Shown: positions 1-64,000 of the stretch, piece after piece
Numbering within the stretch: the stretch's first letter is position 1
How the letters are laid out: each line of letters begins with the position of its first letter
Source of the DNA: a virus
Length of the DNA: 64,000 nucleotides
IMG/VR virus record: IMGVR_UViG_3300025875_000001
Span: 1 to 64,000 of that record
Reading direction: 5' to 3' (one strand)
Translations under genes and position numbers: made by a program
The notes under the pieces: model-generated
What the model saw: the letters and a program-made list of their open reading frames with translations, nothing else
Told to the model about the DNA's origin: nothing
Databases searched by the model: none

Positions 1-210
1 ATCAAAATAACCACCATCAAACGCGAGAGTCCAGTACCTCGGGCATACTCCATGGTAGCCTCCAATACTGGACGGTGAAAATGTCTGCTTTTGAGTATCC
101 TTACTCTCGCGTCGTTGAGCCAAAAAGCCAGCAGCTATTGTCTGAGCAATGGCAAGCCTATCTAGGGGCTCATTCTTTTGCCATTTCTGGCCTGCAACGA
201 TTCTATCCAT
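1..210 (-). CDS. Cas4-family (PD-(D/E)XK) exonuclease, N-terminal part, truncated by window edge
   Basis: Manual translation MDRIVAGQKW...TFSPSSIGGYHGVCPRYWTLAFDG; the SPSS...CPRYW motif is typical of phage Cas4-like nucleases; lies next to recA and resolvase. Confidence 0.7.
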   Translation of the reverse strand, partial: MDRIVAGQKWQKNEPLDRLAIAQTIAAGFLAQRRESKDTQKQTFSPSSIGGYHGVCPRYWTLAFDGGYFD

Positions 211-211
211 A

Positions 212-553
212 TTATTTAGTGATATACTTTACGGCTCCGGCCAATTCATGCAAACTATCAGCCAAGCTCATATATATATTCTTCTTCTCCTTGTGTATTG
301 TAGCCTTATCATACGTCATATATGCCTTTGCTTGAAGCTTAAATTTCATACTCAAAGCTTCAAGCTGCACAATTAATGGACCGGCCCTATTTATTGGTAC
401 ATCTGGTCTAGCTATTAATTTTATCAGTAATGTTAACGCTGTGTCAACATCATCGTCATTCATTTCTCCATTTACAAGGTCTAATTCATAAATGTCAGAT
501 ATCTTTTTAAGCACTTGATCTGGTTCTAGATGACTTTCAATAGGATGATTCAT
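212..553 (-). CDS. hypothetical protein
   Basis: 113-aa ORF tightly packed in operon. Confidence 0.75.
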   Translation of the reverse strand: MNHPIESHLEPDQVLKKISDIYELDLVNGEMNDDDVDTALTLLIKLIARPDVPINRAGPLIVQLEALSMKFKLQAKAYMTYDKATIHKEKKNIYMSLADSLHELAGAVKYITK

Positions 554-852
554 TCCATCTCCACATCTCTTTTATAGGCAGCCCACAGTTCCAAAAACAT
601 GCTTTCACTAATTACCATCATTCTAGCCTGGTTTCCTAATACTACCTTTAATGCAGGCTCAGTACGATTAGATATCGCATCACTGCAAATTTTGGCCCAT
701 ACTGTTTGGCTTAGACCAAAAGACTTTTCGTACTCTTTTATGTCTACTGTTAGTACACCATCTAAAATACAGTCACCTTTTTGATGCTTACCTCTACCGC
801 TATTTTTTGTAAGCACGGCTCCGATCCTCTTTGCTTCCCCGGCTTCGCTCAC
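550..852 (-). CDS. Holliday junction resolvase-like nuclease (Hjc / PD-(D/E)XK type)
   Basis: N-terminal E, NSGRG, KGD and VDIKEY (D...D/ExK) catalytic pattern; recombination cluster. Confidence 0.65.
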   Translation of the reverse strand: MSEAGEAKRIGAVLTKNSGRGKHQKGDCILDGVLTVDIKEYEKSFGLSQTVWAKICSDAISNRTEPALKVVLGNQARMMVISESMFLELWAAYKRDVEME

Positions 853-1049
853 TGTATTCTAAACTTCTCTGCGTAATTTTTATGTCCATTACCACAAAAC
901 CATACCGCTAGCTCTTCATTGGGATAGTATTCAGCAACTAAAGCATAGCTTTCGCAATGATTACATTGATAATTGCCGCTTATTGCCTGACCTTTCGGTC
1001 TGGCTGGCTCTGACTTGTCACCGCCAAATAAATCACTCAGTCTGCTCAT
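849..1049 (-). CDS. small zinc-ribbon protein
   Basis: CNHC ... CGNGH; 4-nt overlap with downstream gene. Confidence 0.6.
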   Translation of the reverse strand: MSRLSDLFGGDKSEPARPKGQAISGNYQCNHCESYALVAEYYPNEELAVWFCGNGHKNYAEKFRIQ

Positions 1050-2079
1050 CGTCCGCCTCTTCTATAATTTCATCAATAACGCCATCTAACGCCAAGTCTA
1101 GCTCTTTACGAATGTCTGCATAAAGCTGTGGGTCACTTCTTACCGCTTCTACAGTATTTGCCCTACCCTGCCATTTACGATCACCGAATGAAGGCCAAGT
1201 AGTTCCTTGGAGAACACCAGTTTCAATAGCCATATCAACAAGCTCACCGGCCTGATCTATTCCCACAAAGTCACCATAGTAATAAACATCATAGGTTCCC
1301 TTGGTATTTTGTCTGCCTAACTTATTCTTTTCAATAATAAAGTCAACGTGACGACCCACCTGTTGCTCTACTAACTTATCTCCTACTGGCAATCTTTTCT
1401 TAATTGAGTTGGTATCAGAGTTAGAACTAGTTAGTTTAATAATTTGGGACGGTATAAACTCCATCTTCATACCACCGTGAGGCACCTGTTTCGTATACAT
1501 CTTTTCGATCTTAGTAGTCGTCTGACTAATTAACACAATTGCTGTGTTGTCTCCAACGTAATGCAAAGCGTTAAGCATCTTGGTGTTACCTTTAGCGTGT
1601 GCACCGACCTGCTTCATGCCGTCGAATTCGTTAAGCTCGCCTTTTTCATCCAAGAATGGGTCCGGCATAATGTCACTGATTGAGTCAATGACCAAGTAGT
1701 CCAAATTGTTTTTTAGCAATGGGACTACTTTGTCAGTAATCGCACCAAAAGACTTCTTTTCAATCATCAATAGCTTCTTGTTGTCTACTCCTAGACGCTC
1801 TGCCCACTCTTTATCCCATGCACCTTCTGCGTCAACCCATGCACCGACTAGTCCCATATCTTGCCATTTAGCTACAGACTGCTGCATCAGTAAGCTTTTA
1901 CCTGCTGAGTTGTTTCCGTAGACTACAGTGAATCTACCTACTCCTATCCCGCCTCCTAGTGCCCTGGTTAATCTTTCGCTGGCCATTGGGAGCCTTCTTG
2001 TCTCCACTTCCTCGGCCATTTTTAGAGTCTTGACGACCTTGGGGTCTAGGCCGCTCAGAAACTCTTCCATCTTGCTCAC
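1033..2079 (-). CDS. recA: RecA/UvsX-like recombinase
   Basis: Walker A GNNSAGKS, WVDAEGAWD, Walker B LVIDSI, ISQTT, KNKLG motifs. Confidence 0.92.
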   Translation of the reverse strand: MSKMEEFLSGLDPKVVKTLKMAEEVETRRLPMASERLTRALGGGIGVGRFTVVYGNNSAGKSLLMQQSVAKWQDMGLVGAWVDAEGAWDKEWAERLGVDNKKLLMIEKKSFGAITDKVVPLLKNNLDYLVIDSISDIMPDPFLDEKGELNEFDGMKQVGAHAKGNTKMLNALHYVGDNTAIVLISQTTTKIEKMYTKQVPHGGMKMEFIPSQIIKLTSSNSDTNSIKKRLPVGDKLVEQQVGRHVDFIIEKNKLGRQNTKGTYDVYYYGDFVGIDQAGELVDMAIETGVLQGTTWPSFGDRKWQGRANTVEAVRSDPQLYADIRKELDLALDGVIDEIIEEADDEQTE

Positions 2080-2239
2080 GTATATACCATTCTCCTTCTA
2101 ATTTTTCCGCTAATGCTTTTATTTCTTTATTGCGGCAAGCTGCCAACCGCTGAATAATGTGTAATAGTTCTTCACTGGCGTCGGTTCTAAACACTAGTAA
2201 GTGCTCGTCTTCGACGCCATGAAGAAAGTACCCTCTCAT
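1934..2239 (-). CDS. hypothetical protein whose C-terminus overlaps the recA 5' end
   Basis: ATG preceded by TATAAT; first ~55 codons fill the gap upstream of recA. Confidence 0.6.
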   Translation of the reverse strand: MRGYFLHGVEDEHLLVFRTDASEELLHIIQRLAACRNKEIKALAEKLEGEWYIREQDGRVSERPRPQGRQDSKNGRGSGDKKAPNGQRKINQGTRRRDRSR

Positions 2240-2251
2240 TGCTATATTATA

Positions 2252-2434
2252 TCAGGCTTTTGCCGGATTCTGTATTATATCCTCAAAAGACACATAATCT
2301 TTTAGATGTTTGCTAACGACAACCAAAGGCATCGAACCATTTAAAAGATCCGGTGTTGTCGTGACCACCGGCTTTCCTTCAATTGTGGCTAGCGTCCATA
2401 CTCTTTCTACCCTAACTAGAAATAGATACCTCAT
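2252..2434 (-). CDS. hypothetical protein
   Basis: 60-aa ORF with ATGA overlap to upstream gene. Confidence 0.65.
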   Translation of the reverse strand: MRYLFLVRVERVWTLATIEGKPVVTTTPDLLNGSMPLVVVSKHLKDYVSFEDIIQNPAKA

Positions 2435-2772
2435 GCCTTTACTCCATGCATCCTTGGGCGCTCCTTATTCTTCTTGGCCTTAGCTTCTAATACGTTGTCT
2501 AATGATGAATACACTACATCCCCGGCCTTTAATGCTGCGTAGAAATCAAAAGTACGGATCAAAATGTCTGCTATTTCTTCAACGACTTTGTATTCACCTT
2601 GGTCCTTACGCAATGCTTCTAAGACTTCTGAAACCTCACTAGCAATTAGAGCTAACTTACTTAGCTGCCAAGTAATGTCTGTTACATCTACGCCATCATA
2701 AAAGCCCTTACTCTTAGCGGTTTCATGTAGCTCTGCTGAAAGGTTATCAAAATCACTCATCTTCTTCTCCAT
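2431..2772 (-). CDS. MazG-like nucleotide pyrophosphohydrolase (all-alpha NTP-PPase)
   Basis: KLALIASEVSEVLEALRK ... EEIADILIR ... KNKERP pattern. Confidence 0.85.
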   Translation of the reverse strand: MEKKMSDFDNLSAELHETAKSKGFYDGVDVTDITWQLSKLALIASEVSEVLEALRKDQGEYKVVEEIADILIRTFDFYAALKAGDVVYSSLDNVLEAKAKKNKERPRMHGVKA

Positions 2773-2923
2773 TCTTGACCAACTTAACGGTCATTGTTCC
2801 GTCACCCTCTGTTACTTCAATTTTGTCCCCGTCGATATGCACTTCACCAGCAGGAACGGTTATTTCATAATTTGGTAATTGCATCAAAATAACTGACAGC
2901 AACGTAATCATCTCATCATTCAT
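2753..2923 (-). CDS. hypothetical protein (56 aa, not in ORF track)
   Basis: Manual translation MNDEMITLLSVILMQLPNY...NGEEDE fills the gap between MazG and HNH genes. Confidence 0.65.
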   Translation of the reverse strand: MNDEMITLLSVILMQLPNYEITVPAGEVHIDGDKIEVTEGDGTMTVKLVKNGEEDE

Positions 2924-3230
2924 TTTTACTCCTATGTTTTATATTTCTATAGTCTTCATTAAGATGTGTTTTCAGCCTATGGCAATTAGCACAAATTGTG
3001 ATGTGGTTGGCCGGGTCGTTATTATCGTGGTTTCCATCTGCATGATCTACATCTAATTGACATAGGTGTTCCGGCTCAAAACCACATGCCTCACAAACAT
3101 CTTTTTTAGACCTTCTATACGCAAACTTACCACTCGGCAGCCGACCCTGCCCCACACACGCCCTACATAACAACTTACCCTTTTGAGCTAAGTTTCTTTC
3201 ACATTTTCTACATATACGTCTATCAGACAT
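2916..3230 (-). CDS. HNH endonuclease, zinc-binding
   Basis: CxxC motifs, LDVDHADGNHDNN...CANCH. Confidence 0.85.
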   Translation of the reverse strand: MSDRRICRKCERNLAQKGKLLCRACVGQGRLPSGKFAYRRSKKDVCEACGFEPEHLCQLDVDHADGNHDNNDPANHITICANCHRLKTHLNEDYRNIKHRSKNE

Positions 3231-6200
3231 TATCTACAAATAACTGCCCTTCTTTCGTCCGGCCAAATTTTACGGCCACAGACGTGCCTTCCTTGCAAGC
3301 AGAATAAACCTTGGGGAAGTTACCTGGAAATACTAATGCGTGAGCCAAGCTCTTGTCTGCATCAGAAAACACCATATCCGCCATTTTCTTACCAGCTTTT
3401 GTCGTCCTAGTCCTGAATCCGACTATTTTTACAAAATCATCTGTAAGCTCTTGGTAATATGGGGTATTCAGATATTCGGCTATTGCATGACTACTCTCTG
3501 TAGTCACTTCTGATGCTGGCAGGTACTTGATTATATTCTTACCAGCCAAAATCATTGCATATTGCTTACCCTCTTCAATAGGTGTTTCTGGTCCAGTAAA
3601 CACACCAATAGAACCTGTTTCGTCTAATAACTCTACCAGAGACCAGCTGTCTCCGTTCTTTATTTTCTTTACCATACCCATGACCACAACAGCATCGCCC
3701 TCTACATATTCTTCTAGCGGCGTAAGCTGCGCTTTCATACTAGGCGTCAATGTATTAGAAAATGCTGGCACACGCAAGTATTCGTAAAAATTATCTCGCT
3801 CTTCACCAGTCAAAAGGTTATCATCAAATGCAGCCGCGCCTACCTTGTTCAAAGACGTTAACTGCCTGGAACCTAAACCACTACCTTTTGCACCCATAAA
3901 GGATTGCAACGCTTCATAATCTTTGAACGGTGCATATTGAAGTAATCTTGTGGCTGTTATCTCGGAAAAATACTTAATATTTGAGATACCGAATCTAATA
4001 GCGTCACCCTCAATACCAAAATTGACCGCCGACTTGTTCACATGTGGCAGCAAGATCTTAATACCCATACGCTTTGCCTCAATAAGATATTCAGTTATCG
4101 CGTCCTTGTCGTCTTCATTAGCCAACAACGCCGTCATGAATTCTAAAGGATAATGAGTCTTTAGCCATGTACACCAATAACTAAGAGTTGAATAAGCCAC
4201 AGCGTGAGACTTGTTAAATGAATAGTTAGCGTGAGCCTCAAAGTCATGCCATAGCTTTTCAGCTACCACCTTGCTTACCTTTTGGCTAGCACCCTCTACA
4301 AATTCTTCTTTATAAGGCAGGAACTTAGACACGTCTTCCTTCTTACCAATAAGCTTCCTAACCTTATCAGCAGTTGCCATCTTCATTCCGGCCAATTCTG
4401 TCATCGTAAGCATAACCTGCTCTTGATACAGAATCTCACCATATGTGTCCTTGGTGAATTCTTCCATGCATGGGTGATAATATTGTACATCTGCTTTGCC
4501 AGACTTTCTAGCAATATACTCAGCACCGATAGAATCCATAGCACCCGGCCTTACCAATGCATTAGAGGCGCTAAGCTCATCAAACGACCACACTCCACCA
4601 ATCTTTAAAATTAGCTGTGTATATGGCGCACCACCACACTGAGGAATACCCTTTGTGTAACCGGCAGAAAGCATCTCATAAACTTTACGATCATCTAATG
4701 AAATCTTCTCCAAATCAAGGTCTTTGCCTGTACGTTCTTTAATCATCTTTAGACTATCTTCAATAACAGTAAGATCTTTAAGACCCAAAAGGTCGATCTT
4801 AATAAAACCAATGTCTGCTGCATCTCGCATATCATATGCAAGCATGGGCACCCGCTCTTTAGTCTTAGTATCTAAACCCGTTTCAATAGGGGCATATTTA
4901 CTAATAGGTGCGTTACTTACGATCATACCGGCAGCGTGCTTACCTCTTGACTTAACCCGGCCAATTAGCTCTTTAGCAAGCTTTTCAACCTCAGGATACT
5001 TATTTTTATATTCCACAATCAATGGATCAGTACTACGCTGATAATCATCAAATGTTTCAATCTTCTTTGTTACCTTTGTAGTCTCACCTAGGTTAACCTT
5101 GAATGCGCGGGCGGCTGCCTTAATTGGTTCCTTTTCGGCAAATACACCTACGGTAGCGATGCTTCCTGTGTATGGATACCTACGTCTAACATAATCCTGC
5201 ACTTCACCACGGCGCTTGTCTTCAAAGTCAATATCAACGTCAGGCCAGTCATTACGTTCAGGGTTAATAAACCTCATGAATAGTAGGTTGTATTCTAATG
5301 GAGGGACGGTAGTAATGTTAAGCAAGTAGCAAATCTCCGAGCCCGCCGCAGATCCACGGCCTGGGCCAACCCGAATTCCCTGACTCTTCGCCCACTGTAC
5401 AATATCAGCCACAACAATGAAGTATGGGGCAAAATTCTTATCCATAATAATGTCATACTCTTCCCACGCTCTAGCTACAGCAACAGGATCTTTATCGTGA
5501 CCAGTACGCTTCAAGCCCTCTTTGATCATTCGGCTAAATACGATACCAGGATCTTCCTCAGGCTTTGGCAACAAATCTAAATTCTGATAAAACTCATATG
5601 TTCCGATCTGATTAGCAATCTCATTGGTATTAGCATACAAATCATCACGATCAATACCTTGAGCCTTAAATTCATTCTTGTGCTCTTCAATTGACTTCAA
5701 GTAGATTTCAATCTCTTGAAAAGTCATCTTACGGTCTGGATACAAATAATTAAAGCGCTCTAAAATATCCATCTTTTGAGACCTGGCAAAATCAAACTCT
5801 TTGTTAAGTTTGGGGCTGGTCGATAAGATCAATAACGCTTCTTCAATCCAAAGGTCTTCTTTTTTGGCATAGTGACAATCACTTGTTGCAACTGGCGGAA
5901 TGCCTAAAGTGTCAGCGATCAGCAATAGCTTGTTGTTCATATCCTCACCATTGTGAGTCTGTAGCTCCATATAGAACCTATCGCCTAGAATCTCTTTTAA
6001 GACCGCCGCGTATTCAAACGCTTTGTCCATATCATCTCGACTGATAGCCTTACAGATCAAACTGTTAAGGCAGCCGCTCAAAACTATCAAACCATCGTTG
6101 TCTTCCTCTAACAGATCCAGATCAATACGTGGCTTGCTGTAGAAACCCTCTGCGTAAGCCTTCTCGTTGACCCTCTGCAAAGTTTCTAGACCACCCTGGT

Positions 6201-6495
6201 CTCGGGCTAACAGAATGATGTGATTATATACAGCGTCGCCCTCTGAGCGGGCTGCTTTGGTTCTTTTGTCGAACCTATCGGTTGGGGAAATGTAAGCTTC
6301 CATACCTAGAATTGGTACGATGCCTGCCTCTTTAGCTGCTTTCTGGAAATGGCGGTGGCCACTCAATGTTCCATGATCAGTCAAAGCCATATGAGACATT
6401 CCTAATTCTTTAGCTCTCGCCAGATATTCTTCCGGTGAATTAAGGCCATCTAACGTAGAATAATATGAATGAGCATGTAATTCAATATTTTGCAT
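3223..6495 (-). CDS. dnaE: DNA polymerase III alpha subunit (family C)
   Basis: PHP motif LHAHSYYS/TDHG, GRGSAAGS, PDVDIDF, YSFNKSHA, OB-fold C-terminus; ATG at 6495 follows GGAGG and overlaps upstream TGA. Confidence 0.97.
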   Translation of the reverse strand: MQNIELHAHSYYSTLDGLNSPEEYLARAKELGMSHMALTDHGTLSGHRHFQKAAKEAGIVPILGMEAYISPTDRFDKRTKAARSEGDAVYNHIILLARDQGGLETLQRVNEKAYAEGFYSKPRIDLDLLEEDNDGLIVLSGCLNSLICKAISRDDMDKAFEYAAVLKEILGDRFYMELQTHNGEDMNNKLLLIADTLGIPPVATSDCHYAKKEDLWIEEALLILSTSPKLNKEFDFARSQKMDILERFNYLYPDRKMTFQEIEIYLKSIEEHKNEFKAQGIDRDDLYANTNEIANQIGTYEFYQNLDLLPKPEEDPGIVFSRMIKEGLKRTGHDKDPVAVARAWEEYDIIMDKNFAPYFIVVADIVQWAKSQGIRVGPGRGSAAGSEICYLLNITTVPPLEYNLLFMRFINPERNDWPDVDIDFEDKRRGEVQDYVRRRYPYTGSIATVGVFAEKEPIKAAARAFKVNLGETTKVTKKIETFDDYQRSTDPLIVEYKNKYPEVEKLAKELIGRVKSRGKHAAGMIVSNAPISKYAPIETGLDTKTKERVPMLAYDMRDAADIGFIKIDLLGLKDLTVIEDSLKMIKERTGKDLDLEKISLDDRKVYEMLSAGYTKGIPQCGGAPYTQLILKIGGVWSFDELSASNALVRPGAMDSIGAEYIARKSGKADVQYYHPCMEEFTKDTYGEILYQEQVMLTMTELAGMKMATADKVRKLIGKKEDVSKFLPYKEEFVEGASQKVSKVVAEKLWHDFEAHANYSFNKSHAVAYSTLSYWCTWLKTHYPLEFMTALLANEDDKDAITEYLIEAKRMGIKILLPHVNKSAVNFGIEGDAIRFGISNIKYFSEITATRLLQYAPFKDYEALQSFMGAKGSGLGSRQLTSLNKVGAAAFDDNLLTGEERDNFYEYLRVPAFSNTLTPSMKAQLTPLEEYVEGDAVVVMGMVKKIKNGDSWSLVELLDETGSIGVFTGPETPIEEGKQYAMILAGKNIIKYLPASEVTTESSHAIAEYLNTPYYQELTDDFVKIVGFRTRTTKAGKKMADMVFSDADKSLAHALVFPGNFPKVYSACKEGTSVAVKFGRTKEGQLFVDNV

Positions 6496-6971
6496 CAGAT
6501 ATGCCTCCAAGTCCGGCCAGCTCTTATATGACCTATCGTACCTTCAACCACACCAAACTTAGACGCTATAGCAGAATCAGATTTATTATCTCGCAGCATC
6601 TTTTTTATCTGCACTACTTGATCTTCTTTTAAACGAGAATTACCATTTTTACTACCATTGGCCATAGTTCCGTGAGCTATCTTATGAGATATGTTCTCTT
6701 TCTGAGTATAATAACCTAAATTGTCAACTTGGTTATTTTGATTATTACCATCCTTGTGGCCAATATTTTTACCATTTGGCTTTTCCCCAATAAAAACTAA
6801 TGCAACTAATCTATGAATTCTAAAAGTTTTACCAGACAGTCTCACAGTTAAATAGCCGTCTAAATCGGGAGCTGGCTTATGTATTAAGCCATTAGATATA
6901 GTTTTTACTCTGCCTAAATTACTCACGCTATATTTTGGATCTAAATTAATTATTTTCCATTCTTCTTGCAT
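6495..6971 (-). CDS. NUMOD4-HNH homing endonuclease with C-terminal HTH
   Basis: EEWKII...YSVSNLGRV; IHRLVALVF...IGHKDGNNQNNQVDNL; C-terminal helix-turn-helix. Confidence 0.9.
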   Translation of the reverse strand: MQEEWKIINLDPKYSVSNLGRVKTISNGLIHKPAPDLDGYLTVRLSGKTFRIHRLVALVFIGEKPNGKNIGHKDGNNQNNQVDNLGYYTQKENISHKIAHGTMANGSKNGNSRLKEDQVVQIKKMLRDNKSDSAIASKFGVVEGTIGHIRAGRTWRHI

Positions 6972-7004
6972 TTTACTCCTTTGGTTTATAGCCGCTATGG
7001 GCTT

Positions 7005-7208
7005 TTATTGATCGTCTTCGCATTCGCCGCACACACAAATGCCATTCTTGTATATAATGCCACTGACTATGAACTTTGCATAGTCTAATGTTGTTATTAG
7101 GTCTACTAAATCTTGACCTTCAAATTCTTTGTCACCCTTAAATATTACAATGTCTTCTATTAAATCATCTAGTACGTCGTTTAGATACTTGCTGTCCGCG
7201 TCGTCCAT
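7005..7208 (-). CDS. hypothetical protein
   Basis: GGAGG SD upstream; acidic 67-aa ORF ending CVCGEC. Confidence 0.7.
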   Translation of the reverse strand: MDDADSKYLNDVLDDLIEDIVIFKGDKEFEGQDLVDLITTLDYAKFIVSGIIYKNGICVCGECEDDQ

Positions 7209-7485
7209 TTAACCTCCTATGTTTTATAAATAGCAAAGTAGCTGTTCTTAAGTCCCCGCCGTTTTTGCGGTGGAACGTTTTAACGTCTCTATGACAGGAG
7301 GGGCATAAAGCCACAAGATCTGACAAACGCTCATTTCCTAACCGGTCATACGTCATGTGATGTAGTTGTATGACGCCATCTATCTTAGCACATGCTCGGC
7401 AGTACTTGCCGTTAGTTTTAAAATAAAGCTCTCTTTTAGCCGCCCATTTCGCTGACTTGATATAAACCATATATTCTGCGTTCAT
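7165..7485 (-). CDS. HNH endonuclease
   Basis: CRAC...LHHMTYDRLGNERLSDLVALCPSCH. Confidence 0.85.
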   Translation of the reverse strand: MNAEYMVYIKSAKWAAKRELYFKTNGKYCRACAKIDGVIQLHHMTYDRLGNERLSDLVALCPSCHRDVKTFHRKNGGDLRTATLLFIKHRRLNGRRGQQVSKRRTR

Positions 7486-7492
7486 ATATGTG

Positions 7493-7532
7493 AAACGGCG
7501 GGCACAAGATATTTAATCCCATGCCCGCCGTT
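7493..7532 (-). terminator. putative intrinsic terminator after ssb
   Basis: AACGGCGGGCA/TGCCCGCCGTT inverted repeat followed by a short T run on the minus strand. Confidence 0.65.
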
Positions 7533-7536
7533 AGTC

Positions 7537-8274
7537 TCACCAGCCTTGTGAATCCTGAACGTTACTTGTCTCTGGTTCAGATTCGACTACTACAGGAGCT
7601 TCTGTTGCGCCCCGGCCTCTCCAAACCTTGCCATACCATTCTGGCTGAGCATCGTATGCGATGTTACGCAATACATTTTCTTCAATTGAGAAATCATTTT
7701 CAATCTCATCTGGAACATCGAAAGGCTCGCCACGTAGCTTCTTCAAAAGCCACTGAGTCTCTGTCTTTTCTCCAACCTTAGTAATACGATAATTACTATC
7801 AGTAACCGTATTGTCGTCAATAGCATCTTGAATTAGAGCCTGAACGAATGTACTATTGTAATTTCTGCTAATAAGCATTAACTCTGGGTTACTACCATCA
7901 AAGGTAACCAAAGCCTTGATATAAGTATTAGCTTTAGTCTTCCAGTTTCCATTTACCGTGTCGTCCTTGACGTACTCGGCACTTTTTCGCTCACACGCAT
8001 AGCAGAAACCTTCTGATTCCTTTGTACAACTTGCGCGAGCCTTAAAGCCTTCTTTACCGGGAGCTTCATGCTCAATCTCGGTAACGGCTAAGCCAAATCT
8101 TTCATCATAATTCTCTGCTGCTTCATCAAACTCTTGTAGGAATCTTACAGTCGCAACTGTAACACCCTTCTCAAATTTAAAATACTTTACTGGTACTCTA
8201 TCGCCCGACGCTGCCTTACGGGCCTCTTGTTCTTTACTGAAATTTGCTAGTGCAGCCAATCCTTTTAGTGGCAT
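7537..8274 (-). CDS. single-stranded DNA-binding protein (gp32-like)
   Basis: HEAP...C...CYACE zinc motif, acidic C-terminal tail ending in W, located beside primase. Confidence 0.75.
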   Translation of the reverse strand: MPLKGLAALANFSKEQEARKAASGDRVPVKYFKFEKGVTVATVRFLQEFDEAAENYDERFGLAVTEIEHEAPGKEGFKARASCTKESEGFCYACERKSAEYVKDDTVNGNWKTKANTYIKALVTFDGSNPELMLISRNYNSTFVQALIQDAIDDNTVTDSNYRITKVGEKTETQWLLKKLRGEPFDVPDEIENDFSIEENVLRNIAYDAQPEWYGKVWRGRGATEAPVVVESEPETSNVQDSQGW

Positions 8275-8347
8275 TATTTATTTTCTCCTTAGTTATATTA
8301 TCAGAGCCTCCATGAGCCTCATCTATTATTATAGCACATAATTCACA

Positions 8348-9445
8348 TCAAACGATAGAATTTAACAACTGATACTCATAATTTGGCTTAGCATTTCTTA
8401 AACACTGACGAATCTGATCATCCGTCATTTCGCCGGGATCTTTCACAAATCTATCTTTTGTTGGGTGCTTTGGCCATCTATCTTTATCATACCAAGACCA
8501 ATATATCTTTGTACCTATTAGCTCATTAGCTATCTTATTGCCTAACTCTAATCCCGGCCTATGTCCTGCACATAACTCCAAACCTCTCTTCCGGCATTTT
8601 GCACAACCGTCATAAAATTTTGGCTGATCATTATCTGTCATGATTATGATCTTATCAAAAGACCTTTGTACTAGCTGCTTATGAAACTTACTAAAGTGAC
8701 CCATAAGTAATGCCATAGCGCCCACGGTTCCAGCCTGATCTATTCTCATGGCATCAAATGACGCTTCTACTATTACACCAGTACCACCAGACCTTTTAGC
8801 TCTATGGTAATTAAACAAAGTTTTGCTAGTTGGCAAACCCTTTGAATTCTTAAACACCTTATTAGTTGATGAAGGTGACCTTCCAATAACACCTACCGGC
8901 ATTCCATCTGGATCATGCATAGGAACCATAATAAGGTCACGCTTGGCTGAATATCCTATTTGAAACTTTTGTAACGTCTCTTCGGTAAACCCCCGATCTT
9001 TCGTAAGGTATTTTACCGCCTGAGGATGTTTCCATAAATCTTTATGTCTATCTTCAATTATTTGTCCATCAAATGGCACAAAATCTATCTTCTCTTCGAT
9101 CAACTTTTCAAAGCGATCTGCGAAACTGACCCCTGTTACTTCCGCCTTTTTAATAAGTCTAGCTGCTTGAAAAAATGTATAATCTCCTACATGCTGCACA
9201 AGGTCCATCAAATTACCAGTTACATTGCAGGCTGGGTTAAAACAAAAGAATAGACCAGTTTCAAAGCTTATAGCAAAACTAGGACTAGAGTTATTATTAT
9301 GATAAGGGCAGAAGCATATATAGTCTTCCGGCGTTTCCGATTCAATAGACAAACCTATCTCTTGTAAAACACCTCTTACTTGATCTTGATCATAGTTATT
9401 TATTTCCCTACGAGTCTGTTGTTGATCACTCCTTTGGAACGCCAT
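8348..9445 (-). CDS. dnaG: DNA primase (CHC2 zinc finger + TOPRIM)
   Basis: CFCPYH...CFNPAC zinc finger; IVEASFD and DND TOPRIM motifs. Confidence 0.9.
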   Translation of the reverse strand: MAFQRSDQQQTRREINNYDQDQVRGVLQEIGLSIESETPEDYICFCPYHNNNSSPSFAISFETGLFFCFNPACNVTGNLMDLVQHVGDYTFFQAARLIKKAEVTGVSFADRFEKLIEEKIDFVPFDGQIIEDRHKDLWKHPQAVKYLTKDRGFTEETLQKFQIGYSAKRDLIMVPMHDPDGMPVGVIGRSPSSTNKVFKNSKGLPTSKTLFNYHRAKRSGGTGVIVEASFDAMRIDQAGTVGAMALLMGHFSKFHKQLVQRSFDKIIIMTDNDQPKFYDGCAKCRKRGLELCAGHRPGLELGNKIANELIGTKIYWSWYDKDRWPKHPTKDRFVKDPGEMTDDQIRQCLRNAKPNYEYQLLNSIV

Positions 9446-9678
9446 GCTTTTTCCTCTCCAACATATACTCCCTGCATAGTATACGAAAATTCATACCACT
9501 GATCTTTACTATTCCAATATGTTCTAAACACTGGATCAATATCATAGAGTGGAACAAACCCTTGATCACGCATTTCTGTCTCTAAAACATTTTTATACGT
9601 TTCTTGCGCCTGCTTAAACCGTTTATCATCATCAATAATTCCGGCGTGCCTAAATCTTCTTATTATTTGATCACTCAT
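9400..9678 (-). CDS. hypothetical protein
   Basis: 92-aa ORF between helicase and primase. Confidence 0.75.
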   Translation of the reverse strand: MSDQIIRRFRHAGIIDDDKRFKQAQETYKNVLETEMRDQGFVPLYDIDPVFRTYWNSKDQWYEFSYTMQGVYVGEEKAWRSKGVINNRLVGK

Positions 9679-10891
9679 CTAAATCAAACTTTTCCTTAAA
9701 TACACCACGTGCTGCGTCTGTTTCAAAATAAAACGCAAAGTTAGGCCCATTCCTATTCTTGCGACTAACCACTTCTACAATATTGCTATCGTCCCACTTA
9801 TGTACTGCAATTGCTAGGTTAGAGTCATACTCAATACCACTACTCCATGCAATCTGGCTCAATAACGGCGGTGAGTCTCTTTTATCATTTTCATCGTCTG
9901 TAACAGCACTAAGGAACATAATAGGAATTCCTAGGTCACCAGCCAAAAGCTTTGTCTCACGACTTAAATTGAGCATGCGCGGCGTCATGGCAGCAGTCTT
10001 TGCATTATCCATAAATAGCTGAGCATAATCCATTACAATAAAATCAGGCTTAAATACATCTGCCTTAGCCCTAACGATATTAGGAGTAAACTGACCTACA
10101 CCTTCTGGGGAAACCACAATAAACCCAGCTTTATTGACAAGATTCTTTTTTGCCCATTCTCTAAAGTCATCAGGATCTACATCACCTCTAGCCAACTTAT
10201 TCATATCAAATAAACCAGAAGCAATCATAGCATAAGCCCTTTCCCTTACCTCTGCCGGGCTCATCTCCAAACTGACTATCATTACCTTCCGACCCTGTAA
10301 CCATGCATTAATAGCCGCCAACAAAGCAAAGAATGACTTCATCCTACCTGTATAACCAAATACAGTAATAAGATGACCTGGTGCCCAACCAGTTGTGTAA
10401 ACAGCATCAATAGCTTTAAACATTGTTGGAATGCCAGGTGTACCATTTTCACTTGACATATCACGCAAACGCTCAAAATGAGCTTCCGCATCTTGCCAAT
10501 CAGTAATGTCTAAATCATTACTGTTAGCTGTTAACCTAGTCAATGAGCTCAGATCGGTCAGCAACCCCTCTAAAATTTTACCAGGAGCATCCTTGTCCCA
10601 CACTTTAGTAGCTTGCACAATAGCTTGCTCCATATGTGAGCGAATATATCCACCCTTTACTTCATTAAGGTAATACTCACTGGCTGCTGGGGCTACAATC
10701 TCATCAATTTTATACCTGTCTTTTAAAACCTCAAAGGTTGGTACAGTTCTGTATTTAAGGTAATAACTTTTCATACCTTCGACTACGTCTTGATACGGAC
10801 CAAATATTTTACTATCCTCACCCATTACCAAGTGTATGTCTTTATCTTCGCATATGGAATTAATCAGTAGTAATTCTGGCTGTTCGCTCAT
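9671..10891 (-). CDS. dnaB: DnaB-like replicative helicase
   Basis: Walker A variant GYTGRMKS, SLEMS, IVMDYAQL, SRKNRNGP. Confidence 0.92.
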   Translation of the reverse strand: MSEQPELLLINSICEDKDIHLVMGEDSKIFGPYQDVVEGMKSYYLKYRTVPTFEVLKDRYKIDEIVAPAASEYYLNEVKGGYIRSHMEQAIVQATKVWDKDAPGKILEGLLTDLSSLTRLTANSNDLDITDWQDAEAHFERLRDMSSENGTPGIPTMFKAIDAVYTTGWAPGHLITVFGYTGRMKSFFALLAAINAWLQGRKVMIVSLEMSPAEVRERAYAMIASGLFDMNKLARGDVDPDDFREWAKKNLVNKAGFIVVSPEGVGQFTPNIVRAKADVFKPDFIVMDYAQLFMDNAKTAAMTPRMLNLSRETKLLAGDLGIPIMFLSAVTDDENDKRDSPPLLSQIAWSSGIEYDSNLAIAVHKWDDSNIVEVVSRKNRNGPNFAFYFETDAARGVFKEKFDLDE

Positions 10892-11213
10892 TTAGCTCCT
10901 GTACCTTCAATTTCGTCTCGGCCCGCAATTTCTTGCGATCTACTTCGTCTTTTTCTCTTTCTAATTTGCGTCTAACCATATCATCATAATTACGAAATAG
11001 CTGTAGAAGAGGATGACCCGGGCGGTGAGTCTCAAAATAATACTGTATTATCTCTTTTGACTCAACCGGCCCCAGGTCTTTAAGCATATCTTGAAATCCC
11101 CACTTATCCTTATATCTATTTATAAGCGGCTTCTTTCCATACTTTTCTGCATACAGCTTTTCGTAGAGACTAATCAGCGCATTTACTGTTTTAGTTTCTG
11201 CTGCTGTTGGCAA
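10860..11213 (-). CDS. hypothetical protein (possible helicase partner)
   Basis: 117-aa ORF directly upstream of dnaB. Confidence 0.7.
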   Translation of the reverse strand: MPTAAETKTVNALISLYEKLYAEKYGKKPLINRYKDKWGFQDMLKDLGPVESKEIIQYYFETHRPGHPLLQLFRNYDDMVRRKLEREKDEVDRKKLRAETKLKVQELNERTARITTD

Positions 11214-11214
11214 T

Positions 11215-11424
11215 TTAGCTCTTTAGGTCCTTTACCTTTTCTACCAACAGGTCTTCTACCTGTTGTGCAACTCGGTTTAAAGTATCGGACTCAGACTCGC
11301 CCGGCGCACCACCAACAGTAAGCTCAAATTCAATGTCACAATTTTCGTAATTACCAAGGTTTACCTTATATGCCATTCTTGCTCTCGCAGTAACCTTACC
11401 GCCTAAATCTTCTAATGCACTCAT
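11215..11424 (-). CDS. hypothetical protein
   Basis: 69-aa ORF with VNLGNYE motif, operonic packing. Confidence 0.7.
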   Translation of the reverse strand: MSALEDLGGKVTARARMAYKVNLGNYENCDIEFELTVGGAPGESESDTLNRVAQQVEDLLVEKVKDLKS

Positions 11425-11699
11425 GTACTAAATCCTGTCTTAAAGTCGTTTGTTCCCGGCGTCTTAGGTTGCCCACCGTCTTCCTGCTCTCTACCTAATC
11501 TATCTGATACATCAGCCCAAAGTGCAGCTATCTTCAATAAAGAGTCTGTATCACTTTCACCAATTGCTATCTCAGAAGCTATATCTAAAGCTTGCGCTGC
11601 CTGTGCTAAAGCAGTTTCCGTGCAAAGTAATTCACCAATAGGCGCAAACTCTATTTCTATAACCTCTGGACTACCTTCTACCAATCTCCCGCCTTCCAC
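11421..11699 (-). CDS. hypothetical protein
   Basis: operonic ORF. Confidence 0.6.
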   Translation of the reverse strand: MEGGRLVEGSPEVIEIEFAPIGELLCTETALAQAAQALDIASEIAIGESDTDSLLKIAALWADVSDRLGREQEDGGQPKTPGTNDFKTGFST

Positions 11700-12100
11700 A
11701 CTGGCACGTATTCACCATGATCTTTTACATACGTTATTTGCTGATTTTGCAACATTGCCCTTAACTCTAACTTACTAGGCAAATCGCGCCAGCTATTTAT
11801 TAATCCATCACTTCTAGGTCGGCCAGCATGCGTTGTTGCAAAGTATTCATGCACCGCCATTATATCATCTTCTGATAATAAATATCTTCCAGGCTTATAG
11901 GTACCATCTAACTTATATGTTCTCTGCGGAGTTGGTATTGCCTTATCAAGTATAAGCTTATTTATATATATACTATGTCGACCTATTAACTCTGACACTT
12001 CTTTCAGACGATATCCCTTAGTGGCATTCTTTCTAATTTCTGTATAACTATAAGAATACCTACATCTATCTTGATAACACCAAGCGACTAGTAAATCCAT
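11678..12100 (-). CDS. helix-turn-helix DNA-binding protein
   Basis: YRLKEVSELIGRHSIYINKLI HTH-like segment (MerR/excisionase-like). Confidence 0.65.
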   Translation of the reverse strand: MDLLVAWCYQDRCRYSYSYTEIRKNATKGYRLKEVSELIGRHSIYINKLILDKAIPTPQRTYKLDGTYKPGRYLLSEDDIMAVHEYFATTHAGRPRSDGLINSWRDLPSKLELRAMLQNQQITYVKDHGEYVPVWKAGDW

Positions 12101-12192
12101 ACCTCTATTATGCTGAATTAGCTTGTGCAGCTTACTATTAATATAGAAATATTTATGCCATCTACCATTACGCTTTGGTTTTAGCTTATAAT

Positions 12193-12354
12193 CTATTCCT
12201 GTGCGCTCAGTCGACGCTTTAATCTTTCTAATTCTTCATCACCCTCTTCATAAGTCTTGCGTCTACCACAAGACAAACATGAAAAATCTATTAGGCCACC
12301 CTCATCTACATCGCAACAGACAAAGCCGCCACATCTACCACATTTTAAGCTCAT
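12193..12354 (-). CDS. small zinc-finger protein (53 aa, not in ORF track)
   Basis: Manual translation MSLKCGRCGG...SCLSCGRR; AGGAGG SD upstream. Confidence 0.75.
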   Translation of the reverse strand: MSLKCGRCGGFVCCDVDEGGLIDFSCLSCGRRKTYEEGDEELERLKRRLSAQE

Positions 12355-12394
12355 ATTACCTCCTTATTCATCCAATATTCTAACATAATTTACA

Positions 12395-13198
12395 TCAATT
12401 GCTAAACACTTTACCATCAATTACACAGCTATATCCATTTTCATTTTGCACAATTTCAATTAATTGAATGTATGGGTATCCATTAACTATATGTGCTACA
12501 GCAAAACCTAATTGCCAATTATGAACATTCGTATACATCATACCAGCACACTTTATATCGCTCATATGCCCAATCTCAAACCCACGAACCGTCTCGTTCC
12601 TTAGCTCATATGTCTGATAATAAGAACCTAAACGATGGCTATGTCCTCGAATAACACTAACACCTAAATTGTCCATATCGCTTTTAACGCTTGAACCAGA
12701 ATCTTTTAGCGCGCTGATACCGTGGTGAGCAAATAAATCACCATATCTTTTTCTCGGCAAATCATTATAATAGATATAATCAATTCCAAGATCGTCCAAC
12801 CCCCACATGGCATTAGGGGTTACCTCTGACGCCCACGCAGGAGCTTTCTTATCCATATATGAAAACACTCTTATATCGTGGTTTCCAAGAGCAACGAATA
12901 TTTCAGAATCAGGACGCATCTCCCTGGTTTGTGAGTAAAACTCTTTTGTTATACGCTCAGTCTCCATGACATACGGTATAGGAGATTCTTCTGGCTTTTT
13001 AGCGATTAAATTAAAAAACTCTTCTGTTGTCCCATCACTATACTTAGAATAACAAGCCTGATCGGATTGATCACCTAAGTAATCTACCACATCAGGCTTA
13101 TACCACTTCATGACTTTAAACCAAAGCTCTACAGCTCTCTTATCATGATATGGAAATTGCTGATCACTAGACAGCATCCACTTTAAATCATTACTCAT
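12395..13198 (-). CDS. calcineurin-like metallophosphoesterase
   Basis: SSDQQ, LGDQSD, GNHD, HHG, GHSHR motifs; start trimmed to MSNDLK, downstream of a TTGCAT-18-TAAGAT promoter. Confidence 0.85.
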   Translation of the reverse strand: MSNDLKWMLSSDQQFPYHDKRAVELWFKVMKWYKPDVVDYLGDQSDQACYSKYSDGTTEEFFNLIAKKPEESPIPYVMETERITKEFYSQTREMRPDSEIFVALGNHDIRVFSYMDKKAPAWASEVTPNAMWGLDDLGIDYIYYNDLPRKRYGDLFAHHGISALKDSGSSVKSDMDNLGVSVIRGHSHRLGSYYQTYELRNETVRGFEIGHMSDIKCAGMMYTNVHNWQLGFAVAHIVNGYPYIQLIEIVQNENGYSCVIDGKVFSN

Positions 13199-13273
13199 AT
13201 AATCTCTTTCTGTTGTTGTTGCTCTGGTCAACCATCTTACACCATGATCGACTACCCATGCAACTTGGATCAA

Positions 13274-13549
13274 TTACACAGCGTAATCATGTTCAGTGCG
13301 AGTACAACAAAATAGATTATCCTCACTATTATCCATTTTGTCTTCGCTTATATGGTGTACTGTCTCCCAACTATTTAATATTCTATTTACCCGGCGCTCT
13401 ACTACAAGACGATGCTCATAATACCACCCATCAAAACTTTTTGGATGCTCCGGCACTTTAATAAGAATATAACCATTATAATAAAGACTTGTCTCTCTCT
13501 TAGTCCAAGTTTGTATTGGACTGTACGATGACCTTTTTATCAATATCAA
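13274..13549 (-). CDS. minimal HNH endonuclease
   Basis: YEHRLVVE...ETVHHISEDKMDNSEDNL. Confidence 0.75.
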   Translation of the reverse strand: MILIKRSSYSPIQTWTKRETSLYYNGYILIKVPEHPKSFDGWYYEHRLVVERRVNRILNSWETVHHISEDKMDNSEDNLFCCTRTEHDYAV

Positions 13550-13564
13550 TCCTAAATATAAATT

Positions 13565-14020
13565 TTAATAACCCACTGCAACCCAATGAAGTATACCTGA
13601 ATTTCTTAAAGCATCAAAAGTAGTTCCTTGCCACGGAACCGCATGAATAAGACCAGTAAAACCCCTATGATCAACAATCTCATTATTGTTTCCATCAATA
13701 TTACATAATGTAACATATTTTTTGTGGGGTGAACTACTTGTTGAAACTGTAGCTGTTACTATTGGATGACACCCTGGAGTGAAAAAATTACCAAAATAAA
13801 CTTTAACGCCCGTATACTCAGAATTTGGAGTTGCTGGATATCTAGTATGACTAGCAAGCATTTTAAGACCTGAATTTCTTCTAACACTGTTTGCACTATA
13901 CGTTATTCGTGGAGTATTCTCAAATAACCATTGGTCGTTATTAGTCATCTTATTTAATTTTGTTATATCCAATGGTGCCCCCACAGGCCACGTTACATTA
14001 CTATACGGTAGTGCTGGCAT
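13565..14020 (-). CDS. putative minor tail/virion protein
   Basis: end of tail gene cluster; H-type-lectin-like C-terminus ending HWVAVGY. Confidence 0.45.
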   Translation of the reverse strand: MPALPYSNVTWPVGAPLDITKLNKMTNNDQWLFENTPRITYSANSVRRNSGLKMLASHTRYPATPNSEYTGVKVYFGNFFTPGCHPIVTATVSTSSSPHKKYVTLCNIDGNNNEIVDHRGFTGLIHAVPWQGTTFDALRNSGILHWVAVGY

Positions 14021-14165
14021 CTATATCCTCCAACTCTTTCTGGCTTAACATCTTATGTAATGTTTCTACTTGAACTTGTAGCACAGCTTTTTCTTTAGAA
14101 AGCTGTGCTATTTGATTTCCTAAATTAGCCATAACTTCATTAATATCTAACTCTATTTTATCCAT
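14001..14165 (-). CDS. small coiled-coil protein (54 aa, not in ORF track)
   Basis: Manual translation MDKIELDINEVMANLGNQIAQLSKEKA...; overlaps both neighbours. Confidence 0.65.
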   Translation of the reverse strand: MDKIELDINEVMANLGNQIAQLSKEKAVLQVQVETLHKMLSQKELEDIDASTTV

Positions 14166-17100
14166 TATCATTCTCCTTCTGTTGTTTATCTATCTTACCA
14201 CGAACACTTTTTCTAAGCTCAGCCATTTCTTCTTTTAACCTATCAATTTCATCAATCAATTCTTGGCTGGTACCAATAGCCATTGTTAGCGCATGATACA
14301 TATCTATTCCTTTGCCGTCTTTTGTTGTTATAAAATCTGGTTGCTCTTGGGCTATTAAACCGATTTCTTCAAACGTTTCTATATCATCATCACGCTTACG
14401 ATGATACTTTTTAGGTCCCCCGGCCTTTCTCATGGCATCAACCATACTGACATCCATATTTTTAATATCAGTTTTACTTTCTTTATCAGAGCGAACAATA
14501 AATCCCGCCGCATAAATTTTTTCGAATCCCGTATCAGTCGCATTTCGCAATTCAAGTCTCATCTCTTCTACACCAGAATAATAAGCTTTCAATAAAGTTC
14601 CATATCCAGCATTATTAATAAGCGAAATCCTAGCACTAGAAAATGCATCTCCACCATTACTTTGTATTCTTGTAGATGCCCCACCAGTAAAACTAAAGTA
14701 AGACTTATCCGCAGTTATAAACAAATCTCCAGGTGCATTAATGCCCATAGTATTAGAAGAGTATAAATTAATACCCCTACCGAAAATATTTACACTCGCA
14801 TTACTACCGGCATTAATTTCCATTGCTGCTGTACCAGTTTGACCAAGAGATACGGCATTAGCATTTATAAACATTCTACCTGTAGCCACCATGTTTATAT
14901 CTTTCTTTAAAGATATAGAGCTTGTGCTTTGCCTAACTCCTGTATTAGTATCTGATTCAACGCCTATGATATATACCTCTGGTGCTGATATATCAACTTC
15001 TTTGATAGAAGTAACAGCAATTGTACCGGTATCTATTAAGTTTATAGCGCTAGTACCTATGTTAGTATTTGTTGAGGGAGCGCTTAACTGCATTACAGTT
15101 TCATTAGTCGCGTCATCATCCAAAGACATATCAATCAAACGTAAATATGACTGTATAGTATCCGAACCATAAAATTTAATAGCGCTATATGTATATGTGG
15201 CATCCATATACGACCCTGCATCCTCTGGATCGATTACAATCCTTGGCCCAGAAGACGCAGTTTGAAGGAGAGAACCGGTAATTTCAGCACCTAAAATAGC
15301 TCCTCTAAACACACCATTACTAAACTCTACGTCGCCATTACCTTTAATTGCCCAACCAGTAGAACCTGCCAAATAATTGTATGACTGTATAGACATAGCA
15401 TTCTTTTGAACAGCACTATACTCAGATCCACCAACAACGACCTTTCCTCTAATCAAAGCATCACTAAACATAGCATTACCTTGAAGGTTAATAGACCATG
15501 CTGGGAGTGTAATGTCACCAACAGTATTTAATAATGTTGAAGATATTTCTCCAGTAGTAATAGAATTACCATCTATTTTTGTTACCCCCGGCAACTTAAA
15601 TTGAGACGCTGTATGCTCTAATTTACCAATACGACGCTCTACCTGAATACCATCAAATCTCCACGTTCCAGCCTTAGTTCCAATTCTAATTCCAACAGCA
15701 GAATCTTGTATCTCTCCATTTTCAAACGACCAAGCTATTCTAGTCCACACTCCCGCCGGAATAGTTGACGTCATTCTTGCTTTATTGGTAGAAATTCCAT
15801 CAGCAGAAGTCAAAACTCCAATAGCTAAATCACCAGGCTCAATAGGTTGGTCTGCCAATACATACATAGATATTACATATGAAGAATTTGGCTCAAATTT
15901 TAAATTAAATTTTGATAATCCAGACCAAAGAATGACAGAACTTTCAGTAGTAGAATTTACCGCCCTTACTACCTTAAGAGACGTGTTTCCAAAATATCCG
16001 GTCGTTGTATCTATAGACGTATTAAGATTTGAGTTTCTATATATATTATTTAAATAATAAGAAGGGCTGTAATCAAATAATGCGTATGGAGCAGGAACCA
16101 TATTAGCTGCCGAATCTTGAAGCTCAATCGCTTTGGCTGAGATAGTTCCATCATACATAGTTAATGTATTGTTAGCTATTCTATAGCCAGTCCTATTGAC
16201 CGAACTAAAGTTTTCAGACTCTATCGACCCGGCCAAAGAGACAGTTAGTTTGGACTGAACAAATAAATTATTTGTAAATGCACTATTAGCTCTCAGCTTA
16301 TTTGCTTCTAAGTCAATGATCTTAGCGTTAGCAATGGTTGCATCAGCAATATTAGCGTTCGTGATAAGGTCAACAGTTGTACCAGTTTGATCTGATACAG
16401 GAGATTCATTTCCATTTCCATCTACTGCTATTATTCTTACAAATACAGGAACATTGGAGCCCGCAGAAGATGTCACGGGACGCGCAAACTTTAACCCGGC
16501 AAATCCATTTTGACTTGGTGGTGCAGTAACTGGTATATCACCTAAATAAGTATCATCATCAGCCGCAAAACCATCTAGCCCGGAATAAACCCTTAAAGAT
16601 GTCGTATCGTCTGCCAACGAGTCGCCAAAGGCATCTTTTAGCCTATGCGTAATTAGCAGGGCATGTGTGTCTCCTGCTACAAGAGGAACTGCTGGCTTTT
16701 TAGGACCAAATGTATCGCTAATAGTTTGTTGTATTCCTACCAACCAATTTGAAGGATTACTACTTAAATCTATAGCCCTTACTTGGAAGTCATAGTTTTT
16801 TCCTCCGGCCAAATTTGATATTCTGACTTTTGGATCGGTAGAAGTTCCATAAGACCAATCGTTTTCTGTGGCTATGCTGTAGCGATATTCATAGTATGAA
16901 AAATCTGTATCATTTGATGGATTCCACTGTGCATCAAGATAATAATTCCACGTTGTACCAAATAGAATCTGTCCCGCTTCCAACTCTAAACCAGTCAAAG
17001 TATCTGGACCCTGAATATCAGTACCGAATTGAGTCAAAGGGGTCGCGCTAACTATTCCGCTTTCTGCATATTGATCAAATAAATCTACGGCACGAATTTT

Positions 17101-17736
17101 GTAATAATGGCGCACATATTGTGTAGTACTAATCAACGCGGTCGTTGATGTACCTGACCATTCCTTATTCCACGTAGCTTGATCTAAAGAATGAAAAACT
17201 TGATATTCCTTAAAGTCATCTATATTAACAGAATTCCAGGAAACCAATATAGAATCACCTGAGGATTTTGCAACCTCGCCAGTAGATGCTGGGGGTGGTG
17301 GATTTGTCGCAGATTTTATTGGACCGGAATCTATCATATTGCCAGATAAATCACGGCCCCTAACACTTACAGAAACAGTAGGCTTTGGTGTACCAAAAGC
17401 ACCCCTATTGATATCCAAGGTGATATCAAATCTAGCCTGTGTAGTATAATATCTTTTTGTAACGCTTCCAGCAGTTATAGAAACTTCATAATCTTTAAAG
17501 TCAGTAAGCTCAGATCCATCCTCATTAGATGTCAGTTCATTCCATGTAGCAACAAAAGAAGATCCACTTACTATAAGATTTAGATTTGAAACTGGACCCG
17601 GCGCTACACCATCTGATGCAGTTTCAAATCTAAATACACTAGACCAAGGCGAAAAGTTGTCATTATTGCGCAATCTAAAAGAAATAGCATACGCTTGATT
17701 TGGAGTTAAGTTAGGAATAGTACGTCTATATGTCAT
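14158..17736 (-). CDS. minor tail/central fibre protein with FN3 repeats, carbohydrate-binding module and C-terminal intramolecular chaperone (peptidase S74-like)
   Basis: FN3-like segments (YDFQVRAID), CBM-like block, C-terminal RSDKESKTDIK...IGLIAQE plus coiled coil. Confidence 0.8.
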   Translation of the reverse strand: MTYRRTIPNLTPNQAYAISFRLRNNDNFSPWSSVFRFETASDGVAPGPVSNLNLIVSGSSFVATWNELTSNEDGSELTDFKDYEVSITAGSVTKRYYTTQARFDITLDINRGAFGTPKPTVSVSVRGRDLSGNMIDSGPIKSATNPPPPASTGEVAKSSGDSILVSWNSVNIDDFKEYQVFHSLDQATWNKEWSGTSTTALISTTQYVRHYYKIRAVDLFDQYAESGIVSATPLTQFGTDIQGPDTLTGLELEAGQILFGTTWNYYLDAQWNPSNDTDFSYYEYRYSIATENDWSYGTSTDPKVRISNLAGGKNYDFQVRAIDLSSNPSNWLVGIQQTISDTFGPKKPAVPLVAGDTHALLITHRLKDAFGDSLADDTTSLRVYSGLDGFAADDDTYLGDIPVTAPPSQNGFAGLKFARPVTSSAGSNVPVFVRIIAVDGNGNESPVSDQTGTTVDLITNANIADATIANAKIIDLEANKLRANSAFTNNLFVQSKLTVSLAGSIESENFSSVNRTGYRIANNTLTMYDGTISAKAIELQDSAANMVPAPYALFDYSPSYYLNNIYRNSNLNTSIDTTTGYFGNTSLKVVRAVNSTTESSVILWSGLSKFNLKFEPNSSYVISMYVLADQPIEPGDLAIGVLTSADGISTNKARMTSTIPAGVWTRIAWSFENGEIQDSAVGIRIGTKAGTWRFDGIQVERRIGKLEHTASQFKLPGVTKIDGNSITTGEISSTLLNTVGDITLPAWSINLQGNAMFSDALIRGKVVVGGSEYSAVQKNAMSIQSYNYLAGSTGWAIKGNGDVEFSNGVFRGAILGAEITGSLLQTASSGPRIVIDPEDAGSYMDATYTYSAIKFYGSDTIQSYLRLIDMSLDDDATNETVMQLSAPSTNTNIGTSAINLIDTGTIAVTSIKEVDISAPEVYIIGVESDTNTGVRQSTSSISLKKDINMVATGRMFINANAVSLGQTGTAAMEINAGSNASVNIFGRGINLYSSNTMGINAPGDLFITADKSYFSFTGGASTRIQSNGGDAFSSARISLINNAGYGTLLKAYYSGVEEMRLELRNATDTGFEKIYAAGFIVRSDKESKTDIKNMDVSMVDAMRKAGGPKKYHRKRDDDIETFEEIGLIAQEQPDFITTKDGKGIDMYHALTMAIGTSQELIDEIDRLKEEMAELRKSVRGKIDKQQKENDNG

Positions 17737-18620
17737 ATATTAAGTTTCACCGTATATTCTATATCTAATGGCTCAGCAGCATTTTTTACAATAGGAGTAA
17801 CCAACCTGGACCTACTTATCAACACTGTATTACTATCTAGATTAGTATTTTTCTCTACTCTCAACGCATCAAATTTAGCTACTCCAGCACCCGCCGTTGT
17901 TGCCCTTGCTCCTATTCTTAAATATTTTATATCCGCCCAATTTGGCGAACCTGTTGCTACAAAACTATTTTTTAGAACAAACCCTATTTTATATCCAGTT
18001 CCAGAATTGATAATAACTCCAGTATAATAATCCTGATCACTAGTATGAAAATATATTAACATAGAACTAATATTTGAAACTGCTTCATATGCAATTAAAA
18101 ATTCATCTGCATTTGAATATGAACTTAGGTCCTGAGAGAATGTACTAAAGTTAGCTGTAGCTATACTGTTTACAGCAGGACTAAGCAAAAGAGACTCCGC
18201 GCTTAATCGTGATGTATTATCCCATGTTGCCCCTATCCACGTCTCCGTATCAGGATCAGCCGCCGACAATATCCTAGGGCTATTGGCACCCATTGAAGAA
18301 GATGTCTTAAAAGCCCACAAACCCACTTCGCTTATAGTAATAGCGACACCAGGGCGTAAACTGGTTTTAAATACCAACTTTGGATCAGATGTACTATATC
18401 CAATTTGATCAATCTCTTGTGATTCAATCTCAAAGTTTAATCTAGTATCATTTACTGATGCTGTATTAGAGCCCACTCCGACCGAAATAGTATCTCCAAT
18501 TTGTGGTGTAGCACCAGCCAAATATTTAATAAATTGACCCTTACCGGCATTAGTAATAATATTGTTAGATACAGCAACCAGATCCCCTCGTTTATAAAAC
18601 TTATACTGACCTTTAAGCAA
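17733..18620 (-). CDS. minor tail protein
   Basis: NNIITNAGK N-terminus and position in tail cluster. Confidence 0.6.
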   Translation of the reverse strand: MLKGQYKFYKRGDLVAVSNNIITNAGKGQFIKYLAGATPQIGDTISVGVGSNTASVNDTRLNFEIESQEIDQIGYSTSDPKLVFKTSLRPGVAITISEVGLWAFKTSSSMGANSPRILSAADPDTETWIGATWDNTSRLSAESLLLSPAVNSIATANFSTFSQDLSSYSNADEFLIAYEAVSNISSMLIYFHTSDQDYYTGVIINSGTGYKIGFVLKNSFVATGSPNWADIKYLRIGARATTAGAGVAKFDALRVEKNTNLDSNTVLISRSRLVTPIVKNAAEPLDIEYTVKLNI

Positions 18621-18918
18621 TTCTATAATACCTCACTTCATACTCCGCACCTGGGACAGATGGTAATTCTATCACAACATCTACAGTTTGAGTTCCATCG
18701 GGAGCAGTTTTTATTGTTTGAGAAATAATATCAAAATTTACATTTGGTGTTGGTAAGGTTGTTGTTGATATAGGAGAAGTAGGTGTTATATCGACTGATG
18801 AACTATCGCCATATCCACTATAACTATCGTTTACATCTATATCTTCACTAAATCTTACGTCGACTATATTGTTAGGTACAAAAAACCTTGAATCAATAAG
18901 TATTTCATTCTTTCTCAT
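18613..18918 (-). CDS. minor tail protein
   Basis: position in tail cluster. Confidence 0.5.
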   Translation of the reverse strand: MRKNEILIDSRFFVPNNIVDVRFSEDIDVNDSYSGYGDSSSVDITPTSPISTTTLPTPNVNFDIISQTIKTAPDGTQTVDVVIELPSVPGAEYEVRYYRIA

Positions 18919-18924
18919 TACCTT

Positions 18925-18952
18925 ATTTTACTACAACCTCAATTTATTGCAA
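18925..18952 (-). promoter_or_regulatory. putative sigma70/SigA-type promoter
   Basis: TTGCAA-16-TAAAAT upstream of the 18918 start. Confidence 0.5.
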
Positions 18953-18956
18953 GCTT

Positions 18957-21900
18957 TTAGAGGCCGCGGGCCCTGCGAAGGGTAATAGTTTGTGTAATAT
19001 CGTCATTACTAAACGATCTTTTAACTGCTACAACAAAATACTTATGTGTATCTGGGCTTATATTTGATACAGAGTGATTTACCGGAACTAAATCACCTAA
19101 TTGAGTCAAAGGGCTATAAAATACAGAAGCCTGCAACTCATCACAACCATTTGACCAATTCTTAATAACCCAACCAGCTATACTTTTAGCCATATCTTTA
19201 GACTGAATCCATTGAGACTCAATAACAACATCTGAACGGCCTCGCCTACGTATACCATCTGGATCTGAAACAGTGCATCTTTGATCATCCTTTTGCTCTA
19301 GCAATCTACCATAAACAAATAATTTTTGATCCACCGCATTATCCACACCAAAAGTAACCTTATCCTCTCCCGAAACAATAGCGTCAGTACGAGATGAATT
19401 AGCAATTATAAATTTAGCTCCGAATGGATTTGATTCATAGTTAGTACATACCACCTGAGATTCGTTTGAAAAGTACAAATAACTATGTAATACAGGATTA
19501 TCCTCAAAATCTATTTCATACTCCTTCATTTCATGAGCAATTGGTACAAATTCATCAAAAAATATTTTATTGACATAGTTCCACTGATCTTCATTCAGAA
19601 GAGAACGATACTTAAAATTCCTAGATATCATCGAACTTCTATAATCACCCTCAATAAGATCTAGCAATGAAGTTTGATTCGATTCAACCGGATATGCCAA
19701 GATTCCTTGAAAACCATAAACATATTCAAAATCAGCAATACATTGAGTCCTAACGAATGGACCGCTATAACCAATAGGGTCCCAAGCATCCGAGGCTACC
19801 AAATAAGTACCAACATCTATGCTATTAACATACAGAGTAATAATAGAATTACGGCCTTCTACACGTACATAAGCCTCTAGGTCATACCATTTACCCGGCA
19901 CTATTTCGTACCTCGACCCCAACGGCATACTGGTCCCGGCGCGGTGGCCTATAGTACCAAGGAATGTAAAAATTCCACGCCTATCTTTTATACATAAAAC
20001 TATTTCATTATGCCACCTATTTGATCTATCAGCTACTGCCGTTGTATGAACTGTTGCATACAGACCTGTGCTGTTAGCTCCACCTAAGAAATACAACCCA
20101 GCAATACCAGAAGTACTTGAAGGCCACCCAGATTCAGTAAATTTAAATCTAGTACCAAACCTGCTTCCCTCTCTACTATTTATTAAGTCTTCTGATTTAT
20201 GAGTAGTAGCCATATAGTGAATAGCATTAACATTCGGAGAGGCGTTTCTTGCTAAGCGCAAAAACCCAGAGCTTGTATCCCACTTAGCTGCCACGGTATT
20301 GTACTGTGATCTAGTTAATGAGAATGGATCATCTTCTACTCCAATATAACGATTTTCTTCTGGCCTCCCGGCTTTTGTCTGAACAATATGATCTATAATT
20401 GCAGAACCAAATTCACCCCTTTTGACAATACGGAGATGGCCCGAAAAGTAGTTCTTCCAAGCTAACACTTCGCTGGAATCAATAGTATCCGTAGTGCTCT
20501 TTTCGTCAGACGACTTTATCCATTTACCCACAGCCACATTATTTTTATCATAATAAATATACCATTTGGCATCATATCTTATAATTTCAGACTCAACATT
20601 CAACAATCCAGCAAATGGATATGTCGCAGCCTTTTCTTGGGCAATACTCATAAATTGTGAACCAGCAGTTATACTCTCTTTAATAGGAGACGAACGTAAT
20701 ACCACTGTATCTTCTGGCTCCCAACTAACCTCCATTTTTGGAAATCCATTGGCGAAGTCACTATATCCCGTTTCTTTGTAGACTACACTAACAGAATTAG
20801 CCTCAAATTCGTTAGACTGATCAACATTAACAATATTAGAAGCATAACTTCCAATCGGTTGTGAAGTATAGATCCAATCTGGAACTCGATTTTCATCATA
20901 AGCACCATTTTTTGTCTTAATCTGCAACACGTCATGCTCATCAAAGAATATAGCTGTTTGAGTAACTTCACCTAACTTTGAAATCACCTCCCACAAAGAC
21001 TCTTCACCATTTGTCCAAAAATAGGGAACTACCAATGAATCTTCTGCGTTTGGCCTATATTCATAATCTGTATAACCCATCATATCAAACAGACGCCAAA
21101 TAATAGCCGCTATTGTAAGATTTTCAAAGTACGTGGCCGGTACTATCTCTTCCTGAGCAAACATAGAAGAATCCTTTAGATCCACGCTTATCTCTTGGTC
21201 ATCACTTGGTGACCAATTTTGAGCATACATAGTCATCTGCCTAAAATATTCATACAAACCACTAGCCTTCTTAATTGCATAATCAACCTTAAACCTTACA
21301 TTCTTATCAATCAAATCAAAATACAAAGATTCTTTATTGTCATTATTAAATCTCATATCTGTATTAGACAATTTAATCGATCCGGTGTTAGAAGATGATC
21401 TACCGATAGGCAAATCAAAACTAACATTAGACATAGAAAAATCAGCATTCCAACTTATTGTAAAGTCAGTTAAATCGTTCTCTATACGTGGGCTAATCTC
21501 TATAAGATTAAGATGAGCATTCTTTTTGGTCATAGTGCTAACGCTCATCCTAACCCCGCGAATCTGAGTAATTGCATCATAATTTTGAACAGCCGTCCAG
21601 GTTAAACTATCGCTCAACCATAATACAATTCGACCATTGGCGTCAACTAGGGGATTCGTAGCAATCGTTTGCCAATTTTTACCATCAATTGTAATATCTA
21701 CCGTAAAGTCTACCGGAGCAGACTCAGTATTTTCTATACCAATAACAATCTTATTGCAATATAAATTCTGATCGTATATAACATATGGCCTTTGCACAAC
21801 ATCAAATGCAAACACAAAAGCCTGCTGTCTGTTTGTGGCAACTGCCGAAGTAGCATAATATTTATAGGGATCGTCTAAGCTAGCTGCATAAAACCTAGCT

Positions 21901-22187
21901 TCATCCGGCTCATTTCTGTATGTAGCAGTAACTCTACCTTCTATTGATTCTTGCATTTCGTCTTTTACTTCATTTACTGACCGAGCTTTAAGTATTCCTC
22001 TACCCGGCCTCCTTGGCTCAACAATAGAACGAATCGGGTACATTGGATCATCAACATAATTGTTATTTCCTATAGAAGATACATTTACATACCTATTCAT
22101 ATTCCACTCAGCTATAACCCTAGTGGACACGTCCATACTATAAGCCTGTTGCAGCTTAGTTTTTATTTCATTAGATGCTGTTATCAT
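18957..22187 (-). CDS. large minor tail protein (baseplate hub/Tal-like)
   Basis: ~1076 aa second gene after tape measure; start trimmed to MITASN (ATGA overlap). Confidence 0.7.
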   Translation of the reverse strand: MITASNEIKTKLQQAYSMDVSTRVIAEWNMNRYVNVSSIGNNNYVDDPMYPIRSIVEPRRPGRGILKARSVNEVKDEMQESIEGRVTATYRNEPDEARFYAASLDDPYKYYATSAVATNRQQAFVFAFDVVQRPYVIYDQNLYCNKIVIGIENTESAPVDFTVDITIDGKNWQTIATNPLVDANGRIVLWLSDSLTWTAVQNYDAITQIRGVRMSVSTMTKKNAHLNLIEISPRIENDLTDFTISWNADFSMSNVSFDLPIGRSSSNTGSIKLSNTDMRFNNDNKESLYFDLIDKNVRFKVDYAIKKASGLYEYFRQMTMYAQNWSPSDDQEISVDLKDSSMFAQEEIVPATYFENLTIAAIIWRLFDMMGYTDYEYRPNAEDSLVVPYFWTNGEESLWEVISKLGEVTQTAIFFDEHDVLQIKTKNGAYDENRVPDWIYTSQPIGSYASNIVNVDQSNEFEANSVSVVYKETGYSDFANGFPKMEVSWEPEDTVVLRSSPIKESITAGSQFMSIAQEKAATYPFAGLLNVESEIIRYDAKWYIYYDKNNVAVGKWIKSSDEKSTTDTIDSSEVLAWKNYFSGHLRIVKRGEFGSAIIDHIVQTKAGRPEENRYIGVEDDPFSLTRSQYNTVAAKWDTSSGFLRLARNASPNVNAIHYMATTHKSEDLINSREGSRFGTRFKFTESGWPSSTSGIAGLYFLGGANSTGLYATVHTTAVADRSNRWHNEIVLCIKDRRGIFTFLGTIGHRAGTSMPLGSRYEIVPGKWYDLEAYVRVEGRNSIITLYVNSIDVGTYLVASDAWDPIGYSGPFVRTQCIADFEYVYGFQGILAYPVESNQTSLLDLIEGDYRSSMISRNFKYRSLLNEDQWNYVNKIFFDEFVPIAHEMKEYEIDFEDNPVLHSYLYFSNESQVVCTNYESNPFGAKFIIANSSRTDAIVSGEDKVTFGVDNAVDQKLFVYGRLLEQKDDQRCTVSDPDGIRRRGRSDVVIESQWIQSKDMAKSIAGWVIKNWSNGCDELQASVFYSPLTQLGDLVPVNHSVSNISPDTHKYFVVAVKRSFSNDDITQTITLRRARGL

Positions 22188-22600
22188 ACTTCCTCTAGTT
22201 CTACCGAAACTTCCCACATATCATATTTCCCGGCCCGTTTTACAATTTTATGGCTAAAATCTGTAAAATAAACTTGATAAGTCTCTGTAGTACCATTTCC
22301 ATTAGTGATAGTCATTGGAAATGCACCAGTGTGTGACTCCCAAAAATCTCTCATAGCTCTTCCACCCATTTTGCCATCTACAGTCCAAGAAGACTTATCA
22401 GGCAGTTCTTCCCAATTCACCCCAAACGTCCACTTATCTTTTATATGCAATTTCCTTGCCGTACCATCCCACATTCTTTGACTAGGACCATATCTTTTAG
22501 GGGTCATGCTAAGCTCAGACCTATTATGATCTGTAACTCCTTGACCATCCCATATTATAAGTTGGGCATGTGGCAATATCAGCGGTGCCGGGGCTGTCAT
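22184..22600 (-). CDS. minor tail protein (distal-tail-like)
   Basis: first gene downstream of tape measure. Confidence 0.6.
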   Translation of the reverse strand: MTAPAPLILPHAQLIIWDGQGVTDHNRSELSMTPKRYGPSQRMWDGTARKLHIKDKWTFGVNWEELPDKSSWTVDGKMGGRAMRDFWESHTGAFPMTITNGNGTTETYQVYFTDFSHKIVKRAGKYDMWEVSVELEEV

Positions 22601-25600
22601 TATGAGGTTACCTTTCTAGTTTTTCCAACATTGAGGGTAGCTTCTTTGTTAAGTTCTCTAACAACAGCTTTGATCCTCTCAATATCATCATCTCTAATAG
22701 TAGATCCACGTAGATCAATAGTCAAATGATCTATTCCTCTACCACCATTTCCACTTATATTTTCTATACCTTGCTCTAAACTTCTACTCAATGGTGCAGT
22801 AAGAACAGTTTCTTTTTTATGTAAATTAGCTACTGTATTATCATACAGCACCTCTCCACCATTCATCAACGACGGCATCTCTATTCCAGCTTGTCCACCC
22901 TTGTGAAGATATGAAACGTGGACGTGGTCACGGTGCTGCAAGGTGTCTCCACCATTACCTGACGGAGCATTTGGGTGACCATAACGAGTCCAGCCCCTAC
23001 CTTCATTTATTTGGTCACGCCAAATAACATACTTAGTACCAAATGCTGCTGGGTTAGATACAAAGTAACTAGCAATCTGATTACCCAAAGCTATACCCGC
23101 AGAAGACTTATAATTTGGAATCATTGTATCAGAAGCCTTACCCATTGGGTGATCAGACTTATTTGGACGATCACCCAATGTACCCGATCCTAGTCCCCAT
23201 CTTTGCTTAATATATGCAGCACCGGCTGCTGTGTTAGCAGAAACTACACCTTTAACTGCTTTAGGATATCTACCGCTATTTTGAATGAAACTTCCGCCAC
23301 TTAAACCAGCTCCACCAGTCGATGATGCAACTGCGCTAGAAATTCCTTGAAGAATATAAGAAGCAATACCATCGTCGGCTGCCCTAGAAAGCATAGCACC
23401 AAACGCTGCACCAATTGTCTGCGTACCGCCGCCAACACCACCACCGTCGTGTCGAGAAATCATCGAACGCTCTTTTGGCAAACTTCTATTATTAATCTGC
23501 TCTAGCAAACCTCTATGGTCGCGCGTAGCCTTTTCGTTAACTACGAATTCGCCGCGTTTCAAAATAGCTGGAACTTCACTAGGCATAACACCAGCAGAAC
23601 GCTGAATACCTACCCTATCGGCCTGACTAAATCCTAAGTCACCTCCATTATGTCTAACCACACCACCAGTATGCTTAATAGTACCTTGTGAAACTCCCAT
23701 AAGAATATCAGCAATAGAACCTGGACCTAGACCCTGTCTAGGGAATCTACCATTCTGCAAGAAGAATCTAAGGTCATTGATTGATACACCAGTACCATTA
23801 GCCATCCTTGCTGTAATTTGCTGACCAATTTGGTCCCAAGCAATATCATTGCTAATTCTTGCAGAAGCCGCCGATACGTTAGCGCTCAACGCAGAACCAA
23901 TAAATTGACCCCAAGCATTACCCTGACCTTGTAAGTTCAAACCATACTTAAAGTAAACGTCCTGAATTCTACCAATATGATCTCTCAATTCTTGCTCATT
24001 GGTAGGGACAAACTCTCTTAACGCCCTCAATTCCATATCTAGAGCACGACGTGCAGCCTCTTGTTGCCTTTGCGTATGAGTAACCTTTGAATTTGTAGCA
24101 TCGGCATCAGCTTGCTTAGCAGCATTAAGTCTAGCCATTTCAGTTTCTCTCGCATTAGCTAGGCGCTCTGACTGCATTTCACGTTCAGCGGCAAGAGCCT
24201 CTTGTTGCATCTCTTTCTGCTCTTGCATAGCATCTTTTTCGGCCTCTTGAATGTCTCTTAGAAGGTCAAGTCGTGCATCTTTTTCGTCATTCAAACGATC
24301 AATATAGTCATCAAATGAATCCGCGCGTGCCTGCTGTTGCTCTCTAATAGCCTCTATTTCAGCTTCATAAGCATCAATTCTAGCCTCGCTAGCCTCTTCT
24401 TCACTACGCTGTTGATCTTCTAGACCCCACTGCGCTTCTTGCGCGCCCGCGTTGTTCATAATACGGGCAGCTTCGTCTAGCGATCCGCTATTAAGAGCAG
24501 TATTGAAATCAATGTTTGTATTGAATCTTTCAGCCATTCTCTCGATACGTCGCTCTTCTGCTTCAAAGATTTTATTTCTAGTATCTTCTGCATCCTGCTC
24601 TACATCGATAGCATTTTCAACAGACTTGATTCTTGCATCATAAGCTGCATCAACTGCTTCTGCCTCGGCCTTGGCTCTATCGATTCTATCATCGAAAGAC
24701 TTTTCCTCAGCCTCCATTGTGCCTTCCCAGCGATTTTCAAAGTTCTTGTCAGCAGCCTTCCAATAATTATCCAACTGCTTTTGTCGAGCATCAAATGAAT
24801 TGTCTAAGTCTTTTTCTTGTTGCTTGAACCCGGCCTCTGCCCTATCCGCTGCATCTTCGTACCCCTTCTGACTTCTCTTTCCTGCATCCTGTATTGAATC
24901 AATTTGAGCACTAAACTGATTGTCCAATAGTCTATTAGCTTCGTCAAAGATATCACTGCTTGTTGCAGAATAACTACTTTGCAAAGCACTAGTAACCTGA
25001 GCTGCATCTGCTCTAGCACTATTTCTATCGAATCCAACGACAGCGGCAGCGGCGGTCTCAATTGCTCCAAATACACCAGTCCAGGCCCATTCCAAATCTT
25101 TTGCTGCACCTGCGGCACCACCTGTTTGCAATCCAAGATAATCAATAAGCCCACCTACACCAGCAAGATCATTTTTAAGATACTCTATCGTATCGGAATC
25201 TAATCCGTATCTATCACCAAAACTTTGGAAAAATACATCCATCATTTCCTGATACTTATCCATAGTACCTTCAAGAACGCTAAAAGCTTGAATACCAGCT
25301 TCACCATATGCTCTATTAAGAGCACCTGTTACAGCAGCTTCCTTATTCTTCATAGCATAAGCTAGCTGCTGCATAGAAGTAATGCCTAGGTCTTCAAAAG
25401 CTTTTCCATAATCTTTTTGCAACTTAGTAAAGTCCGGTCTCATTTGGGAGTCTATTACACCCTGCATTTCAAATATAAGACCACGCTTTTCTTCTGGCTT
25501 GCTGGCAGCAAGATAAGCGTCCGCAAACTGCTGTCCGGCTTGCGTACCTATAGCCCGAGCCTCACCACTGATATCACCGCCAAATATACCGCGTACAAAT

Positions 25601-28600
25601 CCTGCATCTACATCAGCCGTAGCTATTCCACTATAAACGTCTTTGATCTGTTGCATTAGCTGTGACCTAATCTCCTCAGGATTAGACAAATCTACATTAT
25701 TAAAACGTATCATTAGATTATCAAAAGTCTGCTCATCAGTAATACCCGCCGCTTGCAATGCTATACCAAACGCCTGCTTAGCCTGCTCTGCCGTACCACC
25801 GGTACTTACTACCTTTAGTGCCTCTGCCATAGCAAGCCTATATACCTTGCCAAAATCTCCACCTTCTTCTTTGGCTTCTTTAAGAGCGTCTACAAGTTCA
25901 GAATTAGCTTCACGCAATGCTTTAACATCATCGATCCTAGCTGCATAATCATTGTTAGGATCTTCTTTATCACTTTCTAAAGAACCTTGTTGATAAGCGT
26001 ACCCCAAAATTTCAGACCATGATTTAGCTGATTCGTTGATGGCCTTCTGTTTATCTTCTAAATTATCCATCTTATCTGCAACCGTTGTAAGGATTCCGAC
26101 GGCCCCGGCGATAATACCGATAGGGCCAAATAGCCTCAAAGCAGTAGGAATTGCTTTACCGATAGCTCCACTTACTCTACCCAAACCACCAACAATTCCT
26201 TTACTACCAGATACAGACTCAGCAACTCTAGCGAATGGTCTACCTAACCCATCGGCCACCTTTGCTCCTAGAGCACCTACCTTATTCCCTGAAAATAGAT
26301 TATTTAGAGGGCTAAGAGCCTTGGTTAATATTCCTCCAACGCCTTTAAAAGAAAGACCCAATCCTGTGAATGAAGTTGCAATCATAGCTGCGTTAACCAA
26401 ATTATCCATCAAGCTATTTGATCCACTAACCATATCTTTCATAGCTACACCACCAATTGCTAAGCTAGCGACACCAGCTACAATTCCGCCCCAATTACGC
26501 TTCATAGTCTCAGTATTTTGAGACATATCAGCAGTATTTTGCTTCATCTGAGCATACATTGCAGCATCGGCAGCACTAATTTTTAAGTTCTGTATACTCT
26601 TACCAGCATCATTTATAGAACCGGGTCCATAAATTTGCTGCCCTTTAGCATTGGTAATAATGCTTCTCTTACCAATCTGACCCTTTGAATTAACCATCAA
26701 TCCTTGTGCAGAAGCATTGCGCTCCATTGATCTAGTAAGATTATCAATACTCTGTGACAAAATAGCAGCACTGCTTGCTTGCTCATCCCATATATTATTA
26801 GTACGCAAAGCCATAAGTTGCTGTGCTCTTTGCTCCGCCGTCATCGGTGTAAATCTTGCAATAAGCTTACCTATTGCAGAAGCACCCTTACCAACGGAAC
26901 CAATCAAGTTACCAACCAAACCTATAAGCATTACAATAGGGCCAGCTACTCCAACAATACCTAATATAGCTAGCAAAGTTTTCTTAGATGCATCCGACCA
27001 ACTATTAAACCATTCTACGACATTACCTAAAGCATCAATTACCGGAGTCAAAGCTTCTAATACAGTCAAGCCCAAAGGAACTAATGATGCTTTCAAGCTT
27101 TCTACAGCAATTTTAAATCTACCTGATGCAGACTGTTGCATTTTTGCAACCTCACTTGCAGCAGTATTTGCCCAAGAGCTAGCATCCATTCCCATAACTT
27201 CAATAGCTTTTGAGGTTTGATTTGCTTCTGATTCAACCCCGCCTAATGCATCACCAATGTTTGTCAAAGATGCATTTAGCCTGTTAAACTGATAGGTTCC
27301 AAATAGCTCAGCGATTGCCTTTTGCTTTGATAGAGGATCAATCCCCTCCATCTCTTTACCAAGCTGCTTTAAGATGTCAAATAAATTACCACCGGCATCG
27401 TTTACGATTTTATCTATATCAATTCCAACACCAGTTGTTGCACTTCTCAATTTAGAAAACTGTGCTATAGCACCGGCTGTTGGGTTAAGCAATCTTGTGG
27501 TTGCGCTCTTTAATGCGTTAGCACCTTCGGCTGCATCAACACCAGATTCCTTCATTGACGTTAGAAGGACAGTCATCTCTTCTACCGTTACACCCAAACT
27601 GCTCAATGCACTTGCTGCTCTTGGGGTTGCCTCTGCAATATCCTGAATTGTTAAACTGGTAGAGTTTTCTACTTGGTTCATAAAGTTGAACTTTTCAGTT
27701 AACTCATCTACGCTCAGACCAAATGCTGTCTGCAAAGCAATCGTCATATCAATTGCTTGTTGATAGTCAAGGTCTCCAAGGAATGAAATCCTTGAAACTT
27801 CGGAAGTGGTTTTCTGCAAATCTGATCCCGTTAGACCAGTAGATGCTAACTGAGCTTGCACATCCAAGATATCGCTCATTGCAGCACCATATTGTTTAGC
27901 AGCTACTGTTGCAGTTGACAAAGAGTTTTCCCTTAATGCAATAAGCTCTCTTTCTTGGGCAATTGAATTACTTGATTGAGTATCATAAACCTTTGCAATT
28001 CTGGTTAAGTTCTTATCCGCTTCATAAGCTAGTTTACCTAATCCGAGTGCCGCCATTCCCAATGGCACCGTAAAACCAACCATAAGCTGACGACCGGCCC
28101 ACTGAGTATTTTTACCCCAATTTTGTATTTGAGTACTAGATGCGCTCAATGCTTGGGCATGCATACCTATTGCTACCCTGGCGTCTGCTAGCTGAGATGT
28201 AAATTGCTTTGGTACAAATAGGTCTACAGTTGACTTACCATATGCAGATCCACTAATTTGAGTAGCAAATGAATTCTGTAGGGCTTGTTGCTCTCTAATA
28301 GCAGATGCCATTGAACCTGTTTTAATAGCCTTATAGTAATCTCTAGCGGCTAACTTTTGCTTTTGAATAGCTTGGGTAAGCTCTTGCGTTCTAGAAATAG
28401 TTTTTACTGTAGCAGTTTCCCATTCACCACTAGCCGCCGCATTAAGCAACAAGTCCTTACGAATTTGACTTAACTGTGCTGCCTGCTTCGAATAAACACC
28501 GGCCTTATCAATATTTGGCGTAGCCGCCATTGTAGCCGTCATAGTTGCACGCAGCTTTTCGAATTGGCCACGTAGCTGACCAACCTCCTTGCTTACTTGC

Positions 28601-28644
28601 TCAAAATCCGCAGTACCTTGAAAACGGATATTGATATTATCTAT
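22600..28644 (-). CDS. tape measure protein with C-terminal metallopeptidase-like domain; probable ATA start at 28644
   Basis: ~2000-aa Ala-rich helical ORF after tail chaperones; frame is open 34 codons upstream of first ATG (28542), to an ATA downstream of AGGAG. Confidence 0.93.
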   Translation of the reverse strand: MDNINIRFQGTADFEQVSKEVGQLRGQFEKLRATMTATMAATPNIDKAGVYSKQAAQLSQIRKDLLLNAAASGEWETATVKTISRTQELTQAIQKQKLAARDYYKAIKTGSMASAIREQQALQNSFATQISGSAYGKSTVDLFVPKQFTSQLADARVAIGMHAQALSASSTQIQNWGKNTQWAGRQLMVGFTVPLGMAALGLGKLAYEADKNLTRIAKVYDTQSSNSIAQERELIALRENSLSTATVAAKQYGAAMSDILDVQAQLASTGLTGSDLQKTTSEVSRISFLGDLDYQQAIDMTIALQTAFGLSVDELTEKFNFMNQVENSTSLTIQDIAEATPRAASALSSLGVTVEEMTVLLTSMKESGVDAAEGANALKSATTRLLNPTAGAIAQFSKLRSATTGVGIDIDKIVNDAGGNLFDILKQLGKEMEGIDPLSKQKAIAELFGTYQFNRLNASLTNIGDALGGVESEANQTSKAIEVMGMDASSWANTAASEVAKMQQSASGRFKIAVESLKASLVPLGLTVLEALTPVIDALGNVVEWFNSWSDASKKTLLAILGIVGVAGPIVMLIGLVGNLIGSVGKGASAIGKLIARFTPMTAEQRAQQLMALRTNNIWDEQASSAAILSQSIDNLTRSMERNASAQGLMVNSKGQIGKRSIITNAKGQQIYGPGSINDAGKSIQNLKISAADAAMYAQMKQNTADMSQNTETMKRNWGGIVAGVASLAIGGVAMKDMVSGSNSLMDNLVNAAMIATSFTGLGLSFKGVGGILTKALSPLNNLFSGNKVGALGAKVADGLGRPFARVAESVSGSKGIVGGLGRVSGAIGKAIPTALRLFGPIGIIAGAVGILTTVADKMDNLEDKQKAINESAKSWSEILGYAYQQGSLESDKEDPNNDYAARIDDVKALREANSELVDALKEAKEEGGDFGKVYRLAMAEALKVVSTGGTAEQAKQAFGIALQAAGITDEQTFDNLMIRFNNVDLSNPEEIRSQLMQQIKDVYSGIATADVDAGFVRGIFGGDISGEARAIGTQAGQQFADAYLAASKPEEKRGLIFEMQGVIDSQMRPDFTKLQKDYGKAFEDLGITSMQQLAYAMKNKEAAVTGALNRAYGEAGIQAFSVLEGTMDKYQEMMDVFFQSFGDRYGLDSDTIEYLKNDLAGVGGLIDYLGLQTGGAAGAAKDLEWAWTGVFGAIETAAAAVVGFDRNSARADAAQVTSALQSSYSATSSDIFDEANRLLDNQFSAQIDSIQDAGKRSQKGYEDAADRAEAGFKQQEKDLDNSFDARQKQLDNYWKAADKNFENRWEGTMEAEEKSFDDRIDRAKAEAEAVDAAYDARIKSVENAIDVEQDAEDTRNKIFEAEERRIERMAERFNTNIDFNTALNSGSLDEAARIMNNAGAQEAQWGLEDQQRSEEEASEARIDAYEAEIEAIREQQQARADSFDDYIDRLNDEKDARLDLLRDIQEAEKDAMQEQKEMQQEALAAEREMQSERLANARETEMARLNAAKQADADATNSKVTHTQRQQEAARRALDMELRALREFVPTNEQELRDHIGRIQDVYFKYGLNLQGQGNAWGQFIGSALSANVSAASARISNDIAWDQIGQQITARMANGTGVSINDLRFFLQNGRFPRQGLGPGSIADILMGVSQGTIKHTGGVVRHNGGDLGFSQADRVGIQRSAGVMPSEVPAILKRGEFVVNEKATRDHRGLLEQINNRSLPKERSMISRHDGGGVGGGTQTIGAAFGAMLSRAADDGIASYILQGISSAVASSTGGAGLSGGSFIQNSGRYPKAVKGVVSANTAAGAAYIKQRWGLGSGTLGDRPNKSDHPMGKASDTMIPNYKSSAGIALGNQIASYFVSNPAAFGTKYVIWRDQINEGRGWTRYGHPNAPSGNGGDTLQHRDHVHVSYLHKGGQAGIEMPSLMNGGEVLYDNTVANLHKKETVLTAPLSRSLEQGIENISGNGGRGIDHLTIDLRGSTIRDDDIERIKAVVRELNKEATLNVGKTRKVTS

Positions 28645-28658
28645 TTTATCGACAACTC

Positions 28659-29021
28659 CTATTCAATTTCTATTTCTATTCCAAGCTCTGCCCAAGTCAT
28701 ATCAGACAAAGCCTTTTCACCATAAAGCTTTTCTTGTGCTCTTTCCCTTACTGCCTTAATCCTAGCGTCATTCTCGGCTTTAATTAAATCCATACCGACC
28801 AAACCAGCTTCAAATATCTGTTCATCTCTTTTTATCTTATTATATGACTCTAACAGGATCTTTAGCTCATCTATCGTTAACTTCTCTTCTAGCTCTGCAA
28901 AATTCTTATATGCACCCGGCATAGCAATCATTAATCTAGCTTCTAAATCGGCTAAACCATAATCTTCAAATTTTACTCCTGGTTCGGAGTCGTTGCTTCC
29001 AGAGCTTCCAGAAGTTTTGGG
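28659..29021 (-). CDS. tail assembly chaperone, -1 frameshift extension (T-type segment)
   Basis: -1 frame open from slippery CCCAAAA (29021-29015) to TAG at 28659. Confidence 0.75.
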   Translation of the reverse strand, partial: PKTSGSSGSNDSEPGVKFEDYGLADLEARLMIAMPGAYKNFAELEEKLTIDELKILLESYNKIKRDEQIFEAGLVGMDLIKAENDARIKAVRERAQEKLYGEKALSDMTWAELGIEIEIE

Positions 29022-29320
29022 TTGTTGATCCTAATTCCTAGACATACATCTAGAATTTTATAAACTGTAGGCATATCTAGTATATCTTCTACATCTTCAA
29101 GTGTAATACCTTCTGGCATTTGCTTTTCTATACAAATATATGCTGATTCTAACAAAGCAGTTAATGCATCGTCTTCTGTCTTTGCCTCTGCAAATCCTTC
29201 CATTCTTTTATTACCGGCGCGGAGTACCTTGATAACCGATGGACGCAATATAATGTCTGTGCCATCTTGTAAAGTTATTTGCTCTTCATTATATACTGTG
29301 TTCTTAGCTATTTTAATCAC
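28973..29320 (-). CDS. tail assembly chaperone (G-type)
   Basis: between major tail and tape measure genes; acidic 115 aa. Confidence 0.85.
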   Translation of the reverse strand: MIKIAKNTVYNEEQITLQDGTDIILRPSVIKVLRAGNKRMEGFAEAKTEDDALTALLESAYICIEKQMPEGITLEDVEDILDMPTVYKILDVCLGIRINNPKLLEALEATTPNQE

Positions 29321-29365
29321 CTTTTCTGTTAGTTAGTAACAGCTTAACAGAAAGATTGATAAATG

Positions 29366-29390
29366 CAAAAACTCCCGCCTTCGCGGGAGC
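29366..29390 (-). terminator. intrinsic terminator after major tail gene
   Basis: CTCCCGC-GAAG-GCGGGAG followed by TTTTT. Confidence 0.85.
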
Positions 29391-29410
29391 CTTGCTTAAA
29401 GCTTTATCTA

Positions 29411-30046
29411 TTAGGCGATAGCCCTGTCTAGAATACGACCATATCTTACTGGGCCGCTTGATGCTGATGCGTCTGGCAATAGACGGAAGCTAGCTGGCAA
29501 ACCAGTTGCCTCACTTCTACGTAGCGCAAAGCTAGTAGATTCTGTCTGTACTGCGCGAGCACACCAGTAAACTCTTTCTTGTCTACCTCCTGCTGCTGTA
29601 AGTGGAGCTGGACCGACGAAAGCCATTGACCTTTCAAATGGAACATCGCCCAATTCACCGGCCAAAATGTCTACCTCTGAAATTCCTGTTCCCGCTGCTA
29701 CTGGACGGCGCTGACCCCAAACTACTAGAAGATTCTCTAGTGTAGCCTCGGCCAAAGTTGTGTTTGCAGTAACCCTCATGCTCTGCTTAAATAATCTTGC
29801 AGAGTCAAGCAATTGATCAACCTCAACGTCTCCATAATCTGGCTCATAAGAAAGCTCTACACCCTCCATGGTAAAACCTACGTTCCTCCATGATGCAGAA
29901 CCCTCCAATGCTGTAGATAGGGTTACATTAGTTGTACCTGCTGGCAAAGCTGTAACTGCGGCGGCTCCTGTTGGGCCATCACCTGCTGTACCAATGAATA
30001 CCCTTGCGGCACCCACGATAATATTTCTTGTTTCTCCTAATGGCAC
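29411..30046 (-). CDS. major tail protein
   Basis: RNIIVGAARVFIG, VGFTMEGVELSYEP, DVEVDQLLD motifs; synteny. Confidence 0.88.
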   Translation of the reverse strand: MPLGETRNIIVGAARVFIGTAGDGPTGAAAVTALPAGTTNVTLSTALEGSASWRNVGFTMEGVELSYEPDYGDVEVDQLLDSARLFKQSMRVTANTTLAEATLENLLVVWGQRRPVAAGTGISEVDILAGELGDVPFERSMAFVGPAPLTAAGGRQERVYWCARAVQTESTSFALRRSEATGLPASFRLLPDASASSGPVRYGRILDRAIA

Positions 30047-30113
30047 TTTTTAATTCACCTCCGTAAAATTTTATATAGCATTCGATAAAGTTGGCGGTAT
30101 TTCTCTCATGCTG

Positions 30114-30142
30114 ATATTACGACAGGCTTTATAAAAATGCAA
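30114..30142 (-). promoter_or_regulatory. putative SigA-type promoter for major tail gene
   Basis: TTGCAT-17-TAATAT. Confidence 0.6.
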
Positions 30143-30144
30143 AA

Positions 30145-30705
30145 TTATAAAGGCATTCCAGTATCATCTAATTGTTGGGTATACATTACACTAATACTAA
30201 CCATGGCCTCTTGTCTCCCGCCATCTTGCTCAAATGGTAAAGGAGCACCAGCCGAATTAAGCGTTATTGACTTATAATCAAACCTACCAACAGTCTCTCG
30301 CACTTTTCTACGACTTTCTTTTGTAGCGACTGTATCGCCAGGCAATTCTTGACCAAGCTTACGGATATAGTCGTTTACCTCTTGTGCTGAATCATCTTTT
30401 CTTTTAAATAACGCTGACATAAACACAACAATATTGTTTATGGTTGACATATCAGGAGAATAAATCAAAAACGCTACTTGATCACTAGGCATCAACCAAA
30501 AATTGCCAATAGTATCTGTTGTCCAATTATAAACAATATATGGAGGATTCTTCATAGCTTCTATTTCTGCAATAAATTCAGGCACCTCTTGTACTGGCAC
30601 TAATGGTGTTCTTTTATAATCAGTAGCCTTCATAAACCCAGCCCTTTTCAACCTATCCCACAAAAATAATTTAATACCATCTACAGCAGTAGTTTTACTA
30701 TCCAC
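30145..30705 (-). CDS. tail terminator protein
   Basis: synteny before major tail; PPYIVY motif. Confidence 0.6.
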   Translation of the reverse strand: MDSKTTAVDGIKLFLWDRLKRAGFMKATDYKRTPLVPVQEVPEFIAEIEAMKNPPYIVYNWTTDTIGNFWLMPSDQVAFLIYSPDMSTINNIVVFMSALFKRKDDSAQEVNDYIRKLGQELPGDTVATKESRRKVRETVGRFDYKSITLNSAGAPLPFEQDGGRQEAMVSISVMYTQQLDDTGMPL

Positions 30706-31523
30706 TATTTTTCCTCCAATCTTATTCTGCTTGCTGCGCCAGTAATATAATCTCTTTCATTCTTTTTTAACTTTTTTAAGGCTTCCGCCTTTCCAGCAGA
30801 ATATCCAGAATTTCCAGCGATCTTAAAGTTTTTAGATTTTGATCTATATCTACCAGTTATTCCTCCCTTTACTAAATCTTTAGAAAGCGAAGGGGCAATA
30901 TCATTTTCAAATGTAGAAGTAGCCATTTGAGACCACCAAAACCTAAAAGCATTTGTAAATCTACCAGTTGTTTTTCCTCCACCGGCGGTAAAACTAATTG
31001 GTCCCTTACTAAATACTATACCATTCTTTTGAGATGTACCGGCGAAAGCTAAGTACTGAGCAAGCTTAGGTCTTATAGTAATTTCTAACCCATATTCCAT
31101 AGCCGGTGCCTTCCAATAAAATATGTGTATCCCTTCTTTTACTGTCTGACCAGAAGATCCCGGCTTTGTAAGTATAGGGTTAACAGGACTTGGTTTGATA
31201 GAAGCCTTAAACTCAAATGACGCTATTTTACTTGCACCATGACCCTTTAATGTATGTTTCCATAATCTTCCCGCCGGATTACCTACAGCAGTTTTATCTC
31301 CGTATTGTGCAGGCCATTCATATACATGATGAAATGATTCAGGATTAGCTGCCGCAATCATATCAATCCAAGCATCTAATCTTGGTGTCATACGTGCATG
31401 CGCGTAATTGATTACAGATCCAACGTATGCCGTTGACTCTACTTCTGACTTAACACCGTCTAAATATCCATGAAGATAATTAAGTTCATTGGGATCAAAT
31501 TCTAATCTATTAATCCCGGCCAC
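30705..31523 (-). CDS. neck/tail-completion protein
   Basis: synteny; FHHVYEW motif. Confidence 0.5.
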   Translation of the reverse strand: MAGINRLEFDPNELNYLHGYLDGVKSEVESTAYVGSVINYAHARMTPRLDAWIDMIAAANPESFHHVYEWPAQYGDKTAVGNPAGRLWKHTLKGHGASKIASFEFKASIKPSPVNPILTKPGSSGQTVKEGIHIFYWKAPAMEYGLEITIRPKLAQYLAFAGTSQKNGIVFSKGPISFTAGGGKTTGRFTNAFRFWWSQMATSTFENDIAPSLSKDLVKGGITGRYRSKSKNFKIAGNSGYSAGKAEALKKLKKNERDYITGAASRIRLEEK

Positions 31524-32058
31524 TCTGTACTTCCGCCCTTTTTAATACTGTAAGATTTTCTATGTGCGTACCAAATGGATCAAATACAGGATTTACTCCA
31601 ATTACATCAAAATCAGTTGCTGGATATACGTCTTCTTCTGTCAACAATGCCTCTTCCTCAACCCATAAAGCTTTACCACTTCTAGCATCACGAATTGCCG
31701 TAACAGTATCTCTTGAGGTTATAACATAACTTGGTGGGAATCTCATCTCAACATATTCATATCTCCTGTATATACCCTCATCAAAAGACTCTGTATTGGA
31801 CGCGGACCTATATCCCGTATCTGTAAATGCAGTAGCCTTACAGGGCACATCAAATTGAATTATGTGCCCTTCTCCGTCAGTAATTTCTGTTTCCTCTGTA
31901 TCTGGCACCCATACACTAATAATCTCTCCGGTAACCAAATCCTCTTGTGGCTCAAAGTGTCCATTAGTGGGCTGGGGGTTATCGCTTTGTGTCTGTACAT
32001 ACCTTCCGCGTAATACAGTAGCGATCATCGTCATTCTGGCGCTAGTTATACATGTCAT
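31510..32058 (-). CDS. head-to-tail stopper
   Basis: synteny; FDVIGVNPVFDPFG-type C-terminus. Confidence 0.55.
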   Translation of the reverse strand: MTCITSARMTMIATVLRGRYVQTQSDNPQPTNGHFEPQEDLVTGEIISVWVPDTEETEITDGEGHIIQFDVPCKATAFTDTGYRSASNTESFDEGIYRRYEYVEMRFPPSYVITSRDTVTAIRDARSGKALWVEEEALLTEEDVYPATDFDVIGVNPVFDPFGTHIENLTVLKRAEVQSGRD

Positions 32059-32957
32059 ACTATCAAAAGGAATGGACGCTTATATTGATTCAATATTAAA
32101 TCTGCACGCGCATTTCCAGTTCCTTCCCATGCCTGTTCGCTATACTGCAATGTCCAATCAGATGACTTTATAATTTCCAGATATCTATCTCTATAAGCCG
32201 ACTGATTACATGAATAATCGTTAACTAATAATCTTGCGGCCTCTTCTACGTCCATCGGTACAGACTCCCAGCCCCATAAGCCATCTATGGTGTATGGGCG
32301 CCCCTCAGTAAATACAGACTTATACCAGGCAGGAACTCTTATGGGTCCATTTGTGTGATAAGACCACAGGTCTTCTGGCGGCGCTTCTTTTATCTCCAAC
32401 CACTCTGGCGCTAAAGTTTCAACATACCAACCGTCACCTGTAACGTTATATCTAATCGAAGTAATAGGAACTCCTGAAACTGAGATTGCTTTATAAGCTA
32501 CCAATCTTTTTGGAAGTTGTAGTCTTTCTGTATCTTTACCCATTATTCCATAGGCCGCACGCTCTAGTCCAAAACTTTGTCCTGTTACAGTCTCAATTAT
32601 TACCCTAACAGATCTTTCCACCCGGCGCGCTTGCTCTAGTGTAGCACCATTACCTATTATCTCAGCAGTATCCAGTAGTGATAATACAGGAGTAACCACA
32701 TTAATGTTATATCTGTTTTGAAATACTTCTCCATCTACAGTGCTATTGATAAGGACTACTACCGCTCCATCATAACGAACTGCTTTATATGGAATATTGA
32801 CTGCTACCTGTTTAATAAAACCATTTTCATCTAAATCCTCAAAGATTTGATCTTCACCAATTTTATCAACACCGCGATAAACACTGACTACCGCTCTAGT
32901 AGATTCTGGTGGTAGCTTAAATACAATATCTTCTGGCTGCTCTCTATATATCTCCAT
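32055..32957 (-). CDS. head-to-tail adaptor
   Basis: IIETVTGQSF, YTIDGLWGWESVPMDVEEAARLL motif. Confidence 0.7.
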   Translation of the reverse strand: MEIYREQPEDIVFKLPPESTRAVVSVYRGVDKIGEDQIFEDLDENGFIKQVAVNIPYKAVRYDGAVVVLINSTVDGEVFQNRYNINVVTPVLSLLDTAEIIGNGATLEQARRVERSVRVIIETVTGQSFGLERAAYGIMGKDTERLQLPKRLVAYKAISVSGVPITSIRYNVTGDGWYVETLAPEWLEIKEAPPEDLWSYHTNGPIRVPAWYKSVFTEGRPYTIDGLWGWESVPMDVEEAARLLVNDYSCNQSAYRDRYLEIIKSSDWTLQYSEQAWEGTGNARADLILNQYKRPFLLIV

Positions 32958-33003
32958 ACTACTATTATATGTCTCCTAAGTTATTTTTCAACTATAAATA
33001 TTA

Positions 33004-35304
33004 TCAAGGACGAACCCACTTCAATGAAATACTGGTACGCACGTGCCTTCCTGCACCTGTATCTATAATAGCGGCGGCACTACAAAACGCCCATATCGCT
33101 AACGTCTGACCTACTGCAAATCTTTTCGTTAAAGACAAATTAAAATCACAAGTAATAGCATTTACTGGATTTTGAGTAGAAGATGCAAATGTATTAGCAT
33201 TACCACCTGCACCTATATCATCAGATATATAAAAAATACCTACACCGCCAGCCGGAATACCAAATCTTGCATTTGCAGTAATTTCCCAAAGTCCGGCCCT
33301 GTTAAGAGTGAATAAATCTGAGTTAGCATTAGGAGTAACGTCAGCAGTTGTATATTCAGATGTTTTTAATGGAACCCTCAAACCATTTCCACCGGCTGCA
33401 ATATTAAGAGTGGACAAAGCAGTGACTACATATCTAGCATCTCCACCAATGTTTGGATTTACATTCAGCCAAGCTGATCCATCGTATACCATCAAGGCAC
33501 CGTTTAGATTATAATGATCACCTCTTCTAAGACCAGTAGACGGTAATACCGATCCTGCTCCTAAATCTCTTGTGGTATATGCTAATGCTGGAACGGTGGG
33601 TGCAGTAGGGGTTCCTCCCAAGTCCCCGGCCAATTGAATAGTACCTACTGATGTTGTACTTGCTACAGGTGGAGCATAGTTACCGGCTTTTGCTGTAGTA
33701 GCTGTAGTTCCAATTGCTAAATTAGAAGTGCCTGCGCCAATTGCCGATCTTGCTGTTGCTGCGTCAGCGGCAAGCAAAACACTCCTACCAACAGGAGTAG
33801 AGTTTGATATATCTGTTGCAGTATGGGTGTGAATAGAAGACGCCTTAGCATCTAACAAAGGCTTTAATCCTGCGGGGTGAACGGCGCGAGTTGTATCCGT
33901 TCCTGTCGCAGTTTCAGCAGCTGTAGCCATTTCTACACGACCTGACACTGTCTCACTAGCAACATTCATAAATATCGTATTGCTAGCACCCCATGTAAAA
34001 CCTGCATTATCCAATGCGACTGGAACCCACGCATTCGTAGAATCGTCCCAACCCAGGAGACGATCAGCATCAGGATCAACAAACGCTGGAACTCGCGTAG
34101 AAATTTGACTATCTACATAATCCTTACGTGTCAATTCATGGGGAGCGGTTGGACCGCCCTGCTCCGCAAAAAGTCGGGCGGCTCCGAAACGGGCACCACT
34201 ATCTCTACGAGCAATAGAGTTTGCCTCTAATGGATTGGACGTACCAATATTGTCTACATAATCTTTGCGAGTAACATTATTGGGTGCCGTAGGAGCTAGA
34301 GAAACCTCCATACCAACAACATGAGCATATCCGTTAACATCTCTTCTAACAATTTTATCTGGATTCGGTTCGGGAGTTGCACTAAATATTAAATCTTCGA
34401 CAGGAGCCCAAGAGCCAAACTTTTGAACCAAACCAGTAGGAAGCTCGTTTAACCCTGGCTGGTTTGGTTCACTATAAACTATAGAAGAATTGTTTTTACT
34501 TATAGCAATTTCTGTAATATGAATTCTAGAATAACTAACAACATTACGAACCCACATTTCTACTATAGTAGGGCCATCGGTAGAAACAACAACAAAAGCA
34601 ATATAACTTAAATCAAATGAATCTGTATCTGATGACAGACCAGACACCGTTAAAAACAAATATGGTAAATTACCATAAGGTTCTTGCTGCTTAGCGCGTA
34701 TACCAATCAATGCCCGCATAAGATCTGATGATCCATGATCACTGGTCTGTAGGAGAATTGTACCATTAATATCTGAAAATTGAGATAACAAACTTATTGT
34801 CCCAATTTTATACCAATCTCCAATATTGTCATCAGTTGTATTATTAGTAGATGTAGAAGGTTGTAAACGAGTTACTTTTACATCTCCATTGGAACCAGGA
34901 GCTACACCATTTACAGTATCAACTGCCCCTATTGCTCTAGGCAAACCTAAATTTAATGTTTGATTTGGTGATGTGCCTGTAATTGAAGCTGTTGCACTCG
35001 CCCCCGCCGCTAATGTAGCCACAGTACCTATGGTCAAATTGTTAGGCGGTCCTGTTAAACCAGTATTACCTCTAGGGATGGTTAAGTTCAATACTTGATT
35101 TGGTGATGTACCTGTAATATTGGCGGTTGCAGAAGATCCAGCAACAACAGTAGATACAGTACCTATAGTTAAACTATTACCCGGCCCTGGTATACCTTGC
35201 TCACCCTGAATTCCAGTAGCCAGACTTATCTCTATTGGATTTATGTTTTCAACTACTATTACCGGCTCTACGGTAGGATCAACTATCTCTATAATATCTG
35301 CCAT
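33004..35304 (-). CDS. modular fibre protein (collagen-like N-terminal repeats, Ala/Thr-rich repeats, C-terminal beta domain)
   Basis: GIQGEQGIPGPG, duplicated LTIGTV...ITGTSPNQ repeat, modules shared with 49571-51639. Confidence 0.7.
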   Translation of the reverse strand: MADIIEIVDPTVEPVIVVENINPIEISLATGIQGEQGIPGPGNSLTIGTVSTVVAGSSATANITGTSPNQVLNLTIPRGNTGLTGPPNNLTIGTVATLAAGASATASITGTSPNQTLNLGLPRAIGAVDTVNGVAPGSNGDVKVTRLQPSTSTNNTTDDNIGDWYKIGTISLLSQFSDINGTILLQTSDHGSSDLMRALIGIRAKQQEPYGNLPYLFLTVSGLSSDTDSFDLSYIAFVVVSTDGPTIVEMWVRNVVSYSRIHITEIAISKNNSSIVYSEPNQPGLNELPTGLVQKFGSWAPVEDLIFSATPEPNPDKIVRRDVNGYAHVVGMEVSLAPTAPNNVTRKDYVDNIGTSNPLEANSIARRDSGARFGAARLFAEQGGPTAPHELTRKDYVDSQISTRVPAFVDPDADRLLGWDDSTNAWVPVALDNAGFTWGASNTIFMNVASETVSGRVEMATAAETATGTDTTRAVHPAGLKPLLDAKASSIHTHTATDISNSTPVGRSVLLAADAATARSAIGAGTSNLAIGTTATTAKAGNYAPPVASTTSVGTIQLAGDLGGTPTAPTVPALAYTTRDLGAGSVLPSTGLRRGDHYNLNGALMVYDGSAWLNVNPNIGGDARYVVTALSTLNIAAGGNGLRVPLKTSEYTTADVTPNANSDLFTLNRAGLWEITANARFGIPAGGVGIFYISDDIGAGGNANTFASSTQNPVNAITCDFNLSLTKRFAVGQTLAIWAFCSAAAIIDTGAGRHVRTSISLKWVRP

Positions 35305-35308
35305 CTAT

Positions 35309-35773
35309 TTATGCCCACAAAGTAGAAGATTTGTCTACTGTTATTGTTCCTTTCAATATCTTATTTTGTTTGTTAGTTGTTTTGTTTCTCATCATTACAT
35401 CATAATAAAATTCAAATGTTCCGGCCTGCATTTGCGTATATACAGCACCACTAGGTGGTAATGTTAACGAACGTGGAACATTAATAATAATGTTACCATT
35501 TGAAGATAACACAGCTTCATTGTCTCCCGCGCCCGTTGCATCTGCTGGCCTATTAACATCATCAGGGCTTGCCTCTGCATCATTAGGTATATCTTCACTA
35601 TTAAATGTCCACACCCTTACACCATCAACATTTTCTTTTCTAATGTCCATGCGGATAGCATAACTACTAAGATCAACAGGAGCTGCATCACTAGCGCTTG
35701 CACCTGTTTTATATACTAAGTTTATTGTTAGATCAGCGCCCTGATCCCATGTGTAATTATATTCCGCCGCCAT
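35309..35773 (-). CDS. virion-associated protein (BppU N-terminal-like)
   Basis: YNYTWDQGAD...VDLSSYAIRMDIR...YYDVMM...ILKGTITV pattern. Confidence 0.5.
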   Translation of the reverse strand: MAAEYNYTWDQGADLTINLVYKTGASASDAAPVDLSSYAIRMDIRKENVDGVRVWTFNSEDIPNDAEASPDDVNRPADATGAGDNEAVLSSNGNIIINVPRSLTLPPSGAVYTQMQAGTFEFYYDVMMRNKTTNKQNKILKGTITVDKSSTLWA

Positions 35774-35775
35774 TT

Positions 35776-36213
35776 TTAGCTGTAAAACTCCTTAACCTCA
35801 TTTTGTGTAGCTGACCTAAAGCCACCCATATTAATAAGTGTCTGCTCATCATCAGCATTAACTAACTGATATGGATGATCGCGCGTAAACTTATATAGGC
35901 TCCTTCCTTTATGCTCAAAACTAAAGTTTCTACGCTCCATCTTAATAAGGACTACGTCACCTTCATCTTCCTCCGGCGCTGCTGCTGGCTCATCGGTAAT
36001 GATAACCTCTTTCTCTTCCTCACCTTCAACAATCAATTCATGATTCTTATCGAGATTTCGAATCTTTCTCTCTTCTTCGTACAAATCCCAAGTAACGCCA
36101 TCTTCGACTAGCAAAGCAACTCTATCCTGGTTATTTCCTGCTTCTTCTACTCCATCAACGCCAAACCATTCGCCCGCGTCAATCAATTGAAATTTCTTTA
36201 ATTTATCTAACAT
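35776..36213 (-). CDS. hypothetical head-associated protein
   Basis: directly downstream of major capsid gene. Confidence 0.6.
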   Translation of the reverse strand: MLDKLKKFQLIDAGEWFGVDGVEEAGNNQDRVALLVEDGVTWDLYEEERKIRNLDKNHELIVEGEEEKEVIITDEPAAAPEEDEGDVVLIKMERRNFSFEHKGRSLYKFTRDHPYQLVNADDEQTLINMGGFRSATQNEVKEFYS

Positions 36214-36271
36214 CAGTCCTCCTTTTGACTTCTTAGATCATTCTAACACGGTAACTATTCTATACAAAATA

Positions 36272-36298
36272 AGAAAAACCGGGCCGAAGCCCGGTTCT
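36272..36298 (-). terminator. intrinsic terminator after major capsid gene
   Basis: AACCGGGC-TTCG-GCCCGGTT followed by T run (cUUCGg loop). Confidence 0.9.
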
Positions 36299-36316
36299 CT
36301 TATTGTCTTTTTTCAA

Positions 36317-37321
36317 TTACGCTGCTAGGCGATTGTTTGTTACAACAACCATAGCGTCTGTGTTTTCAATACCAACACCAATTCTGGTGAATACGGTAAA
36401 CTCAATTGAGTCCTTCTTTGGCTTGAACTCACGGAACACCTGAATGTCTCTCTTAACACCAAGGATCAAGTTCTTTGGATCAGTTAGCCATACGTCACCG
36501 TGGTTACCTGTGGCTCCTGAGTAAGTACCTGTCCTGCTCTCATTGAATAGTGGAACCTCTTGTAGAGTCTGTCCCATAATTCTAGGTGCCAACCAACCCG
36601 CTCCACCCTCTGCAACTACGTTGCCGATAGAACCTGCTGCTTGACCCTGACCACTTAGATATTCGTCTGTGGTCAATGAGTAAGCGTAATCCTGTGCAAG
36701 ACCTGCACCTGTGTAGAACCTCAAAGAGCCTCTACGCTGCAAGAATTTACGAGGAATAGACTTTAGCGCACGATTAGCTGTTTCACGAGTAAGACCTGTA
36801 CCACCTGCATCAACAATGTGGGCTGCACCATCTGTAGTACCACTAACGGCTAGCTTACGCCATCCATCAAATGCTACCAATAATGGGTCTGCACTAGCCA
36901 CGTCACCGTTGATCGCTAAATCTTCAATGTCGTTACCAGCCTGCTCAGCCATTAGTTGCGCAACGTGATCTTCAAAGCCTTCCTGCTCGATGTTGTCCTC
37001 TAAAGACTCTGTTGAAAGCTCCCAGTCTAGACGTAGCTTGTATGTACGCAAGCTAATCTTGCTGAATGTAACACCCTGGTTTTCACCAGTGTCAACAGCT
37101 TCGGTAGCTGGTCTCATCAAACGCTCACCAACACCCATTCTGTCCAATTCCATAGAGTCAGCACGCATCCTTTCGGTACGAACCTGCTTTACAAGAACGG
37201 TCTTATCGAACATGTAATCGATGAAGCGGTTTGACTGATCTGGCTTTAATAAACCAGAGCCAGGAGGCGCTCCAATTTCTGTAGAAACAATAACCTTGCT
37301 TAATAATGTTTCGTTGCTCAT
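36317..37321 (-). CDS. major capsid protein (HK97 fold)
   Basis: GLLKPDQSNRFIDYM, KLRLDWELSTESLEDNIE, EDLAINGD; follows protease. Confidence 0.92.
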   Translation of the reverse strand: MSNETLLSKVIVSTEIGAPPGSGLLKPDQSNRFIDYMFDKTVLVKQVRTERMRADSMELDRMGVGERLMRPATEAVDTGENQGVTFSKISLRTYKLRLDWELSTESLEDNIEQEGFEDHVAQLMAEQAGNDIEDLAINGDVASADPLLVAFDGWRKLAVSGTTDGAAHIVDAGGTGLTRETANRALKSIPRKFLQRRGSLRFYTGAGLAQDYAYSLTTDEYLSGQGQAAGSIGNVVAEGGAGWLAPRIMGQTLQEVPLFNESRTGTYSGATGNHGDVWLTDPKNLILGVKRDIQVFREFKPKKDSIEFTVFTRIGVGIENTDAMVVVTNNRLAA

Positions 37322-37382
37322 AATTCTGTTTTGTCACCTCTTTTTCTAAAGTTTTATTTTTATTAAATTATATAGACTAAGT

Positions 37383-38693
37383 TCAGTCTGCTACTGAGAA
37401 AAATACTCCTTCGAAAACACGAGAACCTTCGCTCTTTGTTTTCCTCTTTTCGAACGTTTCGTCTGACCCGCCAAGATCAGCCGACTTCTTAACAGCGCTT
37501 CCTAGTTCTAGGGCGTTTACTGTTCCCAGCACTTTGTTTAGCCCCTCTTCGAAACCGCTAAGCTTATTTGCGTGGTCATCTAGAGAATTCTTGAATTCTG
37601 CAAACTTAGACTCAAACTCTTCATTCACCTTGTTCAATCTATTCTCTAGCGCCTCAATTTGTTCAGCACTTTGCTTAGTGCCGCTTTCTACAGCCTTAGT
37701 AATGTCTTCCTTTAGCTGATCTAAAGCCTTGTTTAAATCTGTGTCTTCCTTAACCTGTTGGTCACCGGCTACTGATGCACGTTCTGCATTTTCGTCTACT
37801 ACAACGGCTTCTGAATCACCAACTACAACCTTACCATTCTCATCCGTTGTGGTTCCCTTTGCATTATTTACACTTACTTCTTCTGGCATTGTTTCCTGTA
37901 CACCTCCCTCGTTTTGTGAAGCTTGATACTTCTTAACGACTTCGGCTACTTGTTCTTCCCTGCCTCCGTCAATATTTTCAAACCAGCCCGCGTTTTGCAT
38001 TTTGTTTTGGCATAAAGAACATTGTTCAACATTATTCTCGGAGTCAACAGCAATTGGATCATGTCCATTATCGCAATAAAATACATTAGTTATTTTTGTA
38101 TCTGCAATAATGCCAACCATCTCATCCTCGCCGGTCTCTTCGTTCTTTTGAATAGTGAACAGTTTTTGAATGCTTTCAAAATTCGCCATTTGGTTTGCTG
38201 GACTGTCAACTAATGACAACTCAGTAAGTTTATATGATTTAATAAATCTAACGGTCTTGCCGCCCGCACCATCTTTGCTCTTTACAAACTTAGACTCTGT
38301 GTCGGTTGCGGCACCGCCAATACTAAATCCTTGAAGTGTTCCATCTAAAACCATCTTCCATACATTCTCAGCACCTTCTGAAATATAAGCCTCTACATAA
38401 ATTCCCTGATATCTTTCACCAGAATTTACATCTGTGAACTCCTGCTCACGAAAACTCATTAGCTTTCCTACTGGAATTGGTTGATGCATAAGACGCAAGT
38501 TGCCACGGCTCATAAAAGCTTCAAAAGCTTGCTTACTGGCCTCGGCCGTAATAATGTCACCCTGAGTGTCAACTGAATCTAAAGTGGCCCAACCCGAAAC
38601 AGTTCTTTTAGCCTTATTAACTTTTTCGATTGGCATACTAAGATGAATATCATTTTCACCCACTATGTCAAAATGTGCCTTTGCTATCTCCAT
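37383..38693 (-). CDS. prohead maturation protease fused to scaffold-like coiled coil
   Basis: LRLMHQ, GFSIGG, ELSLVDSPANQ catalytic motifs; acidic coiled-coil C-terminus. Confidence 0.88.
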   Translation of the reverse strand: MEIAKAHFDIVGENDIHLSMPIEKVNKAKRTVSGWATLDSVDTQGDIITAEASKQAFEAFMSRGNLRLMHQPIPVGKLMSFREQEFTDVNSGERYQGIYVEAYISEGAENVWKMVLDGTLQGFSIGGAATDTESKFVKSKDGAGGKTVRFIKSYKLTELSLVDSPANQMANFESIQKLFTIQKNEETGEDEMVGIIADTKITNVFYCDNGHDPIAVDSENNVEQCSLCQNKMQNAGWFENIDGGREEQVAEVVKKYQASQNEGGVQETMPEEVSVNNAKGTTTDENGKVVVGDSEAVVVDENAERASVAGDQQVKEDTDLNKALDQLKEDITKAVESGTKQSAEQIEALENRLNKVNEEFESKFAEFKNSLDDHANKLSGFEEGLNKVLGTVNALELGSAVKKSADLGGSDETFEKRKTKSEGSRVFEGVFFSVAD

Positions 38694-38700
38694 GTTGATT

Positions 38701-38729
38701 ACTATAAGCTACGTTTAATTATAAAGCAA
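38701..38729 (-). promoter_or_regulatory. putative SigA-type promoter, near-leaderless, for protease-capsid genes
   Basis: TTGCTT-17-TATAGT, 7 nt before ATG. Confidence 0.6.
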
Positions 38730-38818
38730 AATTGTAACAACAATTTATATCTTAGCTCTTCTATAATCATTAGTAGACCTATTCCCCTTGCTTGCATTAC
38801 ACTTGGTGCAAACCTTGG

Positions 38819-40474
38819 TCAAGACTGAGCCCTTCCGGCTCCCTGGGTGTTGCGACCCTCTGAATTACTATCAGTACCATTTGCACTTCTGTCTGCGTCT
38901 CTAGTACGGCTTTGTGTAGCCGTGGCCTTTTGTTGAGCCGCCGCCTTCGCCTGAGCATTAGCAGCAGTCTTAGCGTTAGCAGCTTCTTCTGCGGCCTGCT
39001 CTTCACCATCCAAAGCACCGCCCATTGTGGCAGGCTTATCTCCGTCTGGAAGAGCTTCCCATCCCCAACGGTTACGAACTTCATTAGGTCTAATTGCGCC
39101 CCAACGCAAGTAACGCTCATCGATCTTAGACTGAGTATCTTCATCACTCAGGCTCATTTCTTTCAACTTTATTTTAACGGCGTCTGTCTTTTCGCTAATA
39201 ATGGAGTTCAACCTCTTTTCTAACATTCCTTGTAGTGGACGACATACTTGTTCAGCAAATGTCTTATCTGCATCCCGAGCAACCGCAAGACTAACTCCTT
39301 CTGCCAAACCTACTTTTGAAATAGGTACACGATGAGCCATTAGGATTTCTCCTAGATTAGCTTTACGATAATTATTAAAACTAGAATCTTGGGTACCTGC
39401 CTCAATAGCATCCATTTTGAATTCAGTCTTAGACTTATCACTATCCGGCGGAAGTGGAACAATTACTGTACGGTGATTTTTACCTTTTAATCCACCTTGA
39501 AACAAATCAAACAAAGCATTCTCAGATTTACGACTAAGCTGTGCTCCCTTAATAGTTATTACATACCTTGGCACAGCTTTATTTTCAAAATAATCTAGGT
39601 TAAACCTAGAACTAAATTCGTTACCGGCAATTGCTTGTGCAGCAGCCATAATACCTGGCACACCATAATATCCGTTTGTTGGACTATACTTTTTAATATG
39701 AATTATTTCATTAGGGTTTTGATCACTACTAATTGGATTGAAGTCTTCGTCATCCCCGAAATTTTTGAAAAAGACTACGTTCTTTCCGATCATTTGAACA
39801 TAGCCGTCTCTCTTTTGACGAACTCTCATAGATACTGATGGAATGTGACCAATATAACGAATTTCTCCACTTACTGTCCTACCTATTTCCATATAACCAT
39901 TACCCGTAGTTTCATAATCTGTCCAGACCTTAATTAGGGTTTCTGTAAACAAATCTTCTTTATTACAACTATCAAGCCATTCATACATAGCGTCTTTAAT
40001 GCGGCCCACTTTATCTCGGAGACTTTCTTTCTTTTCTCCCTCTAGACCACTCATTTTTGATCTTGTTTTAGCTGTTTCCACAAAGTCATACCCTAAAGCA
40101 ACTATATTGGTTACTTTAGCATCTACTGCTGCTAGGTGAATTGGAGACAATTCATAAAGCTTGGCTAAATAGTCTAAGTTATATGGAGGATAAGCTAAAC
40201 CCATAAGACTATATGCAGAAGTTTCTTGATTTGCTTCCAACCTTTTAGAAGCTGCGCCGCCTTCGCCTTCAAATGCTTTACTTAGGCGTGTTTTCTTACG
40301 AGCTAGAGATGGTGACAATCCACTAAGCTTTTTTAATTCTTCGCCGGACACGTCAAAAGAATCTGCGTTATGATCTATAACTGCTTCCCTAGCACCACCT
40401 AGCTTTACATCAACCTGCTGTAACTCGGTTGGGTCGTCAATAGCTACCGAAGCTATACGCCTATCTTCTGCCAT
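38819..40474 (-). CDS. portal protein
   Basis: PPYNLDYLAKLYE, TGNGYMEI, IIHIKKYSPTNGYYGVP, PNEVR motifs. Confidence 0.92.
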   Translation of the reverse strand: MAEDRRIASVAIDDPTELQQVDVKLGGAREAVIDHNADSFDVSGEELKKLSGLSPSLARKKTRLSKAFEGEGGAASKRLEANQETSAYSLMGLAYPPYNLDYLAKLYELSPIHLAAVDAKVTNIVALGYDFVETAKTRSKMSGLEGEKKESLRDKVGRIKDAMYEWLDSCNKEDLFTETLIKVWTDYETTGNGYMEIGRTVSGEIRYIGHIPSVSMRVRQKRDGYVQMIGKNVVFFKNFGDDEDFNPISSDQNPNEIIHIKKYSPTNGYYGVPGIMAAAQAIAGNEFSSRFNLDYFENKAVPRYVITIKGAQLSRKSENALFDLFQGGLKGKNHRTVIVPLPPDSDKSKTEFKMDAIEAGTQDSSFNNYRKANLGEILMAHRVPISKVGLAEGVSLAVARDADKTFAEQVCRPLQGMLEKRLNSIISEKTDAVKIKLKEMSLSDEDTQSKIDERYLRWGAIRPNEVRNRWGWEALPDGDKPATMGGALDGEEQAAEEAANAKTAANAQAKAAAQQKATATQSRTRDADRSANGTDSNSEGRNTQGAGRAQS

Positions 40475-40802
40475 TTGCTCTTAGCTTTTCCTCTTCCTTC
40501 ATAGCTTCTAAATCTAATGGGTCTGGAACTAAACCAAACTTTAATCTTAACAGTTGCTCTTGATACTCTTCATCACTAACTGGTCTCACACCCGGCCTAA
40601 ATTCTGGCCTACCACCTTCAAAACATCCATAGTGTTTAGCGGCCTTAGCTAAAGCGGCGATCTTTTCTAAGTCACCCTTCATAGAATGAATAAGCATATA
40701 GCCATCACCATCTCCTGCATAACCACCTTCTTCTGTACGCCAAAGATAAACTCCATAATTTGGTTCATCTATTATTTTCATTGCCATAATAGCAATGTAC
40801 AA
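40461..40802 (-). CDS. hypothetical protein
   Basis: 113-aa ORF upstream of portal. Confidence 0.7.
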   Translation of the reverse strand: MYIAIMAMKIIDEPNYGVYLWRTEEGGYAGDGDGYMLIHSMKGDLEKIAALAKAAKHYGCFEGGRPEFRPGVRPVSDEEYQEQLLRLKFGLVPDPLDLEAMKEEEKLRANGRR

Positions 40803-40846
40803 TATAATGACTATTAACGCAAATAACGTACAAACAATTGCACATT

Positions 40847-42427
40847 TTAGGCGTTTGACCAGCTATAAGAGTACAAGTCCCAAGCATTTACTAACTCAGT
40901 TACGCCAACTGTTGCATTATCTTCTATAATATATTTTCTGCCACCTGTATAAGCCCTATATATTCTTTCTACCTGATCACTTCCTATATCATTAGCATAC
41001 AAATTTACACTACCTATTTGACCTATTAAATCATTAGAGCCTGAACCTACAGAGGCAGAACCTACAAAAATTTGAGCATTCGTACCAGATCCAAACAATC
41101 CTGTAACATGTACCCATTCACCACTCTCAATAGAATGGTCAACTCCTAATTTACCATTTATATAAACAACATTACCGTTTGTTTCTAATGCACCATAACG
41201 GACACGCAAGTATTCACCTGTTGTTGTCGAATATATATATGTATTTTTTAGATCATCTAATCTAAACCACATATCTATACCATAAACAAGGGATTGACGA
41301 GCAGCTTGAACTTCCGAATTTATTTCTATACGACCATTATTCATTCGAGCCCCGCGCAATTCATTATATTCTATTTGATCAGTAACTTTTTCGCATGTAA
41401 CTATATCACCGACAAGAGTAGCATCTCTAATTAAAAGCTCGTTATTATATTCAGAAGTAGTATATAAAACAACCTCTAACTTATTTACAGTAGCCGGACC
41501 ATTAAAAATTATTCTAAAGTCTATATTATATCCAGGTATACCATTATTTACACCCGGTATAGTTTTAAGCTTTTCACAACGAGTCCATGTTTGTCCATTG
41601 TCTAGACTAGATTCAACAACAAAATCGCCAATGCCATACCAATTAATCTTAGATCTTTTAACTTTTTCTGTAAAAGGTACAGGAACGATACCTTGCCACA
41701 TTCCGCCAACAGTTCCAGTAATTGAATCTGTAATAGATACTTCTTTATAAATTCCATTAGTCCACGACTCATCAACCCCCCAAATTTTTTTTATTTCCAC
41801 TGCATCTGGTTGATCTTCAAAGTTATAAATTAATGCACCTAGGTCAGAAAGATTGGCGGTTATTGATGGTATGTCTCTACCCATACGATAATGTTTATTA
41901 ACTACATTAGCTACTAGGGGAGCATCATAAAAAGCAATTCCATCTATTGCAACCCTACCTGAACCCGCGCCAGCTACAAAATTCGACTCATCTAGCAAAA
42001 AAATGCCAGGCTCTATAGATATTTGATCATATAGTCTACCGTTAATATACAATGATATTGCATCTACACTATACTCTGCCACCACATGCAGACATTTTCT
42101 TTCATCATAATCATATTTTATCGTATATGATCCTGTTGACAACTTTACTGTAAATTCTATACCTTTGTCCCAATAAATACCACCGTTGCCCCCGGCCAAA
42201 ATTGAAACTTTTTGTGAAGTATAAGGTAGGCACCAAGCTTCTAATGAGGTTATTTGATCACTTTTTTCTACAGAGAATGCATTTGACACAAAAGTTTTTT
42301 CTACGCCATTGCCTACTATAATAGAATTTTTATTGCCAGCAATAATAGGCGCAACATTTTTAGCTGCATCATCGGAAAAATCTGTAGAAAATATAGGCGA
42401 ATCTACTCTAAGTTGATCTATATACAT
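40847..42427 (-). CDS. LamG/concanavalin-A-like domain virion protein
   Basis: SLEAW...HVVAEY...ISLYING and second EWVHVT LamG-like repeat. Confidence 0.7.
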   Translation of the reverse strand: MYIDQLRVDSPIFSTDFSDDAAKNVAPIIAGNKNSIIVGNGVEKTFVSNAFSVEKSDQITSLEAWCLPYTSQKVSILAGGNGGIYWDKGIEFTVKLSTGSYTIKYDYDERKCLHVVAEYSVDAISLYINGRLYDQISIEPGIFLLDESNFVAGAGSGRVAIDGIAFYDAPLVANVVNKHYRMGRDIPSITANLSDLGALIYNFEDQPDAVEIKKIWGVDESWTNGIYKEVSITDSITGTVGGMWQGIVPVPFTEKVKRSKINWYGIGDFVVESSLDNGQTWTRCEKLKTIPGVNNGIPGYNIDFRIIFNGPATVNKLEVVLYTTSEYNNELLIRDATLVGDIVTCEKVTDQIEYNELRGARMNNGRIEINSEVQAARQSLVYGIDMWFRLDDLKNTYIYSTTTGEYLRVRYGALETNGNVVYINGKLGVDHSIESGEWVHVTGLFGSGTNAQIFVGSASVGSGSNDLIGQIGSVNLYANDIGSDQVERIYRAYTGGRKYIIEDNATVGVTELVNAWDLYSYSWSNA

Positions 42428-42433
42428 ATTTTT

Positions 42434-42461
42434 ATTCTACTGCTATACCTTAGAAATGCAA
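42434..42461 (-). promoter_or_regulatory. putative promoter for leaderless LamG gene, fused to upstream hairpin
   Basis: TTGCAT-16-TAGAAT, 6 nt before ATG, no SD. Confidence 0.5.
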
Positions 42462-42613
42462 GAACCCCAGCCTGTAAGTGATTACTAAAATCACCTGTAA
42501 GCCGGGGTCTTGCTGTAACTATCTCATCCTAAGGTAGACCAATTCGCACGAATTGACCCAACAACTATCAGTCTGTCCATCGGCCCACAAGCCGTGCAGT
42601 CCCCGAAGGTTGT
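42455..42613 (-). ncRNA. candidate structured small RNA of unknown family
   Basis: own consensus promoter, several stems, terminal long hairpin, no ORF. Confidence 0.55.
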
Positions 42614-42619
42614 ATGTTT

Positions 42620-42648
42620 ATTTTAACCTAAGAATAAAATTATGTCAA
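42620..42648 (-). promoter_or_regulatory. near-consensus sigma70 promoter overlapping the endolysin stop codon
   Basis: TTGACA-17-TAAAAT. Confidence 0.8.
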
Positions 42649-44201
42649 TCTTCTATCTTCCACCCACCGTCACTATCTACATAAATTGTAGATTTTTCAA
42701 ACTTCTGTGACCAGCTTCCATCTTCATGCTGCTTTGGCTCTTCCAAAGGATATCCTGTATATCTGCTGCGAGAATAATCTCCAAATGACCATACGTCAAA
42801 TGCTGGTCCCCAACTAGCTACCGCCAAATTAGTTCTAGGATGCCAATTGATTGCACCTCTTTCAAAGTTAACAAATGCTCCCCCGGCAGAATCAGCAAGG
42901 TCGTTTGTAGTAGGCCATCCTAAAGGACTACGAGGACCACCTAAAGCTACATATTTGTCAAGAATTCCCCCGACAAGATAATAACCTTTATCCTTACCAT
43001 CATTTTTATAAAAAATGGTTCCTCCTGTAAACCTTTGTGACCAACCAAGGATATCAGCTCCGTCTGTTACAGGAACTTCATCCTCTACAGGCCAGCCCAA
43101 GAATCCCTGCTCATAACCATGAGAAGCCCAAGCCTTTCCAATACCACCACGAACCACATAAGCCTGAGGTGTGCCAGCCTGATAATAAAGAGAACCGTTT
43201 TCGAACCCTTGCATCCATCCACCTTTTACCGCAAGCTCATCGCGCACCGGAAATCCCAAAATACTTTTTTCTACACCTAATTTTTCATAACGAGTAGCCA
43301 ATGCTCCCTGTACGGCAAATGAACCAGTTTTTGCAGTACCAAGTGCCATTCCTCTTTCAAACCTAGAAATTCTTCCTCTACCATCACCAGTTGGGTGCTC
43401 ATCTGTTACTGGATAACCCATTGCTGAATTTTCATATCCAACTCTCTTATAAGCATCTAAAATTCCACCTTGAACAGCATAAGCTTCTGGCAGACCGGCC
43501 TTCGCCCAAATAGAAATACCCGGACCGAATCCCTGTGTCCAACCATCTTTGAGCTTAATTTCAGCTGCTGATGCTTTGTCTACAATATTTAACTTGGTAG
43601 CCTTAGCATTTATCGATCCATATACAGGATAGGATATCTTAGCAGGTACCACAAGATCTGGACCTTTCAAAAGACTAGATACTTTAGCTTTCAGTGCTCC
43701 ATAATCCATACCTGATGTATCGACCTTACGTCCCCTAGGAAGTGCATAATCTGCGTGGCGAGGCATCCAATTAATGTCTCTACCTGTCTCTTGCAATATA
43801 GATGCACATAACTTTGCGTATGAATCTAATTGAGCTGCTGACCAACTTGCAACAGATCCATCACTTTCTGCTTCAATCCCGGCAAAATGACCATTTCCAT
43901 CAGTTACACCATTCCAATTACCTGCACCAGAATGCCAAGAAACTTTTTCGTTAATGCAATATATGGTTCCTGAACGTCCCAAACCATACATACACAAACT
44001 ATTCTTCAAATCAGAACGACCATCACGAACAACTCTTAAAGTTGGATAGTCTCCTGCTGCTGATCTAGAACTACCAGTGTGGTGCAACATAGGGCCATAG
44101 ATGACTCCCATTTGCCCCTGGTTATGTCCAGACCACGCTTCTACTACTGGGTAGCCAGTTCGTCTAGCTACTTTTAATACAATCTCTCTTGACCAACCCA
44201 C
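42645..44201 (-). CDS. endolysin: N-acetylmuramoyl-L-alanine amidase (Amidase_2) with LGFP repeats
   Basis: MLHHTG, WHSGAG, GIEAE, HADY...RKVD amidase motifs; repeats MGYPVTDE, LGFPVRDE, LGWPVEDE, LGWPTTND. Confidence 0.92.
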   Translation of the reverse strand: MGWSREIVLKVARRTGYPVVEAWSGHNQGQMGVIYGPMLHHTGSSRSAAGDYPTLRVVRDGRSDLKNSLCMYGLGRSGTIYCINEKVSWHSGAGNWNGVTDGNGHFAGIEAESDGSVASWSAAQLDSYAKLCASILQETGRDINWMPRHADYALPRGRKVDTSGMDYGALKAKVSSLLKGPDLVVPAKISYPVYGSINAKATKLNIVDKASAAEIKLKDGWTQGFGPGISIWAKAGLPEAYAVQGGILDAYKRVGYENSAMGYPVTDEHPTGDGRGRISRFERGMALGTAKTGSFAVQGALATRYEKLGVEKSILGFPVRDELAVKGGWMQGFENGSLYYQAGTPQAYVVRGGIGKAWASHGYEQGFLGWPVEDEVPVTDGADILGWSQRFTGGTIFYKNDGKDKGYYLVGGILDKYVALGGPRSPLGWPTTNDLADSAGGAFVNFERGAINWHPRTNLAVASWGPAFDVWSFGDYSRSRYTGYPLEEPKQHEDGSWSQKFEKSTIYVDSDGGWKIED

Positions 44202-44369
44202 TTACTCCACCACCTTAGTATTTTCTCTAAGCCAATCGTCGTCTACATAATCTTGCTCGCTAAACTCCGATGCTTTCCAATCTTTCTTGTCACCATCTGC
44301 AACTAAATGCTGTGGCGCCTCAACTTCTTCTGTTTTAAATTTACTTTTTAACTTATCTACAAGTCCCAT
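44202..44369 (-). CDS. hypothetical protein (55 aa, not in ORF track)
   Basis: Manual translation MGLVDKLKSK...TKVVE; AGGAG SD; no transmembrane segment. Confidence 0.7.
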   Translation of the reverse strand: MGLVDKLKSKFKTEEVEAPQHLVADGDKKDWKASEFSEQDYVDDDWLRENTKVVE

Positions 44370-44400
44370 TATCGTCTCCTTATTTTTCTACTACTCTTTC

Positions 44401-44429
44401 ATAATACGACTCCAATGTTTACAACGCAA
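44401..44429 (-). promoter_or_regulatory. putative SigA-type promoter for lysis genes
   Basis: TTGCGT-17-TATTAT. Confidence 0.6.
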
Positions 44430-44461
44430 AAAGCCGGGCAAGGATTCCTCCCTACCCGGCA
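44427..44461 (-). terminator. intrinsic terminator after RNR
   Basis: GCCGGG...CCCGGC stem followed by TTTTT. Confidence 0.8.
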
Positions 44462-44471
44462 ATTCGCTAAT

Positions 44472-47447
44472 TTAATTCGCTGATCCAACTATCTCGCAAG
44501 CTGAGGAAGTACACGCAAGCGTTTGACTTCCTGTTGTATTATCCTCTGCTTCGAACAGACTCAACATATTCCAGTCAATTTCTTTTGGCATATCGGCTTG
44601 AAACTGATTATATCCAGACTCATCGGTATCCTGATATGGTGCTTGCTGATAAGTATGCTCAGAATATGGTAGGAAACTAATACCACCAACATGCTCCCAA
44701 TTCTTGTACACCCAATTAGCGACTTCAATCCATTCATTTTCACGAACATTAATAGTTACACTTGGGTTGTGCTCAGTCCAATTGAGTTTGTACGTCTTCC
44801 AAAATTCTAGATGATCGATGGCACTCAACTGCAACCTAGTTACAGCGCCTTCTGGTGCCTTCTGAGGAAAATAGAACACTGTCGTGCCTTCTGGGTTCAT
44901 AACGTCTGGCTCATTTGGTACACCCTGAAACTTCATAAATTCAGTTAGTGGGTCCTTGTTGTCCTGACGGACCGACCTGATGTAGTAATCATTGTGCCAA
45001 GGGTGCATACCTGAACTTGTTGCTGTTAGCTGACTTACTGTTCCACTTGGCTTTACAGTTGTAATTGCAGCACTACAGTTGATTCCCATAGCGTCTGCAA
45101 TTACCATATTGGCAGTTATAGCTGTAAGACGCATTATATTCAATGCTTTAGCTAATTCATCCGTGCCTTCACGGCCACTCATCAACTTATTACCAAATTG
45201 ACCTGTCAAACTAACGCCAAGCAGACGCTCTTCTTCGCAATTATCTTTCCAGATCTTACGCAAGTACCTAAAATTTGTAAAGCTTGATTGAATTGTTCCT
45301 AAAATTGAAGCAACATTGACCTTATTAGACAATGAAGTAATATCATCGTCTTCTTCTATGATAACTTCTGTTAAGTTACAGAATTGGTATGGACGTAGCT
45401 TAATCTCACCACAATTGTGTGTATAGATTCCATTGGCATCAAATGCGTTTACGTCTGGAACGATAGCATCATATACATCTTCTATACCCTCTGGCTCTAT
45501 AGAAAGCACCTCAGCCTCAAATTTAGATTTATACATAGACCTAGTTCCAGATAGCATATCCGCAAGCTTCTTAGCCTTAGCAGAATCAACAAATCCAATT
45601 TTGTTCGCAAATACACCAATTGACTCTCTAGAAATGATCACCTCTGACAATGCCTGACAATAATATGGAGACATTTCCCTATTTGAATCTGGCAACATTT
45701 TAACTCCGGCATCTCTACGAGCATAAATTTTACCAAGGATTCCCAATCTACCCAGCATTCGCTGTACGCCGCCCAAATTATCTAGCGAAATGCTAGTAAG
45801 CCGGACAGACCGTCCTTTAATACGATCGCCTTGAACACTGCCATCGGCATCAAAGTAACCCCTAAGAAACCCGTGATAAAAATCGCTAGAAGCAGACTCT
45901 ATTTCCTTAGTTACTCGCTTGTTATCAAGTAAACCGAATTGACGTGCCCACTCGGTTACAGTACGAGATGAAAGCCTCCACTTTTTCTCTTCACCTACCT
46001 GAGTTTGCAACTTGAACTCAGCATCATCAACAACAGATTCTACCTTGTGCTTGATATCTAGCCCATTTTCCCAAACGTCAATCAAGGCGCGAGAACCAGA
46101 AACACAGCCATCGCCTACAAGCAAACCAAGAACATACCCTTGATTCTCTGTACCAGGTCCACCCCAAGTGGCTCCATTATTATTGGATAATACTAAACTA
46201 TCACCCGGCAAAATATCTGACAGACTCTTCCAACCATCGGTAGTCATAAATCGGTGATCTTGCGTAGCCCTAACGGTGTGGCCAAATCTTGTATTGATCC
46301 TAAATACCTGCTTGGTGCCTGTCTTAAAAAAGCCCGTTGAATCGTTCAACTTACCATTAAGCATAAGCTTAGTCTCTACGTTAAGAATGTCAGATATTTG
46401 CCTAGGCCCATCTTCTGTAATTACCCAAGTCTCTCCGGTAAGGCATGGATTCAACCCGGCAATTTTGCTAGTGTCTCTACGTGGTGCATTCTTGTTGCTT
46501 TTCAAATCTGCCATGTTGACAATTCCACGCTCACCGGACTTAGACTCATAAAGGCTGGTCCACTCACGCAAGAATTCACCAATGCTCGGCTTTGCGTAAT
46601 ATGTTGCAGAGTTATTGGCAAGTCTGCGGTGACCGTAATCTTCCCACCACGCTCCACTCTTTGCCTTTGCCATATCAAAGCTATCTAAATCACTCATTGA
46701 AATAAGAGCTGAGCGCCTTACTCCACCTACTACAACGACATCACCAATTTTACACATAATATCGTGTACTTCGATATCTGTTAACTGGCGACCGGCGGCT
46801 TGCACAAAGATCTTGATCGTAAAATCAAACAAATCAATAAGTGGTTGTGGTCCCGATGACCTACCGCCAAATGTCTTTAGCCTTGCTCCGGCTGGCCTTA
46901 GCTGCGTCGGGTCGATTACTGGAATCTGACCATTGACCAAGTGATTAATCAATTGCCTGTAAGCCTTGGCCCAACCTTCTTTTGAGTCACCCACTACTAC
47001 AACATCTTTAACCTGCCTGAAAGCATTAGGCATTACTGGTAGCTGACAAACATACTTTGTCTCTACGCTAAATCCAAGACCGGTTCCATTCATTAGGATA
47101 TATAAAGCTTCATCAAAAGATCTTAATGAGTCTACTGGCATAAAACTACAGTTATACCCGGCGACATTGCTGCGCTCCAAAGCTGGACCGGCTGTCATAA
47201 GTGCTCTCATACTTGGCATAACCTTATGCTGCAAGATCATATCTGCGGCCTCTGTCCAGAAGTCATTACTAATTGCACCAGGATAATTCTTGTCCATATG
47301 ATCTGCCATAAAATCGATATAACGATTTACAGTCTCAGACCACGTCTCTCTTCTATTTTCTTCTTCTAACCATCTTGCATATCTAGACTTCGCAATGAAG
47401 CCTCTATAGGGATCTGTAATTGATCCCTGTTCGTCTATAAACGACAA
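44472..47447 (-). CDS. nrdJ: class II (adenosylcobalamin-dependent) ribonucleotide reductase precursor with intein
   Basis: VMPSMRALMTAG, YNCSF, GGVRRSALIS, NP-CGEI split by intein, TTVKPSGTVSQ, C-terminal CTSSAC. Confidence 0.93.
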   Translation of the reverse strand: MSFIDEQGSITDPYRGFIAKSRYARWLEEENRRETWSETVNRYIDFMADHMDKNYPGAISNDFWTEAADMILQHKVMPSMRALMTAGPALERSNVAGYNCSFMPVDSLRSFDEALYILMNGTGLGFSVETKYVCQLPVMPNAFRQVKDVVVVGDSKEGWAKAYRQLINHLVNGQIPVIDPTQLRPAGARLKTFGGRSSGPQPLIDLFDFTIKIFVQAAGRQLTDIEVHDIMCKIGDVVVVGGVRRSALISMSDLDSFDMAKAKSGAWWEDYGHRRLANNSATYYAKPSIGEFLREWTSLYESKSGERGIVNMADLKSNKNAPRRDTSKIAGLNPCLTGETWVITEDGPRQISDILNVETKLMLNGKLNDSTGFFKTGTKQVFRINTRFGHTVRATQDHRFMTTDGWKSLSDILPGDSLVLSNNNGATWGGPGTENQGYVLGLLVGDGCVSGSRALIDVWENGLDIKHKVESVVDDAEFKLQTQVGEEKKWRLSSRTVTEWARQFGLLDNKRVTKEIESASSDFYHGFLRGYFDADGSVQGDRIKGRSVRLTSISLDNLGGVQRMLGRLGILGKIYARRDAGVKMLPDSNREMSPYYCQALSEVIISRESIGVFANKIGFVDSAKAKKLADMLSGTRSMYKSKFEAEVLSIEPEGIEDVYDAIVPDVNAFDANGIYTHNCGEIKLRPYQFCNLTEVIIEEDDDITSLSNKVNVASILGTIQSSFTNFRYLRKIWKDNCEEERLLGVSLTGQFGNKLMSGREGTDELAKALNIMRLTAITANMVIADAMGINCSAAITTVKPSGTVSQLTATSSGMHPWHNDYYIRSVRQDNKDPLTEFMKFQGVPNEPDVMNPEGTTVFYFPQKAPEGAVTRLQLSAIDHLEFWKTYKLNWTEHNPSVTINVRENEWIEVANWVYKNWEHVGGISFLPYSEHTYQQAPYQDTDESGYNQFQADMPKEIDWNMLSLFEAEDNTTGSQTLACTSSACEIVGSAN
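45414..46445 (-). mobile_element. intein (344 aa) with LAGLIDADG homing endonuclease
   Basis: starts CLTGETW, ends GIYTHN before Cys+1; LGLLVGDG and FLRGYFDADG motifs. Confidence 0.95.
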
Positions 47448-47520
47448 TTATTTAACCACCTTCTAAAGAATTTTGTTCCTCTAGTATAACCCCAAATTGG
47501 TTATAACTTGCCCAATAAAA

Positions 47521-48477
47521 TTATTTTTCTAACTTTTTTATTACAGGCTCAAACGCATCGGACACTAGCTTAGTCCAATCATACGCTTTAACAAGAGAAG
47601 GTACCGAATCATATGCTTTACTAGCAACATTATCAAAATGTAACACAGAGTAACGATATGCAGCCTCTAAACTAGATATATCCGGCTCAAACATATGTCC
47701 CGGATGCATATTAGGCCACGGAGAGTCAACTAATTTTGAGCTTAAGCGTAGTGGAGGTTGTAAAAACTTTTTATACGGTGCCCAAGCTGAGGTACAAATC
47801 ACAGGCATTCCACTAGCCATCGCTTCTAATGGTATAAAACCAAAACCCTCTCCATAACTTGGATAAACCAACACATCATGATTCCTTACAATATCAGCCA
47901 GCTCCGAATCAACAACATCTCTTTTATCCAATATTATATTATTGTATGCAGTATTAACTGCAACATAATTATATGCTTTAATGGTTAAGCTAACTTCTTC
48001 CCCGCTGCCGAATACATTTCTAAATGCTTCAATCGCCATTGCTCCACCTTTTCGTGGCGCCGGTTCTCCTATATGTAAGAATTTAACTTTGTCTCCGGCC
48101 AATCTGCGTCTTGGACGCCAAAGATCTGCATCAATTCCATGCTGTAAAACTTTAGCTTCTATTCCCGTAGCATCATTGATCCAACGAGCCATAAGAGGAC
48201 TAGTCGTCCACAACTCATCAACGCTTTTCATATACGGCAACCATTTCGGCGGGACAACACTGGACTCCCATGGTGTATATCCTATTTTATAAGAATCTTT
48301 ACTAGACCATATCCAATTAGAGGGATGAGCCCAATTGATTTCTACCGACGCTGTTGGATCACGAAATGGCACATCATGACCTAAATCTTGAAGCGCTCTT
48401 GTTAATCTGTATCCTGCATTTCCAAACCCAGTTGATCTAATCATAGAATCTTCTGGCATTGATAAGCTTATTTTCAT
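47521..48477 (-). CDS. glycosyltransferase, GT-B fold (GT4-like)
   Basis: RKGG, YPSYGEGFGFIPLEAMASGMPVI (Ex7E) motif. Confidence 0.9.
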   Translation of the reverse strand: MKISLSMPEDSMIRSTGFGNAGYRLTRALQDLGHDVPFRDPTASVEINWAHPSNWIWSSKDSYKIGYTPWESSVVPPKWLPYMKSVDELWTTSPLMARWINDATGIEAKVLQHGIDADLWRPRRRLAGDKVKFLHIGEPAPRKGGAMAIEAFRNVFGSGEEVSLTIKAYNYVAVNTAYNNIILDKRDVVDSELADIVRNHDVLVYPSYGEGFGFIPLEAMASGMPVICTSAWAPYKKFLQPPLRLSSKLVDSPWPNMHPGHMFEPDISSLEAAYRYSVLHFDNVASKAYDSVPSLVKAYDWTKLVSDAFEPVIKKLEK

Positions 48478-48494
48478 AAGCTTAGTCTACCATA

Positions 48495-49574
48495 TTAAGC
48501 ACCAAAAATATCAACATGAAAGCGAGCAAATGTTAATTGCTGGTCCCCTTTTTCATAAAAACAACCCACTGAACCATCTGGCATCATAATCATTGTTGAA
48601 TATGCTGCTAGGCCAGGTTCTATTACTATAGAATAAGGCCATGTAGAACCATTATTTACACTTAAGTAAACGGTAAGATTTCTTCTTAAATTGACATCAT
48701 TACAATTTGAATGTAATAACCAAGAAGATTTTGAATTACCATTAACAGGATCGACCCGTATAACATCTCCATTACATTTAGGGTCTGGTAAAGAAGAATT
48801 GACTGTAGACCACGGACCAGCAATACTAGAGGCTCTACTAAATTTTCTAACTCCACTTGAATCTAGTGGCCGTCCGGTATCAAAAAGGCTTTGATCGTTA
48901 AGCTGAATTACTTTATGTTCGTCAATTCCTGATCCTAAAACTGATGCAACACGACTCCATGTAACACCGTGATCGTTACTAATAACGTAGCCAGCATATT
49001 GACCACTACCATCCTTCCAACAATAAGGAATCAACAACGAACCATTAGATAACTGTACACCTTTACCACCGCTAGCAAACACTCCGGTCATAGTATTGTT
49101 TTTAATGCTAGCAATCAAATCCTCACCCGCGCTCCACGTAACGCCATGGTCATCGCTATATTTTACATATGGATGCAATGTATTAGTAGAACCAACAGAA
49201 TTTCCATATCCACTATTCGGCCATCCTATACCGACAGGAGAGTAAGCATAATGACAAAATAACCTTCCGTTTACTCCAACACTAGGATCGTAAATCAGGC
49301 ATGGATCACCCATACCAATACTCCCAGCCTGTGTACCATCGCCGCCATGCAAAGCAACAATCTTTCTGGGCTCCCAAGAATAACCATAGTTTGTAGACCT
49401 CCTACAAACTATATCAACGTTATTAGGAATGTCTGCCGGACTTATATTTCTTGAATCATAGCAAGTAACAAGAGTACCATTATTTGTAATTGCTAATGCA
49501 GGTATTCTAAATAGTGATGCAGGCAAACCGGTCCAGTCTACCGTTGAATAAATAATTGGAGTTGAAGTTGTCAT
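48495..49574 (-). CDS. exo-alpha-sialidase-like (GH33, BNR/Asp-box beta-propeller)
   Basis: FRIPAL motif; Asp boxes STNYGYSW, SDDHGVTW, SNDHGVTW, SVNNGSTW; late AYS tyrosine. Confidence 0.88.
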   Translation of the reverse strand: MTTSTPIIYSTVDWTGLPASLFRIPALAITNNGTLVTCYDSRNISPADIPNNVDIVCRRSTNYGYSWEPRKIVALHGGDGTQAGSIGMGDPCLIYDPSVGVNGRLFCHYAYSPVGIGWPNSGYGNSVGSTNTLHPYVKYSDDHGVTWSAGEDLIASIKNNTMTGVFASGGKGVQLSNGSLLIPYCWKDGSGQYAGYVISNDHGVTWSRVASVLGSGIDEHKVIQLNDQSLFDTGRPLDSSGVRKFSRASSIAGPWSTVNSSLPDPKCNGDVIRVDPVNGNSKSSWLLHSNCNDVNLRRNLTVYLSVNNGSTWPYSIVIEPGLAAYSTMIMMPDGSVGCFYEKGDQQLTFARFHVDIFGA

Positions 49575-58040: not shown

Positions 58041-58438
58041 CTTTAGTAGAGCATGCAGAAAGTGAATTAAGACTAGCTGGATTATTTGACGAAGATTCAG
58101 ACTATGACGGCGCATTGGGACCGGCCATTTTGGAGGTAGTAAAGACCTTTTCTAGCTACGGCCACTCAGGTTTCTCTGCTATGATGAGCGTAGCAATTTT
58201 GGAGAAGCTATTACGCTTTGAGCCACTAACGCCACTCACTAACAACCCGCAAGAATGGTATCTTGTGGCAGAAGAGGTTGGCGGCAAGGATCTTTGGCAG
58301 TCAAGGCGTAACTCAGAAGCGTTCTCAAATGACGGCGGCAAGACATATAAGCTAAACTCAGAATATGTCTGGACCGGCCCTGACGAAGACAGGCAGCGAC
58401 AGGAAGCACCATTGCATACATCAGAGCAGTATGAGTGA
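58037..58438 (+). CDS. hypothetical protein
   Basis: AESELRLAG...FSSYGHSGFSA; AGGAG SD. Confidence 0.75.
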   Translation: MTLVEHAESELRLAGLFDEDSDYDGALGPAILEVVKTFSSYGHSGFSAMMSVAILEKLLRFEPLTPLTNNPQEWYLVAEEVGGKDLWQSRRNSEAFSNDGGKTYKLNSEYVWTGPDEDRQRQEAPLHTSEQYE

Positions 58439-58625
58439 GTATATAGAACCACTTACTGCTGACGAATTCCTATCTTTAGTTTATCAGTCTAAGGCAGACG
58501 CTGTAGACAGCATAACGAAGGGATTTAGGAAGGGTCACACATATAGTGGAGATGTAATAATCTTGTGGTTGGGCAGTATTGCTAATGAGTATAGAAAAGA
58601 GGCTTTAAAGCTTGACAGAACCTAA
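58431..58625 (+). CDS. hypothetical protein
   Basis: start trimmed to MSEYIEP. Confidence 0.55.
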   Translation: MSEYIEPLTADEFLSLVYQSKADAVDSITKGFRKGHTYSGDVIILWLGSIANEYRKEALKLDRT

Positions 58626-58812
58626 TGCTTTTGATCCAGATTATTTATTTCCGTCACTTTTGATACAAATCACTAGAACTTATGATGCAATAATGGCATT
58701 ACTTAGAGTAGCTGATCAAGAAGTGGCGGACTCATTAATGGCACTGCACGAACAGGGTGAATTCTTAAGCCCACCCCCATCTTTTAGAGAGGATAACAAT
58801 GGCAAAGATTGA
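58612..58812 (+). CDS. hypothetical protein
   Basis: GAGG SD, TTG start. Confidence 0.65.
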   Translation: MTEPNAFDPDYLFPSLLIQITRTYDAIMALLRVADQEVADSLMALHEQGEFLSPPPSFREDNNGKD

Positions 58813-59095
58813 GAAAAAAGTAGTAACACCTAAACCAATAACAACTTTTGTATTAGAGATAAGTCCAGAAGAAGCTAGTGGTTTATATAAGCTGGTCGAT
58901 TATGGTACCGAATACGATACTATTTTAGCCCTAGGTCTTAATGATGTAAGACATCAGCTCAATAACTCAGAAGACATCAACAGAGAGATGTTTGATTTTG
59001 GTACCAAAGCCACGAAAGCACGGGAACCAATTGTGGTTGAAGACGACGACGAAGATAATGAATTTAACTATGACTACTACGACTATGATGCCTAA
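58799..59095 (+). CDS. hypothetical protein
   Basis: GAGGA SD; acidic tail. Confidence 0.7.
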   Translation: MAKIEKKVVTPKPITTFVLEISPEEASGLYKLVDYGTEYDTILALGLNDVRHQLNNSEDINREMFDFGTKATKAREPIVVEDDDEDNEFNYDYYDYDA

Positions 59096-59679
59096 TGCCT
59101 TTTGATAATGACCAAATTGAATTAGTTAGAATAAGTCATGGTTTATATGAATTAAAACATGACCTTGTATATGTTGGTGAATCAGATACCTTCACCGTAA
59201 AGGCCGGGTCTAGAACTGATTATGCTACTGTCCCCCAATTTGTTAGTTGGTTAATACCAAGTGATGGGGATTATACACTAGCCGCTATTTTGCATGATGA
59301 GTTTTGCAACCGGCTTAATGATTGGGATAGGGTTGGAGGTAAATCTAAGCCAAATTATGTATTAGGAATTACTAGAGAAGAAGATGGCAAGTTTATACCC
59401 CGCCCCACTCCTAACGCCCGTGATACTGATGCTATATTTAGACGAATTATGCGGGAGTCAAAAGTACCATTTTTGCGCCGGTGGATTATTTGGACCGGCG
59501 TTAGATGGGGTGCAGCAGGAAACCCGGCAAGATGGGAAGGCTGGTGGAGAGACCTTCCAAAAGTCTTAATATTAAGCTTAATTGCACTCCCTGTAGTTCC
59601 TATAGCACTAGCTGCATGGATGTTGCTAATCGTAGACAATGTAGTAAATAAGGCACTATCACTATTTGGAGTAGAATAA
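59095..59679 (+). CDS. DUF1353-like protein with C-terminal membrane segment
   Basis: FTVKAGSRTDYATVP...AAILHD...TDAIF. Confidence 0.75.
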   Translation: MPFDNDQIELVRISHGLYELKHDLVYVGESDTFTVKAGSRTDYATVPQFVSWLIPSDGDYTLAAILHDEFCNRLNDWDRVGGKSKPNYVLGITREEDGKFIPRPTPNARDTDAIFRRIMRESKVPFLRRWIIWTGVRWGAAGNPARWEGWWRDLPKVLILSLIALPVVPIALAAWMLLIVDNVVNKALSLFGVE

Positions 59680-59991
59680 ATGGATTATGAAGTGACAGAA
59701 ATTTTAGAAAAATATATACCTGTAAAAAAGTCAACAGAATATGCAATTTTTATTACTTACGATAATCTTAATCTAAGATTAGATATGGAGTTTAAAGATA
59801 CTTGGAGTAAGGATAAAATTATTTCATTTATGAAAGCGCAGGCCGAGCAAGATATGGCTGACAAAGAATGGATAGATGATATTAGAAAAAGGCTTATTGA
59901 TTATTATAAACATTCTTCTGATTCAGATTCAGAATGGTCGAAAGAAGGGTTTCTAAAAAGAGGATATATACACAGCGATGTTACATTCTGA
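59680..59991 (+). CDS. hypothetical protein, possible family A member
   Basis: IFIT...LRLD.EF..TW..DKII. Confidence 0.7.
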   Translation: MDYEVTEILEKYIPVKKSTEYAIFITYDNLNLRLDMEFKDTWSKDKIISFMKAQAEQDMADKEWIDDIRKRLIDYYKHSSDSDSEWSKEGFLKRGYIHSDVTF

Positions 59992-60304
59992 CGAACCATT
60001 AGAAAAGTTTATAATTGAACAACAACATGAGGTTAAGGCCCAAATAGTTAAGCGCCTCAATCCTTTAGCTAACAAAGGCACAGAAGTAAAAACATTTACA
60101 GAGTTCAGGGCATCAATAGATAAGGTTGAGCTAACAACGTTTGTCATTTTCGCCGGGCGCAAGTTGAGGTTTGATTCAAGATTTGGAAACCTAGAACTAG
60201 CTAACCAAACAATTGACCAAATAGTTAACATGATCATGGCTCAATACCTAGAATGTTTTGTAGACTGGCAGGAGAAGAACAGTAGAGTAATATCATATGA
60301 CTGA
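59978..60304 (+). CDS. hypothetical protein, paralog family A/B
   Basis: ELTTF...RKLRFD...DQIV..I..QYL. Confidence 0.75.
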   Translation: MLHSDEPLEKFIIEQQHEVKAQIVKRLNPLANKGTEVKTFTEFRASIDKVELTTFVIFAGRKLRFDSRFGNLELANQTIDQIVNMIMAQYLECFVDWQEKNSRVISYD

Positions 60305-60578
60305 TATATGGGCAGATCTTATGCAAAACCGGCGGAACATAGTGTTGCATGCTATTAATGATCGTATTAATGCTATAGCAGATAAAGGACATCGCCCTAA
60401 AACACTTATAGTATATAGCCCCATTAGAAACAGTCTTGAATTTACAACCTTTGCAATAATGAAAAGACGTAGATTAAGATTTGACGCAGAGCTAGAACCC
60501 AAAAACGCCGGGGATACAGAAGACCAAATAGTTGACATAATTATAAGTCAATATCTACAACAGGTAGAGAAACTATGA
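60297..60578 (+). CDS. hypothetical protein, paralog family A/B
   Basis: EFTTF...RRLRFD...DQIV..I..QYL. Confidence 0.75.
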   Translation: MTDIWADLMQNRRNIVLHAINDRINAIADKGHRPKTLIVYSPIRNSLEFTTFAIMKRRRLRFDAELEPKNAGDTEDQIVDIIISQYLQQVEKL

Positions 60579-60733
60579 GACAAGGCTTAAAGTTAACACA
60601 AGAACAAGTAGATGAAATAAAGCTAGCATTAGCTAAGCCATATAGAGGACAACAAAAAGCGCTGGCCGAAAAATATAATGTAAGCCGTAATATAATAGGA
60701 GAGATAAGTCGTGGCACTATTTATAAAGATTAA
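60575..60733 (+). CDS. stand-alone HTH protein (52 aa, not in ORF track)
   Basis: Manual translation KLTQEQVDEIK...ALAEKYNVSRNIIGEISRG. Confidence 0.75.
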   Translation: MRQGLKLTQEQVDEIKLALAKPYRGQQKALAEKYNVSRNIIGEISRGTIYKD

Positions 60734-60893
60734 AAATCTAGCAAAAAAGCTACGTGTTGAATTAAAAAATTGGCCGGAAGCATTTGTTACTATAGATCTT
60801 TGGGTTAGTGAGTATCCTAGAAGAGAACATAGATTAATAAAAATATTACAATCAATTATTAGACCGGCTACTTTGATAGCAGTAAGACGATAG
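60711..60893 (+). CDS. hypothetical protein
   Basis: last plus-strand ORF before convergent junction. Confidence 0.45.
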   Translation: MALFIKIKNLAKKLRVELKNWPEAFVTIDLWVSEYPRREHRLIKILQSIIRPATLIAVRR

Positions 60894-61026
60894 GATGATG
60901 TAGGTTAATTTACTTGTGCATAATTCAAAATTTAAAAAATAGGTCGCGCGTTTTTGATGTACGATACGGTGGTCGAACAATTAAATTACCACTCTATTAG
61001 TGCGCACATAATTGTACAAATAATTG

Positions 61027-61140
61027 CTAGCTAATGAATTCCCGTACAGCAGCAATGGCATTAGCGAATGCATTAACGCTTGCTCCGACAATACCCATTG
61101 CGATTACAGTGTTAAAGATGGTGGTAGTCATGATGTCCAT
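61027..61140 (-). CDS. small hydrophobic peptide (37 aa)
   Basis: Manual translation MDIMTTTIFNTVIAMGIVGASVNAFANAIAAVREFIS. Confidence 0.5.
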   Translation of the reverse strand: MDIMTTTIFNTVIAMGIVGASVNAFANAIAAVREFIS

Positions 61141-61195
61141 TTCATGATGAGTTAGTGGAGAGGGCAGTTTAACGACATGCCCTAGGTCGTCTTGC

Positions 61196-61309
61196 TCAGT
61201 ACAGATTAGCGATAGCGTCTCCTATCCAGAATAGCATTGCGAATGCGATTGGAAGAAAGAACAACCAAGCTAGTGCCTTGACCAGTGTAAATAGGTGAGC
61301 GTTCCTCAC
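61196..61309 (-). CDS. small membrane peptide (37 aa)
   Basis: Manual translation MRNAHLFTLVKALAWLFFLPIAFAMLFWIGDAIANLY; GTGA overlap. Confidence 0.6.
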   Translation of the reverse strand: MRNAHLFTLVKALAWLFFLPIAFAMLFWIGDAIANLY

Positions 61310-61473
61310 TTCACCCGGCCCTTCCCTGCTGGATGCCTGTCCATGCATGCCTGCCTAGCCCTCTCAGCCGTCGTGTGCTGGCCTCCCATGGTGTGTCCGG
61401 TAGTGGGTGCCGGGATGATGAGTGTGAGCGCTCCTAGGGGCGTATGGCGGGTAGTCACAGCAGACCAAGCCAT
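61306..61473 (-). CDS. hypothetical protein (55 aa)
   Basis: Manual translation MAWSAVTTRH...GRVK; overlaps both neighbours. Confidence 0.45.
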   Translation of the reverse strand: MAWSAVTTRHTPLGALTLIIPAPTTGHTMGGQHTTAERARQACMDRHPAGKGRVK

Positions 61474-61682
61474 TCTGCCTCATACTCATCGATTGCTTCG
61501 CGCATGCCTTCCTCGGTGCGCGCGATGGTGGGCACGTCCGTGGCGTAGTCCCACACGTTAATGCAATCGAACGTTCGCCCCGTGCATTCGACGTCCTCCT
61601 GCCCGTGGATATCGATGTATGCGCCACCGTGCCACACATAGGTGGCGTATTCGGTTGTGATGTAGAGAGTTTCCATTGTCAT
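61455..61682 (-). CDS. hypothetical protein
   Basis: AGGAG SD then ATGACAATG. Confidence 0.7.
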   Translation of the reverse strand: MTMETLYITTEYATYVWHGGAYIDIHGQEDVECTGRTFDCINVWDYATDVPTIARTEEGMREAIDEYEAEWLGLL

Positions 61683-61710
61683 ACTCCTATAGCTAGTGGG
61701 GGGGGGTGGG

Positions 61711-61860
61711 TTAGTGAACGGTGACGCGCGAACCGTGACACTCACAGTGACAACCCACTAGGCGTGTCTGCCACCGAACACCATTCCATGACGTTATGGC
61801 GGTCACAGCGTCACATTCATTGTGCCTGCCCTCTTTGCACGCTTTGACATCCATTGTCAT
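61711..61860 (-). CDS. small Cys/His-rich protein
   Basis: Manual translation ...ACKEGRHNEC...GCHCECH; AAGGA SD then ATGACAATG. Confidence 0.6.
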   Translation of the reverse strand: MTMDVKACKEGRHNECDAVTAITSWNGVRWQTRLVGCHCECHGSRVTVH

Positions 61861-61896
61861 ATCCTTTGTTTGTATATATCGGTATGGGTGGGTTAG

Positions 61897-62358
61897 TTAG
61901 TCCAGGTCGTCGCTGTCACAGTCGCAGACATCGGCGGCACAGACAGGGAATGCCCTACTGCCGATATTGTAATCAGCGGTGCGCGGGTACTTAGTGAGAA
62001 AGTTTGCCTCTCCCTCATAGCGTGCAAATGCGGAAGTGATGACAGCGTGGGGATAGGTACGCATAACCTCCCGCATCACCCGGCCGTATGCGTGCCAGCA
62101 TGCCCACGGTCCCCGCCGACCTGATGCACTACGTCGGGCGCCCTCACCCTTGCTGCTCACAGCAATGATCCGACCCCGGAATCCGTATCCGTTAGCGGTA
62201 CTCACGTAGCCGCTACCGTCCTGGTGCACGGTCCGAGTGATCTTGCCAATTGGTCCGGCGTCCGGGTGCACGATCACATTGCCGCCGTATTCTGCGCTCA
62301 CCTTCTCAACAATTGCCCGGACAGTGGAGAACTCGACACCCTTGCCACGAACGTACAT
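61897..62358 (-). CDS. hypothetical protein
   Basis: AGGAGG SD; 153 aa. Confidence 0.75.
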   Translation of the reverse strand: MYVRGKGVEFSTVRAIVEKVSAEYGGNVIVHPDAGPIGKITRTVHQDGSGYVSTANGYGFRGRIIAVSSKGEGARRSASGRRGPWACWHAYGRVMREVMRTYPHAVITSAFARYEGEANFLTKYPRTADYNIGSRAFPVCAADVCDCDSDDLD

Positions 62359-62397
62359 TTAAAGCCTCCTGCTAGTGTATGTATTGGATATGTCAGT

Positions 62398-62461
62398 TGA
62401 CAATCCATGACTTCCCCTAACAAAGCCTAGCGGCCACATTAGGGGAAATCAAAGCGTGTCA
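62398..62461 (-). repeat. conserved intergenic hairpin motif, copy 1
   Basis: TGACACGCTTTGA-stem-TCATGGATTGTCA. Confidence 0.75.
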
Positions 62462-62782
62462 AACACTCATACGCCGAATGCGGGTTGCGGTCTTTCGGTA
62501 TGCCGCCCGCGCCTCTCTCAGCGTGTCGAACGTCTGCCAGTCTGCCCGTGTTCGCCCGCCATCTTCCGTTTCTACCCATCGGGGATAACGTCCGCTGTCA
62601 TCGAAGGTCTCCCCCGGAATGCGGGTGTGAACGTGCCAGCATCCATCATGCCGCATCATAACGGCAGGACTGTCACCGCCGTAATAATCGCTCGATCCGT
62701 CGGCGGGCGTTGACTCCAGATATCCGCATCCGAGCGCATATGCTGACAGTTCGCCCGTCTTAATCGTCATGTCAGTGTTCAT
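62459..62782 (-). CDS. hypothetical protein
   Basis: AGGAGG SD; start MNTDMT. Confidence 0.7.
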   Translation of the reverse strand: MNTDMTIKTGELSAYALGCGYLESTPADGSSDYYGGDSPAVMMRHDGCWHVHTRIPGETFDDSGRYPRWVETEDGGRTRADWQTFDTLREARAAYRKTATRIRRMSV

Positions 62783-62818
62783 GTCTTTCCTCCTGCTATT
62801 TGTGTCGGATATGTCGTC

Positions 62819-62872
62819 TGACATTCCATGAAAGCTAGCTAGGTTTAATTAGCTAGCTTTCAAAGCGTGTCA
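62819..62872 (-). repeat. conserved intergenic hairpin motif, copy 2
   Basis: TGACACGCTTTGA-stem-TCATGGAATGTCA. Confidence 0.75.
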
Positions 62873-63094
62873 GTCGCAGAGGACGTCGGGGTGACAAGAC
62901 GTGTGGTCTCCGGAGTCGTGACGCTCCAAAATGGCAGCGCCATAGGGGTCTCCGATATCGCCGTGGCCCTGGCAGTAATCGATTATCTGCCCACATGCCG
63001 GGCAGGATGAAACGAATTCGATTTCGTCGCCGTCCCACGTAAGGTCATCGGCAGGCCAGTCGGCAGAAACCGAATAGTCATCAAAGTAGGTCAC
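62870..63094 (-). CDS. small Cys/His metal-binding protein
   Basis: CPACG...YCQGHG...H..CH..C; GTGA overlap. Confidence 0.65.
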   Translation of the reverse strand: MTYFDDYSVSADWPADDLTWDGDEIEFVSSCPACGQIIDYCQGHGDIGDPYGAAILERHDSGDHTSCHPDVLCD

Positions 63095-63381
63095 AGTGTT
63101 TCTCCATCCGTGAAAGTGATCGGGTACTCGACCCAGCCGTTGTGGTCGAACGTCTTGTGGGAGAAGTGCAGGGCGATGGCGTAGGAAATGACCATTAGCG
63201 CCAGGGCGACGGAGACGATGAGCGTCCAGTCAATCTTTCGGCCCACCATCTCTCCCGTGCCAAACGTTGCGCGCTTGCTGCGATCTACTGTCGTTGCTGT
63301 ACATCGGTTGACTCCTATTGCTAGTTGGATTGCACGGTCACCATGGCACATAGGGCAATAATTGTTAATCCTATGTGCCAT
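63091..63381 (-). CDS. hypothetical membrane protein (start uncertain)
   Basis: one transmembrane helix LIVSVALALMVISYAIAL. Confidence 0.55.
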   Translation of the reverse strand: MAHRINNYCPMCHGDRAIQLAIGVNRCTATTVDRSKRATFGTGEMVGRKIDWTLIVSVALALMVISYAIALHFSHKTFDHNGWVEYPITFTDGETL

Positions 63382-63394
63382 GGAAACTAGGCAG

Positions 63395-63694
63395 TCACCA
63401 CCAGGTGCGGATCAAATTGTCGATGGTCGGATCGAGGTTGAGTGTGTAATCGGACACCACCTCATCGGGGGCATTGCCGAGCACGAAGAACACCCAGCCC
63501 GCACCATTCCCGCCGGGCAGCGTCACATGTAGGTGCGCCATATCCACGGCCATGATTGCTTCGACCGCTGCCGTTTCCGTGGAAACCTTGGTTTCCTCCT
63601 CACCATCGTTGACGGAGTAGAGCACGTGCCCGGACTTGCGCAGTGCCCGGATGACCTGCCGGATGCCAGCAGAGTCGGTAGTGGGTGCAGTCAT
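63395..63694 (-). CDS. hypothetical protein
   Basis: AGGAG SD; start MTAPTT. Confidence 0.7.
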   Translation of the reverse strand: MTAPTTDSAGIRQVIRALRKSGHVLYSVNDGEEETKVSTETAAVEAIMAVDMAHLHVTLPGGNGAGWVFFVLGNAPDEVVSDYTLNLDPTIDNLIRTWW

Positions 63695-63704
63695 TGTCTT
63701 TCTC

Positions 63705-63803
63705 CTATCGGTTAGCGGTCGGTCGGTTGGCGATGTCTGCTGCGATGCGCTGTGAGGGGCACCCACACGTTGCCCGGTGATGCTTGGGACAGTTGACGGG
63801 CAT
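63705..63803 (-). CDS. tiny Cys/His peptide (32 aa)
   Basis: Manual translation MPVNCPKHHRATCGCPS...; GAAAGG SD. Confidence 0.5.
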   Translation of the reverse strand: MPVNCPKHHRATCGCPSQRIAADIANRPTANR

Positions 63804-63825
63804 TGTCTTTACCTTTCGTCGTGTC

Positions 63826-63877
63826 TAACTTTCCATGAAAGCCACTAACGTTAATTAGTGACAATCAAAGCTAGTCA
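63826..63877 (-). repeat. conserved intergenic hairpin motif, copy 3
   Basis: TGACTAGCTTTGA-stem-TCATGGAAAGTTA. Confidence 0.7.
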
Positions 63878-64000
63878 GAATAGACCATCATTCCATTCCG
63901 ACTCTGTGAGCCGCAGCCAGCGGGACGATTCGCCGTTGTTGAGATTGGTCAATCTGACCCATACCCACCCGGCGTCGAAAGCTTTATCCACCTCCACCAA
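63875..64000 (-). CDS. hypothetical protein, C-terminal part (window edge)
   Basis: open frame ...WVWVRLTNLNNGESSRWLRLTESEWNDGLF*. Confidence 0.55.
   Translation of the reverse strand: MVEVDKAFDAGWVWVRLTNLNNGESSRWLRLTESEWNDGLF

Follow-up and report, generated by a model that had tools for sequence, protein, structure and literature searches.

Small RNAs (sRNAs) that are encoded in trans by bacteria and phages and act by base pairing possess a promoter of their own, expose a seed sequence and end in a Rho-independent terminator. Loop-presenting antisense RNAs are also known from plasmids, such as CopA/CopT of R1 and RNA I/RNA II of ColE1. Phages act on host ribosomes via proteins, tRNAs and nucleases. 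A 2025 review of phage-derived sRNAs was without any mention of rRNA (PMC12197685), and in our literature search we did not find a phage RNA complementary to rRNA described in papers. Here, we describe a short RNA family of Streptomyces phages and uncultured relatives, whose conserved blocks are the reverse complement of domain IV of 23S rRNA.

Like trans-encoded sRNAs, this RNA is short and non-coding, has its own predicted promoter and terminator hairpin, and contains conserved complementary stretches that are in part unpaired; some members of the family, as some sRNAs, appear to be derived from a 3' UTR or cut from a longer transcript. It differs from them in that the putative target is rRNA rather than mRNA, and that the complementarity is distributed over at least three collinear blocks spanning ~100 nt rather than a single seed. 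Short exact antisense to conserved, functionally central rRNA is a feature shared with C/D-box and H/ACA sRNAs and snoRNAs of archaea and eukaryotes. However, the phage RNA has no conserved C, D or ACA boxes, a nearby SpoU gene is absent in many carriers, and C/D-box models gave only a weak sub-threshold cmscan match (sR10, 17.2 bits compared to a gathering threshold of 45). A C/D-box guide RNA was rejected because neither the C (RUGAUGA) nor the D (CUGA) box is conserved; for example, GAUGAG of the phage RNA described below is replaced by GAUGGA, GAUGGU and similar sequences in relatives. To our knowledge, bacteria and these phages have no snoRNA-type partner proteins. As with CopA/CopT and RNA I/RNA II, the RNA is structured and an exposed stretch could nucleate at a target loop (helix 69), with subsequent spreading of the duplex. 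Those plasmid RNAs are encoded in cis, match their target in full and regulate the replicon that carries them, whereas the phage RNA would be trans-encoded, partly complementary and directed against a host housekeeping RNA. Finally, the succession of a strong promoter, a short structured RNA and a terminator immediately before late genes is reminiscent of lambda PR'-6S RNA-tR' and the put/EAR RNAs, but the position of the phage RNA is not fixed, a separate leaderless promoter follows it, and its conserved bases are those antisense to rRNA.

The window, i.e., the whole stretch of DNA that was analysed, comprises 64,000 nt of IMG/VR record IMGVR_UViG_3300025875_000001 and is part of a complete viral genome of 134.8 kb, which has terminal repeats and ~40% G+C. 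The RNA is located in a 217-nt gap between an endolysin gene and a LamG-like gene whose product matched the Laminin_G_3 domain. Features of the locus are listed in the table.

Table. Observed and predicted features of the RNA locus (window coordinates; 23S positions in E. coli numbering)
Feature	Position	Strand	Description
Endolysin gene	42645-44201	minus	Amidase_2 and four LGFP repeats; stop TGA at 42647-42645
RNA promoter, -35	42648-42643	minus	TTGACA; overlaps the endolysin stop TGA; relatives have overlapping promoters too
RNA promoter, -10	42625-42620	minus	TAAAAT; 17-nt spacer from -35
5' domain	42613-42561	minus	P1 around the C(UUCG)G element and the inner hairpin; from computed fold
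Closing stem P1	42613-42609 : 42565-42561	minus	ACAAC : GUUGU
C(UUCG)G element	~42608-42600	minus	
Inner hairpin	42594-42581	minus	CGGC-UUGUGG-GCCG
Hairpin P2	42558-42537	minus	GGUCAAUUC-GUGC-GAAUUGGUC
AUUCGUGC	42553-42546	minus	Inside P2; antisense to 23S 1964-1971
GAAUU	42545-42541	minus	Inside P2; antisense to 23S 1937-1941
CUACCUUAGGAUG	42537-42525	minus	Exact 13-nt antisense to actinobacterial 23S 1921-1933 (helix 69 3' strand and helix 70 junction)
AUAGUUAC	42522-42515	minus	Exact 8-nt antisense to 23S 1910-1917 (helix 69 loop)
Terminal two-part hairpin S1	42513-42458	minus	GCAAGA / CCCCGGC ... GCUGGGG / UCUUGC, then U-rich tract
LamG-like gene promoter	42461-42427	minus	TTGCAT 42461-42456, 16 nt, TAGAAT 42439-42434, 6 nt, ATG 42427

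The promoter upstream of the RNA has 11 of 12 consensus positions and was the top minus-strand match across 4.5 kb. Judged from promoter spacing only, transcription would start near 42613-42615. No minus-strand ORF of at least 30 aa was present within 42428-42644. At the other end, S1 is probably an intrinsic terminator that sets the 3' end of the RNA, and its 3' half also carries the -35 element (TTGCAT) of the LamG-like gene promoter, such that terminator and promoter overlap. The geometry of the latter promoter is that of a leaderless mRNA, as predicted from the distance between its -10 element and the ATG. These observations bear out a first-pass annotation of this DNA, which had proposed a promoter on the endolysin stop codon, a transcript devoid of ORFs and a separate leaderless promoter for the next gene. 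The same annotation had described the hairpins, the C(UUCG)G element and the ACAAC/GUUGU stem, and all of them were present. The predicted fold had an energy of -67.9 kcal/mol; shuffled sequences gave -47.8 +/- 4.5 (z = -4.5), and none of 200 shuffles was as stable. A small correction concerns the 3' end: because S1 is followed by only a weak U-rich tract here (UUCUUGCAUUUCU), the RNA probably ends near 42466-42455 and has a length of ~150-160 nt.

A cmscan search against Rfam had been suggested as a check, and it did not assign the RNA to a family: the whole window had no match in Rfam 15 at gathering thresholds. When the cutoff was relaxed to E <= 10 for 42300-42800, the best matches were mir-875 (20 bits, threshold 84) and the sR10 match mentioned above. 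ARAGORN found no tRNA or tmRNA in the window, and all 33 tRNAs of this viral genome are located at 88-126 kb.

We then examined relatives of the locus. The LamG-like protein of the window matched only proteins of Streptomyces phages of the family Stanwilliamsviridae, with ~26% identity, and these phages share the gene order ribonucleotide reductase (RNR), endolysin, a ~150-nt gap, LamG-like gene, small gene and portal. By blastn, the RNA gap was found in at least 107 isolates of this group, none of which had an RNA annotated in its record. The gap in Streptomyces phages is composed of a promoter on the endolysin stop, a 5' stem, GUGC, CUUAGGAUG, UUAC, and a G+C-rich hairpin followed by U residues. 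The first-pass annotation had recommended a homologue search, and the cassette indeed recurs with its individual parts conserved. For example, RNA promoters of relatives are TTGAAA-17-TATCCT in Jay2Jay, TTGACG-17-TATAAT in Comrade and TTGACA-17-TACAAT in L124, an uncultured member with cassette layout on a complete 132-kb contig. All cassette-type relatives, without exception, have a -10 or extended -10 element (TGnTAnnnT) 6-10 nt before the ATG of the next gene, the counterpart of the leaderless promoter in the window. The hairpin homologous to S1 is a canonical terminator in L124, L123, L125 and L135, and that of L124 is of the textbook type. Braelyn and Tomas carry an HNH endonuclease gene inserted behind the hairpin, with the RNA unit intact.

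Stems P1 and S1 were also supported by covariation. In an alignment of 16 isolates, 95.3% of cells were paired, compared to 38-49% with slid partners; eight pairs were changed on both sides (e.g., A-U to G-C in P1), and none of 500 shuffles matched the score. An example in P1 is ACAGCC:GGUUGU versus ACGACC:GGUCGU, and in the S1-homologous hairpin 7 of 14 pairs were changed on both sides. The folded RNA corresponds to the gene strand, because G-U pairs in the stems would become A-C mismatches on the opposite strand. Among primary sequence elements, GUGC was invariant in all 33 family members examined, UUAGGA was invariant in the family, and UUAGGAUG was present in all except Coruscant-type phages. 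CCUAUGGAAAUGAGUCCG was invariant in 16 Streptomyces phages.

Two pattern scans of IMG/VR followed by inspection yielded about 40 further distinct copies; the first pattern was too loose and its 119 matches, mostly due to chance, were sorted by eye. The second pattern had 40 matches in viral contigs compared to 7 in 596 Gb of bacterial genomes, even though the viral set is much smaller. Six of the seven bacterial matches were without other features of the family and looked like chance matches, and the seventh was a Microbispora 23S rRNA gene, read backwards. Several viral copies were found at other genomic positions. In L008, L018, L052, L128, L141, L143 and L146, the RNA is closed by a 13-17-bp stem and located directly before a tRNA array. 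In L135, a 95-nt RNA follows an hsp20-like gene and is preceded by an extended -10 element, and its terminator is the RNA's own closing stem followed by UUUUUAU. In L032, L038 and L072, no separate promoter was present for the RNA, which trails an upstream gene. The tRNA-linked and hsp20-linked versions had no blastn match among isolate phages. Four copy-bearing contigs were analysed whole, three of which (G001, G002 and G004, the last containing L135) have ~30-50 proteins in common with the window genome, with portal identity of 48-50%. This rules out that the tRNA-linked copies belong to unrelated phages, and means that the RNA gene has moved within one broad phage lineage. In G001 and G002, the RNA heads the tRNA array and is located 3' of a SpoU methylase gene and a 124-aa ORF; the full order in G001 is terminase, HNH, small ORF, SpoU methylase, 124-aa ORF, RNA and tRNAs.

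The presence of the RNA gene at differing loci in relatives argues against a cis regulator of the LamG-like gene or head operon. Thus, a riboswitch or LamG cis leader was rejected, as the downstream gene also has its own leaderless promoter, and the earlier view that the RNA is more than the LamG 5' UTR was strengthened by its conserved promoter, terminator-like hairpin and next-gene promoter and by the other loci in G001, G002 and G004. With a predicted promoter, a predicted terminator hairpin, conservation and no ORF, the locus is, as far as nucleotide sequence can tell, a stand-alone sRNA gene. It could also be viewed as a cis-acting punctuation module, either a terminator and promoter insulating early/middle genes (RNR and endolysin) from the head operon or a put/EAR-like read-through leader, with the short RNA being a by-product similar to the lambda PR' 6S transcript. 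This would fit the layout of strong promoter, short terminated transcript and late genes, the overlap of S1 with the -35 of the next promoter, and the subgroup of promoterless copies trailing an upstream gene. We nevertheless regard it as very improbable: the RNA also occurs away from head operons (before tRNAs and after hsp20), the terminator of L135 is formed by the RNA's own closing stem, and the next gene is leaderless, which means that read-through transcripts should be poorly translated. In addition, a by-product would not be expected to hold blocks of 8-13 nt invariant across phages whose proteins are 25-50% identical. The first-pass idea of a riboregulator of read-through into the head genes does not agree with the L135 stem either, nor with the tRNA-linked copies, which have no head operon downstream.

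The decoy, anti-defence and protein-binding roles offered by the first-pass annotation are guesses, and the data instead favor pairing with host rRNA. What the annotation overlooked is the defining feature of the family, namely, antisense complementarity to 23S rRNA from helix 69 to about helix 72. In the window RNA it extends over ~83 nt, corresponding to E. coli positions ~1908-2010, with exact blocks of 8, 13 and 8 nt against 1910-1917, 1921-1933 and 1964-1971. The E. coli numbering was taken from the annotated 23S locus and from the known modified positions of 23S; at 84 of 84 bases, the E. coli reference segment agreed with the annotated 23S rRNA of every one of the 5,426 E. coli genomes. 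Every member of the family contains CUUAGGA, antisense to 1923-1929, and GUGC, antisense to 1964-1967, and every member matches the helix 69 loop and 5' stem. The latter block is UAGUUAC (antisense to 1910-1916) in uncultured members and AUAUUAC or UAAUUAC in most Streptomyces isolates.

Additional collinear antisense pieces vary by lineage, all of them in the correct register. The window has CUACCUUAGGA, AUAGUUAC, AUUCGUGC and GAAUU; L124 has a 13-mer against 1966-1978 and AGGAAUU against 1937-1943; L123 and L125 have the 9-mer GAAUUUCGC against 1933-1941; and L129 has a 10-mer against 1980-1989. Flanks of the anchors match antisense 23S at 55-70%, compared to 25% expected by chance, and the 5' domain of the window RNA also aligns with antisense 23S from ~42595 onward. 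Some members appeared to be circularly permuted, and this is explained by the antisense register, which places the ends and closing stem of L129 between anti-1932 and anti-1931. It was this apparent permutation that had given rise to the idea of a self-cleaving ribozyme. That candidate, as well as a riboswitch and a minimal RNase-P-like core, showed only short resemblances to the RNA and was rejected in favor of antisense 23S, which covers all conserved blocks and the permutation. The same applies to mimicry of the sarcin-ricin loop or of an anticodon loop, to a fragment of tmRNA and to a CsrA sponge.

Statistical support differed between approaches. For the window alone against E. coli 23S, a chain of 8-mers gave p ~0.001, with a comparable chance chain found elsewhere in the window, and a 7-mer chain statistic was uninformative (27 observed, close to the shuffle mean of 20.8). 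A predicted hybrid between window positions 42560-42510 and 23S ~1907-1978 had an energy of -49.0 kcal/mol compared to -25.1 +/- 3.8 for shuffles (z -6.2) and is composed of three helices, with helices 70-71 of 23S looped out. The block opposite the helix 69 loop had a predicted unpaired probability of 0.92 in the window, and a mean of 0.72 over 29 members compared to 0.37 for all positions. Because it is predicted to be unpaired, AUAGUUAC is likely the first contact point. Other antisense parts are sequestered in the predicted fold of the window RNA: AUUC and GAAUU in P2, and CUUAGG, which in the minimum free energy structure pairs with a non-conserved downstream CUAAGG. The complementarity to 23S is significant and conserved and lies on the predicted transcribed strand, as in an antisense RNA.

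The fit is better to the actinobacterial than to the E. coli ribosome. When E. coli 23S was used, the best antisense match was in this region for only 19 of 28 members. The invariant GGAUGG is mismatched with E. coli, for which the perfect antisense would be GGACCG; in Microbispora, helix 69 reads GGUGGUAACUAUAACCAUCC, to which GGAUGG is exactly antisense. In other words, the invariant GGAUG is an exact antisense of CAUCC in the 3' strand of Microbispora helix 69, and the E. coli sequence is GGUCC. Against the Microbispora 23S sequence (L193), the best antisense alignment was at helices 69-72 in all 31 members tested (z 2.0-16.1), which are mutual relatives and hence not independent events, whereas the sense-strand control was at shuffle level. 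For the window RNA, the alignment spanned ~83 nt between the inner 5' hairpin and AUAGUUAC (z 6.2); for L124, it spanned ~108 nt (z 17.9). This Microbispora gene, from an assembly with duplicated fragments, is the sole actinobacterial 23S reference behind these values. The target stretch is also 95-100% conserved in plasmid and chromid rRNA operons of Proteobacteria, Firmicutes and Deinococcus. Three observations, namely, the match to this helix 69 variant, an endolysin with LGFP repeats and relatives among Streptomyces phages, point to an actinobacterium as host of the window phage, despite its low (40%) G+C content.

On balance, we favor the view that the RNA is an independent, trans-acting sRNA of ~150 nt, which is a diverged antisense copy of host 23S domain IV and acts by pairing with 23S and hindering the host 50S subunit. 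The strongest arguments for such a function are blocks that stayed invariant despite protein identity of 25-50%, lineage-specific extensions in register, and the predicted exposure of the block against helix 69. Ancestry from a captured piece of rDNA, and not present function, may account for some of the complementarity, and an unlikely but reasonable alternative is that the RNA originated from host 23S rDNA captured in antisense orientation and now serves as a stable structured RNA that binds a protein or another RNA and not 23S, with the conserved blocks being protein-recognition or tertiary-structure elements. In favor of this alternative, the local structure around the blocks differs between members (GUGC forms part of a loop in most Streptomyces phages, but of a stem in Coruscant), some well-conserved parts, such as CCUAUGGAAAUGAGUCCG, have no clear rRNA match, and it is doubtful whether the target can be reached in mature ribosomes. 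On the other hand, the set of invariant positions is almost exactly the set at which the RNA is identical to antisense 23S, and the extra antisense stretches, which are in the correct register, differ between lineages.

Also arguing against this alternative, no co-occurring partner protein was found among those considered (Ro60/TROVE, RNase III, pseudouridine synthase, SpoU, L7/L12-like and uL24 proteins). A general co-occurrence screen is uninformative because G001, G002 and G004 share ~30-50 proteins with the window genome. Regarding individual candidates, a Y RNA or YrlA acting with Ro60 was rejected, as no TROVE domain was present in complete genome G000 and no Rfam match to YrlA was found. 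A guide RNA for the neighbouring SpoU methylase was rejected as well, since Jay2Jay, Comrade, Coruscant, G003 and G006 have no SpoU gene. Searches of the phages for their own RNase III and pseudouridine synthase found none. BE1 phages carry uL24 and L7/L12 genes (PMC12509530). In our set, Jay2Jay alone had an L7/L12-CTD, and uL24 was absent from all five genomes tested; thus, proteins of the BE1 type are not general partners. We also considered TTAGGATG as a repeated phage late-promoter motif; its 33 occurrences in the window, compared to 35.9 expected, are consistent with chance.

Helix 69 is a central inter-subunit bridge that touches tRNAs, release factors and the recycling factor. It projects outward from free 50S and makes up bridge B2a to the small subunit. 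If the RNA pairs with 23S as we favor, the following sequence of events may be envisaged. Host RNA polymerase would transcribe the RNA from the near-consensus sigma-70-type promoter, with the transcript ending at S1. Selection would have kept three blocks exact, AUAGUUAC (1910-1917), CUACCUUAGGAUG (1921-1933) and AUUCGUGC (1964-1971). The exposed block against the helix 69 loop could dock on the solvent-exposed loop of a free or nascent 50S, and pairing could then spread via the 13-nt block, covering the helix 69 3' strand and the junction, and proceed to 1964-1971, leaving helices 70-71 looped out and the inter-subunit bridge region of host 23S held in a duplex. Pairing would require a free or nascent subunit because the target is mostly paired or buried in mature 70S ribosomes. 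Our preferred outcome, which is a guess, is impaired 50S maturation or subunit joining as part of host take-over. In its most specific form, a tentative proposal to which we give less than even weight, actinobacterial phages make an "anti-ribosome" RNA that uses the helix 69 loop as a toehold, invades helix 69 in free or nascent 50S, and blocks joining or maturation or marks the subunit. Against the favored view, there is no obvious gain for a phage in disabling ribosomes that it needs itself.

Other outcomes that can be guessed are marking of the subunit for another factor and shielding from MazF-type nucleases. Cleavage of the helix 70 loop at UUCCU/UCCUU is known from the mycobacterial toxins MazF-mt6 and MazF-mt3. 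In the shielding scenario, the RNA would pair with 23S in order to protect the single-stranded helix 69-71 region of free or nascent 50S from an abortive-infection nuclease or modifying enzyme. The inferred actinobacterial hosts are in line with this scenario, the strong promoter would suit a stoichiometric demand, and some members cover part of the helix 70 loop (GAAUU in the window, GAAUUUCGC in L123 and L125, and AGGAAUU in L124). However, coverage of this loop is not conserved, tRNA-linked members leave 1931-1961 looped out, and the amount of RNA would need to equal ribosome numbers; thus, we consider protection improbable.

If hindrance of the host 50S subunit by pairing is correct, an RNA that binds helix 69 would be a new means to control or disable translation. 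The RNA would attack or reprogram the host ribosome directly, RNA against RNA, in a manner tuned to helix 69 of the host. The idea is directly testable because over 100 Streptomyces phages that carry the RNA family are in culture and have laboratory hosts. For uncultured phages, the match to a particular helix 69 variant may also serve as a marker for host prediction.

The version of the RNA (the ORF-free, minus-strand small RNA between the endolysin and LamG-like genes) that is linked to tRNAs was found in a constant gene context, in which a SpoU-family methylase gene is followed by a conserved 124-aa ORF and then by the RNA. This ORF corresponds to phrog_2859, ends in a C-terminus of the form ...W.GspF... 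and had no Pfam match. No homolog of it was detected in G000, the complete genome containing the window, although a SpoU gene is present there (98946-99482).

A different arrangement was observed in three loci with inserted HNH endonuclease genes. In Braelyn, Tomas and L115, the insertion point lies exactly between the terminal hairpin of the RNA and the LamG-like gene, and each HNH gene has its own -10 element. Block 4 of the RNA is changed in the HNH-bearing variants: Braelyn has UAUACACACC at this position, and Tomas has UAUAAAUACC. Coordinates of these and other features are listed below.

Features in the window and in related phage sequences
Feature	Location	Remark
SpoU methylase / 124-aa ORF / RNA region	L169 (uncultured phage contig G001) 15080-15992	tRNA-linked version
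SpoU methylase / 124-aa ORF / RNA region	L008 9090-9464	tRNA-linked version
HNH endonuclease gene	L156 (Braelyn) 506-907	inserted beside the RNA
HNH endonuclease gene	L165 (Tomas) 496 onward	inserted beside the RNA
HNH endonuclease gene	L115	inserted beside the RNA
L7/L12 C-terminal-domain-like gene	Jay2Jay 2868-2966 and 124961-125059	within terminal repeat
tRNA, anticodon CUA, labelled tRNA-Pyl	G000 126098-126170, outside window	ARAGORN
Class II (B12-dependent) ribonucleotide reductase gene	window 44472-47447 (-)	intein-interrupted

Within the loop of the 5' closing stem P1, CCUAUGGAAAUGAGUCCG (columns 19-35 of the Streptomyces phage alignment) was unchanged in 16 phages. Compared with the 16S, 23S and 5S rRNAs of E. 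coli, it showed no antisense match exceeding 8 nt. Its counterpart in L124, the GAGUCCGUGG stretch, aligned with antisense 23S ~1990-2010. The Microbispora triticiradicis 23S rRNA gene used here (scaffold15, 3.5 kb) carries a ~95-nt piece around helix 69 in three tandem copies, one of which has a shortened helix 71; both features are probably assembly artefacts.

Besides the L7/L12-like gene of the Streptomyces phage Jay2Jay, uL24-like and L7/L12-like genes have been reported for cluster BE1 phages (PMC12509530). All 33 tRNAs of G000 lie within 88-126 kb, including the CUA-anticodon tRNA, a possible amber suppressor; window genes read normally under code 11. The intein splitting the ribonucleotide reductase gene contains a LAGLIDADG endonuclease domain. 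Finally, G+C content is 0.56 in window positions 62001-64000 vs ~0.40 across the remaining window.
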